From Patescibacteria group bacterium (GTDB taxonomy: Bacteria > Patescibacteriota > Patescibacteriia > 2-01-FULL-39-33), in NCBI GenBank assembly GCA_041662745.1, contig JBAZRV010000001.1:150001-182000 (forward strand): a stretch of DNA of 32,000 nt, written 5' to 3'. The stretch's first letter is position 1; every line of letters starts with the position of its first letter. This document shows positions 1 through 32,000 of this stretch, in pieces. Both the position numbers and the translations under genes were made by a program. The notes beneath the pieces are model-generated. The model was not told the DNA's origin and searched no databases. It saw only the letters and a list, made by a program, of their open reading frames with translations.

Positions 1-1996
1 GAACCCATTGCAAGTCGTCATCATTCTTCAGTTTGATGGCAATTAATCCGGAACGACGGACATTTTTGAAATCCTCAATCTTAGATTTCTTGATTGTCCC
101 GCGGTTAGTCACCATGACCAAAAACTTGTCATTTTCCACCTCGGTAGAGGGCAGAATGGCCGAGACTTTTTCATTGGGCGATAGTTGCAGGAAATTAACC
201 AAGGCTTGGCCCTTGGCCGTACGCGAGGATTGCGGCACGTCATAACCCTTAAGCTGGAAGACGCGTCCGCGATTAGTAAAAAACATCAGGTCGGCGTGCG
301 TTGAGGTTAAGAAGAAATGTTCTACGGAGTCTTCTTCTTTAGTGGTTAATCCGATTACTCCCTTGCCCCCTCGTCCTTGGGTTTTAAAGGTATCGGGCGG
401 CAGGCGTTTGATATAGCCGTCATTGGTAACCATAACGATCATTTCTTCATCTGGAATCAAATCCTCGGTTTTGAAGCTATCTACGCCATGGACGATAATT
501 TGAGTGCGCCTCGGCTCGCCGAATTTTTCTTTTAATTCTAAAATTTCCGTCTTGATCAAACCCAATATTCGGGCCGGTGATTTCAATAGCGTTTCCAATT
601 CTTTAATTAACTTCATTTTTTCTTTCAATTCCGTTTCAATCTTAATTTTCTCTAAATTGGCCAATTGTTGCAGCTTCATTTCCAAAATAGCTACAGCTTG
701 CCGTTCGCTTAGTTTGAATTTTTTAATCAAATTCAACTTGGCATCGTCTTTATCCTTGGATTTTTTAATGGCAGTGATGATTTCATCAATGTGCGCCAAA
801 GCCATAACCAAGCCCTCTAAGATATGGGCGCGATCTTTGGCTTTGTCCAGTTCAAATTGGGTGCGGCGGGTGATGACTTCTTGGCGATGCTTGAGATATT
901 CTTCCAAAACCATTTTTAAGTTCAATACTTTTGGTTGAATGCCATCCACTAAAGCTAAAACGTTGAAATGAAAGGTATCCTGCAATTGCGTGAATTTGAA
1001 CAATTGATTAAGGATTTTTTGCGGATAGGCGTCTTTTTTAATTTCAATCACAACGCGTACGCCGTCTTTATTGGATTCATCGCGCAAATCTTTAATGCCT
1101 TCAATTTTCTTATCCTTGACCAGCTCGGCAATTTTTTCCAATAAAGTAGCTTTATTGGTTTGATAGTTAACTTCGGTGATGATGATGCGGTAGAGTCCGG
1201 TCTTGGTTTCTTCTATGTCTGTTTTGGCACGGCAAACTACGCCTCCCTTGCCGGTTAAGTAGGCCTGTTTAATATCATTAACATTGTAGATAATCCCGCC
1301 GGTGGGAAAATCCGGCCCCTTGATGAATTTAACCAAATCCTCAACTTCGCAGTCCGGATTATCAATTAAGTGCACTACGCCGTCAACAACCTCGCCCAAG
1401 TTATGCGGAGGAATGTTGGTTGCCATACCGACAGCTATTCCTTGAGTGCCGTTGATCAGCAGATTGGGTAACTTGGCGGGCAAGACGCGCGGCTCTTTAT
1501 GGGCGCCGTCATAATTGGGTATGAAGTTGACCGTATTTTTATCAATATCAAACAGCATTTCCTCGGCAATGGGAGAAAGCTTGGCTTCGGTGTAACGCAT
1601 GGCGGCAGCGCTGTCGCCATCCATGGAGCCGAAGTTCCCTTGGCCTTTGACTAAAGGATGGCGCAAGGAGAAATCTTGAGCCATGCGCACCATAGTCTCA
1701 TAAATGGCCGAGTCGCCGTGCGGATGGTATTTGGCCATGACTTCGCCGACCACGTTGGCGGATTTGCGGAACTTTGCATTAGCGCGCAATCCAATGTCCC
1801 ACATAGCATATAAGACGCGGCGATGCACCGGCTTTAAGCCGTCACGGACATCGGGCAAGGCGCGCGAAACAATAACCGACATGGCGTAATCCAAATAGCT
1901 TTGCTGAACCTCCTCGCTGATCAGGCGATCGGTGATGGCATTTGGATTGGCGTTAAAATCAAGGTATTGTTGGCTGCGATCTTCTTTTTTGGACAT
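1..1996 (-). CDS. gyrA: DNA gyrase subunit A, first ~665 codons (gene continues past the left edge)
   Basis: Absent from the ORF track because no stop lies in the window. Reverse-complement reading from ATG at 1996 gives [15 protein letters not shown]...[26 protein letters not shown]...[52 protein letters not shown] (QRDR and active-site Tyr motif). The same frame is still open at positions 58-2 ([19 protein letters not shown], pinwheel-like). ParC cannot be fully excluded. Confidence 0.9.
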
Positions 1997-2022
1997 AAAC
2001 TAAAATTAATGACTGACAAAAT

Positions 2023-2835
2023 TTAAATTAATTCAATACTGCTTATGATTAAATTCACTATTTGATTGGAAACAGCATCTTCTCCCCGTCCAAGCACTTG
2101 GATTTCGTAAACTTTATCCGCTGTTTTTAGGTAAACGCGCCGATCGATTTCTCCCGTTACCGGAGTCGTGCGGGTATAGTATAAGACAGCGGTGCTGGTA
2201 GAATTAAGCGAGGTTTCATCAAGCGAATAATCTTTCAAATCAATTTTATTTCGGGAGAACCAAGAGAAAAGCGATTGTTTGCGATTGTCCGATTGCGCCG
2301 TAACAGTTATCAGCGTAAAAGATTCCGGAATAGTGCCAGTTAAATCGTAATCGGTTAAACGCAGAGTATTCTGGCTTTCATCCATTTGCCAATTCGGCGG
2401 TAAACGGAAAGTTAGGCCAAGAACAGCAGAGGTTCTTTCGGGCCATAATTCCGGTTCATTTTGCTTTATTTCTTTAATTACATTTTCTTTGATTGCCGCC
2501 AAGTCTTCCGGCGATATTAGGGGGGTGGTTGAAGCAATATTGCCGGATAAATCAAATTTTCCCAAAGCTGAATCAATTTCTTTTTTTATTTGTTCTAAGT
2601 TGAGATTTTTCGTTTCATTGGCGATGTTGCCGGATAAAGATAAGAACCAACAAACTATAACTACCGCCATTAGGGCGGTGATAATCAGCCAGATCAATAC
2701 GGCTTTTTTTTCCAAAGGCGGAGTATTGATATTGATATAACGCGGCTCCGTCGGTTTAGTTGTCGGTTTTGAGGTGCGTTTTTTACTGCCTCCCGATTGT
2801 TTCCGCCGCGGAGCGGAAGATTTTGTTTGACGCAT
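2023..2835 (-). CDS. hypothetical membrane-anchored protein (270 aa)
   Basis: Track ORF. Basic N-terminus (RRKQSGGSKKRTSKPTTKP), one TM helix (AVLIWLIITALMAVVIVCWFLSL), then a ~200-aa soluble domain. TAA stop. No family recognised. Confidence 0.7.
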   Translation of the reverse strand: MRQTKSSAPRRKQSGGSKKRTSKPTTKPTEPRYININTPPLEKKAVLIWLIITALMAVVIVCWFLSLSGNIANETKNLNLEQIKKEIDSALGKFDLSGNIASTTPLISPEDLAAIKENVIKEIKQNEPELWPERTSAVLGLTFRLPPNWQMDESQNTLRLTDYDLTGTIPESFTLITVTAQSDNRKQSLFSWFSRNKIDLKDYSLDETSLNSTSTAVLYYTRTTPVTGEIDRRVYLKTADKVYEIQVLGRGEDAVSNQIVNLIISSIELI

Positions 2836-2859
2836 GGGAAAAAGTTCAAATGGTTTTAA

Positions 2860-3498
2860 TTAGACCGTTAAGATGATTACTCTGGTATCTTCAGCAATCA
2901 AATCCTTTTTAGTAACCCGCAATTTTTCTTGAGTTTCTGATTTTAAACCGCAGTGCTTGAGATAATTTCCGGCATCGGCCAGCGCGGTTTTTTGTCCGTT
3001 GATTTTATAATGTATCGGAATAATTACTCTTGGCTCTAATTGCGAGGCGACTTCAATCGCTTTTTTGTCGTCTAAAACATCGTTGCCGCCCACCGGCAGA
3101 AATAAAATATCAATATTGCCCAGTTGGTCAATTTGCTCATCGGTTAAGGTTTTATCTAATCTGCCCAGATGGGCGATGGATATTTCTTCGGCGATAATTT
3201 TATAGATCGTGTTCTGAGTCTTTTCCTTGCCTGAAGAATTTAGGCCGGCCAGGCCGTAAATAAAGATGCCCTTAGTCTCATATTCGCCAGGGTGGACAAT
3301 GGCAAACGGTTCGCCGCGGATCGCCCCAAAGTTGGCATGTTCTTCGTGATTGCTGGATGCCGTAACGATGTCGGCTTGAAAGCGCGGCATTTTAAATGAT
3401 CCATCATCGGCGAATGGATCCAGAGCGATCACCAAGTCTTCGCCCTGGCCTTTGGTTTGGATTTTCACGGCCGATAAGCCTAACCATTGAATTATCAT
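2860..3498 (-). CDS. MBL-fold metal-dependent hydrolase-like protein (UPF0173/Lactamase_B_3-like, 212 aa)
   Basis: Layout matches the family: IQWLGLSAVKIQT...ALDPF N-terminus, degenerate His motif SSNHEEHAN, IAHLG, IDILFLPVGG, and PRVIIPIHY near the C-terminus. Confidence 0.7.
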   Translation of the reverse strand: MIIQWLGLSAVKIQTKGQGEDLVIALDPFADDGSFKMPRFQADIVTASSNHEEHANFGAIRGEPFAIVHPGEYETKGIFIYGLAGLNSSGKEKTQNTIYKIIAEEISIAHLGRLDKTLTDEQIDQLGNIDILFLPVGGNDVLDDKKAIEVASQLEPRVIIPIHYKINGQKTALADAGNYLKHCGLKSETQEKLRVTKKDLIAEDTRVIILTV

Positions 3499-3668
3499 AA
3501 TTTTTACTGTAAAATTGATTTGAGGTGTATCATCTCGTTAATAAATCTGTCTTAATTATACAGAATTTTGCTTCGTCAATCAAGTGATCCGGCCGTTCTA
3601 ATTTTATTGTTTAATCGGCGGAGAAGATGTTTAAGTTGTTTGTTTTTGTCTGGCCTTATTAAAATTAC

Positions 3669-3740
3669 GCCCTCGTAGTTCAATGGATAGAACAAGGGAC
3701 TCCTAAGCCCTAGATCCGGGTTCGATTCCCGGCGGGAGCA
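3669..3740 (+). tRNA. tRNA-Arg (anticodon CCU), no encoded CCA
   Basis: Hand-folded 72-nt cloverleaf: acceptor GCCCTCG/CGGGAGC (one C-A mismatch), D arm GTTC/GAAC, anticodon arm AGGGA-CTCCTAA-GCCCT, T arm CCGGG-TTCGATT-CCCGG, discriminator A. Confidence 0.85.
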
Positions 3741-3835
3741 AAAGTGCATCAAAAGTCTTCAAAAGGGTTACAGATCTTAACGAAGAAAAATTTTTAAAAT
3801 TACAATTGAAAAGTTGTAATTTTTTATTTATTTAA

Positions 3836-3855
3836 TGTCTAGACATGTCTAGACA
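3836..3855. repeat. tandem pair of the 10-bp perfect palindrome TGTCTAGACA (site 1 of 3)
   Basis: TGTCTAGACATGTCTAGACA read directly. Identical 20-mer at 4071-4090 and a variant at 3913-3932. Confidence 0.9.
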
Positions 3856-3912
3856 ATGAAGAAATTATTTGTTTAATTTTAGCAAAATTAGTTTTTATAA
3901 AAATAAAAGTAA

Positions 3913-3932
3913 TGTCCGGACATGTCTAGACA
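3913..3932. repeat. palindrome pair TGTCCGGACA+TGTCTAGACA (site 2 of 3), nested in a larger inverted repeat
   Basis: TGTCCGGACATGTCTAGACA. Flanking arms AAAGTAATGTC (3906-3916) and GACATTACTTT (3929-3939) are reverse complements. Confidence 0.85.
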
Positions 3933-4040
3933 TTACTTTTATTTTATTGCAGTTATTATTATTAAGTTTATAAATTTTTAATAATATAATTTTTTTGTTT
4001 AAATTTAGATAAAAACAGTATTAACAGTCTTGTGGAAATC

Positions 4041-4049
4041 TGTGGATAA
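4041..4049 (-). promoter_or_regulatory. perfect DnaA-box 9-mer (TTATCCACA on the minus strand) with degenerate neighbours
   Basis: Plus strand tgtggataa is the reverse complement of TTATCCACA. Adjacent tgtggaaat (4031-4039) has 2 mismatches, and tgtgggataa (4061-4070) is a poor match. A single perfect 9-mer could be chance. Confidence 0.35.
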
Positions 4050-4070
4050 CCTGTTGCTATGTGGGATAAA

Positions 4071-4090
4071 TGTCTAGACATGTCTAGACA
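4071..4090. repeat. tandem pair of TGTCTAGACA (site 3 of 3)
   Basis: TGTCTAGACATGTCTAGACA, identical to 3836-3855. Confidence 0.9.
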
Positions 4091-4111
4091 TTGCGGTTAA
4101 AGTTGATAATT

Positions 4112-4150
4112 ATTTAGCTAAATTTAACCAATTTAGCTAAATTTAGCTAA
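4112..4150. repeat. four ~10-bp tandem units ATTTAGCTAA / ATTTAACCAA / TTTAGCTAA / ATTTAGCTAA
   Basis: Read directly. The core TTAGCTAA is itself palindromic. The array lies 65-130 bp upstream of the 4216-4244 promoter. Confidence 0.85.
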
Positions 4151-4215
4151 ATAATTTTATATAGTTTTGATTATTTTTAATGTTTTAACGTGAAAAAATA
4201 TTATTTAAATCGGTA

Positions 4216-4244
4216 TTGAAAAACGACTTTAAATATGCTATGAT
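4216..4244 (+). promoter_or_regulatory. sigma70-like promoter for the lipoprotein gene
   Basis: TTGAAA (4216-4221), 17-nt spacer, TATGAT (4239-4244). Confidence 0.5.
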
Positions 4245-4347
4245 CAATTATCGGTAGCGCTGAAAGTATTAATTTGGATCAGAGTGGCACATTAACAGTT
4301 TAAACCTGGTGTCTGATTGGATGACCGAAACCAAAAGGAGTAAAGTG

Positions 4348-4887
4348 ATGAGTAAAGATAGTTTTTTGTTTCTTTTGGCTATTCTCCTCTCTTCTTTGTT
4401 GTTTGTTGGTTGTGTTACCAGAAATAATAGTACTATTAAGGCTGATAATAGCGTTACCAATACCAAAGTTTATTTTTATGTGGAGTCTGTTAAGCCAAGA
4501 GAAGCAATGCCAGATTTCTTGGAAGTGCATGTTACCAGGCTAAACAGGTTGGATGCCATAAAGAGGGCTGAGATTCACGAAAGGATAATGGATCATCTCT
4601 CGGTGATGTCCGAAAAACGAAGAAGTATAAGCCCTGGCGATTATAGTGAATTGTTAAGGTGGAAAAAAGAGTTTAATCACAGAAAAAGAGTGATGACCAG
4701 ACTTTATAAGAAGTTTTTTGCCATTACCGGTCCGGACGAAGTCATATATTTGTCTTCAAGTGAGGCATTATCGCTTTGTTCCGGAATGGTATTGAGGGGC
4801 GATTTCGTTAAGGAAGAGATCATAGATGATAGCGGAATAATCACGGTCAGCAGACATAACTTTTATCGCTGGACCATTATTTATTAG
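4348..4887 (+). CDS. putative lipoprotein (179 aa), no recognised family
   Basis: Track ORF 4309-4887 trimmed to the ATG at 4348, which follows AAAGGAG. The N-terminus MSKDSFLFLLAILLSSLLFVGC is a signal peptide with a lipobox Cys. Confidence 0.6.
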   Translation: MSKDSFLFLLAILLSSLLFVGCVTRNNSTIKADNSVTNTKVYFYVESVKPREAMPDFLEVHVTRLNRLDAIKRAEIHERIMDHLSVMSEKRRSISPGDYSELLRWKKEFNHRKRVMTRLYKKFFAITGPDEVIYLSSSEALSLCSGMVLRGDFVKEEIIDDSGIITVSRHNFYRWTIIY

Positions 4888-4909
4888 CTAATTCGTACCT
4901 TTATGCAAT

Positions 4910-4930
4910 CCCGGATTTAATCCGGGTTTT
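4910..4930 (+). terminator. rho-independent terminator
   Basis: CCCGGATTTAATCCGGG hairpin followed by TTTT. Confidence 0.7.
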
Positions 4931-4946
4931 ATGTTTATAAATAATA

Positions 4947-4974
4947 AACCCCCGAACATTATGTTTCGGGGGGG
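4947..4974 (-). terminator. rho-independent terminator for the 98-aa ORF
   Basis: Minus strand reads CCCCCGAAACA-TAAT-GTTCGGGGG followed by TTTATTATTT. Confidence 0.65.
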
Positions 4975-4983
4975 TGCGACATA

Positions 4984-5280
4984 CTACTCCGGCATGCTCC
5001 AGGCCATATCATCAGGATCATATTTGGCCAGGACCTTGCCGTATTTTTTTTCCAGCATTCTTTGTCTTGATCTTAAATAGTTGGTCCAATTTATAAAACC
5101 CCTGGGATGAACATCTAATTTGACAAAAAATACTTTCTTCATTCCATCTGCCCGTAGCTGTACTTCGGTAATTTTCGCCATCCCTCCAGTACACTCGGGG
5201 CTGGGATCAACATAAATAAACTGCCCTACTCTGGGGATTGCCGGGGTCATCTTTTTCTTCGGCGAAACCTTCTTTTTCAC
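4984..5280 (-). CDS. hypothetical protein (98 aa)
   Basis: Track ORF with a GTG start 7 nt after AAGGAG. It has its own promoter and terminator. Lys-rich N-terminus. No family recognised. Confidence 0.55.
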   Translation of the reverse strand: MKKKVSPKKKMTPAIPRVGQFIYVDPSPECTGGMAKITEVQLRADGMKKVFFVKLDVHPRGFINWTNYLRSRQRMLEKKYGKVLAKYDPDDMAWSMPE

Positions 5281-5347
5281 GATAATTCTCCTTGCCTGTT
5301 TTAGGCGGTTGATCTGTGTAAGTTAATCCATGCCAACTTGACTTATA

Positions 5348-5376
5348 ATCATATCATTGTAATTTCAATTTGTCAA
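5348..5376 (-). promoter_or_regulatory. sigma70-like promoter
   Basis: Minus strand TTGACA (5376-5371), 17-nt spacer, TATGAT (5353-5348). A second TTGACA lies 10 bp upstream. Confidence 0.55.
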
Positions 5377-5430
5377 CACAATTTGTCAATAGCCAATTTT
5401 ATTTTGAATAAATTAAATATTTTTAAAGTA

Positions 5431-5462
5431 TAATAAATTGGCTAAATTTAGCCAATTTATTA
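5431..5462. repeat. 32-bp perfect AT-rich palindrome
   Basis: TAATAAATTGGCTAAATTTAGCCAATTTATTA equals its own reverse complement. It contains TTGGCTAA/TTAGCCAA half-sites related to the 4112-4150 repeats. Confidence 0.9.
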
Positions 5463-5562
5463 GAGTAAAATTAAATCATCATAACTATTTAATTCAATCA
5501 TCAATAACCAATTTTTCCAATCAAAAACACCCGCCCTAAGGCGAGTGTTTTCTAAATTGCTT

Positions 5563-5636
5563 TGGTGGACCTACAGGGAGTCGAACCCTGACCTGTTCCA
5601 TGCCATGGAACCGTTCTACCGCTATACTATAGGCCC
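5563..5636 (-). tRNA. tRNA-Ala (anticodon GGC) with genomically encoded 3' CCA
   Basis: Minus strand GGGCCTATAGTATAGCGGTAGAACGGTTCCATGGCATGGAACAGGTCAGGGTTCGACTCCCTGTAGGTCCACCA. G3:U70 identity pair. Anticodon arm GTTCC-ATGGCAT-GGAAC. The D stem GTAT/GAAC is weak (one mismatch and one wobble). Confidence 0.8.
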
Positions 5637-5868
5637 TTATATGTTAATTTTTTGAGTGTTGTTTACGCTTTTTACCGATCCAATGTTGTTGTCATTACTC
5701 CGCTCGTCTTGAGGCTCGGTCGGAATGACAACGAGGAGTAAAAACTGCAGACAATACTCAGAATCATTACGCCTTATTTTGTAAATTATGGCTAATGCAG
5801 TGATCAAAACGATGTAATATATTATAAATCATTTTTTAGAAAGTTTCAAGCGGTAAAAGCGTTAATAA

Positions 5869-5907
5869 TAATTATAAACAAAATGTAAATAATTTTGTTT
5901 ATAATTA
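5869..5907. repeat. AT-rich inverted repeat (16-bp arms, 7-nt loop)
   Basis: TAATTATAAACAAAAT-GTAAATA-ATTTTGTTTATAATTA, read directly. Confidence 0.8.
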
Positions 5908-5916
5908 GCCAAATTT

Positions 5917-5939
5917 AAAACCCCGAAAATTACGGGGTT
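5917..5939 (-). terminator. rho-independent terminator for the ClpP-like gene
   Basis: Minus strand AACCCCG-TAATTTT-CGGGGTT followed by TTAAATTT. Confidence 0.6.
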
Positions 5940-5979
5940 GGTAAAGAACTATGCCTTAAATGTCAAACAGGAAAGTCAA

Positions 5980-6681
5980 TTAGCTAAAATCAGTCAACCT
6001 CGGCCAGTCAAAATCAAAAACCTCATCAGCAAAACCGAATTCCACGGCGTCTTCCGGCATTAAGAAAAAGTCTCCTTTTTCATCCATTTTTCTTTTCAGA
6101 AAACGGCGGATGCGATCCTCGCTCCATTTTAGGAATTTTTTCCCCTTTTTAGCCTTTTCAACATAGATATCCAACATTCTGCTGGTGCCGATTTTATCAA
6201 ATTCCACATTACTGGTGACTGTTTTAACTTCGCCACCGACATATAGTTGTCCATAATGGATCATAAAATAAGAGTCAGGCATCAGAACGCGCTTCTCAGC
6301 CGCCTGTATAATGATTGAAGACATGCTTCTGGCGTGGGTATAAGAAAGGATGGTTATGGGGAAAGGCATGGAACGTAAGACATTGTAGATAGCCATGCCT
6401 TCATGATAGTCTCCGCCGCAAGTATGCAGATGCACCAGGACTGGAGCAGTTTCAGAACGCAATCTTAGAAGATGTAGGTTTCTGATTACCCGGTTGGACA
6501 TCATATATTCAACACCCGGCTCTACGCCCGCATCTTCAGCTGTTAATAAATCAATATTGGTTCCACTGATCCAAAGCTGGCGATTTTGCAAATCAACTCC
6601 GAAATTATGCAGAGCGTCAAGGGCAAAAGCGTCGCCCATAGCGATACCGAATCTCTTGCGTCGTTGCACCGTATCATTCAT
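5980..6681 (-). CDS. ClpP-family (S14) serine peptidase-like protein, divergent (233 aa)
   Basis: PVLVHLHTCGGDYHEGMAIYNVL corresponds to ClpP INSPGG..aG.aIYD. HARSMSSIII corresponds to GxAASMG (Ser nucleophile). FMIHYG corresponds to MIHQP (His). The tail EDAVEFGFADEV corresponds to EA.eyGLiD.V. The N-terminal ~80 aa are atypical. Confidence 0.7.
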   Translation of the reverse strand: MNDTVQRRKRFGIAMGDAFALDALHNFGVDLQNRQLWISGTNIDLLTAEDAGVEPGVEYMMSNRVIRNLHLLRLRSETAPVLVHLHTCGGDYHEGMAIYNVLRSMPFPITILSYTHARSMSSIIIQAAEKRVLMPDSYFMIHYGQLYVGGEVKTVTSNVEFDKIGTSRMLDIYVEKAKKGKKFLKWSEDRIRRFLKRKMDEKGDFFLMPEDAVEFGFADEVFDFDWPRLTDFS

Positions 6682-6740
6682 AATTTTTCTCCCTTCCCTT
6701 GTTGTTGCGCAGTGTTTGTTATTGTAAAGTACCGATTATG

Positions 6741-6769
6741 ATCTTACCTGCTTCATATTCTAAAGTCAA
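6741..6769 (-). promoter_or_regulatory. sigma70-like promoter for the ClpP-like gene
   Basis: Minus strand TTGACT (6769-6764), 17-nt spacer, TAAGAT (6746-6741), placed directly after the guaB stop. Confidence 0.5.
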
Positions 6770-6775
6770 TAAAGA

Positions 6776-8191
6776 TTACAAAATCTCATTGTCATGACTG
6801 CCCGATTCTACTCGACTGGCCTCAGTGATGCGAATGAATTGGCAATCGCGCAAATCATCAATTTTTTTGGCATTGCCATAGCTCATGCCGGAGCGCAGAC
6901 CTCCCACATATTGATCAATGATGTTGGTTACCGAACCGCGATAGGGGACGCGCGCCTCAATGCCTTCAGGCGTGATTTGTTGGATTGATTCCTTGGCGTT
7001 GGGTCGGGATAGCGCCGCGGTCAGAGAGGCCATGCCGCGAGAGATTTTGTATTGCCGGCCCTGGTAAGTGATAACCGGTCCGGGCGCTTCGGCGGTGCCG
7101 GCGAATTGGCCGCCGATCATAACCGTGTCGGCGCCGGCAGCCAAGGCCTTGACCACATCGGCCGGCTGCTTGATGCCGCCATCGGCGATCAGCGGCACCT
7201 GGTGGCGCTGGCAAACCGAAGCGATATTAAAAATCGCTGATAATTGCGGTACGCCGAAACCGGTAGTGATGCGGGTGGTGCAGATGGAACCCGGACCGAT
7301 ACCGACTTTGACTGCATCCACGCCGGCATTAATCAAATCCAGCGCGCCTTGCGCCGTGGCGATATTGCCGCCGATCAACTCTACTTGCGGGAATTTTTCT
7401 TTTATTTTATAAATCGCGTTGAGCTCGTTAAGCGAATGGCCGTGGGCAATATCAATTACAATCACATCGGCTTCAGCCGCTATTAGCGCTTGAGCGCGTT
7501 CCATAAAGTCATCGCCGGCGCCTACGGCGGCTCCCACCAGCAATCGGCCCTTGGCATCCTTAGCGGTCTCATTGTTGCCGTAAATCAGAATATCTTTTTG
7601 CGTAATCAGTCCCTTAACCTTAAAGTCTGCATCCACCAGGGGCAGTTTTTCCACTTTATTCAGGCGGAAGACCTGGCGCGCCTGCTCCGGCGTGATGTCC
7701 GGACTGGCGACAATCAGCTTGGTTTTCGGCGTCATCATTGATTCAATCAATATACTGTCGTCGGTAATGAAATCAGTGTCGCGCCGGCTGACAATGCCGA
7801 CCAGATTGTTTTCTTTGTCCGTCACTAAGAACCCGTTGCAGTTCAATTCGGCGATTTTGTTCTTTAGTTCGCCCAAGGTCGCCCAAGGAGAAATGGTGAA
7901 AGGATGGTCAATAACTATATGCTGTTTTCGTTTAACTTTGATTACTTCCCTAACTTGAGTTTCTTGATCTAAAAAACGATGGATAACGCCGATACCGCCT
8001 TTAAGCGCCATAGCTATGGCCATTTGGCTTTCCGTAACCGTATCCATATTAGCCGAAATCAGCGGAATCCTGAGTGAGATGTTCCGCGTCAGCCGAGTGG
8101 AGGTATCCACGTCACGGCGAGAAACGATCTCCGACTTCTTGGGCAGAAGCAGGACATCGTCATAAGTTAAGGCTAGGGGTATGTTTAACAT
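6776..8191 (-). CDS. guaB: inosine-5'-monophosphate dehydrogenase (471 aa, with CBS pair)
   Basis: [23 protein letters not shown], a CBS-like insert, the catalytic loop [11 protein letters not shown], and [18 protein letters not shown]. All + strand track ORFs inside are antisense artefacts. Confidence 0.93.
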
Positions 8192-8208
8192 AGGTTTTAA
8201 CCTTAGAT

Positions 8209-8237
8209 ATCTTACATAGTTTTTCTACTATTGACAA
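8209..8237 (-). promoter_or_regulatory. sigma70-like promoter for guaB
   Basis: Minus strand TTGTCA (8237-8232), 17-nt spacer, TAAGAT (8214-8209). Confidence 0.5.
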
Positions 8238-8259
8238 CTTAATCTGTTGGGGATAATAT
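8231..8259 (+). promoter_or_regulatory. sigma70-like promoter for the metallophosphoesterase gene
   Basis: TTGACA (8231-8236), 17-nt spacer, TAATAT (8254-8259). Its -35 overlaps the -35 of the divergent guaB promoter. Confidence 0.55.
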
Positions 8260-8351
8260 GTGATTATAAAATCATGTCTGGAGGGTGATTTAAGGCACAT
8301 TAAAATTATTAGCAAAATCTAAGGATAGAACCAAAGAGAAGGAGGAAGTCC

Positions 8352-9491
8352 ATGAAAAAATGCAAGCAACACCCGACGTATAAAGGTATTCGCGTACCGC
8401 GTAGCGACTGTCCCGACTGTTTGGCTGTTTTTAAAGAAAATAATCCAGGCATTGGTGAAGACGTGGATTTGGATTTGATTGAACAGGGACACAAAGAAAA
8501 AATCAAAGGCGTGGAAAGAAAATACCGTGAATTGATCGGACGCTATAATGAGTTACAACAATTTGTTGAAACAATCAAAGTGTTGCAGCAGGATCCGCAA
8601 ATAACTGAAATCCTGCCCAAAAAGGGATCAAATACTTCCGAAGCCACCGCCGTCTTTGTTTACAGCGACTGGCATGCGGAAGAAAAAGTTGATCCGGAAA
8701 CCGTTAACGGACTTAATTCCTTTGATCTGGATATATTTAAGCGTCGAGCCACGTATTGTTTTCAGAATTCTTTGCGTTTATTGGAAATGAATCAGCACGA
8801 AGTGGTTATTAATACCGTGATCCTGGCATTGTTGGGTGATTTTATTTCTAATTATCTTCACGAAGAGTTGCAGGAGATTAATACTTTACCGCCGACCAAA
8901 GCTCTATTTTTGGTGGAAAATCAATTGATTTCAGGGATTGATATGTTTTTAAAACATACCGATTGCAATTTGGTTATTCCCTGCTGCTGCGGTAATCATG
9001 GGCGATTTACCAAAAAGAAACGCCATGCCAATCAGGTCGGAACTTCTTTGGAATGGGTGCTTTATACCATGTTGGCCAGGCATTATCAAGATATAAATGA
9101 GAAACGCGTCAAGTTTATTATCCCCGATAGTTACTTGGCTTATATCCAGGTTTACGATCAGATGCTACGATTCCACCACGGTGACGGCATCAAATACCAG
9201 GGCGGAGTCGGCGGAATCACTATCCCGCTCAACAAAGCCATTGCCCAATGGAACAAGGCCAAACACGCTGATCTGGATGTCATCGGACATTGGCACCAGT
9301 TACGAGACGGCGGTTGTTATGTTTGTAATGGATCGTTAATCGGTTATAACGCTTACGCTTTATCCATTAAAGCTGATTTTGAAACTCCTAAGCAAGCTTT
9401 TTTCTTAATGGATAGAGATCGCAAGAAAACTATTAATGGACCAGTATTTTTGGAAAGGGTTCAACGTAAACCGACCGTTAAAAGCCGATAA
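8352..9491 (+). CDS. calcineurin-like metallophosphoesterase with an N-terminal Cys/His cluster (379 aa)
   Basis: The full MPE motif series is present: YSDWH (DxH), LLGDF (GD), CGNHG (GNH), FHHGD (H), IGHWH (GHxH). N-terminal CKQHP...CPDC is Zn-ribbon-like. Strong RBS AAGGAGGAAG. Confidence 0.75.
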   Translation: MKKCKQHPTYKGIRVPRSDCPDCLAVFKENNPGIGEDVDLDLIEQGHKEKIKGVERKYRELIGRYNELQQFVETIKVLQQDPQITEILPKKGSNTSEATAVFVYSDWHAEEKVDPETVNGLNSFDLDIFKRRATYCFQNSLRLLEMNQHEVVINTVILALLGDFISNYLHEELQEINTLPPTKALFLVENQLISGIDMFLKHTDCNLVIPCCCGNHGRFTKKKRHANQVGTSLEWVLYTMLARHYQDINEKRVKFIIPDSYLAYIQVYDQMLRFHHGDGIKYQGGVGGITIPLNKAIAQWNKAKHADLDVIGHWHQLRDGGCYVCNGSLIGYNAYALSIKADFETPKQAFFLMDRDRKKTINGPVFLERVQRKPTVKSR

Positions 9492-9506
9492 TCAGTTCTT
9501 TCAATC

Positions 9507-9537
9507 CCGCCCCGACTTGCGTCAGGGCGGTTTTTTT
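9507..9537 (+). terminator. rho-independent terminator
   Basis: CCGCCCCGAC-TTGC-GTCAGGGCGG followed by TTTTTTT. Confidence 0.75.
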
Positions 9538-9620
9538 GACTTTTAATGTTATCTTGGCTAAGATGTGGCTAATTGAACCTTGACAATTATGCGGTTTTAC
9601 CAAGGAAAGGAGAAGTAGCC

Positions 9621-10301
9621 ATGGTAATATATATTTGCAGCGCTAAAAGCGGAGATTTGGAAAATGACAGGATAAAATTCAATCGGATTGAAGCCTGGCT
9701 CAAAGAGCAAGAAGTGAACGTTGTTAATCCGATAACTTTTTTGGACAGCCAAGAGGTGCAATTGCATTTGGCAGAAAGAGACGCTGTAGACAAGAAACTG
9801 ATCGAAAAATACGGCGAAGAACGCAGGTGTTGGTTTATACAAGTGCTTTCGCTATTATCCTATTGCGTTTCTCAATGTGATGCCATCTATTTGGAATATG
9901 ATTGGCAAGATGATACGATGTCGATTCTAGAATACGTCTTCAGTCAATATTTCGGCTTGCCATCGCTGATGAAGATTAAGGATCGGTTAGCGCAGGTGGA
10001 AGTCAATACCATTGACTTAACTAAGGCCCTATCTTCGCTTTTACCTGATTCGGCAATGACGGTTTTAACTAATTGCCCTAACCAGTTTGATGATGAAGAT
10101 TATGACGGAGAAGATAGCCAGGGGGAAATGAACCCTTATTCTAATGAAAAAGTTGATCCAGAAACAACGGACAATGTGGTTAATCTTGCGGCTTCAGCAG
10201 AGCAAAACAAGATGCGTCAGTGGTTGGAAAGTCAAATGGGCTCCGGTAATGTTAAGAAAGAAGATATTCCGGATGGGCAGGAGAGCAATAGCGATGGCTA
10301 A
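9621..10301 (+). CDS. DUF4406-like (nucleoside 2-deoxyribosyltransferase superfamily) protein with an acidic tail (226 aa)
   Basis: Track ORF trimmed to the ATG at 9621 after GGAAAGGAGAAG. MVIYICSAKSGDLEND..F..IEAWLKEQEVNVVNP and QCDAIYLEYDWQDDTMSILEYVFSQYFGLP match the DUF4406 pattern recalled from memory. The C-terminal ~80 aa are D/E/S-rich. Confidence 0.5.
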   Translation: MVIYICSAKSGDLENDRIKFNRIEAWLKEQEVNVVNPITFLDSQEVQLHLAERDAVDKKLIEKYGEERRCWFIQVLSLLSYCVSQCDAIYLEYDWQDDTMSILEYVFSQYFGLPSLMKIKDRLAQVEVNTIDLTKALSSLLPDSAMTVLTNCPNQFDDEDYDGEDSQGEMNPYSNEKVDPETTDNVVNLAASAEQNKMRQWLESQMGSGNVKKEDIPDGQESNSDG

Positions 10302-10914
10302 AAATAATCCAATTAATGCTTTAATCGCCGTAACTTTGAGCGCCTTATATTTTGTCTGGAACAACTTGCCCAATGTCTTGACCTCTTGCCGTTTGCTTTT
10401 GACGCCTTTAGCCATGATATTGCTTGTGCGGTCTTCGGCCGTGTCTTTGGCTGGGTGCTTATTGGTCGTGGTAATCATAGAGATAACCGATTTCTTTGAT
10501 GGTTTTCTGGCTCGACGCTGGAAGAAAGTTTCTGACTTCGGTAAATTGTATGATCCTTATTGCGATGTGACCTTCCACTTAATGATGTTTCTTTGCCTCG
10601 CCTCGCTGGGTATTCTACCCTTATGGATCATGGCCATATTCTTGTTCCGCGAACTAACGGTGTGGTTTTTGCGTGCTTATTGCGCCACCTCCGGCATTAA
10701 TTTGGCGGCTCGGCCCTGGGGCAAGCGTAAAGCCAATGCTCAAACTGCTATGCTGGTTTCCGTTATTGTCGCTTTAGGAGCCAACCTTTGGGGAGTCCCC
10801 TTGGCGGTGGATGCTGGTTTAATGGCTTTGTCTGTAATTTTTACCTTGGCGGCTGTGGCGGCAACTCTTATTTCCTTTGGCGATTACGTTAATTATTTTG
10901 TGAAGGAGTCTTAG
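10294..10914 (+). CDS. pgsA: CDP-alcohol phosphatidyltransferase (PgsA-like, 206 aa)
   Basis: Family signature DFFDGFLARRWKKVSDFGKLYDPYCD (DGxxARx8Gx3Dx3D). Polytopic membrane protein. The start at 10294 overlaps the upstream stop by 8 nt. The track's 10144 start is an out-of-context extension. Confidence 0.82.
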   Translation: MAKNNPINALIAVTLSALYFVWNNLPNVLTSCRLLLTPLAMILLVRSSAVSLAGCLLVVVIIEITDFFDGFLARRWKKVSDFGKLYDPYCDVTFHLMMFLCLASLGILPLWIMAIFLFRELTVWFLRAYCATSGINLAARPWGKRKANAQTAMLVSVIVALGANLWGVPLAVDAGLMALSVIFTLAAVAATLISFGDYVNYFVKES

Positions 10915-10926
10915 ATATTGCACTTT

Positions 10927-10953
10927 AACCGGTCTTTAAGGCCGGTTTATTTT
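10927..10953 (+). terminator. rho-independent terminator
   Basis: AACCGG-TCTTTAAGG-CCGGTT followed by TATTTT. Confidence 0.55.
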
Positions 10954-11062
10954 CATTAATTTTTGTCCCACCTTGACTTTTATCGTTCTATATGCTAAAT
11001 TATTGATTAGTCAGAGTGCTCGTAACAGGGCCTAAAGCCCATTTTTTAATTATTATATTATT

Positions 11063-11560
11063 ATGTTATCAATCAGATTGTCTCGAACAGGCAAGAAAAA
11101 ACACCCTTTGTATTCCTTGATCGTCGTAGAAAAATCCAAGGATCCGTGGGGTGACAATGTGGAAAAATTGGGAACTTATAATCCTCACACCAAAGCATCG
11201 GAAATCAAAGCCGAGCGCGTGGCTTTTTGGATTGGCAAAGGAGCCCAACCGACACCGACCGTTCATAACCTGCTGGTTAACTTGGGTTTGATTAAAGCGG
11301 ATAAGGTTAGAGCCGGAAAAACTCAGCCCGGCAAGAAGCGTCTGGCGCAGATAGAATCCGATAAGAAAGCCGCAGAAGAAGCCAATGTCAAAGCGGAAGC
11401 CGACGCTAAGGCAGCTGAAGAAGCCGCTAAAGCAGCGGCCGAAACTCCGGCTGAAACTATTGTTGCCCCGACTGAAGAGGTTGCAGCTGATGTTGCGGTT
11501 GAAGAAAAGCCGGTTGAAGTTGTTGAAGCTCCGGTTGCTGAAGAAGTAAAAACTGAATAA
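11063..11560 (+). CDS. rpsP: 30S ribosomal protein bS16 with a long Ala/Glu/Lys/Val-rich C-terminal extension (165 aa)
   Basis: MLSIRLSRTGKKKHPLYSLIVVEKSKDPWGDNVEKLGTYNP is the canonical S16 N-terminus. The tail from about residue 90 is low-complexity (AEEANVKAEADAKAAEEAAKAAAE...). Confidence 0.93.
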   Translation: MLSIRLSRTGKKKHPLYSLIVVEKSKDPWGDNVEKLGTYNPHTKASEIKAERVAFWIGKGAQPTPTVHNLLVNLGLIKADKVRAGKTQPGKKRLAQIESDKKAAEEANVKAEADAKAAEEAAKAAAETPAETIVAPTEEVAADVAVEEKPVEVVEAPVAEEVKTE

Positions 11561-11592
11561 TTTATTCTCTCTCTCTTATCAGAGAGAGTTTT

Positions 11593-11666
11593 GGATCGGT
11601 AGCTCAGTTGGTTAGAGCGCTGCCCTGTCACGGCAGAGGTCGCGGGTTCGAGTCCCGTCCGGTCCG
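11593..11666 (+). tRNA. tRNA-Asp (anticodon GUC), no encoded CCA
   Basis: GGATCGG-TA-GCTC-AGTTGGTTA-GAGC-G-CTGCC-CTGTCAC-GGCAG-AGGTC-GCGGG-TTCGAGT-CCCGT-CCGGTCC-G folds as a 74-nt cloverleaf. Confidence 0.9.
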
Positions 11667-11785
11667 CTTTATGGAACAATATAAAAAGGCCTACAAATGT
11701 GGGTCTTTTTTTGTTGATTTGTGGTTAGGGTGGACTTGTCTACCGGCAGGCAGGCGGGACGAGGGGGATTTTAGAAAAATGAAAA
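11665..11785 (+). repeat. direct repeat copy A (121 nt), starting in the last 2 nt of tRNA-Asp
   Basis: CGCTTTATGGAACAATATAAAAAGGCCTACAAATGTGGGTC...GGGGATTTTAGAAAAATGAAAA. Aligns to 12362-12462 at roughly 87-90% identity by hand count, with a ~20-nt insertion (CTTGTCTACCGGCAGGCAGG) in copy A. Confidence 0.85.
11683..11712 (+). terminator. terminator hairpin downstream of tRNA-Asp (inside repeat A)
   Basis: AAAAAGGCCTAC-AAAT-GTGGGTCTTTTTTT. Confidence 0.6.
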
Positions 11786-11813
11786 CGCCGAGAACTTCCT
11801 TGTCCTCAGCGTT
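11782..11813 (-). terminator. terminator for the 111-aa ORF
   Basis: Minus strand AACGCTGAGGAC...GTTCTCGGCGTT followed by TTCATTTTT. Confidence 0.5.
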
Positions 11814-11849
11814 GATTACATAACGGTGCATTATTTGAGATGAGCGATA

Positions 11850-12185
11850 TTAACTCATCATTGTGAATTCTGGCTCAAGATATTGCACATCATTGCCATC
11901 AACAGAATACTTTAAGCTTGCTCCACCTCCGGATAAGAAAGCAATATCCTGAAATGCAATTGTCGCAAACCCTTCTTTGACTTGAAAATTTGTAATCGTG
12001 AATATTCCATATCTGTTTCCAGAAGAGTATTTTGCAAAAAGCTTTTCAAGCTCCGCTTCCGTATCCAAATCTTCGGGAACAAAGAGACCCATAGGTCTTA
12101 CTGTTCTGTTATCCCTTAAGTCTCTCAATATACTTCTGAATACCGCTTCATTATCTTTTGCGGTTTGGAGATAGTTACTGACCAT
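11850..12185 (-). CDS. hypothetical protein (111 aa), sole gene of cassette 1
   Basis: Track ORF with its own promoter and terminator. RBS GGAGG upstream (AAAAGGAGGCCACAATAATAATG). No family recognised. Confidence 0.6.
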   Translation of the reverse strand: MVSNYLQTAKDNEAVFRSILRDLRDNRTVRPMGLFVPEDLDTEAELEKLFAKYSSGNRYGIFTITNFQVKEGFATIAFQDIAFLSGGGASLKYSVDGNDVQYLEPEFTMMS

Positions 12186-12260
12186 TATTATTGTGGCCTC
12201 CTTTTGGTTGATTGTTCAAGAAATAGTAAGTCTATAAAACTAACAAAGTACTAACATATG

Positions 12261-12289
12261 ATTGTATCATATATAAATTATTTTGTCAA
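12261..12289 (-). promoter_or_regulatory. sigma70-like promoter
   Basis: Minus strand TTGACA (12289-12284), 17-nt spacer, TACAAT (12266-12261). Confidence 0.55.
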
Positions 12290-12361
12290 ACGCTAATTCT
12301 AGGCATTTCAAAACTACCTTCGCATCTGCTAATATAAGTTCTAACATCGTCTATTACCCTT

Positions 12362-12462
12362 CGCTTTATGGAACGATATAAAAAGGCCTATAAATATAGG
12401 TCTTTTTATGTTGATTTATGGTTGGGGCGGACGGGACGGAGGGGATTTTAGAAAAATGAAAA
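12362..12462 (+). repeat. direct repeat copy B (101 nt)
   Basis: CGCTTTATGGAACGATATAAAAAGGCCTATAAATATAGGTC...GGGGATTTTAGAAAAATGAAAA. The hairpin is retained with paired substitutions relative to copy A. Confidence 0.85.
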
Positions 12463-12488
12463 GCCCCGCACGATGTCGTACGGGGCTT
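12452..12488 (-). terminator. terminator for the 13282->12516 operon
   Basis: Minus strand AAGCCCCG-TACGACATCGTG-CGGGGCTT followed by TTCATTTTT. Confidence 0.65.
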
Positions 12489-12515
12489 CCGTGGATCGTG
12501 CGGGGCGAAAGTATG

Positions 12516-12806
12516 TTAGGCGAGGATTGCTCGCATCATCGCCTCGTCGTCGGGGCATTCATTGATGTGTTCTTTCATGAAGTGGAAGAAGTCGCCGCGA
12601 ACATTGGCGATACTTCCTCTGGTTGACCGCGCGTTCCGGAGCATCGATGCCTCATCGTCGAAACGCCGATATTCCACATCCGCTTTCTTCAGGTTGAAAG
12701 CGATGTGCAGAGCCGCCTTTTCTTCAGGATCCAAGCTTGCCCAAAACTCGTCCAACGCTCTTGCGATTTCTGAATCGATCCCTACTACACTGTGTGCACT
12801 CATCAT
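12516..12806 (-). CDS. hypothetical protein (96 aa)
   Basis: Track ORF. RBS GAGAGGAGAAGAC precedes ATGATG. Acidic, with helical-looking composition. No family recognised. Confidence 0.55.
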   Translation of the reverse strand: MMSAHSVVGIDSEIARALDEFWASLDPEEKAALHIAFNLKKADVEYRRFDDEASMLRNARSTRGSIANVRGDFFHFMKEHINECPDDEAMMRAILA

Positions 12807-12958
12807 GTCTTCTCCTCTCGTTTGAAGTTCATTTCTTGTCTTGGAGTGTGATGACGTCGTACTGGAGCCTTACGAGTCCCTGCTCGACTGCATAGGTCTC
12901 TTTCACCCTTAATTCTTGGTATATCGGCGGGAGCAGTAGATCTACTCAGTCCTTGATG

Positions 12959-13186
12959 TTACAGAAACAGATGGACGATGTAACCGATGCCTACAACGAG
13001 AAACGGATGGAAAATCAGATCCGCAATCAAGTTGATTTTCTTTTTCGACTTGTCGTCCTCTTCTTTCGCAGTGCTCATCTGCATCGTCAGAAATCCCACT
13101 ACCATTGATATGCCGATAGCTTGCACAATATTTAGTGCAGGCAAATGAAAAATGGGAACGACGAACCACAGCCAAAGCCATGACAA
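12959..13186 (-). CDS. small membrane protein (75 aa, TTG start as drawn), possibly the 3' part of an interrupted gene
   Basis: Hydrophobic segments WLWLWFVVPIFHLPALNIVQAIGISMVVGFL and LIADLIFHPFLVVGIGYIVHLFL flank a KEEDDKSKKK loop. It is in frame with the 30-codon ORF upstream, separated only by TGA-GTA. Confidence 0.45.
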   Translation of the reverse strand: MSWLWLWFVVPIFHLPALNIVQAIGISMVVGFLTMQMSTAKEEDDKSKKKINLIADLIFHPFLVVGIGYIVHLFL

Positions 13187-13189
13187 TAC

Positions 13190-13282
13190 TCATCCCCGAA
13201 TAATCGCCGCCAAAGTGAATACTCCAGTGAAAAACACCACTATACCAATAACCGCGGCCAGCTCGACCACAAGCAGATCCAT
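13190..13282 (-). CDS. 30-aa hydrophobic peptide MDLLVVELAAVIGIVVFFTGVFTLAAIIRG
   Basis: Below the track size cut-off. Found by reading the minus strand: AAGGAG, 7 nt, then ATG at 13282. It ends at TGA (13192-13190). Confidence 0.4.
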   Translation of the reverse strand: MDLLVVELAAVIGIVVFFTGVFTLAAIIRG

Positions 13283-13366
13283 GATACGACTCCTTTTTCT
13301 TTTCGTGTATTTTCGCCACATATTATTCCCCTGTGACGTTGGGTTACAGATAATCTGTAATAGTTT

Positions 13367-13395
13367 ATTATATCACATGGTTTAAAATTTGTCAA
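13367..13395 (-). promoter_or_regulatory. consensus sigma70 promoter
   Basis: Minus strand TTGACA (13395-13390), 17-nt spacer, TATAAT (13372-13367). Confidence 0.65.
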
Positions 13396-13553
13396 TGCAT
13401 CTATTTAGTTAACTATCTAATTTTATCCAAAATTATTTAAATTTATCTAATTTTGACTAAATTTTGGTGAAAGCCCCCCAATTAATTCTTCCAAAGTCGC
13501 CTAAATGGCGATTTTTTGATATAGTAACTAAACTAATAAATTAACGTAATCAT

Positions 13554-14291
13554 ATGGAACAGGACCGAATAAAAAACATCGTTAAAAAAAGTTATGCCGG
13601 CCTAGCCGCTTCGCAATCAGGTTGCGGTTGCGGCTGTAAGTCAGCTCAAGCCATATCAAAAAGCATTGGCTATTCCGATGAGGACATGAACGTCGTCCCT
13701 GAAGCTAATCTTGGTTTGGGTTGCGGCAACCCGACTGCTTTAGGAAAAATTAAAGAAGGTGACATTGTTCTTGATTTGGGTAGCGGAGCCGGGTTTGACG
13801 CCTTTCTCGCTGCCAAGAGAGTTGGCGATAATGGCAGGGTTATTGGCATTGATATGACCGAAGAGATGATTGCTAAAGCCGCTGAGAATGCAAAAAAGTA
13901 TGATTATAATAATGTTGAGTTCAGGCTTGGCGACATTGAGGCCTTGCCGATTGATAATAATTCCATTGATGTCATAATCAGCAATTGCGTAATCAATCTG
14001 GCTCCCGATAAATCAAAAGTGTTTAGGGAAGCATACAGAGTTTTAAAATCGGGCGGCAGAATGTATATCTCAGATATCGTGTTATTGGATAATTTAACAG
14101 ATGAACAAAAAAATGATGAAATTTTGATTGCCGGTTGCGTTGGCGGGGCTTTGTTAAAAGATGATTACATTGCGATTATAAAAGAATCAGGACTTGAAGT
14201 TAATATATTGGGGGAAAACAAGGATATTAGCAAAAAGCAGTACCAAGGATTGCCCTTGGAAAGTTTAGCGGTTGAAGCTGTCAAGCCTTAA
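13554..14291 (+). CDS. arsM: arsenite S-adenosylmethionine methyltransferase (ArsM/AS3MT family, 245 aa)
   Basis: N-terminal Cys cluster [18 protein letters not shown] motif [62 protein letters not shown], and a later GC(V)GGA. Confidence 0.85.
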
Positions 14292-14366
14292 TTGGGTTGG
14301 CAACGCCAATATGAAAACAAGCCCTGATATCATTCATTAGCTTTCATTATATTAGCTTTCATTATA

Positions 14367-14407
14367 AAAGCGCCCGATTCCGTTAGCCGGCGGATAGGGC
14401 GTTTTTT
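14367..14407 (+). terminator. rho-independent terminator after arsM
   Basis: AAAGCGCCC...GGGCGTTTTTT. Preceded by a 15-bp tandem duplication ATTAGCTTTCATTAT x2 (14336-14365). Confidence 0.55.
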
Positions 14408-14510
14408 ATATTGAGGATGGGATTTCAGGTTTTAATATCATTTATAGAATTTAATTTTGTCATCAGCCCTATCCATCGGTTATTATTTTTTGTTTAAAAT
14501 TATTTATTTT

Positions 14511-14524
14511 TATGATAAAATTAG
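14511..14524 (+). promoter_or_regulatory. extended -10 element (TATGATAAAATTAG) 7 nt upstream of the giant ORF's ATG
   Basis: TG-A-TAAAAT at 14513-14521. The same 14-mer recurs at 21949-21962 upstream of the HAD gene. Confidence 0.45.
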
Positions 14525-14530
14525 TGCATT

Positions 14531-17500
14531 ATGAGACCAAGACAGAGACACGAATCAATTGATGAAAGCGCTCCCGAAGCAGGTATCGGCGGATTAATCG
14601 CAACCGCCAAAGAGTCCGGTCATGTGGATTTGCGCTCTTTTTCTCTCGAGCGGTTGGCGCAATTGGCTCAATGGTATCGGGACAGTTTTGAATCTTTGGA
14701 TAAGGGAGATAGAGTGGAGTTTTTGGAACAATTCATGTCCCTGAATGAATTTGATGACCGGGAAAGCTTGGAGTTTATTAATAAAATAGATTTTGAATCA
14801 AGAGCCGAAATCGGTATTTTTATTTATCGCACGCTTGACGGTCTGAAGTTTATCCAAGCCTTTCAGGAATGCTGGCCGGCCATTGATTATGATCAAAGAA
14901 GCGAGATGGTCTTGTTTATTATTAAGAAGCGTCCCGCCTTGTTATTGATGATTGCTCCTTTTGTGAAATTAAGCCGGTGGTCCAAGGATGGTCGGTACGT
15001 TCTTTTGCCCAATTGGCAACATGAGAGGAGCAAGCCGGCTGACAGTCTGCAAAAAGAACGGTTTTCCGCTTATGAGAAAAGTTCCGAACTGATAGAGGGA
15101 TTATTGCGGTATTCGGAAAACCATCCTGAAGAAAACAGCAGTGCAGTCAGGGATAATTTGTCCAATATGAATCCGGCCTTGTTGATTCCTTATTTGGATC
15201 GGATAGAAAATTTGCATATTTTAAGCAAGGAGCAAATAAAAAATATCGCTACGGCTCCGCAAAGATTTTTGCCGGTAGATATTTTTTATACAACTGAAGA
15301 TCTTGAAGAAAAAAAAGCGATAATGAAGGAATTGGAGGCTTACCATCCAGATGAAGAAGAGAGGACGGCTCTGAAGTATCTTTATCCGACAGAAATAACC
15401 CCGCTTAAGTTAGGCGTTAAGCTGGCGAAAATAGAAAACCGCGCTCTTTTGAGGAAAACCCAGGCGCTGTTGAGTACGTTCCGGGATCGTCAGGGTAAAT
15501 TGGGCCAGGACAAATTGGATTATTTGTTCAAGTTAGTTGAAGACGGCGTTCCGGTATTCGCTCAAATTGATAATTTGGGCTTGTCAAAAACAGAGCTTGC
15601 GGCCTTGCTTAACCGTTGCGTTGAAGAAGAAGATTTTCCTTTCGGCGTCTTGCTTGACTTGAGCGATCTTAAAAAGTTTGTGGAATTCAGCCGTCGCACT
15701 GAGTCTGGGTCCGAAGCCGATCTGGAACAATCTTTAATTCGCCAGGTAATCAAAAATTTGCAAGAAAATGGCGAGTATGGCCGCGTAGGCAATGCCGTAG
15801 CCTTAAATGCCGAAGGATTTTTTTCGATTTTCAGAGTTAGCGAGCGGCAAAAAATATGGGATGCCGTAAATAAATTTGCCCCCGCTCTTTGGCTTAATAA
15901 TATAAATTATGCCATTAAACATGGGATTATGACATTTGATGAGCTGATCACGATTAGCTCCGGCGATGATCAAAATTTCATTAAAAAGTATCATAGATTA
16001 TTATATCACCTGCATCAATTGCGGCGGGAAGGCAAACCGGTAGAGGCGTCGGTAGAATCATTGGCCGGTAAAGCCAAATCGCTTTTTTCCGCCAACCCCT
16101 ACCTGTTTTTGCAAGCTGACAATTCTAAAATAGTGAAAAGCATTTATTCTCAAGCGGAACAGCAACAATTCATTACGGAACAGCTGACTGGGAATGTCAA
16201 TTCTTACTTTTTTGAGGCCTTATTGTCGTCTGAATATATTAATCAATATGCTGATGTTTGCCGGAGGCTTTTGGCCGAGAATGGCTATTTATTTGCCGTT
16301 GTAACGGAGTATTCCCATATCTGGGAAAGGGCTCGAAGGTTTGTTGAAACTAAAGAATTGATTGATTTGGTAATCCGTCATGCTGAAAGTATAAATTTTT
16401 CAACGTTATTTGATGATCTTTATTTAATTGCGGAATTAGGAAAAAAACCGGCCAAAGCGGCGGCTTTGGCGGAGCGTTTAACGGAATTGAATAATTTTTC
16501 GGCGTTAGCCCGATTGAACGAGGGAATCAATCGGTATGGCAAAGAAGAACAGAGATTGCAGAAGAAATTGCAATCTTTGCCGCAATTAAGTTATTTAAAT
16601 GATGAGGAAAAACAGAAAGAAGGCGAACGGCTTAAAAAAGAATTGGCCGAGCTGGTTGATAACGGCTATGAAGCGAATAATCGCAATTTAGAATTATTGG
16701 CCAGAGAGACGATAGAAATTTTAATTGAGGCCTGCGAGTCAAACAGGTTTTTGGTTTTTGATGAGAATATCTTAGTAACCGAGGGATTAGATGCGGCTAA
16801 ATATATCATTAGAGATTTGCCCGGCTATATAGCCGTTAATCCTGAAATATTATTTGAAGTGGATACTCGTCCGAATCGCGGGGAATCATCAATGTTGTGC
16901 GAAAACATCTTAGGTGAAGATAAGTATCATTTGCTTATACGAGAAAATGCGAGGCTTTTAGCCTTCAGGAAGAGTGAATATGGAGTCGCTTTTGACAATA
17001 AGTTTGTTCGGCCGGAGACATTGAAGCGGATTGAGGAAATGAACCCTTTAATTGGTTTGCTTGCTCAAAGCAAAACAGATTTGGATTATTACTCTGCGGT
17101 TTTAAGGCGGGTGATGGAAACGCCATTGGCGGGGCTATACCGAAAGGAATTGGAAAAAATAATCAAGGACAAGAAAGAAGCGGGTGAACCGAGATTGATT
17201 ACCGGATTTTTTGAAGCGGATAACGATTTTGAACAGCCGGCAAAAAAGATTTTTTTGCTCAACAGCCATGCGGCGATCAGAGCGCATGCCGGCTGGCTGA
17301 TGTCTCTGCCGGAAAATCAGCAAACCGAGCTTGTAGGCTTATTGGAATTTTCTCTGCTCAATGGTTTGGTTTTTTTGGGCAAAATATTGCAATCAGAGGA
17401 CTTCAGCGAAGTTAAGAAGGAGTTGCAAGGCGGTATTGAAGAGTTTGTTTTATATGTTTTCGGCCTGGAAGATCTGCCAGAATTGTCTTTTGACAATTTA

Positions 17501-18760
17501 TCAGTTGATTCAACTCGCGCCTTGATGATTTATTATTACAAGTCTTGCAAAAAAGATCGTTATCAGGAGTTGGCCTTTAAGGATTTCATTATTCATGTTT
17601 TGAACGGCACCTATGGTTTTTGGCGTGCTTGGGATAGCAACATTGACCCTGAAGACAAACTTTCACAGCTTAATAAATTGAAGGAGAAAAAGCTAATACC
17701 CGAGGGTTTGACCTTGGATCAATATCGGCAATGGCTTGATGAGGAAAAGTTTAAGTTTGAAGAAACTCTCGCTTATGATATTTCCGATCTGAAGGCGGGT
17801 ATTGGCGATATAATCGGTGATGCCGTGGCTGACGGCCATATTACTGAAGAATCCCTTGATTTATCCGGTATTGATGAAAAATACAACACCCTAATTGAGC
17901 CGTTGAATATTTTTACCAATCGCCAGAGAGAATTGCGCGAATTGTCTAAAACGGCGGGGTTGACTGAGGAGCGTCAGGCAGAGTACAAGGAGTTGGCTCG
18001 TCAGATAGCCGATTATCGCAAAAAACACGAGACTGAGATGACCGCCATCTTAGCGCTTAAATATTTGTCCGGCTTAAAAAATTTAACCGCCCATGAGTTG
18101 GAAAATCAAGTATTGATTTTAAAGAATAAAAATCAGGTGCCGTTAAAAAAGGCCCTTAGTTTGTTGGCAGAGCATTTTGGAGAAAAATCCCCTGATTTTA
18201 TAGGTGATATCAATCGTATCCGCCAATTGCTTGCCGGCGGTTTTGAGCAGATTTATGGCGGTAAAAAAGTTTCAAGAGGAAAGCTTTACTTGACTGACAG
18301 GGTTGATTTGGAAACCTATGTCTTTATCGGAGAAAGGCCTGTCGCCTCTTGCCAAAATTACGATGGCCGTAGCGGCCAGAATGCCGGACTGTTATCTTAT
18401 TTGTCCGACCCCAATGTTAAGATTATTCAAATATACAATGAGAGCGGGGGTATTATCGCTCGCAGCGTTATGCGTTTAGTTGAAGATGATGATAATAAAC
18501 CGCAATTATTCATTGAGAGAACATATTCAGCCAATCCGCATCCCAAAATTAATGAAGCCATTGTTAATTTTGCCAAGCTTAAAGCGGAAAAAATGAATGT
18601 CGGTTTATATGCCTCTGTTTCTGTCGGGTCCAATCAAGGAACGGCAGCGGCCGATCTTCATAATAATAATAGCCGCAGCGCTTATGTTTATACTGATGCG
18701 GCCGGCGGTAGAATTCCCAAGGGGCGTTTTACTATCAGGAGCGCCAAGTTAATCCGCTGA
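14531..18760 (+). CDS. giant hypothetical protein (1409 aa), no recognised family
   Basis: A single uninterrupted 4.2-kb ORF with protein-like composition. No signal peptide, TM segment, P-loop or HExxH seen. Helix-favouring, E/K/L-rich. Distinct C-terminal ~170 aa (FIGERPVASCQNYDGRSGQNAGLLSYLSDPNVKIIQIYNESGGIIARSVMRL). TGA stop. Confidence 0.8.
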   Translation: MRPRQRHESIDESAPEAGIGGLIATAKESGHVDLRSFSLERLAQLAQWYRDSFESLDKGDRVEFLEQFMSLNEFDDRESLEFINKIDFESRAEIGIFIYRTLDGLKFIQAFQECWPAIDYDQRSEMVLFIIKKRPALLLMIAPFVKLSRWSKDGRYVLLPNWQHERSKPADSLQKERFSAYEKSSELIEGLLRYSENHPEENSSAVRDNLSNMNPALLIPYLDRIENLHILSKEQIKNIATAPQRFLPVDIFYTTEDLEEKKAIMKELEAYHPDEEERTALKYLYPTEITPLKLGVKLAKIENRALLRKTQALLSTFRDRQGKLGQDKLDYLFKLVEDGVPVFAQIDNLGLSKTELAALLNRCVEEEDFPFGVLLDLSDLKKFVEFSRRTESGSEADLEQSLIRQVIKNLQENGEYGRVGNAVALNAEGFFSIFRVSERQKIWDAVNKFAPALWLNNINYAIKHGIMTFDELITISSGDDQNFIKKYHRLLYHLHQLRREGKPVEASVESLAGKAKSLFSANPYLFLQADNSKIVKSIYSQAEQQQFITEQLTGNVNSYFFEALLSSEYINQYADVCRRLLAENGYLFAVVTEYSHIWERARRFVETKELIDLVIRHAESINFSTLFDDLYLIAELGKKPAKAAALAERLTELNNFSALARLNEGINRYGKEEQRLQKKLQSLPQLSYLNDEEKQKEGERLKKELAELVDNGYEANNRNLELLARETIEILIEACESNRFLVFDENILVTEGLDAAKYIIRDLPGYIAVNPEILFEVDTRPNRGESSMLCENILGEDKYHLLIRENARLLAFRKSEYGVAFDNKFVRPETLKRIEEMNPLIGLLAQSKTDLDYYSAVLRRVMETPLAGLYRKELEKIIKDKKEAGEPRLITGFFEADNDFEQPAKKIFLLNSHAAIRAHAGWLMSLPENQQTELVGLLEFSLLNGLVFLGKILQSEDFSEVKKELQGGIEEFVLYVFGLEDLPELSFDNLSVDSTRALMIYYYKSCKKDRYQELAFKDFIIHVLNGTYGFWRAWDSNIDPEDKLSQLNKLKEKKLIPEGLTLDQYRQWLDEEKFKFEETLAYDISDLKAGIGDIIGDAVADGHITEESLDLSGIDEKYNTLIEPLNIFTNRQRELRELSKTAGLTEERQAEYKELARQIADYRKKHETEMTAILALKYLSGLKNLTAHELENQVLILKNKNQVPLKKALSLLAEHFGEKSPDFIGDINRIRQLLAGGFEQIYGGKKVSRGKLYLTDRVDLETYVFIGERPVASCQNYDGRSGQNAGLLSYLSDPNVKIIQIYNESGGIIARSVMRLVEDDDNKPQLFIERTYSANPHPKINEAIVNFAKLKAEKMNVGLYASVSVGSNQGTAAADLHNNNSRSAYVYTDAAGGRIPKGRFTIRSAKLIR

Positions 18761-18820
18761 GAGAAGTCAACCGGTTAGAGTGGAAGAGGCGGTAATTTTT
18801 TACTATAATGCAATATAAAA

Positions 18821-19144
18821 ATGGATAATTCATTTATAACCAATAATCCCTTGCAAGTTTTTTTGGGGCGGGTCGTTATTGACCAGTCATATATTTATAT
18901 TGATTATTGGTCAATGATACATTTTTGCTCCGGCGCGATTTTGGGGCTGCTGTTTGCCATTTACTGCCCCAAGAGGTATTCTTGGCTATTCACCCTTGCT
19001 TTTTTGCTGGTTTATGAGATCATTGAAATCTTTTTGACCGGCATTTTATTCATTACGGAAACGGCGGTAGACAGGATTTGGGATTTGATTATCGGTATGA
19101 TCGGATTTTTTATCTTTTATTATTTTTTCCATAAAAAATCGTAA
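18821..19144 (+). CDS. small integral membrane protein (107 aa, ~3 TM)
   Basis: Track ORF. Hydrophobic segments HFCSGAILGLLFAIY, WLFTLAFLLVYEIIEIFLTGILFI and LIIGMIGFFIFYYFF. TATAAT (18804-18809) lies 11 nt upstream of the ATG. Confidence 0.6.
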   Translation: MDNSFITNNPLQVFLGRVVIDQSYIYIDYWSMIHFCSGAILGLLFAIYCPKRYSWLFTLAFLLVYEIIEIFLTGILFITETAVDRIWDLIIGMIGFFIFYYFFHKKS

Positions 19145-19173
19145 TTTTTATAGCATTGCCTTATAAACAAAAT

Positions 19174-19211
19174 TAAAAAAAGCCGCCCGGTCAATGCGAC
19201 CGAGCGGTTTT
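19174..19211. terminator. bidirectional terminator between convergent genes
   Basis: AAAAAAA-GCCGCCCGGTC-AATGC-GACCGAGCGG-TTTT. Confidence 0.65.
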
Positions 19212-19253
19212 CATAATGTTCTTAAGCTTTTAATCGCTGTCAAACGAAGCGTT

Positions 19254-19598
19254 TTACGCAACCCCTTGCTTTTTTAACGGCCAAGGGAGTTTAATCAAGA
19301 CAAAGCCCGTAAAAGCAATGAGCAGGCCAAGCCAATTAAGCAGTGATGGATTATGAGTCTTATCTATAAGGGAAATGGTTGCAAGTTCCGCCGCCGTCAA
19401 AGAAACAACGAAGAGCAGGCCGTCAAAAATCAGGTTTTTTGAGTACTTGCTGATAAACGGCCAGAGCGGAGCGATGTTAATCAGTACCAGACCAATGAAC
19501 GACCACCAGTTTTGGGTTAAACTGCTCTGCAAGGAAAAGTAGCTCATAGCCATGCCGTCAATTATCGTTAGCGGTATCAATAATCCGTAAACAATCAT
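19254..19598 (-). CDS. 4-TM small membrane protein, SMR/DMT half-transporter-like (114 aa), second of a pair
   Basis: Track ORF trimmed to the ATG at 19598, preceded by AAGGAGG that overlaps the upstream TAA. The C-terminal helix NWLGLLIAFTGFVLIKL parallels the partner's NWLGVIVVIIGFILMKL. Confidence 0.55.
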   Translation of the reverse strand: MIVYGLLIPLTIIDGMAMSYFSLQSSLTQNWWSFIGLVLINIAPLWPFISKYSKNLIFDGLLFVVSLTAAELATISLIDKTHNPSLLNWLGLLIAFTGFVLIKLPWPLKKQGVA

Positions 19599-19609
19599 TT
19601 TTCGCCTCC

Positions 19610-19936
19610 TTAAAGTTTCATCAGTATGAAACCGATGATCACGACAATCACTCCCAGCCAATTATGGCGTTTGAATTTCACGGCGGCGCCTAACAGCACC
19701 AGGGCTGAAGTCAGGGTCAGGGTCATAAGAGTGTCGTAAAGCAACATATCAAATGCCAGACTGGCGGAGTCGGGAGCGACGAACGCCCAAAGGGGTATGA
19801 GATTCAAGCCGATCATTATCGCCAATATTTTTTTATTTTTGACGCTGTTGTTTTTTTTAGAAAAATAGGCAACGACAGCATAGAAAAATATTTCCAGCGG
19901 TACCCAGATCAGGTAAGTTATGGTTACGGGAAACAT
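19610..19936 (-). CDS. 4-TM small membrane protein, SMR/DMT half-transporter-like (108 aa), first of a pair
   Basis: Track ORF. RBS AAAGGAGGATGGC precedes the ATG. Four hydrophobic segments. Confidence 0.55.
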   Translation of the reverse strand: MFPVTITYLIWVPLEIFFYAVVAYFSKKNNSVKNKKILAIMIGLNLIPLWAFVAPDSASLAFDMLLYDTLMTLTLTSALVLLGAAVKFKRHNWLGVIVVIIGFILMKL

Positions 19937-19981
19937 GCCATCCTCCTTTATTCGATTGAAAAGAACTTTAAGCTTTAAGGC

Positions 19982-20010
19982 AGATTAGCATTGATCGGCT
20001 TTTGTGTCAA
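19982..20010 (-). promoter_or_regulatory. sigma70-like promoter for the 4-TM pair
   Basis: Minus strand TTGACA (20010-20005), 17-nt spacer, TAATCT (19987-19982). Confidence 0.4.
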
Positions 20011-20017
20011 TTGCATT

Positions 20018-20044
20018 AAAAAATCCGTTGCCTGAGGCAACGGA
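20018..20044 (-). terminator. rho-independent terminator for the 21822->20073 operon
   Basis: Minus strand TCCGTTGCC-TCA-GGCAACGGA followed by TTTTTT. Confidence 0.7.
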
Positions 20045-20072
20045 TGATGAATGAACGAGATAGCAATGCGAT

Positions 20073-20750
20073 TTAAGCGACGCGCCGATCGGTGTTTTCA
20101 GGCGGTCTCTGATTAATCCAAACCAGCTTCCAGTCACGCTGTCTATCGGCGGCCATTCTCATCAGACTCTCTGCGATAAGCCAGACGCCGGTGTGGCAGT
20201 CAATTATTACCGAATCAAAGCCTTTTTCAGCCAACCCTTTAAGCAGAGCGTTCAATCTGACCGTTATTTCTCTCCAGCATTTTTCATTGCTGATCAGCAT
20301 ATTGAAACCATCGCTAAGATTCCCAGACAACTTAATCAGCGGCTTTTTAGCCAGCAACTTTTGAGGAGTACCGCCTGCCCGTCGCCGGACCCGGATATTA
20401 ATCTTGGTATTTTCCAAATTAACGCTGCGGAGTTGCAGAATAACACTGAAAGATTGGTAGGGAACGATCAAATCGCTAAGATCAAAATCTTTAGTGTCAG
20501 CGGCCAGCATATATTGTTCCAGAAAAGCTACGGTGTTTTGCGCCAGGTTTTCTCTGAAGGCGCTGTCCGTCAACAAGGGCATTAAGCCGGCGCCAATGAC
20601 ATCCAGATCAATAACGCAAACCTGTCGGCCCTTGGCGCTCATTTGTTTCGCCAAAGCCAGGGCATTGGTGCTTTTGCCGACTCCGCCGCACCGAGAATGA
20701 AAACTGATGACTTGCAGTTTTTTCTCGGTCGGTTTATTTTTCTTGGCCAT
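20073..20750 (-). CDS. ParA/MinD-superfamily P-loop ATPase-like protein with a deviant Walker A (225 aa)
   Basis: VISFHSRCGGVGKSTNALALA aligns to the xKGGxGK[ST] deviant Walker A, but the signature Lys is Cys. QVCVIDLDV (switch-like) and SVIIDCHTG (Walker B-like) follow. RBS GGGAGA. 16-nt gap from the upstream gene. Confidence 0.6.
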   Translation of the reverse strand: MAKKNKPTEKKLQVISFHSRCGGVGKSTNALALAKQMSAKGRQVCVIDLDVIGAGLMPLLTDSAFRENLAQNTVAFLEQYMLAADTKDFDLSDLIVPYQSFSVILQLRSVNLENTKINIRVRRRAGGTPQKLLAKKPLIKLSGNLSDGFNMLISNEKCWREITVRLNALLKGLAEKGFDSVIIDCHTGVWLIAESLMRMAADRQRDWKLVWINQRPPENTDRRVA

Positions 20751-20766
20751 TTTTGTTCTCCCGGTT

Positions 20767-21822
20767 TTAATTCACGCGTTTTAATTCTTTAATTCTTTGC
20801 GGCATATAGTCAGAGAAGAATTCAAAGAAAGCCTCTTCGGAAGGAAATACTTTAGTGGCGATATCCATAAACGGGCTGGCGTGCTGGCTGGGCCAGATCA
20901 CAAAAACATTTTTACCGGTTTCAAAGCCCCTGGTGCATTCGTCGCTGACGCCCTTAGAGAGGGTTGTTCCCAGCGGGTAATAAGCGACTTGGTCGGAGGC
21001 TTTGGGAATATACCAATTCAGGTCCCGATGAACCGTATGCCGACGAATAATCAATTCTTCTTTGGCGGAGAGCCCGGCGTTTGATTCCATATCAATCATT
21101 CTGGGATCAATGAGCGGCGTTGGCAGTCCGGTTAAGCGGCGCCCCAAAGTAAGAAGTTTTTCTTTAAACTTCGTAATCATTTGATCCGCCTCGGAACTGG
21201 CGTCAGTCATGGGCATTTGGAAGTAAATCAAGAAAGCGCTGGCCAGCAAGCTTTCAATAGTCAGGGGGTCCTGCCGGCCGGGCAGAACGTAATGCGGTTT
21301 GCCGAGATTGGAAGCCAGTCCTTCAACCGTATTTACTTCCGCATTGCTCCACAATAATAGGTCGCGCAGACTGTGATTTTGTACCCGACCCTGCGGCGTG
21401 GCCAATTGCCGTTCCCTGACGGTGGACGGTTTTTCAATCAGTGTAATAAACATGTCGGGGTTGAGTTGACGCAAGTGACGCCAGTCGTAGGCGTTAATAA
21501 ACACGTCATTCCAGAAAAATTGAGCGTGCAGATCAATAACCAACCGATCGCATTTTTCTTGCTTATTGGCGACCGAAGCCAAGATGGAATCAAAAACCCT
21601 GTTTTCTAAAGCGGCCAACAATTCCGGATTAAGGTTAAGTAAGTTTTCCGGAGTTATCGGAGGTTTTTGCGGAGTTTCTTGAGCCAGCGTCAGCAGCATA
21701 TTGCCAGAATGATAACTGTTGATTTCCAAGCGGCTGGGATCAGCCACGGCATACTCGTTGCAGAATCTTGTGCTACCGCTGCCGGGAATGCCCGTAATTA
21801 CGATCTTCTTGCTTCTTGGCAT
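20767..21822 (-). CDS. fusion protein: archaeal-type adenylate-kinase-like P-loop domain + nucleoside 2-deoxyribosyltransferase-like domain (351 aa)
   Basis: Trimmed to the ATG at 21822 (AAGGAAA RBS). N-terminal half: KKIVITGIPGSGST, VIDLHAQFF, NPDMFITLIEKPSTVRERQ, HSLRDLL, matching the AdkA layout DxHa...lnPd.i..le..p..i..RR. C-terminal half: LIYFQMPMT and RDLNWYIPKASDQVAYYPLGTTLSKGVSDECTRGFETGKNVFVIWP, an NDT/DUF4406-like pattern. Confidence 0.5.
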   Translation of the reverse strand: MPRSKKIVITGIPGSGSTRFCNEYAVADPSRLEINSYHSGNMLLTLAQETPQKPPITPENLLNLNPELLAALENRVFDSILASVANKQEKCDRLVIDLHAQFFWNDVFINAYDWRHLRQLNPDMFITLIEKPSTVRERQLATPQGRVQNHSLRDLLLWSNAEVNTVEGLASNLGKPHYVLPGRQDPLTIESLLASAFLIYFQMPMTDASSEADQMITKFKEKLLTLGRRLTGLPTPLIDPRMIDMESNAGLSAKEELIIRRHTVHRDLNWYIPKASDQVAYYPLGTTLSKGVSDECTRGFETGKNVFVIWPSQHASPFMDIATKVFPSEEAFFEFFSDYMPQRIKELKRVN

Positions 21823-21948
21823 GGTATTTTCCTTTCTTTTTTTATTCTGTTTTAAGGTCCGGCGACTAATATTCACATACCCCTTTTTATCATATTACAC
21901 GCAATATGTCAATAGATTTTTAGCAAATTATGTCCAACTTGGTTTATT

Positions 21949-21962
21949 TATGATAAAATTAG
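21949..21962 (+). promoter_or_regulatory. extended -10 element TATGATAAAATTAG (second copy)
   Basis: Identical 14-mer to 14511-14524, located 21 nt upstream of the HAD ATG. No SD sequence lies between. Confidence 0.4.
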
Positions 21963-21982
21963 ATTACTTTTAATACTAATTT

Positions 21983-22690
21983 ATGAACAAGGCTGAGACA
22001 GTAAAAAATAAAAAAGTCGCCGTATTTGATATTGACGGGACGATTTTTCGTTCCAGCTTGTTGATTGAGGTGACTGAGGCGCTGATTGGCGAAGGATTGT
22101 TTCCGGCCTCGGCCAAAAAGGTTTATGCCAAGTCGTTCATCGCTTGGCTTAATCGCCAAGACTCCTATGATAAATATATTTATGATGTCATCAAGGCTTT
22201 TGAAAAGAACATAAAAAGAGTCAGATCGCGGGATTATGTTAGAGTAGCTAAAAAAGTCATCGTTTTCCATCAGGACCGGGTTTATCGTTTTACGCGCGAT
22301 TTGGTGAAAGATTTGAAAAAGCAAGGGTATTTTCTTTTGGCCATATCGCATTCGCCGCGCGAGTTAGTGGAGTTGTTTGCCCAAGGCTTGGGTTTTGATG
22401 AGGTGTACGGCCGGATTTTAGAGGCGGACAAGCGGGGGCGGTTTACCGGCCGGGTGGAGCACGAAGAGCTGATTACCGACAAGGCCAAAATACTTAAGCG
22501 GGCAATAGCCAAGGAAAATTTGACTTTAAGCGGCTCAGTCGGCGTGGGCGATTCCGAAGGAGATATCACTTTATTGCGGTCGGTGGATAGGCCGATCGCC
22601 TTTAACCCCAATAGTAAATTGTATCAAGAGGCCAAACGTTGCGGTTGGGAAATAGTAGTGGAGAGGAAAGATGTGATTTACAAGATTTAA
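21983..22690 (+). CDS. HAD-superfamily hydrolase, subfamily IB (SerB-like) (235 aa)
   Basis: Motif I VAVFDIDGTIF, motif II LLAISHSP, motif III K (TDKAK), motif IV GVGDSEGDITLL. Confidence 0.8.
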   Translation: MNKAETVKNKKVAVFDIDGTIFRSSLLIEVTEALIGEGLFPASAKKVYAKSFIAWLNRQDSYDKYIYDVIKAFEKNIKRVRSRDYVRVAKKVIVFHQDRVYRFTRDLVKDLKKQGYFLLAISHSPRELVELFAQGLGFDEVYGRILEADKRGRFTGRVEHEELITDKAKILKRAIAKENLTLSGSVGVGDSEGDITLLRSVDRPIAFNPNSKLYQEAKRCGWEIVVERKDVIYKI

Positions 22691-22745
22691 AATCATTGGA
22701 CAGATTACCGGATTGACTTTTCCGGCAAGCTGAGGAAATAAATAT

Positions 22746-22780
22746 AAAACTCGATTCCGGCAGGGAATCGAGTTTTGTTT
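22746..22780. terminator. strong bidirectional terminator
   Basis: AAAACTCGATTCC-GGCAG-GGAATCGAGTTTTGTTT. Confidence 0.8.
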
Positions 22781-22902
22781 GTGCTATTTTGGGCGCGCGC
22801 CATAAGGTATCTTTAGCCGACGCGCGATGCGTTTAACTTGTTTTTCTGTACGACCCAGCTTTATCTGTCGTTGACCGGTATTATTATGGTGCCGTCGTTT
22901 TT

Positions 22903-23520
22903 TCACTTTTTTATTTCCTGGCCGGCCTGCTGGCGTCCGGGTTGCATCAATTGCCGTAATTTGTCTTGATTTGTGCCCAACTCCTCCCAGGTGAAAATTC
23001 CCTTGGCCTGCAGGGTTATGATCTGTTTAAAAATAGCATAGCCGGATCGCGGGTCGACAGGCGGCTTTCGGTCAAATTTTTTGACAGTCTGTTGGCAGAG
23101 ATCAATCATTCGCGTTTTCACTGCTTGAGCTGTTGTCGGATCAACCCGGCAGAGCGCCGGCCATTGGATCAGGTTACTGGCCATGGCATCGCAGAGGTAT
23201 TGGTGGTACTGTGGTTGACGTTTTTTCTGACAGTGATAATTAAAGGCCGTCTGGATGGCCTGATCGGCAATCCGGTCTTTTTGCGGACCGTTAGCTTGAT
23301 TAAAATCACGGCGTAATCGTCTCATTTCCGCTCCGAAAGCGGGACTGAAGCCGCAATAATCGTTAGCGCCGTTAAGCCGGCCGGGGCCATTGGCGTTAAG
23401 TTGCTGTTGAAAGCCAAGAAGTTGTTGCCGATAGTAATTATTTAACCATAAGACGATTGTTGCCAGCAGAATCAATGAAACCATGCCGAGCGTTGTAAGG
23501 AATTTTTGTGTTTTAGCCAT
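22903..23520 (-). CDS. hypothetical N-terminally anchored or secreted protein, Gln/Cys-rich (205 aa)
   Basis: Track ORF trimmed to the ATG at 23520 after TGAGGTAATC. TM/signal anchor LTTLGMVSLILLATIVLWL. Several Cys. TGA stop. Confidence 0.55.
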   Translation of the reverse strand: MAKTQKFLTTLGMVSLILLATIVLWLNNYYRQQLLGFQQQLNANGPGRLNGANDYCGFSPAFGAEMRRLRRDFNQANGPQKDRIADQAIQTAFNYHCQKKRQPQYHQYLCDAMASNLIQWPALCRVDPTTAQAVKTRMIDLCQQTVKKFDRKPPVDPRSGYAIFKQIITLQAKGIFTWEELGTNQDKLRQLMQPGRQQAGQEIKK

Positions 23521-23622
23521 GATTACCTCATTTTTTTTGGTTGAGAAGTTGATTTCAGGATTCAATCGCGGTATAAAGAGCTTGAAAAGCCAGTTTATCA
23601 TTTTTATTTTCAGTTGTCAATT

Positions 23623-23650
23623 AAAAACATCCGCTTAAGCGGATGTTTTT
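23623..23650 (-). terminator. terminator after the epimerase gene (symmetric hairpin)
   Basis: AAAAACATCCGC-TTAA-GCGGATGTTTTT. Confidence 0.75.
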
Positions 23651-23661
23651 GGCAATAATTT

Positions 23662-24597
23662 TTATAAGCCGAATCGTTGCGCTAATTTTTTTCTGGCATC
23701 ATCAACAAACCAGACAATCGTATTCTTTAGTCCGTCATCAATTCCGATTTGCGGTTTCCAACCGATAAGCTCTTGAGCGCGTGAAATGTCCGCCAGGGTG
23801 TCATGCGGTTCAATGCGCGGAGGCAGATACTCGGCGACGCCGCCGATTTTTTGCGCGATGTCATTAACGGAGTAATTTTGGCCGCCGCCGATATTAATTA
23901 CCTCGCCTTGGCCGACTTTGTCGCTTTGCGCCGCTAAAATATTAGCGCGCACAATGTCACCGACATAAGTGAAGTCGCGCGTCTGCGTACCGTCGCCGGT
24001 AATGGTCATGGTCTTGCCGTCGCGCTTTTGCTGCAAGAAAACCGCAATCACAGTTACATAGCCGCCGGACATGGCCAGACGCGGACCGTAGGCGTTAAAA
24101 TACCTTAAGGAGACGGTCGGTAGGCCGTAGAGCAAAGAAAAGTTCCTGGCGTAATGTTCGCCGACGTATTTCTGAACGGCGTAAGGGCTGATGGGTGAAG
24201 GCAACATGATCTCTTTCAGGGGCATATTGTCCTGGTTGCCATAAGCCGAAGAAGAAGCGGAGTAAACCAATTTTTTAATCTTAGCATCGCGCGCTGCGGT
24301 TAAGACGTTGAGCGTGCCGTTAACGTTAATGTCGTGCGTGGTAAGCGGATCTTCAATGGACAGCTGAACGCGAGGCAGAGCGGCCAGATGAAAGACCCAG
24401 TCCTGGCCGATGAAGGCGGAATGGATAGCTTCCAAATCCCTGATATCCGCTTCAATCAATTTAGCTGCCGGATTGATGTTTTCTTTCAGCCCGGTGGAAA
24501 GATTATCCAGGATCGTCACTTCATGTCCTTGACTGATTAATTCATCAACCAGGTTTGAACCGATAAATCCGGCGCCGCCGGTGACTAAGCATTTCAT
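23662..24597 (-). CDS. NAD-dependent epimerase/dehydratase (extended SDR, GalE/UDP-sugar epimerase-like, 311 aa)
   Basis: MKCLVTGGAGFIGSNLVDEL (TGxxGxxG), ASSSAYG, and YAVQKY (YxxxK). Exact substrate is not assignable. Confidence 0.82.
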   Translation of the reverse strand: MKCLVTGGAGFIGSNLVDELISQGHEVTILDNLSTGLKENINPAAKLIEADIRDLEAIHSAFIGQDWVFHLAALPRVQLSIEDPLTTHDINVNGTLNVLTAARDAKIKKLVYSASSSAYGNQDNMPLKEIMLPSPISPYAVQKYVGEHYARNFSLLYGLPTVSLRYFNAYGPRLAMSGGYVTVIAVFLQQKRDGKTMTITGDGTQTRDFTYVGDIVRANILAAQSDKVGQGEVINIGGGQNYSVNDIAQKIGGVAEYLPPRIEPHDTLADISRAQELIGWKPQIGIDDGLKNTIVWFVDDARKKLAQRFGL

Positions 24598-24674
24598 AAG
24601 TTTGGTGGTAAATTAGGCATTAGTTTTGTTTATCTTATTATAGATTGCAATATATAGCAAGATTTACAGTAAAT

Positions 24675-24692
24675 TTGTTTAAATTTAAACAA
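24675..24692. promoter_or_regulatory. 18-bp perfect palindrome, candidate operator upstream of the Ubl-operon promoter
   Basis: TTGTTTAAATTTAAACAA equals its reverse complement. It ends 23 bp upstream of the -35 at 24716. Confidence 0.35.
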
Positions 24693-24715
24693 GCTTATTT
24701 TTAATATATTGGCGC

Positions 24716-24744
24716 TTGACAATAATGACTTATTTTAGTAAGAT
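24716..24744 (+). promoter_or_regulatory. sigma70-like promoter of the E2/JAB/E1/Ubl operon
   Basis: TTGACA (24716-24721), 17-nt spacer, TAAGAT (24739-24744). About 100-nt leader, then AAAGGAG before the ATG at 24850. Confidence 0.6.
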
Positions 24745-24849
24745 GATAAATCAAGTTTTTGCAGTTAATGGCAGGTTATTACTTGATAACCGCACTTTGA
24801 CAAAATAATAAAAACTTAAAATGGCTTAAACGGCAAAGGAGAAAAGCTA

Positions 24850-26286
24850 ATGCCTGACACATCAGCCGCCAGTAATATTGAGTCCAATGATAAAAGGAGC
24901 GGATATAGGGTTTCTACACAAAATTGGGATGGTTTTAATCGCAGGGGGTTTAGGACAATTGCCAGAGAAGTCTTATTGCCGATTGTTCAAAAAGATATCG
25001 TTATCAGCGTTCCTCGGCAGACAGAAGATTTTTCTAATAATGGTAAATTCAATATTAAAATTTTGTCTTCGCCACAAGGTTTGCCGAAGACCAATATGCC
25101 GAAAGAGATTTTTGGTCATAGAGTTTTTTATGATCTTAATGATTCATATACGGCTACTGGCTTGGGAGAAGCTATTATTGATGAGTCAACCGGTTATGCG
25201 GTAGCTGAGTTATTCCCCGACAATCTTTATATTCATTATGATATTTGTCACAGCGATGAACTTTATGAACTGAAAATTTTTAGGTTGCTTTTAAAGAAGG
25301 TAGCGGCTTTTTTGCAGTTATTGCCAGCTGAGATGGCCCAGCGGCGCAAACAGCAGCAGGAGAAAATTTTGATTGCTAATCGGGAGAGATATGCGGCGTT
25401 GCTATCCTCATTGATAAACAGTGGATCAAGAGCTGCGGATGCAGAACGAATTACTGAAATGGAAGAAAAAATCAGGGATCAGCGGATTGCTTTGACGCAA
25501 GCATTATTTGAATTGGCAGCGGCCAAACGGAAGCAGGCCGATAGTATCGGCTCTAAAGGTCAAACTGAAATACTGGCAGAGTTTGAGCGATTAAGGTCTA
25601 TGTCCAAGGTACGGGATGTGGCTGTTAGCGATGATGGGACTATCAGCGTAACTACTAATGTCTTATATTGTCGCAACAAAGCCACGGGATTGCTATACGA
25701 GATTGGCGCCTTCCGGTTGGATATACGGCTTAAGTTGGTAGGGGATTATTCGGAGCCCGAAGATTATCTTTCCTTTACCAATATTACTAGGACAATCGGC
25801 GGTTATCTCAGTGATCACTCGCACCATCCTCACATTTTTAAACCAAAAGATTTTTGCCTGGGCAATGCCGAAGAGATTGTCCCCGATCTCTTGTCTAATT
25901 TAGAAATTCGGGCTCTGGTTGGCGTCATGATTCAATTTATTGAGTCAGTTAACCCTCGTGATGACGCCGGTGTAGGGATATTTCTTTGGCCGTTAGCGCC
26001 ATTAGAAATGCAATCTCCGGAAGCGCAGGACAGATTGAAGGATTTATGGTCGCAAGAGGATAATCCTTTCAAAAACGTTGATGCTCCATTAAGAACGTTC
26101 GTTCGAACAGCGCAAATCATGCCTAAGGGTTATGATATCGCGTTTGACTGCGGTTGGCGGAAATGGCATCTGAACGGTGCACTGGCATATACCAGAGAGA
26201 TAGCAACATGGTTAGGCGTTGATGAGGCTTGGGCTTATGTTATTATGGCGAATTATTTTTCTGTTGCATCATCACAAATTACTTGA
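24850..26286 (+). CDS. E2 (UBC-fold)-like conjugating enzyme candidate with a long N-terminal extension and coiled coil (478 aa)
   Basis: Residues ~255-370: strand run ISVTTNVLY / LLYEIGAFRLDIRL, then HHPHIFKPKDFCLG (HPN-like flap plus Cys336, codon 25855-25857), then helices EEIVPDLLSNLEIRALVGVMIQFIESV. Residues ~158-250 are heptad-like (QRRKQQQEKILIANRERYAALL...). Residues 1-150 and 380-478 are unassigned. The operon context supplies E1, JAB and Ubl. Confidence 0.55.
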   Translation: MPDTSAASNIESNDKRSGYRVSTQNWDGFNRRGFRTIAREVLLPIVQKDIVISVPRQTEDFSNNGKFNIKILSSPQGLPKTNMPKEIFGHRVFYDLNDSYTATGLGEAIIDESTGYAVAELFPDNLYIHYDICHSDELYELKIFRLLLKKVAAFLQLLPAEMAQRRKQQQEKILIANRERYAALLSSLINSGSRAADAERITEMEEKIRDQRIALTQALFELAAAKRKQADSIGSKGQTEILAEFERLRSMSKVRDVAVSDDGTISVTTNVLYCRNKATGLLYEIGAFRLDIRLKLVGDYSEPEDYLSFTNITRTIGGYLSDHSHHPHIFKPKDFCLGNAEEIVPDLLSNLEIRALVGVMIQFIESVNPRDDAGVGIFLWPLAPLEMQSPEAQDRLKDLWSQEDNPFKNVDAPLRTFVRTAQIMPKGYDIAFDCGWRKWHLNGALAYTREIATWLGVDEAWAYVIMANYFSVASSQIT

Positions 26287-26340
26287 TCATCCAACCAATA
26301 TGGTAATTGTAAGGTTTTAACAGTAAAGGAGAAACCAATA

Positions 26341-27081
26341 GTGAAGAAGATTAAACGTGGTCCGGCTGGTAGTTCTGCGAACGGGCCGTCCAGGTCCAGA
26401 GCAAAATTTTTCCGACCGCACGCCTTTCGGAACGAGGTGTCCTTGATTGGCGGTGAACCATTGATCATAGTAACTCCGGAAGTCCAGGAAGGAATGTATC
26501 ATATTGCCGATCAAGCCAGAGGAGAGGCCGGCTGGCTGGGAACAGTTTCCGAACTTCCTGAAAGAACTTATGTTATTGATGAGCTTTTCATTTTTAAGCA
26601 GAGAGTTGACGCGCTTACCAATACCTTAACCAGAGAAGGGTTGTCCGCGGTAGGCATGGAAATACTTAGACGTCCGGATGGCATGGAAGTTTGGAATCGG
26701 GTAAGGTTCTGGGGACATAGCCATGGAACCCTATCAACCGCTCCGTCGTTTCAAGATAAACAGCAATTTTCGTTATTGGGTAATTCGGGTTTCCCCTACT
26801 TTATTAGAGGGATAATTAATCGTTTAGGCCGGATGGAATTTTCTATCATGTATTATGATTCGGGAATTCTGATAGAAGACGTTCCTTGGCAGATTTCTAA
26901 CACTATAACCGACAATCAGGCTGAGTTTATCGCTAATCAATTAGCAGAAAAAGTCACTTGGGTTGATCAGAGACGCGTTGGCAAAGGCGCTATAGGAGGT
27001 TTTTTTGACGGTTTATTGGTTTCTGGTTTGCCGGGAGATCTGACTGTGGAGGAGATGTTAGTGTTGGGAGGGGGGTCATGA
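26341..27081 (+). CDS. JAB/MPN+ (JAMM) metalloprotease (246 aa)
   Basis: GTG start after AAGGAG. Complete JAMM signature: GE62AGWLG ... H126-S-H128-GTLSTAP-S136-FQ-D139 (E...HxHx7Sx2D). Confidence 0.8.
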   Translation: MKKIKRGPAGSSANGPSRSRAKFFRPHAFRNEVSLIGGEPLIIVTPEVQEGMYHIADQARGEAGWLGTVSELPERTYVIDELFIFKQRVDALTNTLTREGLSAVGMEILRRPDGMEVWNRVRFWGHSHGTLSTAPSFQDKQQFSLLGNSGFPYFIRGIINRLGRMEFSIMYYDSGILIEDVPWQISNTITDNQAEFIANQLAEKVTWVDQRRVGKGAIGGFFDGLLVSGLPGDLTVEEMLVLGGGS

Positions 27082-27776
27082 GTATTAATCCGACGCGTCA
27101 CTTGCAAGTATTTTCTCCTCAAGAGTTTAGCAAGACCGGTTACTTAGTTGATGTGATTGGTTGCGGAGCTACCGGTTCGCATATAGTTTTGTCCTTAGCC
27201 AGATTGGGTATTACTAATATTCGCGTTTGGGATTTTGACACGGTTCAAGCCCACAACATTCCTAATCAAGTGTTTGGCTTGAAGGACATCAATCGTCCAA
27301 AAGTAGCGGCGATACATGATGCGGTTGCGGCGGCGACTGGTACGAGCATAGATATACGCGATGTTAGGTTTGACGGCGGCCCCGGCCAAGAATTGGGCGA
27401 TATTGTGTTCCTCTTGACAGACACTATGGCCTCGCGTAGAATGATCTGGGAGAGTTCCATTAAATTTAATATAAATATTCGGTTAATGGTTGAAACGCGC
27501 TTAGGCGCTGAATCAGGTAAGATTTATACCATTAATCCTAGCCTTCTCGGTCACGTCCAGGGTTGGGAAAGCACTTTATGTGAAGATCGGGTTGCGGCTC
27601 CTAGCGCTTGTGGGGCCATTACTTCAGTCGGGCCGACAGCGGAAATCGTTTCCGGAATCGCCGTGTGGCAATTAATGGACTGGTTTAGAATCAAACAGGG
27701 AAAGGAGGTAGAGCTGCCTAATGAAGTATTTTTTTCTGTTCGGCCTTGGATGATGCTGACTCGGTATTTTAGGTAG
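27078..27776 (+). CDS. ThiF/MoeB-type E1-like adenylyltransferase, minimal (232 aa)
   Basis: VDVIGCGATGSHIVLSLARLG (GxGxxG), RVWDFDTVQAHNIPNQ, VFLLTDTMASR, ACGAITSVGPTAEIVSGIAV. Cys168 and Cys178 lie in the crossover-loop region. The ATG overlaps the JAB stop (ATGA). Confidence 0.8.
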   Translation: MSINPTRHLQVFSPQEFSKTGYLVDVIGCGATGSHIVLSLARLGITNIRVWDFDTVQAHNIPNQVFGLKDINRPKVAAIHDAVAAATGTSIDIRDVRFDGGPGQELGDIVFLLTDTMASRRMIWESSIKFNINIRLMVETRLGAESGKIYTINPSLLGHVQGWESTLCEDRVAAPSACGAITSVGPTAEIVSGIAVWQLMDWFRIKQGKEVELPNEVFFSVRPWMMLTRYFR

Positions 27777-27791
27777 TAGTTGTTATTATGG

Positions 27792-27814
27792 CAAAATCGT
27801 GTGTTGCGATTTTG
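27792..27814 (+). other. 8-bp stem hairpin in the E1-Ubl intergenic spacer (no T-run)
   Basis: CAAAATCG-TGTGTTG-CGATTTTG, read directly. Followed by TCGATGC, so it is not a canonical terminator. Confidence 0.5.
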
Positions 27815-27853
27815 TCGATGCAAACCAGTTGCAACCGATAAGGAGCAATAGCT

Positions 27854-28099
27854 ATGGAAGACAAGGGATTCATTCTCGTTAAAGTCGGAAAATTGCCGGG
27901 CGTAATCAAGGAAGTCGGCCTGAGTGATTGCGACGGCGAGCGAACGATCGCCAAGGCGTTGAAGGGCGCTGAATTGGAAAAAGAAGAGGGGTACGAGGTT
28001 CGCGTCAATAATGACGTTGTCGCGGACGACGATGTTGCCGATTATGAATTGTCCGATGGCGATATCGTTATCCTGGTTGAGGACATCGTCGGCAATTAA
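27854..28099 (+). CDS. ubiquitin-like beta-grasp protein (ThiS/MoaD/Ubl-like, 81 aa) ending Gly-Asn
   Basis: RBS AAGGAG. Size, alternating strand pattern (FILVKVGKLPG), and the C-terminal ELSDGDIVILVEDIVGN match the l.dGD.v.i...v.GG tail of sulfur-carrier and Ubl proteins. Operon context also supports the call. Confidence 0.65.
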   Translation: MEDKGFILVKVGKLPGVIKEVGLSDCDGERTIAKALKGAELEKEEGYEVRVNNDVVADDDVADYELSDGDIVILVEDIVGN

Positions 28100-28140
28100 A
28101 GCCGGCCTGCCTCGAAAGTACTTTTAGTAATTTATTAATC

Positions 28141-28167
28141 AGCCGGGTAGCTTATCCGGCTTTTTTA
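28141..28167 (+). terminator. rho-independent terminator of the Ubl operon
   Basis: AGCCGG-GTAGCTTAT-CCGGCT followed by TTTTTAT. Confidence 0.75.
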
Positions 28168-28188
28168 TTTTAATAATTTTATCATCCT

Positions 28189-28216
28189 TTACAAATTACC
28201 AATAAGGTGCTAAGAT
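28189..28216 (+). promoter_or_regulatory. sigma70-like promoter for tRNA-Val
   Basis: TTACAA (28189-28194), 16-nt spacer, TAAGAT (28211-28216). Confidence 0.45.
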
Positions 28217-28259
28217 ATTAGTGTTTTAATGAAGGAACTTGATTGTATTTTTAACACAG

Positions 28260-28333
28260 GGGCAATTAGCTCAGTTGGTTAGAGCGTCTCGTTGACGTCG
28301 AGAAGGTCAGTGGTTCGAATCCACTATTGCCCA
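28260..28333 (+). tRNA. tRNA-Val (anticodon GAC), no encoded CCA
   Basis: GGGCAAT-TA-GCTC-AGTTGGTTA-GAGC-G-TCTCG-TTGACGT-CGAGA-AGGTC-AGTGG-TTCGAAT-CCACT-ATTGCCC-A. Confidence 0.9.
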
Positions 28334-28383
28334 CATAAGTACCTGCATAAAATAAAAACGGCCTAAAGCCGATTTTTTATTTT

Positions 28384-28408
28384 GTAAAAAAAGCGCCAAA
28401 ATGGCGCT
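28384..28408 (-). terminator. terminator overlapping the stop codon of the secreted-protein gene
   Basis: Minus strand AGCGCC-ATTTT-GGCGCT followed by TTTTTTT. Confidence 0.6.
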
Positions 28409-29195
28409 ATTCTCGTATAAAGATCTTAATAGGCTGTTCATCGCGTCGTTTTTCGGTTATTGCAACAGTAAAGTAAAACCAATCAGTCTGGCTTTCTCCG
28501 ACGGGCTGCCAGATTTCTTCCCCGCCTCCCCCGTCTTCTATGTTGAGACAAATTAGTTGATAAGCAACCGCTTTAACCGCTATCAGATAACTAATATCGC
28601 GATGCCTGGCTCCGGCAGATTCTTTGCCGTCGTCCCCCAAGCGGTCGTTATACCCGGGACAATTTTCCGGAGCCGGCCTTAAGAAGCCGTTTCGGAGCTC
28701 TTCAATGTATAATTGCCCATCTCCTCGGACAACCCAATGTCCGACCTTAGTGTCACGGATATCTTCCGGGATAAAGAAGGAATAGTTTCTTTTTGCCGGC
28801 AGGATTTTCCCTCTGGCAATCAGGCACGAATCGGCATAAATTTCCCAGCGCAGTTCAAATTCTAATCCTTCATTTTGATACTCGGCCGTTACGCCGTAAC
28901 TCATGTCAATTTTTGCCTCAATGCGTTGGCAGGCGTCTTCCGGCGGCAAGAAGATTTTTTGGACCGGACCGAATAACCGTTCGGAATCATTTATTTTTCG
29001 TAAGTCATCATTAGTCTGATCGGCATCAGTACGATTATAAAAAATAATCGGATGAAGATTGAGGAAGGTGTAAATCTGATTTTCTGTCAAAGCCAATTGG
29101 TTGCTTTGGAAAAAACTCATCTCCTCGGCGCCGGGCAATAAGGCGGGCAATGAACAGAGCAAAAACAAGCAGACGGGCAGGGGCAGCCTTTTCAT
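28407..29195 (-). CDS. hypothetical secreted protein (262 aa)
   Basis: Track ORF trimmed to the ATG at 29195 after AGAGGAG. Signal peptide MKRLPLPVCLFLLCSLPALLPGAEE. The track's longer 5' extension reaches 29270 and would overlap the tRNA-Ile gene (29241-29313). Confidence 0.6.
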   Translation of the reverse strand: MKRLPLPVCLFLLCSLPALLPGAEEMSFFQSNQLALTENQIYTFLNLHPIIFYNRTDADQTNDDLRKINDSERLFGPVQKIFLPPEDACQRIEAKIDMSYGVTAEYQNEGLEFELRWEIYADSCLIARGKILPAKRNYSFFIPEDIRDTKVGHWVVRGDGQLYIEELRNGFLRPAPENCPGYNDRLGDDGKESAGARHRDISYLIAVKAVAYQLICLNIEDGGGGEEIWQPVGESQTDWFYFTVAITEKRRDEQPIKIFIRE

Positions 29196-29240
29196 GATAC
29201 GGTCTCCTCTTGGTTGTGTTTGAAAGAACTTTGTTGATAG

Positions 29241-29313
29241 TAGGCCTGGATGGATTTGAACCATCGACATCTACCTTATAAGGGTAGCGCTCTAACCCCT
29301 GAGCTACAGGCCC
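29241..29313 (-). tRNA. tRNA-Ile with anticodon UAU, no encoded CCA
   Basis: Minus strand GGGCCTG-TA-GCTC-AGGGGTTA-GAGC-G-CTACC-CTTATAA-GGTAG-ATGTC-GATGG-TTCAAAT-CCATC-CAGGCCT-A. The body closely resembles bacterial tRNA-Ile(GAU). The anticodon loop reads C-T-TAT-A-A. Confidence 0.8.
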
Positions 29314-29463
29314 AAAACAGTTCATAAAGTTGAAAGTCCGCAAAGTCAAAAGTAAAGACCAATGCAACTAAAAGGAATACTAACAAAAAAGGGTTTATTA
29401 TTCAAGTCCAAAGGTTGACTTTTTATCGGAATTAAGCTAAAATTTATCTTCTATCTAATGTAT

Positions 29464-29471
29464 TGTATAAT
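29464..29471 (+). promoter_or_regulatory. extended -10 (TGTATAAT) 6 nt upstream of the cca ATG
   Basis: TG at 29464-29465 and TATAAT at 29466-29471. ATG at 29478. No SD sequence. Confidence 0.45.
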
Positions 29472-29477
29472 GTAGTT

Positions 29478-31001
29478 ATGGATAAGGCGACGGCCAAATT
29501 GAAAAAATGGCAACGGGCGGCTCTGAGCCTGCCTGAGTTTGCCTTTGTTAAAAAATTCATTAACCAATATCCGGAAGCAAAAATCTACTTGGTTGGCGGC
29601 GCGGTGCGCGATATCCTGTTGGAGCGCGCCACTAAGGACTATGATTTTGTCATTGCCGGCGCGTCCGCTGAAAGAGTGGAAGATTTTTTTAGCCGGTTAG
29701 GCGAGGTTGATTTGGTTGGCAAAAGTTTCGGCGTATTCAAATTCGTACCCGAAGGCTTCCGGGTCGGTGATAATAACTTTGAAGCGATTGATGTCGCTTT
29801 GCCCCGCACCGAAGTCGCCGGCATGAGCGGCGGCTATAAGGATTTTGAGGTGCAGAGCGATCCGAATTTGCCGATTGAGTCTGACTTGTCGCGTCGCGAT
29901 TTTACCATTAACGCTTTGGCTTGGGATTTGACGGCAGAAAAGATAATTGATGAATTTGACGGCTTACAAGACTTAAAGAACAAGACTCTTCGAGCTATCG
30001 GCGATCCGGCGCAAAGATTCCAGGAGGACTATACTCGCATGTTGCGCGGTATCCGTTTTGTCTGCCAGCTTGATTTCGTTTTAGAGCCGGCTACTTATGA
30101 AATCATAAAAGCCAAGGCGGAAAAAATAAAAACCATCGCGCCGGAAAGGATTAATGAGGAGTTTACGAAGATTATTACATCTGACAGTCCGGAAAAAGGC
30201 ATCAGGTTAATGCAGGCTGTCGGTTTGCTTCAGATCCTGATTCCGGAATTGTCCGCCGCTTTCGGCGTGACGCAAAACTTGCACCATATTTATGACGTTT
30301 TTGAGCATAGCGTCCGGGCGGTTCAAGCCGGAGCCGACCGTGGCTTTAAGCTGGAAGTCCGCTTGGCCGCGCTTTTTCATGACATCGGCAAACCGCAAAC
30401 CAAAGAGGGCGACGGCCCTAAATCAACTTTCTATAATCATGATATCGTTGGCGCAAAAATCGCCAAGAAAATCCTGCGTCGCCTGAATTATTCCAATGAG
30501 ACTGTGGACTATGTCACTCACCTGGTTCGTTACCATATGTTTTATTACGCTTTGGATATTGTTTCCGATGCCGGCGTACGCCGCTTGTTAGCGCGTTTGG
30601 GCAAAGATCATATTGATGATTTTATCGCCGTGCGCATCTGTGATCGTTTGGGCATGGGCCGGCCCAAAGCCAAGCCCTGGAAACTCGTCCAATTGGAACG
30701 GCGATTCAAAGAAGTGCAGTTGGATCCGATTACGCCCAAAATGCTGAAGCTTAAAGGCGATGAACTTATGAAGCTTTTAGATATTATGCCGGGACCGCGC
30801 GTCGGCCTGATCTTGAATGCCTTGCTGGGCGAAGTATTGGAAGAACCGAAGAATAATGATCATGAGTATTTGGTTAAACGGGCTAGGGAATTGCAGAAAT
30901 CATCTGATGGAGAATTAAAGCAACTTAATCCGGATGTGAAATTTTATGACGAAGAAAGAAAGCGGAACTTGCATCGTGTCAATCCCAGCGATGACGCTTA
31001 A
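29478..31001 (+). CDS. cca: CCA-adding tRNA nucleotidyltransferase with HD domain (507 aa)
   Basis: YLVGGAVRDILL, DYDFVI, RDFTINA (Pol-beta NTase head), and HD motif LFHDIGKP...YHMFY. The track's TTG start at 29463 lies inside the promoter, so the call is trimmed to the ATG at 29478. Confidence 0.88.
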   Translation: MDKATAKLKKWQRAALSLPEFAFVKKFINQYPEAKIYLVGGAVRDILLERATKDYDFVIAGASAERVEDFFSRLGEVDLVGKSFGVFKFVPEGFRVGDNNFEAIDVALPRTEVAGMSGGYKDFEVQSDPNLPIESDLSRRDFTINALAWDLTAEKIIDEFDGLQDLKNKTLRAIGDPAQRFQEDYTRMLRGIRFVCQLDFVLEPATYEIIKAKAEKIKTIAPERINEEFTKIITSDSPEKGIRLMQAVGLLQILIPELSAAFGVTQNLHHIYDVFEHSVRAVQAGADRGFKLEVRLAALFHDIGKPQTKEGDGPKSTFYNHDIVGAKIAKKILRRLNYSNETVDYVTHLVRYHMFYYALDIVSDAGVRRLLARLGKDHIDDFIAVRICDRLGMGRPKAKPWKLVQLERRFKEVQLDPITPKMLKLKGDELMKLLDIMPGPRVGLILNALLGEVLEEPKNNDHEYLVKRARELQKSSDGELKQLNPDVKFYDEERKRNLHRVNPSDDA

Positions 31002-31043
31002 AAATTAAAAAACCCGGCCGAAACCGAGTTGGGAAGGTGCCAT

Positions 31044-31343
31044 TTATTGCTTGAAGAATTTTTCTATGCCGGCGAGGCGCCGTTCCAGGGACTGACGGAT
31101 CCTCTCCTTGATTATTTTTTTAGCCTCCGTCGGCACGGTACAGCTGGGATCAATGTTTTCCGGAGGAACCATTTTGTCGGTGTAAACCTTGTAGTCGTGG
31201 ACATTGAGAATATCGCAGACGTAGAGTCCTCTGAGCTGGTTAATGGCGGTGACCCAAAGAATATTGCCGGTTCTGGCGTTGGCGGCGATTTGGAAATAGT
31301 AACAGCCGATTTTAATGTCGGGATTCAGTGTTTGCTTAAGCAC
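31044..31343 (-). CDS. hypothetical protein (99 aa)
   Basis: GTG start 7 nt after GGAAGGAG. Preferred over the overlapping + strand ORF 31029-31349, which has no RBS and a low-complexity look. Confidence 0.55.
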   Translation of the reverse strand: MLKQTLNPDIKIGCYYFQIAANARTGNILWVTAINQLRGLYVCDILNVHDYKVYTDKMVPPENIDPSCTVPTEAKKIIKERIRQSLERRLAGIEKFFKQ

Positions 31344-31379
31344 AATTAACTCCTTCCCTGTTTTTACAGAACAATCTTT

Positions 31380-32000
31380 ATGTCAGATAATATTATTACA
31401 ATTGGTAAAGAAAGTCAAGGCCGGCGCCTGGATCTGTTTTTGGTTGAAGAACTGGGACGGACACGATCGCAGGTTCAAAAGTTGATTAAGTCCGGAGCGA
31501 TTGCGGTTAATGGCGGTCAGCCGACCGTGCATCGGTTTTTGAAAGAAAACGACTCCATTATCATTACGGAACCGGCCAAACCGGCTGATAATCCTAAAGG
31601 TGGAAAGAAGCTGGCTGTTCCCGTTGATTCTCATCGGGATGGCAAATTGCTCTGGCCCAAAATCAAGATTATTGATGATAATGACGAATATTTGATTATA
31701 GAAAAACCGGCCGGACTGTTGGTGCATCCGACCGATCAAAATGAAACCGATACGTTAATGGATTGGGTGATTGCCAAATATCCGCAAATTAAAAAAATTG
31801 GCGAAGATCCGGCGCGCGCCGGCATTGTTCATCGTTTGGATCGCGAAGTGTCCGGATTGATGGTTATACCGAAAACCCAAGACGCGTTTGATTACTTTAA
31901 AAAACTGTTTAAGACCAGGCAATTGACCAAGAAATATCTGGCCCTGGTTTATGGCCGAGTCGGTCAGGATGCGGGCGAGATTAACTTCCGCATCGGCCGG
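31380..32000 (+). CDS. rluD: RluA/RluD-family 23S rRNA pseudouridine synthase, first 207 codons (continues past the right edge)
   Basis: Absent from the track (no stop in the window). Reading from ATG at 31380 gives MSDNIITIGKESQGRRLDLFLVEELGRTRSQVQKLIKSGAIAVNG (S4 domain) ... YLIIEKPAGLLVHP ... GIVHRLDREVSGLMVI (catalytic Asp motif) ... KKYLALVYG. Confidence 0.85.
   Translation, partial: MSDNIITIGKESQGRRLDLFLVEELGRTRSQVQKLIKSGAIAVNGGQPTVHRFLKENDSIIITEPAKPADNPKGGKKLAVPVDSHRDGKLLWPKIKIIDDNDEYLIIEKPAGLLVHPTDQNETDTLMDWVIAKYPQIKKIGEDPARAGIVHRLDREVSGLMVIPKTQDAFDYFKKLFKTRQLTKKYLALVYGRVGQDAGEINFRIGR

What the first reader, a model, noticed from the sequence alone, without database searches (positions are those of the whole stretch)
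24675..28167. Self-contained E2-like / JAB / E1 / Ubl operon: a Bil-like ubiquitin-type conjugation system with atypical architecture
One promoter (24716-24744) and one strong terminator (28141-28167) bracket four same-strand genes. (i) A 478-aa protein whose residues ~255-370 read as a UBC/E2 core, with HHPHIFKPKDFCLG (HPN-like flap plus Cys336). (ii) A JAB protease with a complete JAMM motif (E62, H126xH128x7S136xxD139). (iii) A 232-aa ThiF-type E1 whose ATG overlaps the JAB stop. (iv) An 81-aa beta-grasp Ubl ending DIVGN. No CD-NTase is present, so this is not type II CBASS. No ThiG/ThiH/MoaE-type genes are present, so a sulfur-carrier pathway is unlikely. E1+E2+JAB+Ubl is the composition of the anti-phage Bil system (BilA Ubl, BilB E2, BilC E1, BilD JAB) and of the prokaryotic E2/E1/JAB/Ubl neighbourhoods known from comparative genomics. 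This copy differs in its very long E2, very short E1, E2-JAB-E1-Ubl gene order, apparent small-genome host, and position directly upstream of tRNA-Val. It is my best candidate for the system hinted at, but whether it forms a new subtype cannot be judged without searches.
Basis: partly seen in the sequence, partly recalled or inferred. Interest (0 to 1): 0.85.

Follow-up and report, generated by a model that had tools for sequence, protein, structure and literature searches.

The report
Uncharacterised bacterial ubiquitin-like conjugation operon
A four-gene operon in a small-genome (Patescibacteria) bacterium encodes a complete ubiquitin-like protein-tagging kit (tag, activating enzyme, carrier enzyme, trimming protease) from a large family I found described nowhere, which is built differently from the known anti-phage Bil system.

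Summary
Four same-strand genes at 24850-28099 encode:
- a 478-aa protein with a UBC/E2-like domain (HPH-x7-Cys336);
- a JAMM/JAB protease;
- a 232-aa ThiF-type E1;
- an 81-aa SAMP2/ThiS-like Ubl ending Gly-Asn.

Fold searches, profile comparisons and conserved motifs support all four assignments.

It is not a Bil member. The E1 is one adenylation domain, not Bil's IAD-AAD-CYS. No defence-system model matches the E2, JAB or Ubl. The neighbours are housekeeping genes, syntenic with a Buchananbacteria genome.

The cassette belongs to a large family I found described nowhere. The E2-like protein has 650 representative clusters at E<=1e-30. The E1 marks 507 metagenome stretches. It is named mostly in Saccharibacteria and other Patescibacteria, and occurs once on a 193-kb viral contig.

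Family features:
- 84 of 86 Ubl domains end Gly-Asn.
- 16 genes encode 2-4 head-to-tail Ubl repeats, like polyubiquitin precursors.
- One subtype adds a degenerate E2 paralogue and a Clp/Hsp100 AAA+ gene directly after E1.

Most likely mechanism (inferred): JAB trims the pro-Ubl, E1 activates it, Cys336 carries it to targets.

The biological role is open: proteostasis or regulation versus virus conflict. I rate it a new variant of a known kind.

The parts
24716..24744 (+). Promoter-like site (TTGACA-17-TAAGAT) upstream of the first gene
   Evidence: Pattern scan, 10/12 match. Such sites are not enriched over shuffles, so this is only plausible. A good Shine-Dalgarno (AAGGAG) lies at 24837-24842 before the ATG.
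24850..26286 (+). E2-like protein (E2L), 478 aa: N-terminal domain, coiled coil, UBC-like catalytic domain and a lineage-specific C-terminal extension
   Evidence: ORF. AF2 model with pLDDT 82.9. No Pfam, PADLOC, NCBIfam or PDB sequence hit. Family of 650 representative clusters at E<=1e-30.
24907..25239 (+). E2L N-terminal beta-rich domain (aa ~20-130) of unknown fold; present in 1-5 tandem copies in relatives
   Evidence: AF2 secondary structure with pLDDT mostly >85. Repeat counts among relatives. No relative found by hhalign or Foldseek.
25262..25542 (+). E2L coiled-coil segment (aa ~138-231)
   Evidence: Long helices in the AF2 model. Only coiled-coil proteins are hit by the family profile in PDB and Pfam.
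25561..25992 (+). E2L UBC/E2-like domain (aa ~238-381)
   Evidence: Top nine PDB Foldseek hits are all E2s (UbcH7, UbcH8), probability 0.69-0.99 (eight at 0.80 or above). hhalign against canonical E2s: E=9e-5, 113 columns.
25825..25863 (+). Catalytic motif HPHIFKPKDFCLG (H326-P327-H328 ... C336-L-G338)
   Evidence: Translation. P327 87/88, H328 88/88, C336 87/88, G338 87/88. Aligned to HPNI..G.ICL of UBE2D2 by hhalign.
26017..26283 (+). E2L C-terminal extension (aa ~390-478), shared only with the Buchananbacteria orthologue; low model confidence
   Evidence: Alignment A1. pLDDT 43-78.
26341..27081 (+). JAB/JAMM metalloprotease, 246 aa
   Evidence: AF2 model with pLDDT 77. Foldseek hits to BRCC36, Rpn11, CSN5, the bacterial Bil DUB 8tyx and PfJAMM1, with E down to 1.3e-8 and 190 hits at <=1e-3. 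10 of 14 family members hit Pfam Prok-JAB weakly.
26716..26757 (+). JAMM zinc-site motif H126-S-H128-x7-S136-x2-D139 (with E62 at 26524-26526)
   Evidence: Translation. E62, H126, H128, S136 and D139 are invariant in 11 homologues.
27078..27776 (+). Minimal ThiF-type E1 adenylating enzyme, 232 aa; its ATG overlaps the JAB stop (ATGA)
   Evidence: Pfam ThiF E=7e-18. The family profile aligns full length to E. coli ThiF at 4.6e-10. Invariant GxGxxGS (27159-27179), D52, D54, N60, K75, D115, R120.
27609..27611 (+). E1 Cys178, an invariant crossover-loop cysteine and candidate thioester site
   Evidence: Invariant in 11 homologues. Aligns with the crossover-loop Cys of E. coli ThiF in the PDB alignment. 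Translation PSACGAI.
27854..28099 (+). Ubiquitin-like protein (pro-Ubl), 81 aa, beta-grasp of the ThiS/MoaD/SAMP2 class
   Evidence: Pfam ThiS 20.5 bits, just under the cut-off. The family profile hits P. furiosus PF1061/SAMP2 at 2e-5, then MoaD, TtuB and ThiS.
28091..28096 (+). Gly80-Asn81, the family-wide C-terminal G-N junction and probable JAB processing site
   Evidence: Translation. 84 of 86 full-length Ubl domains in 67 distinct proteins end G-N, including the internal junctions of poly-Ubl repeats.
28141..28171 (+). Terminator-like hairpin (9 bp stem, 5 GC) followed by a T-run
   Evidence: Pattern scan.

Best explanation
The operon encodes a complete, self-contained ubiquitin-like protein-conjugation pathway of a family I found described nowhere.

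Shown:
- the identities of the four proteins and their catalytic residues;
- their strict co-occurrence across many genomes;
- the family-wide Gly-Asn end of the Ubl, and poly-Ubl precursor genes.

Inferred mechanism:
1. The Ubl is made as a pro-form. It is capped by Asn81 here, and by further Ubl repeats or other tails in relatives. The JAMM protease cuts after Gly80 to expose the reactive C-terminus.
2. The minimal ThiF-type E1 probably acts as a homodimer, like ThiF, MoeB and Uba5. It adenylates Gly80 and probably takes the Ubl onto Cys178 in its crossover loop.
3. The Ubl passes to Cys336 of the UBC-like domain of the 478-aa protein. His328 sits where canonical E2s have the HPN asparagine.
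4. That protein's N-terminal domain and coiled coil choose the targets, so it serves as E2 and E3 in one. The Ubl ends up on target amines.
5. The same JAB removes the Ubl again.

Biological role (the weakest step): most likely endogenous protein tagging for regulation or unfolding/turnover, not a Bil-type anti-phage function. The reasons are the housekeeping, syntenic location and the Clp/Hsp100 unfoldase gene fused into the operon of a sister subtype.
For: E2 fold and motif:
- The top nine PDB Foldseek hits are all E2s.
- hhalign gives E=9e-5 and aligns aPHV..G.aCLGN with HPNI..G.vCL, and SVNxDD with PNPxDP. The control with the N-terminal domain gives probability <=1.2%.
- Catalytic residues are kept in 87-88 of 88 homologues.

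JAB:
- Invariant JAMM motif.
- Foldseek hits to BRCC36, Rpn11, CSN5, the Bil DUB and PfJAMM1.

E1:
- Pfam ThiF.
- Full-length match to ThiF, with invariant Cys178 aligned to the ThiF crossover-loop Cys.

Ubl:
- SAMP2, MoaD, TtuB and ThiS hits, with the terminal Gly aligned.

Linkage:
- 19 of 19 well-flanked metagenome loci found through E1 alone carry E2L+JAB+E1, and 18 of 19 carry all four.
- JAB lies directly before E1 in 65 of 69 loci.
- All family genes lie on one strand in 80 of 80 loci.

Processing:
- 84 of 86 Ubl domains end G-N.
- 16 distinct genes encode 2-4 head-to-tail repeats, each ending G-N, which must be cut apart.
- A Bil DUB is shown experimentally to pre-process its Ubl (PMC10557695 abstract).

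Role:
- Neighbours are an epimerase, tRNAs and the CCA-adding enzyme, syntenic with a Buchananbacteria genome at 52% E2L identity.
- Another locus lies between recR and the ribosomal-protein/secY cluster.
- A Clp/Hsp100 double AAA+ gene lies directly after E1 in 8 loci of the Ubl-E2-E2'-JAB-E1 subtype.
Against: - No biochemistry exists for any member, and no target is known.
- Foldseek E-values for the E2 domain are modest (6.5e-3 to 0.09, none <=1e-3). HMMER profiles detect no E2 in Pfam or PDB.
- The invariant Asn after Gly is not explained by simple capping, since any residue would cap.
- The Clp gene is absent from the window's own subtype, so carrying that role over is an extrapolation.
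- Related cassettes occur on a 193-kb viral contig, and distant analogues occur in cultured phages. That fits a conflict role at least as well.
- The E2L N-terminal domain varies in copy number and evolves faster than E1: 30-38% against 50-58% identity to the Saccharibacteria copies.
Confidence: 0.6

Rival explanations
1. It is an anti-phage (or other conflict) system working like Bil. [quoted passage not shown] The variable N-terminal domains of E2L recognise phage targets.
For: - It has the same four activities as Bil (PMC10557695; PMC11601596).
- Bil E2s are proposed to pick targets directly, without an E3.
- The E2L N-domain varies from 1 to 5 copies and diverges faster than E1.
- A full cassette sits on IMG/VR contig UViG_3300027896_000010, next to phage-family genes.
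- The BFVD fold search finds uncharacterised phage proteins at probability ~1.
- Two cassettes lie on one metagenome contig.
Against: - No PADLOC defence model matches E2L, JAB or Ubl.
- The E1 lacks the IAD and CYS domains that define Bil E1s.
- No CapH/CapP or WYL regulator, nuclease, restriction or other defence gene lies nearby.
- The location is syntenic between genomes as far apart as 52% E2L identity, and among three Saccharibacteria loci.
- No integration scars flank the cassette.
Confidence: 0.22
2. It is a sulfur-carrier pathway like ThiS/ThiF, MoaD/MoeB, TtuB/TtuC, CysO/Mec+ or QbsE/QbsD. E1 adenylates the Ubl and it becomes a thiocarboxylate, for example for tRNA thiolation. JAB only trims the C-terminus. 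The 'E2' is a sulfur relay or scaffold protein.
For: - The closest sequence relatives of the Ubl are SAMP2, MoaD, TtuB and ThiS, and the closest relative of the E1 is ThiF.
- JAMM trimming of a sulfur-carrier precursor is known for QbsE/QbsD and CysO/Mec+ (own knowledge).
- tRNA genes and the CCA-adding enzyme lie next to the cassette in the window, in L001 and in L011.
Against: - No ThiG/ThiH, MoaE, TtuA/NcsA, rhodanese or cysteine desulfurase was found. None appears in the annotated genes of 5 loci, and none is among the 14 most recurrent neighbour clusters of the 80 metagenome loci. Their remaining neighbours were not annotated.
- The tRNA adjacency is not conserved outside the window's close relatives.
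- The partner has a UBC fold with an invariant Cys at the E2 position.
- Poly-Ubl precursors, a degenerate E2 paralogue and a Clp unfoldase have no place in sulfur transfer.
- The Ubl ends G-N, not G-G.
Confidence: 0.07
3. The mature Ubl ends in Asn81, not Gly80. The E1 performs MccB-like chemistry on the C-terminal Asn (adenylation, then a succinimide), giving a non-canonical linkage or a nucleotide-modified protein.
For: - Asn is invariant after Gly, and 40 of 84 domains end exactly at Asn with nothing to trim.
- MccB, an E1-family enzyme that acts on a C-terminal Asn (own knowledge), is the second-best PDB match of the E1 profile at 1.5e-9.
Against: - The MccB match covers only the shared Rossmann part, profile positions 16-98.
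- The E1 has no peptide-clamp domain.
- The viral-contig Ubl ends RGGCL and one member ends KAN.
- In characterised Ubl precursor systems the JAMM enzyme cuts directly after the terminal Gly, for example the Bil DUB (PMC10557695 abstract).
- An E2 with a catalytic Cys would be superfluous.
Confidence: 0.06

Closest known systems
Bil (Bacterial ISG15-like) systems, types I and II (BilA Ubl, BilB E2, BilC JAB/DUB, BilD E1)
   Same: - Four separate genes with the same four activities.
- No E3.
- The JAB is structurally similar to the Bil DUB (8tyx_B, E=1.7e-6).
- The JAB probably pre-processes the Ubl, as shown for Bil (PMC10557695).
   Different: - The E1 is a single 232-aa ThiF domain, not IAD-AAD-CYS.
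- The E2 is a 478-aa protein (N-domain, coiled coil, UBC-like domain) with (A/H)PH-x7-C, unrelated at sequence level.
- The Ubl has one SAMP2-like beta-grasp ending G-N.
- Gene order is E2-JAB-E1-Ubl.
- No defence-model hit and no defence-island context.
Archaeal SAMP / UbaA / JAMM1 system (and Thermus TtuB/TtuC)
   Same: - The Ubl's best solved relative is P. furiosus SAMP2.
- The JAB superposes on PfJAMM1, including the SAMP2 complex 5lda (TM-score on the target 0.79).
- The E1 is a small ThiF/MoeB-type enzyme.
   Different: - Those systems have no E2, and double as sulfur carriers.
- Their Ubls end Gly-Gly.
- Here a dedicated E2-fold protein is always linked, and poly-Ubl precursors occur.
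Eukaryotic ubiquitin system (polyubiquitin precursors, E2/UEV pairs, Rpn11 with AAA+ unfoldases)
   Same: - Head-to-tail poly-Ubl genes, with an extra residue capping the last repeat. Yeast UBI4 also ends in an extra Asn (own knowledge).
- An active E2 plus a degenerate E2 paralogue in one subtype.
- A JAMM protease and an AAA+ unfoldase in one operon.
   Different: - The Ubl is ThiS/SAMP-like rather than ubiquitin-like in sequence (hhalign to ubiquitin gives probability 0.4%).
- The E1 is minimal.
- There is no RING or HECT E3.
- The unfoldase is Clp/Hsp100, not a proteasomal ATPase or Cdc48.
- None of this is shown biochemically.
Bub (6E/DUF6527) and type II CBASS Cap2/Cap3
   Same: Both are bacterial E1/E2(/JAB) conjugation machineries. 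The E1 profile also matches BubCD and Cap2 in PDB (3.8e-7 and 1.7e-6) and PADLOC Cap2 models over the Rossmann part.
   Different: - Bub uses Ubl-E2, JAB-E1 or E2-E1 fusions, a DUF6527 serine protease and oxyester chemistry.
- CBASS uses an E2-E1 fusion acting on a CD-NTase.
- None of these components or fusions is present here.

Membership tests
Bil system (type I/II) | Separate Ubl, E2, JAB and E1 genes in one operon | tested here: met
   Four same-strand genes; identities.
Bil system (type I/II) | [quoted passage not shown] | tested here: not met
   The E1 is 232 aa with one ThiF domain (residues 25-203). It aligns end to end with the 251-aa E. coli ThiF.
Bil system (type I/II) | Recognisable sequence homology of the four proteins to Bil proteins or defence-system models | tested here: not met
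   PADLOC: 0 families for E2L, JAB and Ubl. All 25 listed E1 hits (of 32) are partial matches to Cap2 'E1-E2' models. No Bil E1 is among the 60 best PDB profile hits. Caveat: I did not align directly against Bil sequences.
Bil system (type I/II) | Gene order Ubl-E2-DUB-E1 and defence-island or CapH/CapP context (PMC10557695) | tested here: not met
   The order here is E2-JAB-E1-Ubl. Neighbours are an epimerase, HAD hydrolase, tRNAs and the CCA enzyme. Other loci lie next to recR, ribosomal proteins or SerRS.
Bil system (type I/II) | [quoted passage not shown] | not testable with these tools
   Needs experiments.
UBC/E2 superfamily | UBC fold (N-terminal helix, four-stranded sheet, flap, C-terminal helices) | tested here: met
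   AF2 model elements H238-249, four strands, then helices. The top nine PDB Foldseek hits are all E2s, with probability up to 0.99.
UBC/E2 superfamily | Catalytic Cys eight residues after an HPN-type motif | tested here: met
   H326-P-H328-x7-C336. hhalign aligns it with HPN-x7-C of UBE2D2. The UBE2D2 sequence was verified against PDB. The Asn is replaced by an invariant His.
UBC/E2 superfamily | Match to a curated E2 model (Pfam UQ_con, Prok-E2_A-E) | tested here: not met
   No Pfam family at E<=1 for the window protein, or at E<=0.1 for 88 family members.
JAMM/MPN+ metalloproteases | E...HxH-x7-S-x2-D zinc site on an MPN fold | tested here: met
   The motif is invariant in 11 homologues. 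Foldseek hits to BRCC36, Rpn11 and CSN5 with E down to 1.3e-8. Pfam Prok-JAB is hit only below the cut-off (0.057; best family member 0.0025).
ThiF/MoeB/E1 adenylating enzymes | Pfam ThiF above the gathering score, nucleotide-binding GxGxxG and Asp/Arg/Lys catalytic residues | tested here: met
   PF00899 at 65 bits against a cut-off of 28.1. Invariant G28, G30, G33, D52, D54, N60, K75, D115 and R120.
ThiS/MoaD/SAMP beta-grasp Ubls | Beta-grasp of this class with a C-terminal Gly-Gly | tested here: inconclusive
   The class is supported by profile hits to SAMP2 (2e-5), MoaD, TtuB and ThiS. Pfam ThiS scores 20.5 bits against a cut-off of 22.5. The C-terminus is Gly-Asn, not Gly-Gly. The Ubl structure was not modelled.
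Sulfur-carrier pathways (thiamine, Moco, tRNA thiolation, siderophore) | Linked ThiG/ThiH, MoaE, TtuA/NcsA, rhodanese or cysteine-desulfurase genes | tested here: not met
   None among the annotated genes of the window or of 5 related loci. None among the 14 most recurrent neighbour clusters of 80 metagenome loci. The remaining neighbours in those loci were not annotated.
Type II CBASS | CD-NTase plus a Cap2 E2-E1 fusion and Cap3 | tested here: not met
   No CD-NTase hit. E1 and E2 are separate genes. PADLOC Cap2 models match only E1 residues ~19-95.

The most novel reading that the evidence does not exclude
The family is a bacterial ubiquitin-like tagging pathway that feeds a Clp/Hsp100 unfoldase. 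That would be a third, independent solution alongside ubiquitin-proteasome and Pup-Mpa. It has polyubiquitin-type precursor genes (2-4 head-to-tail Ubl repeats, each ending Gly-Asn), an active E2 with a UEV-like partner, and a JAMM protease. The four-gene operon in this Patescibacteria genome is its minimal form, tagging endogenous proteins for unfolding or turnover.
Probability: 0.2. Interest if true: 0.9.

Novelty: new variant of a known kind. Interest (0 to 1): 0.7.

Why it matters
Bacterial ubiquitin-type conjugation is so far known from a few sparsely distributed anti-phage systems (CBASS Cap2, Bil, Bub). This cassette defines another, abundant family, named mostly in Patescibacteria, whose biology is largely unknown and whose genomes are tiny. 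A small genome that keeps a four-gene tagging system in a housekeeping location suggests a cellular role.

The family shows features otherwise thought typical of eukaryotic ubiquitin:
- poly-Ubl precursor genes with a capping residue;
- an E2 with an inactive paralogue;
- a JAMM protease next to an AAA+ unfoldase gene.

It pairs these with a minimal ThiF-like E1 and a SAMP2-like tag. That makes it a simple, testable model for how sulfur-carrier machinery became protein-tagging machinery. It also gives a new handle on protein regulation in Patescibacteria, and possibly in their phages.

Tried and rejected
- **Single-sequence searches for the 478-aa protein.** Pfam, PADLOC, NCBIfam, PHROGs and PDB phmmer gave nothing. 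The family HMM against PDB gave only coiled-coil noise.
- **Word-indexed homologue search.** It found only 4-5 relatives and wrongly suggested a tiny family. The exhaustive profile search corrected this.
- **N-terminal domain of E2L.** I found no relative. hhalign against E2, Ubl, JAB and E1 all gave probability <=1.2%, and Foldseek gave no convincing hit. I could not submit the domain alone.
- **Integrated mobile element at tRNA-Val.** No att-like repeat, no GC anomaly, and synteny with L001. Rejected.
- **tRNA linkage.** Adjacent tRNAs are not conserved outside the window's close relatives. Rejected as a functional clue.
- **RNA elements.** Rfam found only tRNAs.
- **Literature.** Seven full-text searches found no description of this system in Patescibacteria, Saccharibacteria or elsewhere, and a term search within the Southlakia genetics paper found no mention. 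Subscription journals are not covered.
- **Taxonomy of metagenome relatives.** The cluster look-up gave no organism names.
- **Structure prediction with locus-derived sequences.** The JAB model therefore used 14 database homologues.

Full report
**1. The observation**

- 24850-26286, 478 aa, preceded by AAGGAG;
- 26341-27081, 246 aa, GTG start;
- 27078-27776, 232 aa, ATG overlapping the previous stop;
- 27854-28099, 81 aa.

The quoted motifs translate as stated: HPHIFKPKDFCLG, HSHGTLSTAPSFQD and ...EDIVGN*. The scan reports a promoter-like site at 24716-24744 and a terminator-like hairpin at 28141-28161. Such sites are not significantly enriched over shuffles, so they stay plausible only. tRNA-Val follows at 28260-28334. 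A public source names the identical protein as coming from a 'Patescibacteria group bacterium' MAG, which supports the small-genome guess. One slip in the finding: BilC is the JAB/DUB and BilD the E1.

**2. What the four proteins are**

*E1.* It hits Pfam ThiF at E=7e-18, above the cut-off. A profile of 11 homologues aligns full length with E. coli ThiF at 4.6e-10. Invariant residues are GxGxxGS, D52, D54, N60, K75, D115, R120 and Cys178. Cys178 aligns with the crossover-loop cysteine of ThiF. There is no second adenylation domain, no inserted Cys domain and no CxxC zinc site.

*JAB.* Pfam Prok-JAB is hit only at 0.057, and the family profile finds nothing in PDB by sequence. Even so, E62, H126, H128, S136 and D139 are invariant, and 10 of 14 relatives hit Prok-JAB weakly. 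An AF2 model (pLDDT 77) matches BRCC36, Rpn11, CSN5, the bacterial Bil DUB (8tyx) and P. furiosus JAMM1, with E down to 1.3e-8.

*Ubl.* Pfam ThiS scores 20.5 bits against a cut-off of 22.5. The family profile hits P. furiosus PF1061/SAMP2 at 2e-5, then MoaD, TtuB and ThiS, with the terminal Gly aligned. I did not model its structure.

*E2-like protein (E2L).* No curated library recognises it or 88 relatives. An AF2 model built on 88 sequences (pLDDT 82.9) shows four parts:
- a beta-rich N-terminal domain (aa ~20-130);
- a long coiled coil (138-231);
- a domain (238-381) with the UBC order of elements;
- a poorly predicted tail shared only with the closest orthologue.

Foldseek against PDB returns E2 enzymes as its nine best hits (UbcH7, UbcH8). 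Probabilities are 0.69-0.99, but E-values are only 6.5e-3 to 0.09.

Independently, I ran hhalign on the 88-sequence domain alignment against four canonical E2s. The result was E=9e-5 over 113 columns. It places aPHV..G.aCLGN on HPNI..G.vCL, and SVNxDD on the PNPxDP motif. The same test with the N-terminal domain gives background values. P327, H328, C336 and G338 are kept in 87-88 of 88 sequences.

I conclude that this is a divergent E2, in which an invariant His replaces the HPN Asn.

**3. A large family, not a singleton**

The word-indexed search found only four relatives. The exhaustive profile search found 2727 representative clusters at E<=1e-3, 1804 at <=1e-10 and 650 at <=1e-30. The coiled coil may inflate the weakest tier. 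Many members carry 2-5 copies of the N-terminal domain.

- A scan of species-representative genomes gave 11 loci: six named Saccharibacteria, one Buchananbacteria, one Parcubacteria and three MAGs with other or no names.
- A metagenome scan with E1 patterns gave 507 stretches, of which the best 80 loci were kept.

I scored all ORFs of those loci with HMMs of the four families:
- JAB lies directly before E1 in 65 of 69 loci.
- All family genes lie on one strand in 80 of 80 loci.
- Among 19 loci with enough flank, 19 have E2L+JAB+E1 and 18 have all four.

The commonest orders are E2L-JAB-E1-Ubl (21 loci, the window's type) and Ubl-E2L-E2L-JAB-E1 (12 loci).

**4. Family hallmarks**

- *Gly-Asn ends.* 67 distinct Ubl proteins contain 86 full-length Ubl domains, and 84 of these end Gly-Asn. 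Forty end exactly at Asn. The rest continue with variable residues.
- *Poly-Ubl genes.* Sixteen distinct genes encode 2-4 head-to-tail Ubl repeats, each ending G-N. Some abut directly (L084...KKVKGN|ALTVRV...). Others have short linkers. They look like polyubiquitin precursors and imply proteolytic release of monomers. This differs from the multi-beta-grasp Ubls of Bil and Bub, which were characterised as intact multi-domain proteins forming homodimers and filaments (PMC11601603, abstract).
- *A degenerate E2 paralogue.* In the Ubl-E2L-E2L-JAB-E1 subtype the second E2L is short (~290 aa). It has lost the PH...C.G motif: His becomes R, Y, N or Q, and Cys is sometimes lost. It resembles a UEV.
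- *A Clp/Hsp100 gene.* In eight loci of that subtype, plus one nearby case, a double-ring Clp/Hsp100 AAA+ gene follows E1 directly on the same strand. Its Pfam domains are AAA, AAA_lid_9, AAA_2 and ClpB_D2-small.

**5. Genomic context**

Around the window cassette lie IMPDH, ClpP, a CDP-alcohol phosphatidyltransferase, methyltransferases, a HAD hydrolase, an NAD-dependent epimerase, tRNA-Val, tRNA-Ile and the CCA-adding enzyme.

The Buchananbacteria locus L001 has the same neighbours and the same two tRNAs, although its E2L is only 52% identical. Another member lies between recR and the ribosomal-protein/secY cluster, and another lies next to serS and dprA. Three Saccharibacteria loci share upstream genes.

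I saw no defence genes, no CapH/CapP- or WYL-type regulators, no GC anomaly and no att-like repeat at tRNA-Val.

There is also a viral side:
- A full cassette (two E2L, JAB, E1, and a Ubl ending RGGCL) sits on a 193-kb IMG/VR contig, among genes that hit phage families.
- The BFVD fold search finds uncharacterised phage proteins at high probability.
- phrog_15670 matches the E1.
- Cultured phages carry distant analogues. Xanthomonas jumbo phage PhiXhv-12 has an 892-aa protein with HPHM-x10-LCLGS next to a ThiF-like gene. Flavobacterium phage FpV4 has a JAMM protein next to one.

**6. Mechanism**

The catalytic inventory and its linkage are shown. The following steps are inferred:
1. JAB cuts after Gly80, which also frees monomers from poly-Ubls. 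By analogy, the Bil DUB exposes its Ubl's C-terminal glycine.
2. The E1, probably a ThiF-like homodimer, adenylates the Ubl and likely forms a thioester on Cys178. This resembles non-canonical E1s whose Cys lies in the crossover loop (own knowledge).
3. The Ubl passes to Cys336 of E2L.
4. E2L's N-terminal domains and coiled coil select targets, since no E3 is encoded. Bil E2s are likewise proposed to recognise targets directly.
5. JAB reverses the mark.

The invariant Asn is unexplained. It may be a strict P1' requirement of the JAB. An MccB-like reaction on a C-terminal Asn is a low-probability alternative.

**7. Role**

I lean towards endogenous tagging for regulation or unfolding/turnover. 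The reasons are the housekeeping synteny and the Clp gene in the sister subtype. Confidence is modest. The viral copies, the variable N-domain copy number and the faster divergence of E2L relative to E1 keep a conflict role alive. A sulfur-carrier role is unlikely: no partner genes were found among the annotated or recurrent neighbours, the partner is an E2-fold protein with an invariant Cys, and poly-Ubl genes and Clp do not fit.

**8. Comparison and novelty**

It works like Bil in outline but fails Bil's defining tests: E1 architecture, sequence models, gene order and context. By sequence and structure, three of its parts are closest to the archaeal SAMP2/UbaA/JAMM1 trio, which lacks an E2. 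Its E2 is a family of its own.

Seven full-text searches, and a term search within the Southlakia genetics paper, found no description of this system. Subscription journals are not covered.

I rate it a new variant of a known kind (bacterial E1/E2/JAB/Ubl conjugation operons), with several features that are new for bacteria. Interest is 0.7.

Noticed in passing
window 29240-29313 (-); L001 12583-12656: tRNA-Ile with anticodon UAU, conserved with the Buchananbacteria relative. Most bacteria read AUA with a lysidine-modified CAU tRNA (own knowledge), so this may bear on AUA decoding in these lineages.
   Followed up: partly
window 14531-18760 (+): A 1409-aa ORF with no Pfam match at E<=0.01. It is the largest gene in the window and is uncharacterised.
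   Followed up: no
window 22903-23601 (-): A 232-aa ORF with an N-terminal hydrophobic segment. It gives a sub-threshold hit (E=0.007, 16.4 bits against a cut-off of 25) to Herpes_teg_N, which I recall to be the UL36 deubiquitinase domain (own knowledge). It lies 1.2 kb upstream of the cassette on the other strand. The hit is probably chance.
   Followed up: no
window 5980-6681 (-): A ClpP-family protease gene lies about 18 kb from the cassette. It is of interest only because a sister subtype of the cassette carries a Clp/Hsp100 ATPase gene.
   Followed up: no
L002/L012 9803-10159 (L002 coordinates) and L015 9188-9505: A second small conserved ORF lies between E1 and the Ubl in some Saccharibacteria loci. 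Its beta-grasp-like C-terminal pattern (DYVIxxGDxxxL) has no terminal Gly-Asn. It may be a non-conjugatable Ubl-fold partner. Pfam finds nothing.
   Followed up: partly
L017 5479-10539 (IMG/VR UViG_3300027896_000010, 193 kb): A full cassette with two E2L paralogues, a 369-aa JAB, an E1 and a Ubl ending RGGCL sits on a viral contig. Its neighbours hit phage sigma-factor and phosphoesterase families.
   Followed up: partly
L018 2238-6488 (Xanthomonas phage PhiXhv-12); L019 2569-5639 (Flavobacterium phage FpV4): Cultured phages carry ThiF-like genes annotated as 'thiamine biosynthesis protein'. Next to them lie an 892-aa protein with an HPHM-x10-LCLGS motif after a coiled coil (PhiXhv-12) or a JAMM-motif protein (FpV4). 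These are probably distant analogues of the cassette. No Ubl was seen.
   Followed up: partly
L080 and L081 (both from metagenome contig Ga0163149_10001206): Two cassettes of different subtypes lie on one 33.6-kb contig.
   Followed up: no
L006/L007, L011, L015, L016 (2-3 kb upstream of E2L), L045; L001 16742-17482: A TrmB-like HTH regulator gene of ~260 aa recurs near the cassette in Saccharibacteria loci. It may be a regulator of the operon or just a common neighbour.
   Followed up: partly
window 26341-26436: A public gene call starts the JAB 32 codons later (214 aa, P0162). Residues conserved upstream of that start (A21, F24, H27) favour the GTG at 26341.
   Followed up: partly

Follow-up and report, generated by a model that had tools for sequence, protein, structure and literature searches.

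An oversized relative of ubiquitin-conjugating enzymes in a four-gene operon of Patescibacteria

Results

Gene X (positions 24850 to 26286 of the 32,000-nucleotide window, the whole stretch of DNA that was analyzed; all features described here lie on the forward strand) encodes a 478-amino-acid multidomain protein that is a genuine, oversized relative of the ubiquitin-conjugating (E2) enzymes. It is followed by genes for a JAMM/JAB metallopeptidase (JAB), a minimal E1-like enzyme (E1) and a ubiquitin-like protein (Ubl), and we interpret the four together as an operon for Ubl conjugation that resembles Bil but represents a new variant.

The open reading frame was found to be real, with the start codon chosen in the initial annotation. 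A strong ribosome-binding site (RBS), AAAGGAGAA, lies 5 to 7 nt upstream of the ATG. X was 100% identical to P0001, a "hypothetical protein" from a Patescibacteria metagenome-assembled genome. A start codon far downstream, which the initial annotation had named as one of two findings that would overturn its reading, is excluded, since the alignment of the orthologue P0002 (52% identity) to X begins at residue 1 and the first conserved columns of the X alignment are W26 and G28.

When X alone was searched against Pfam, NCBIfam, PADLOC, PHROGs and PDB (phmmer), only coiled-coil noise (DNA polymerase I, XerS) was returned. A word-indexed homologue search gave just four to five relatives, alignment queries included; it was an exhaustive HMMER search that exposed the family, which comprised 650 clusters (50% identity, E ≤ 1e-30) and had no Pfam, NCBIfam, PADLOC or PHROG match. 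The family has about 2,700 members, is centred on the Patescibacteria (Candidate Phyla Radiation) and is mainly found there. X is the signature gene of the operon, and its extra domains are a trait of the family as a whole. The family architecture is zero to five N domains, a constant-length helical linker and a core. No informative domain fusion was present in the ten longest relatives, and a tblastn search of GenBank phage genomes gave no X homologue beyond one coiled-coil-level match.

The fold of X was modelled with AlphaFold (AF2) on 99 sequences (pLDDT 82). An earlier model built on 5 sequences was dropped (pLDDT 64; Foldseek E2 matches at merely E 0.16 to 1.3). The 99-sequence model had four parts: an N domain (residues 20 to 155), helices (159 to 231), a core (238 to 385) and a tail (386 to 478).

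The core (positions 25561 to 26004) was assigned as UBC/E2-like by three comparisons, and these bear out the E2-like core described in the initial annotation. The top eight Foldseek matches of the 99-sequence model in the PDB were all UbcH7 or UbcH8 (best E 3e-3, probability 0.99), with TM-scores on the target of 0.43 to 0.47 for the E2 matches. The core profile searched against the PDB (hmmsearch) matched E2s only, with the catalytic cysteine aligned, and matched neither BilB nor Cap2 at E ≤ 10. Alignment of the core profile with the UBC profile (hhalign) gave 88% and E 3e-6 over 118 columns. The modelled core consisted of a helix (238 to 249), strands (254 to 311), a loop and a second helix (338 to 364), which is the UBC fold. 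Pfam UQ_con and Prok-E2_A to E matched neither X nor any of 99 family members at E ≤ 0.01, and the assignment as an E2 is a prediction by remote homology. Cap2 was among the weak Foldseek matches of X (E about 1).

The putative active-site motif, H325-H326-P327-H328-x7-C336 (positions 25822 to 25857), aligned to the HPN...C of UBE2L3 and UBE2D2. The spacing of P327-H328-x7-C336 is the same as that of HPN-x7-Cys, so that X has the cysteine that characterizes the UBC superfamily, and the P-H...C motif was retained in 144 of 157 family cores. The HPN asparagine, which in UBC E2s serves oxyanion stabilization, is not a feature of this family: its position was occupied by histidine in at least 90% of members and by asparagine in 3 of the 157 cores. 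A near-invariant asparagine, Asn311 (154/157), is located in a family-specific insertion ahead of the active-site loop. No histidine is conserved after C336; the conserved one is at −8. Among double-core X proteins, the second core was often degenerate (PL..L, PQ..F) and the first always kept P-H...C.

The initial annotation had recognized no motif in residues 1 to 150, and the libraries agreed, with no match for residues 1 to 155 in Pfam, NCBIfam, PADLOC, PHROGs or PDB sequences; yet the model revealed a confident alpha+beta domain there (residues 20 to 155, positions 24907 to 25314, pLDDT 90 to 97). This N domain was found 203 times across 149 of the 150 best relatives, a set biased by its ranking with the full-length X profile, at one to five copies per protein. 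Its mean pairwise identity was 31.6%, versus 41.5% for the core, indicating that the N domain diverges faster. The domain had no conserved catalytic-looking residue (a single glycine reached 90%) and neither a recognizable binding fold nor a conserved surface motif. In one X subfamily an N-terminal region of about 115 residues gave no N-domain match. The initial annotation had also proposed that an N domain varying over a conserved core would mark a target-recognition module. The survey of relatives gave a subtler picture, with the same N domain in 149 of 150 proteins, a varying copy number and the faster divergence. Two of three tandem X paralogue pairs showed no excess divergence of the N domain.

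Several identities for the N domain were rejected. A degenerate E2/UEV copy scored 0.9% against the core and 0.3% against UBC in hhalign. The lone match of the N-domain profile in the PDB, poly-gamma-glutamate hydrolase (E 0.79), did not have its zinc ligands conserved and was taken as noise, as were weak Foldseek matches to class-I glutamine amidotransferases (probability 0.15 to 0.38). The extra modules of X may, as the initial annotation suggested, recognize substrates or drive oligomerization; the data fit docking of these modules to the Ubl or to the unusually small E1 just as well.

The region that the initial annotation had described as a coiled coil of about 90 residues was modelled as two long charged helices (residues 159 to 195 and 198 to 231, positions 25324 to 25542, pLDDT 61 to 81), totalling 73 residues of which 27 to 41% are charged. 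The helices stand, but their heptad regularity was no better than that of shuffled sequence (best-register a/d hydrophobic test, P = 0.31 and 0.075; whole stretch, 0.85). A linker HMM of about 70 residues matched 132 of the 150 best relatives at a fixed length of about 70 amino acids, and the polar positions R180 and Y181 were conserved across the family.

The C-terminal tail (residues 386 to 478, positions 26005 to 26283, pLDDT 43 to 79) is Trp rich, as first described: 5 of its 93 residues are tryptophan (5.4%), versus 0 to 0.7% in the other three regions of X. It is a lineage-specific add-on, a rare accessory module present in 5 of the 150 best relatives. The related tails carry a C-x2-C-x-C...C cluster at the positions of Trp and His residues in X and end with a pair of HTH-like helices, for which the Pfam HTH matches were subthreshold and confined to the relatives. 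Most X relatives have an N-terminal extension of about 75 residues. That the tail is this extension relocated, or that either is a beta-grasp domain, was considered and rejected.

The three genes downstream of X encode its putative partners. The JAMM/JAB metallopeptidase (246 amino acids, positions 26341 to 27081) has the motif E62...H126-S-H128-x7-S136-x2-D139, which was invariant across 13 JAB homologues, and a weak Pfam Prok-JAB match (0.057). The minimal E1-like adenylating enzyme (232 amino acids, positions 27078 to 27776) overlaps the JAB gene by 4 nt, which implies translational coupling. It consists of a single ThiF domain over residues 25 to 203 (Pfam ThiF, 7.3e-18), with a GCGATGS loop, D115 and S176-A-C178-G. 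The ATP loop and the SACG motif were invariant among homologues. Once trimmed to the conserved domain, the homologues aligned across the length of this E1; their raw open reading frames (228 to 341 amino acids) contain unverified upstream starts. The nearest solved structure is that of Escherichia coli ThiF (1.3e-4), and BubCD was among the weak matches (9e-4). PADLOC returned nothing for X, JAB or Ubl and matched E1 only to the Rossmann part of Cap2 models; NCBIfam returned nothing for X or JAB.

The beta-grasp Ubl (81 amino acids, positions 27854 to 28099) ends in V-G80-N81. Its weak matches were to ThiS (Pfam, 7.4e-4; TIGR01683 in NCBIfam, 1.2e-4, subthreshold). In 29 of 34 distinct homologues the first beta-grasp domain ended in Gly-Asn, with the consensus [KR]-G-N and with Gly-Gly in 2 of the 34; the asparagine was terminal or was followed by one or two residues or by a second domain. 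Some Ubls were fusion proteins with another beta-grasp domain plus a long helical tail.

RBSs precede three of the operon genes in the window. An intrinsic-terminator-like hairpin (positions 28141 to 28171; a 9-bp stem with five GC pairs, then TTTTTATTTT) closes the four-gene operon. Upstream of it is a promoter-like site, TTGACA-17-TAAGAT (10/12; positions 24716 to 24744), which is a pattern match from a consensus scan that gave 11 sites versus 8.0 expected from shuffles. The operon has native GC content, is surrounded by housekeeping genes and is syntenic with that of the 52%-identical relative; its setting is not typical of defence islands.

Wherever the contig sufficed, X, JAB, E1 and Ubl were found together, in 43 distinct loci with varying gene order, and the JAB gene adjoined X in every locus with sufficient flank. 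Clustering of the neighbourhoods of 15 nonduplicate loci revealed no recurring fifth gene family, which supports the earlier statement that the system has no separate E3. Three loci (L017, L021 and L041) had tandem X paralogues with one JAB/E1/Ubl set. A long multidomain Ubl accompanied 4 of 4 X proteins lacking the N domain, versus 3 of 27 containing it (Fisher P about 0.001, uncorrected for phylogeny).

Discussion

The closest known counterparts of this operon are the Bil operons (BilABCD), whose types I and II correspond to classes 6d and 6c of Iyer et al. 2006 and whose Ubl is preprocessed by its DUB (Chambers et al., PMC10557695). Both have four genes (Ubl, E2, JAB deubiquitinase and E1) and no E3. 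In both, the Ubl has a conserved glycine with one or more trailing residues to be removed, a step that is predicted for the X operon, and the final UBC helices are missing from the E2, which is proposed to choose the target itself. The differences lie in the parts. The Bil E1 is multidomain (IAD, AAD and CYS, with a zinc site), whereas the X-operon E1 is a 232-residue ThiF-like domain. The Bil E2 is a single domain with its helper histidine after the cysteine (CEHH), whereas X carries one to five N domains and a helical linker and has its conserved histidine upstream, at the HPN position. The hosts of the X operon are mostly Patescibacteria. Unlike the Bil tails, which vary in sequence, the Ubl cap is a conserved asparagine, so the asparagine may be more than a removable cap.

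Type II CBASS (Cap2/Cap3) and Bub (6E/DUF6527) likewise combine bacterial E1/E2-type conjugation with an associated peptidase, but in Cap2 E1 and E2 are fused and the substrate is a CD-NTase, whereas the X operon has separate E1 and E2 proteins and no CD-NTase. Bub works through Ser/Tyr oxyesters, and its peptidase is a DUF6527 serine protease (PMC11601596), in contrast to the conserved cysteines in E1 and E2, the JAMM peptidase and the absence of a DUF6527 match in the X operon. The best structural and profile matches of the X core were eukaryotic E2s (UBE2L3/UbcH7, UBE2L6/UbcH8 and UBE2A), with which it shares alpha1, a four-strand meander, the active-site loop and alpha2. The "SVN..D.AG" segment of X aligned to "PNP.DPL", and the x-P-x...Cys spacing corresponds to HPN-x7-C. 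X differs from them in the histidine that replaces the HPN asparagine, the Asn311 insertion and the lack of C-terminal helices. UBE2O and BIRC6 are large E2s that act without a separate E3 and in which a coiled-coil segment and modules for substrate binding come before the UBC domain; their resemblance to X is an analogy of architecture only, as the accessory domains have no detectable homology.

From conserved motifs and from Bil and eukaryotic precedents, we infer the following steps. The JAMM peptidase would strip the C-terminal asparagine cap from the pro-Ubl, freeing Gly80, which the ThiF-like E1, probably a homodimer, would adenylate. The E1 may carry the Ubl on Cys178, the cysteine of the invariant SACG motif in the crossover loop, before its predicted transfer to Cys336 of X, eight residues past the P-H motif as in the HPN...Cys of E2s. 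X would then release the Ubl onto a target amine, and JAB could undo the modification. As the operon encodes no E3 and its E1 lacks domains for docking an E2, the constant additional parts of X, its alpha+beta N domain(s) and the linker of about 70 residues, would most likely take over these functions, choosing targets and/or helping X to assemble with E1 and Ubl. X would in this way resemble an E2/E3 hybrid. Judging from sequence and predicted structure, we consider it probable, with some reserve, that X is the E2 of a self-contained X-JAB-E1-Ubl operon in which these regions substitute for an E3 and/or for an E1 docking domain.

A related reading keeps the conjugation chemistry and makes the N domain(s) and linker assembly modules that dock X onto the E1 dimer and/or bind the Ubl noncovalently, or that dimerize X, standing in for the UFD and CYS domains absent from the 232-residue E1. 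The merely ThiF-sized adenylation domain, the fixed linker length with its conserved R180 and Y181, and the covariation of X N-terminus type with Ubl architecture all point this way, as does the occurrence of the N domain in nearly all relatives examined, where it is not swapped for unrelated binding domains. Differing targets, however, better explain one to five copies and tandem X proteins per E1/Ubl set, and neither fusion nor covariation with E1 length was seen, so that we regard assembly modules as possible but rather unlikely.

The two remaining alternatives question the chemistry itself. In a sulfur carrier of the ThiS/MoaD/CysO/QbsE type, E1 would form a Ubl thiocarboxylate, JAB would trim and the cysteine of X would relay sulfur. 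This is quite improbable: carrier, E1 and JAB triads do occur in the biosynthesis of cysteine and of thioquinolobactin (Iyer et al. 2006, PMC1779556), the only library matches of the Ubl are weak ones to ThiS and the nearest solved E1 relative is ThiF, but X shows the UBC fold and the motif spacing of an E2, no rhodanese, sulfurtransferase, cysteine desulfurase or biosynthetic enzyme recurs beside the cassette, and the Ubl ends in a single glycine and asparagine rather than the Gly-Gly that is the norm for ThiS/MoaD, besides being fused in some cases to a further beta-grasp domain and helical tail. X might instead be a noncatalytic UEV/RWD-like scaffold with a structural Cys/His pair, as the missing HPN asparagine and the tolerance of motif loss in degenerate second cores could suggest. 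Retention of P-H...C in most cores, and always in the first of two, together with the exact alignment of the X cysteine to the E2 catalytic cysteine, makes this very improbable indeed.

As to the role of such a conjugating system, our leading guess, by analogy with Bil and CBASS, would be conflict or antiviral defence. To our knowledge, the ultra-small Patescibacteria have neither a proteasome nor a Pup system. A more speculative and doubtful idea is that the operon, instead of being a sporadic defence island, is a chromosomally stable patescibacterial tagging system, in which an E2/E3-hybrid X with arrays of a new type of recognition domain would mark endogenous or host-cell proteins and the conserved one-residue asparagine cap would be a regulated on-switch.

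In the literature searched, we found no account of a Ubl system from Patescibacteria. Protein conjugation by type II CBASS, Bil and Bub operons was demonstrated only recently, and all three, as far as we know, come from well-sampled phyla. The X family would add a fourth architecture to the bacterial ubiquitination-like operons, one that pairs the smallest E1 with the largest E2. By motif spacing and best profile matches, its core is closest to eukaryotic UBCs and not to BilB or Cap2, which is relevant to the evolution of E2s, and its modular N-domain arrays would offer a tractable test of how targets are chosen in a system that has no E3.

The core of a translated 478-aa protein is E2-like

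Gene X, the first gene of the X-JAB-E1-Ubl operon, is a 478-aa ORF at 24850..26286 (+), with the RBS AAAGGAGAA a few bases 5' of its ATG; similar RBSs lie upstream of two further, independently initiated genes after it. The product has an exact counterpart (100% identity), annotated "hypothetical protein", in a Patescibacteria MAG, and its closest relative, in a Candidatus Buchananbacteria MAG, has 52% identity. Since this alignment begins at residue 1 and the conserved columns of the X alignment begin at W26, the long N terminus is translated and is not a wrong-start artefact, which argues against a true start far downstream, as the initial annotation had considered. The ORF is thus real, and its sequence had no match in Pfam, NCBIfam, PADLOC, PHROG or PDB sequences.

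AlphaFold gave a poor model when supplied with 5 sequences (pLDDT 64); with 99 family members the pLDDT rose to 82.4, and this second model exhibited four parts. These are an N-terminal alpha+beta domain (aa 20-155, pLDDT 90-97), a helical linker of two long helices (aa 159-195 and 198-231, pLDDT 61-81), a core of helix, strand meander, loop and helices (aa 238-385), and a tail modelled with lower confidence (aa 386-478), whose 5.4% Trp agrees with its original description as Trp-rich. The ~90-aa charged coiled coil first proposed was borne out as helical and charged (27-41% charged residues in the linker helices), but a/d hydrophobic periodicity was no better than in shuffled sequence and no continuous 90-aa coiled coil was demonstrated.

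Fold and profile evidence confirmed the predicted core as an E2. The eight top PDB matches of the 99-sequence model in Foldseek were all E2s, UbcH7 and UbcH8 (best E 3e-3, probability 0.99; TM 0.43-0.47 on target). Among all PDB sequences, a profile built from 45 family cores retrieved E2s only (UBE2L3 and UBE2A/B, E 0.37-1.6), aligning 'aPHvxxxGxaCLG' over 'HPNIDEKGQVCLP' and 'GkFrIeI' over 'GAFRIEI'. Profile-profile comparison with an approximate UBC alignment of nine human E2 sequences, which may contain small errors, gave 88% probability (E 3e-6, 118 columns), with the catalytic Cys in register and 'SVN..D.AG' opposite 'PNP.DPL'. The P-H-x7-C motif was carried by 144 of 157 family cores. 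The position of the HPN asparagine is His in the X core; Asn311, near-invariant (154/157 cores) and inside a family-specific insertion just upstream of the P-H motif, might speculatively substitute for it. Overall, the initial observation on X was largely right.

Three uncharacterised proteins of uncultured tailed phages in BFVD (A0A6J5NL39, A0A8S5PR93 and A0A516LW79) matched some part of X in Foldseek at E 1.8e-5 to 6e-4, better than every PDB entry.

Modules of the X family

A word-indexed homologue search yielded only 4-5 relatives. When 1.84 billion cluster representatives were scanned exhaustively with HMMER, 2,727 passed E<=1e-3, the weakest of which possibly include helical-repeat noise; 1,804 passed E<=1e-10, and 650 passed E<=1e-30. 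Searching 99 family members against Pfam gave zero real family matches. Among the best 150 relatives, the N domain was single in 108, in two copies in 33 and in three to five copies in 8; the ~70-residue linker was found in 132, the Trp-rich tail type in 5, and two cores in 7 (P0020, P0029, P0032, P0034, P0044, P0054 and P0070; see also L014 127-2142).

The N domain showed no relationship to either the core or UBC, its profile had no relative in the PDB, and it lacks conserved catalytic-looking residues. It evolves faster than the core (mean pairwise identity 31.6% versus 41.5%), and repeats inside one protein average 27% identity; judged from sequence, these repeats are old. The suggestion that the N domain might vary over a conserved core holds for divergence and copy number, but the domain is kept in nearly all of the best 150, a set biased by its selection with a full-length profile. 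One sub-family without it has a ~115-aa N-terminal region that was negative in the N-domain search. Proteins with two cores retain P-H...C in the first, whereas the second, UEV-like one has often degenerated (PL..L, PQ..F, PK..R), an arrangement reminiscent of an E2 and a UEV joined in a single chain. The tail of relatives carries a C-x2-C-x-C...C cluster, where X has Trp and His residues, and ends in a helix pair; sub-threshold HTH matches were seen there in relatives, not X. Most relatives (e.g., P0003 residues 1-75) have an additional ~75-aa N-terminal segment absent from X (consensus M.nYFi...agi.f..f.idg..Givide), unrelated by hhalign to the Ubl, N domain, core or tail.

Operon and genome setting

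X is followed by genes for a JAMM peptidase (JAB; 26341..27081, +), a 232-aa ThiF-type E1 (27078..27776, +; Pfam ThiF, 7e-18) that overlaps the JAB gene by 4 nt, and an 81-aa Ubl (27854..28099, +; weak ThiS-like matches). The four are flanked by an upstream promoter-like site (24716-24744, +) and a strong predicted terminator downstream (28141-28171, +). E62 and HSH-x7-S-x2-D of the JAB are invariant in 13 homologues; the GCGATGS loop and S-A-C178-G motif of the E1 are invariant too. By phmmer, E1 residues 24-193 aligned to 31-199 of E. coli ThiF, and from these offsets C178 presumably lies at or next to ThiF Cys184. The Ubl end (28091-28099) is [K/R]-G-N in 29 of the 34 distinct homologues among the Ubl genes of loci L001-L053; the Asn either closes the protein or precedes 1-2 further residues or an entire second beta-grasp domain.

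In 43 distinct loci drawn from collections of genomes, metagenomes and viruses, JAB, E1 and Ubl accompany X wherever the contig is long enough, in several gene orders; no fifth gene family recurred next to the cassette in the 15 non-duplicate loci whose neighbourhoods were clustered. Named hosts were mostly CPR (Saccharibacteria, Paceibacterota, Parcubacteria, Buchananbacteria and Doudnabacteria), with single hosts beyond (Thermoanaerobaculia, Obscuribacteraceae and a 'Flavobacteriaceae' MAG). Two contigs with the cassette, L017 (207 kb) and L018 (188 kb), are classed viral by IMG/VR and represent either phages that infect CPR bacteria or wrongly classified pieces of CPR genomes. In L017, an Apyc1-like metallo-beta-lactamase (Pfam 3.8e-24) and an RlaP nucleotidyltransferase lie at 2386-3976, about 1.5 kb upstream of the cassette.

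The window is ordinary chromosome of uniform GC (IMPDH, ClpP, S16, epimerase, CCA-adding enzyme, tRNAs), and the same flanks surround the cassette in the Buchananbacteria relative. A tRNA-Val(GAC) (28260-28334) is directly 3' of the operon terminator. Since a tRNA-Ile, anticodon UAU (29240-29313), overlaps the 5' end of the predicted ORF 28407..29270 (-), the true start of that ORF is probably further downstream. A 232-aa ORF (22903-23601, -), some 1.2 kb before the operon start, matched Pfam Herpes_teg_N, the herpesvirus tegument deubiquitinase region, at E 0.0073 (16 bits versus a cut-off of 25), which is probably noise, though notable beside a Ubl operon. A 1,409-aa ORF (14531-18760, +) had no Pfam match at E<=1e-4.

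Proposed mechanism and comparison with known systems

In the proposed cascade, the JAB would trim the pro-Ubl, the E1 would adenylate it, possibly with a thioester on C178, and the Ubl would pass to a thioester on X C336 and then to a target. Support for this scheme comes from catalytic residues conserved in all four proteins, from the G-N terminus of the Ubl and, by analogy, from the Bil precedent of a Gly-plus-tail Ubl pre-processed by a DUB (PMC10557695).

With neither docking domains in the E1 nor an E3, the parts that X constantly adds to its core are obvious candidates for selecting targets, assembling the complex, or both. Selection of targets is favoured by the variable copy number and faster divergence of the N domain, and by L017 (5434-8403), L021 and L041, where two tandem X paralogues lie upstream of, and share, a single JAB-E1-Ubl set. 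Docking or complex assembly is favoured by the fixed linker length and the tie between N-less X and long Ubls. Such Ubls, with two beta-grasp domains and a 60-240-aa helical tail (L013, L015, L016 and L046; also L037, L043 and L047), occur in 4/4 loci with N-less X and a visible Ubl versus 3/27 with N-containing X (Fisher P about 0.001, computed from these counts with kinship among loci ignored). Built-in substrate-recognition or oligomerisation modules are a reasonable but putative reading of these extras.

The operon is composed like Bil (class 6d/6c of PMC1779556); however, the Bil E1 is multi-domain rather than single-domain, its E2 has a conserved His downstream of the Cys that the X family lacks at that side, and Bil-defining sequence models gave zero matches. 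Bil Ubls have variable tails, whereas the single-residue Asn cap is strictly conserved here, which hints at a dedicated function, for example as a switch or as a P1' determinant for JAB. The operon is not CBASS type II, because the E1-E2 fusion and CD-NTase are absent, nor Bub, because Cys is conserved instead of Ser and the peptidase is JAMM instead of DUF6527. The architecture of X recalls, by analogy only, UBE2O-type eukaryotic E2/E3 hybrids. Within the literature searched, there was no account of such a Ubl system in Patescibacteria. More broadly, the analysis brings out a large family of operons that lacks annotation and has its centre in CPR bacteria.
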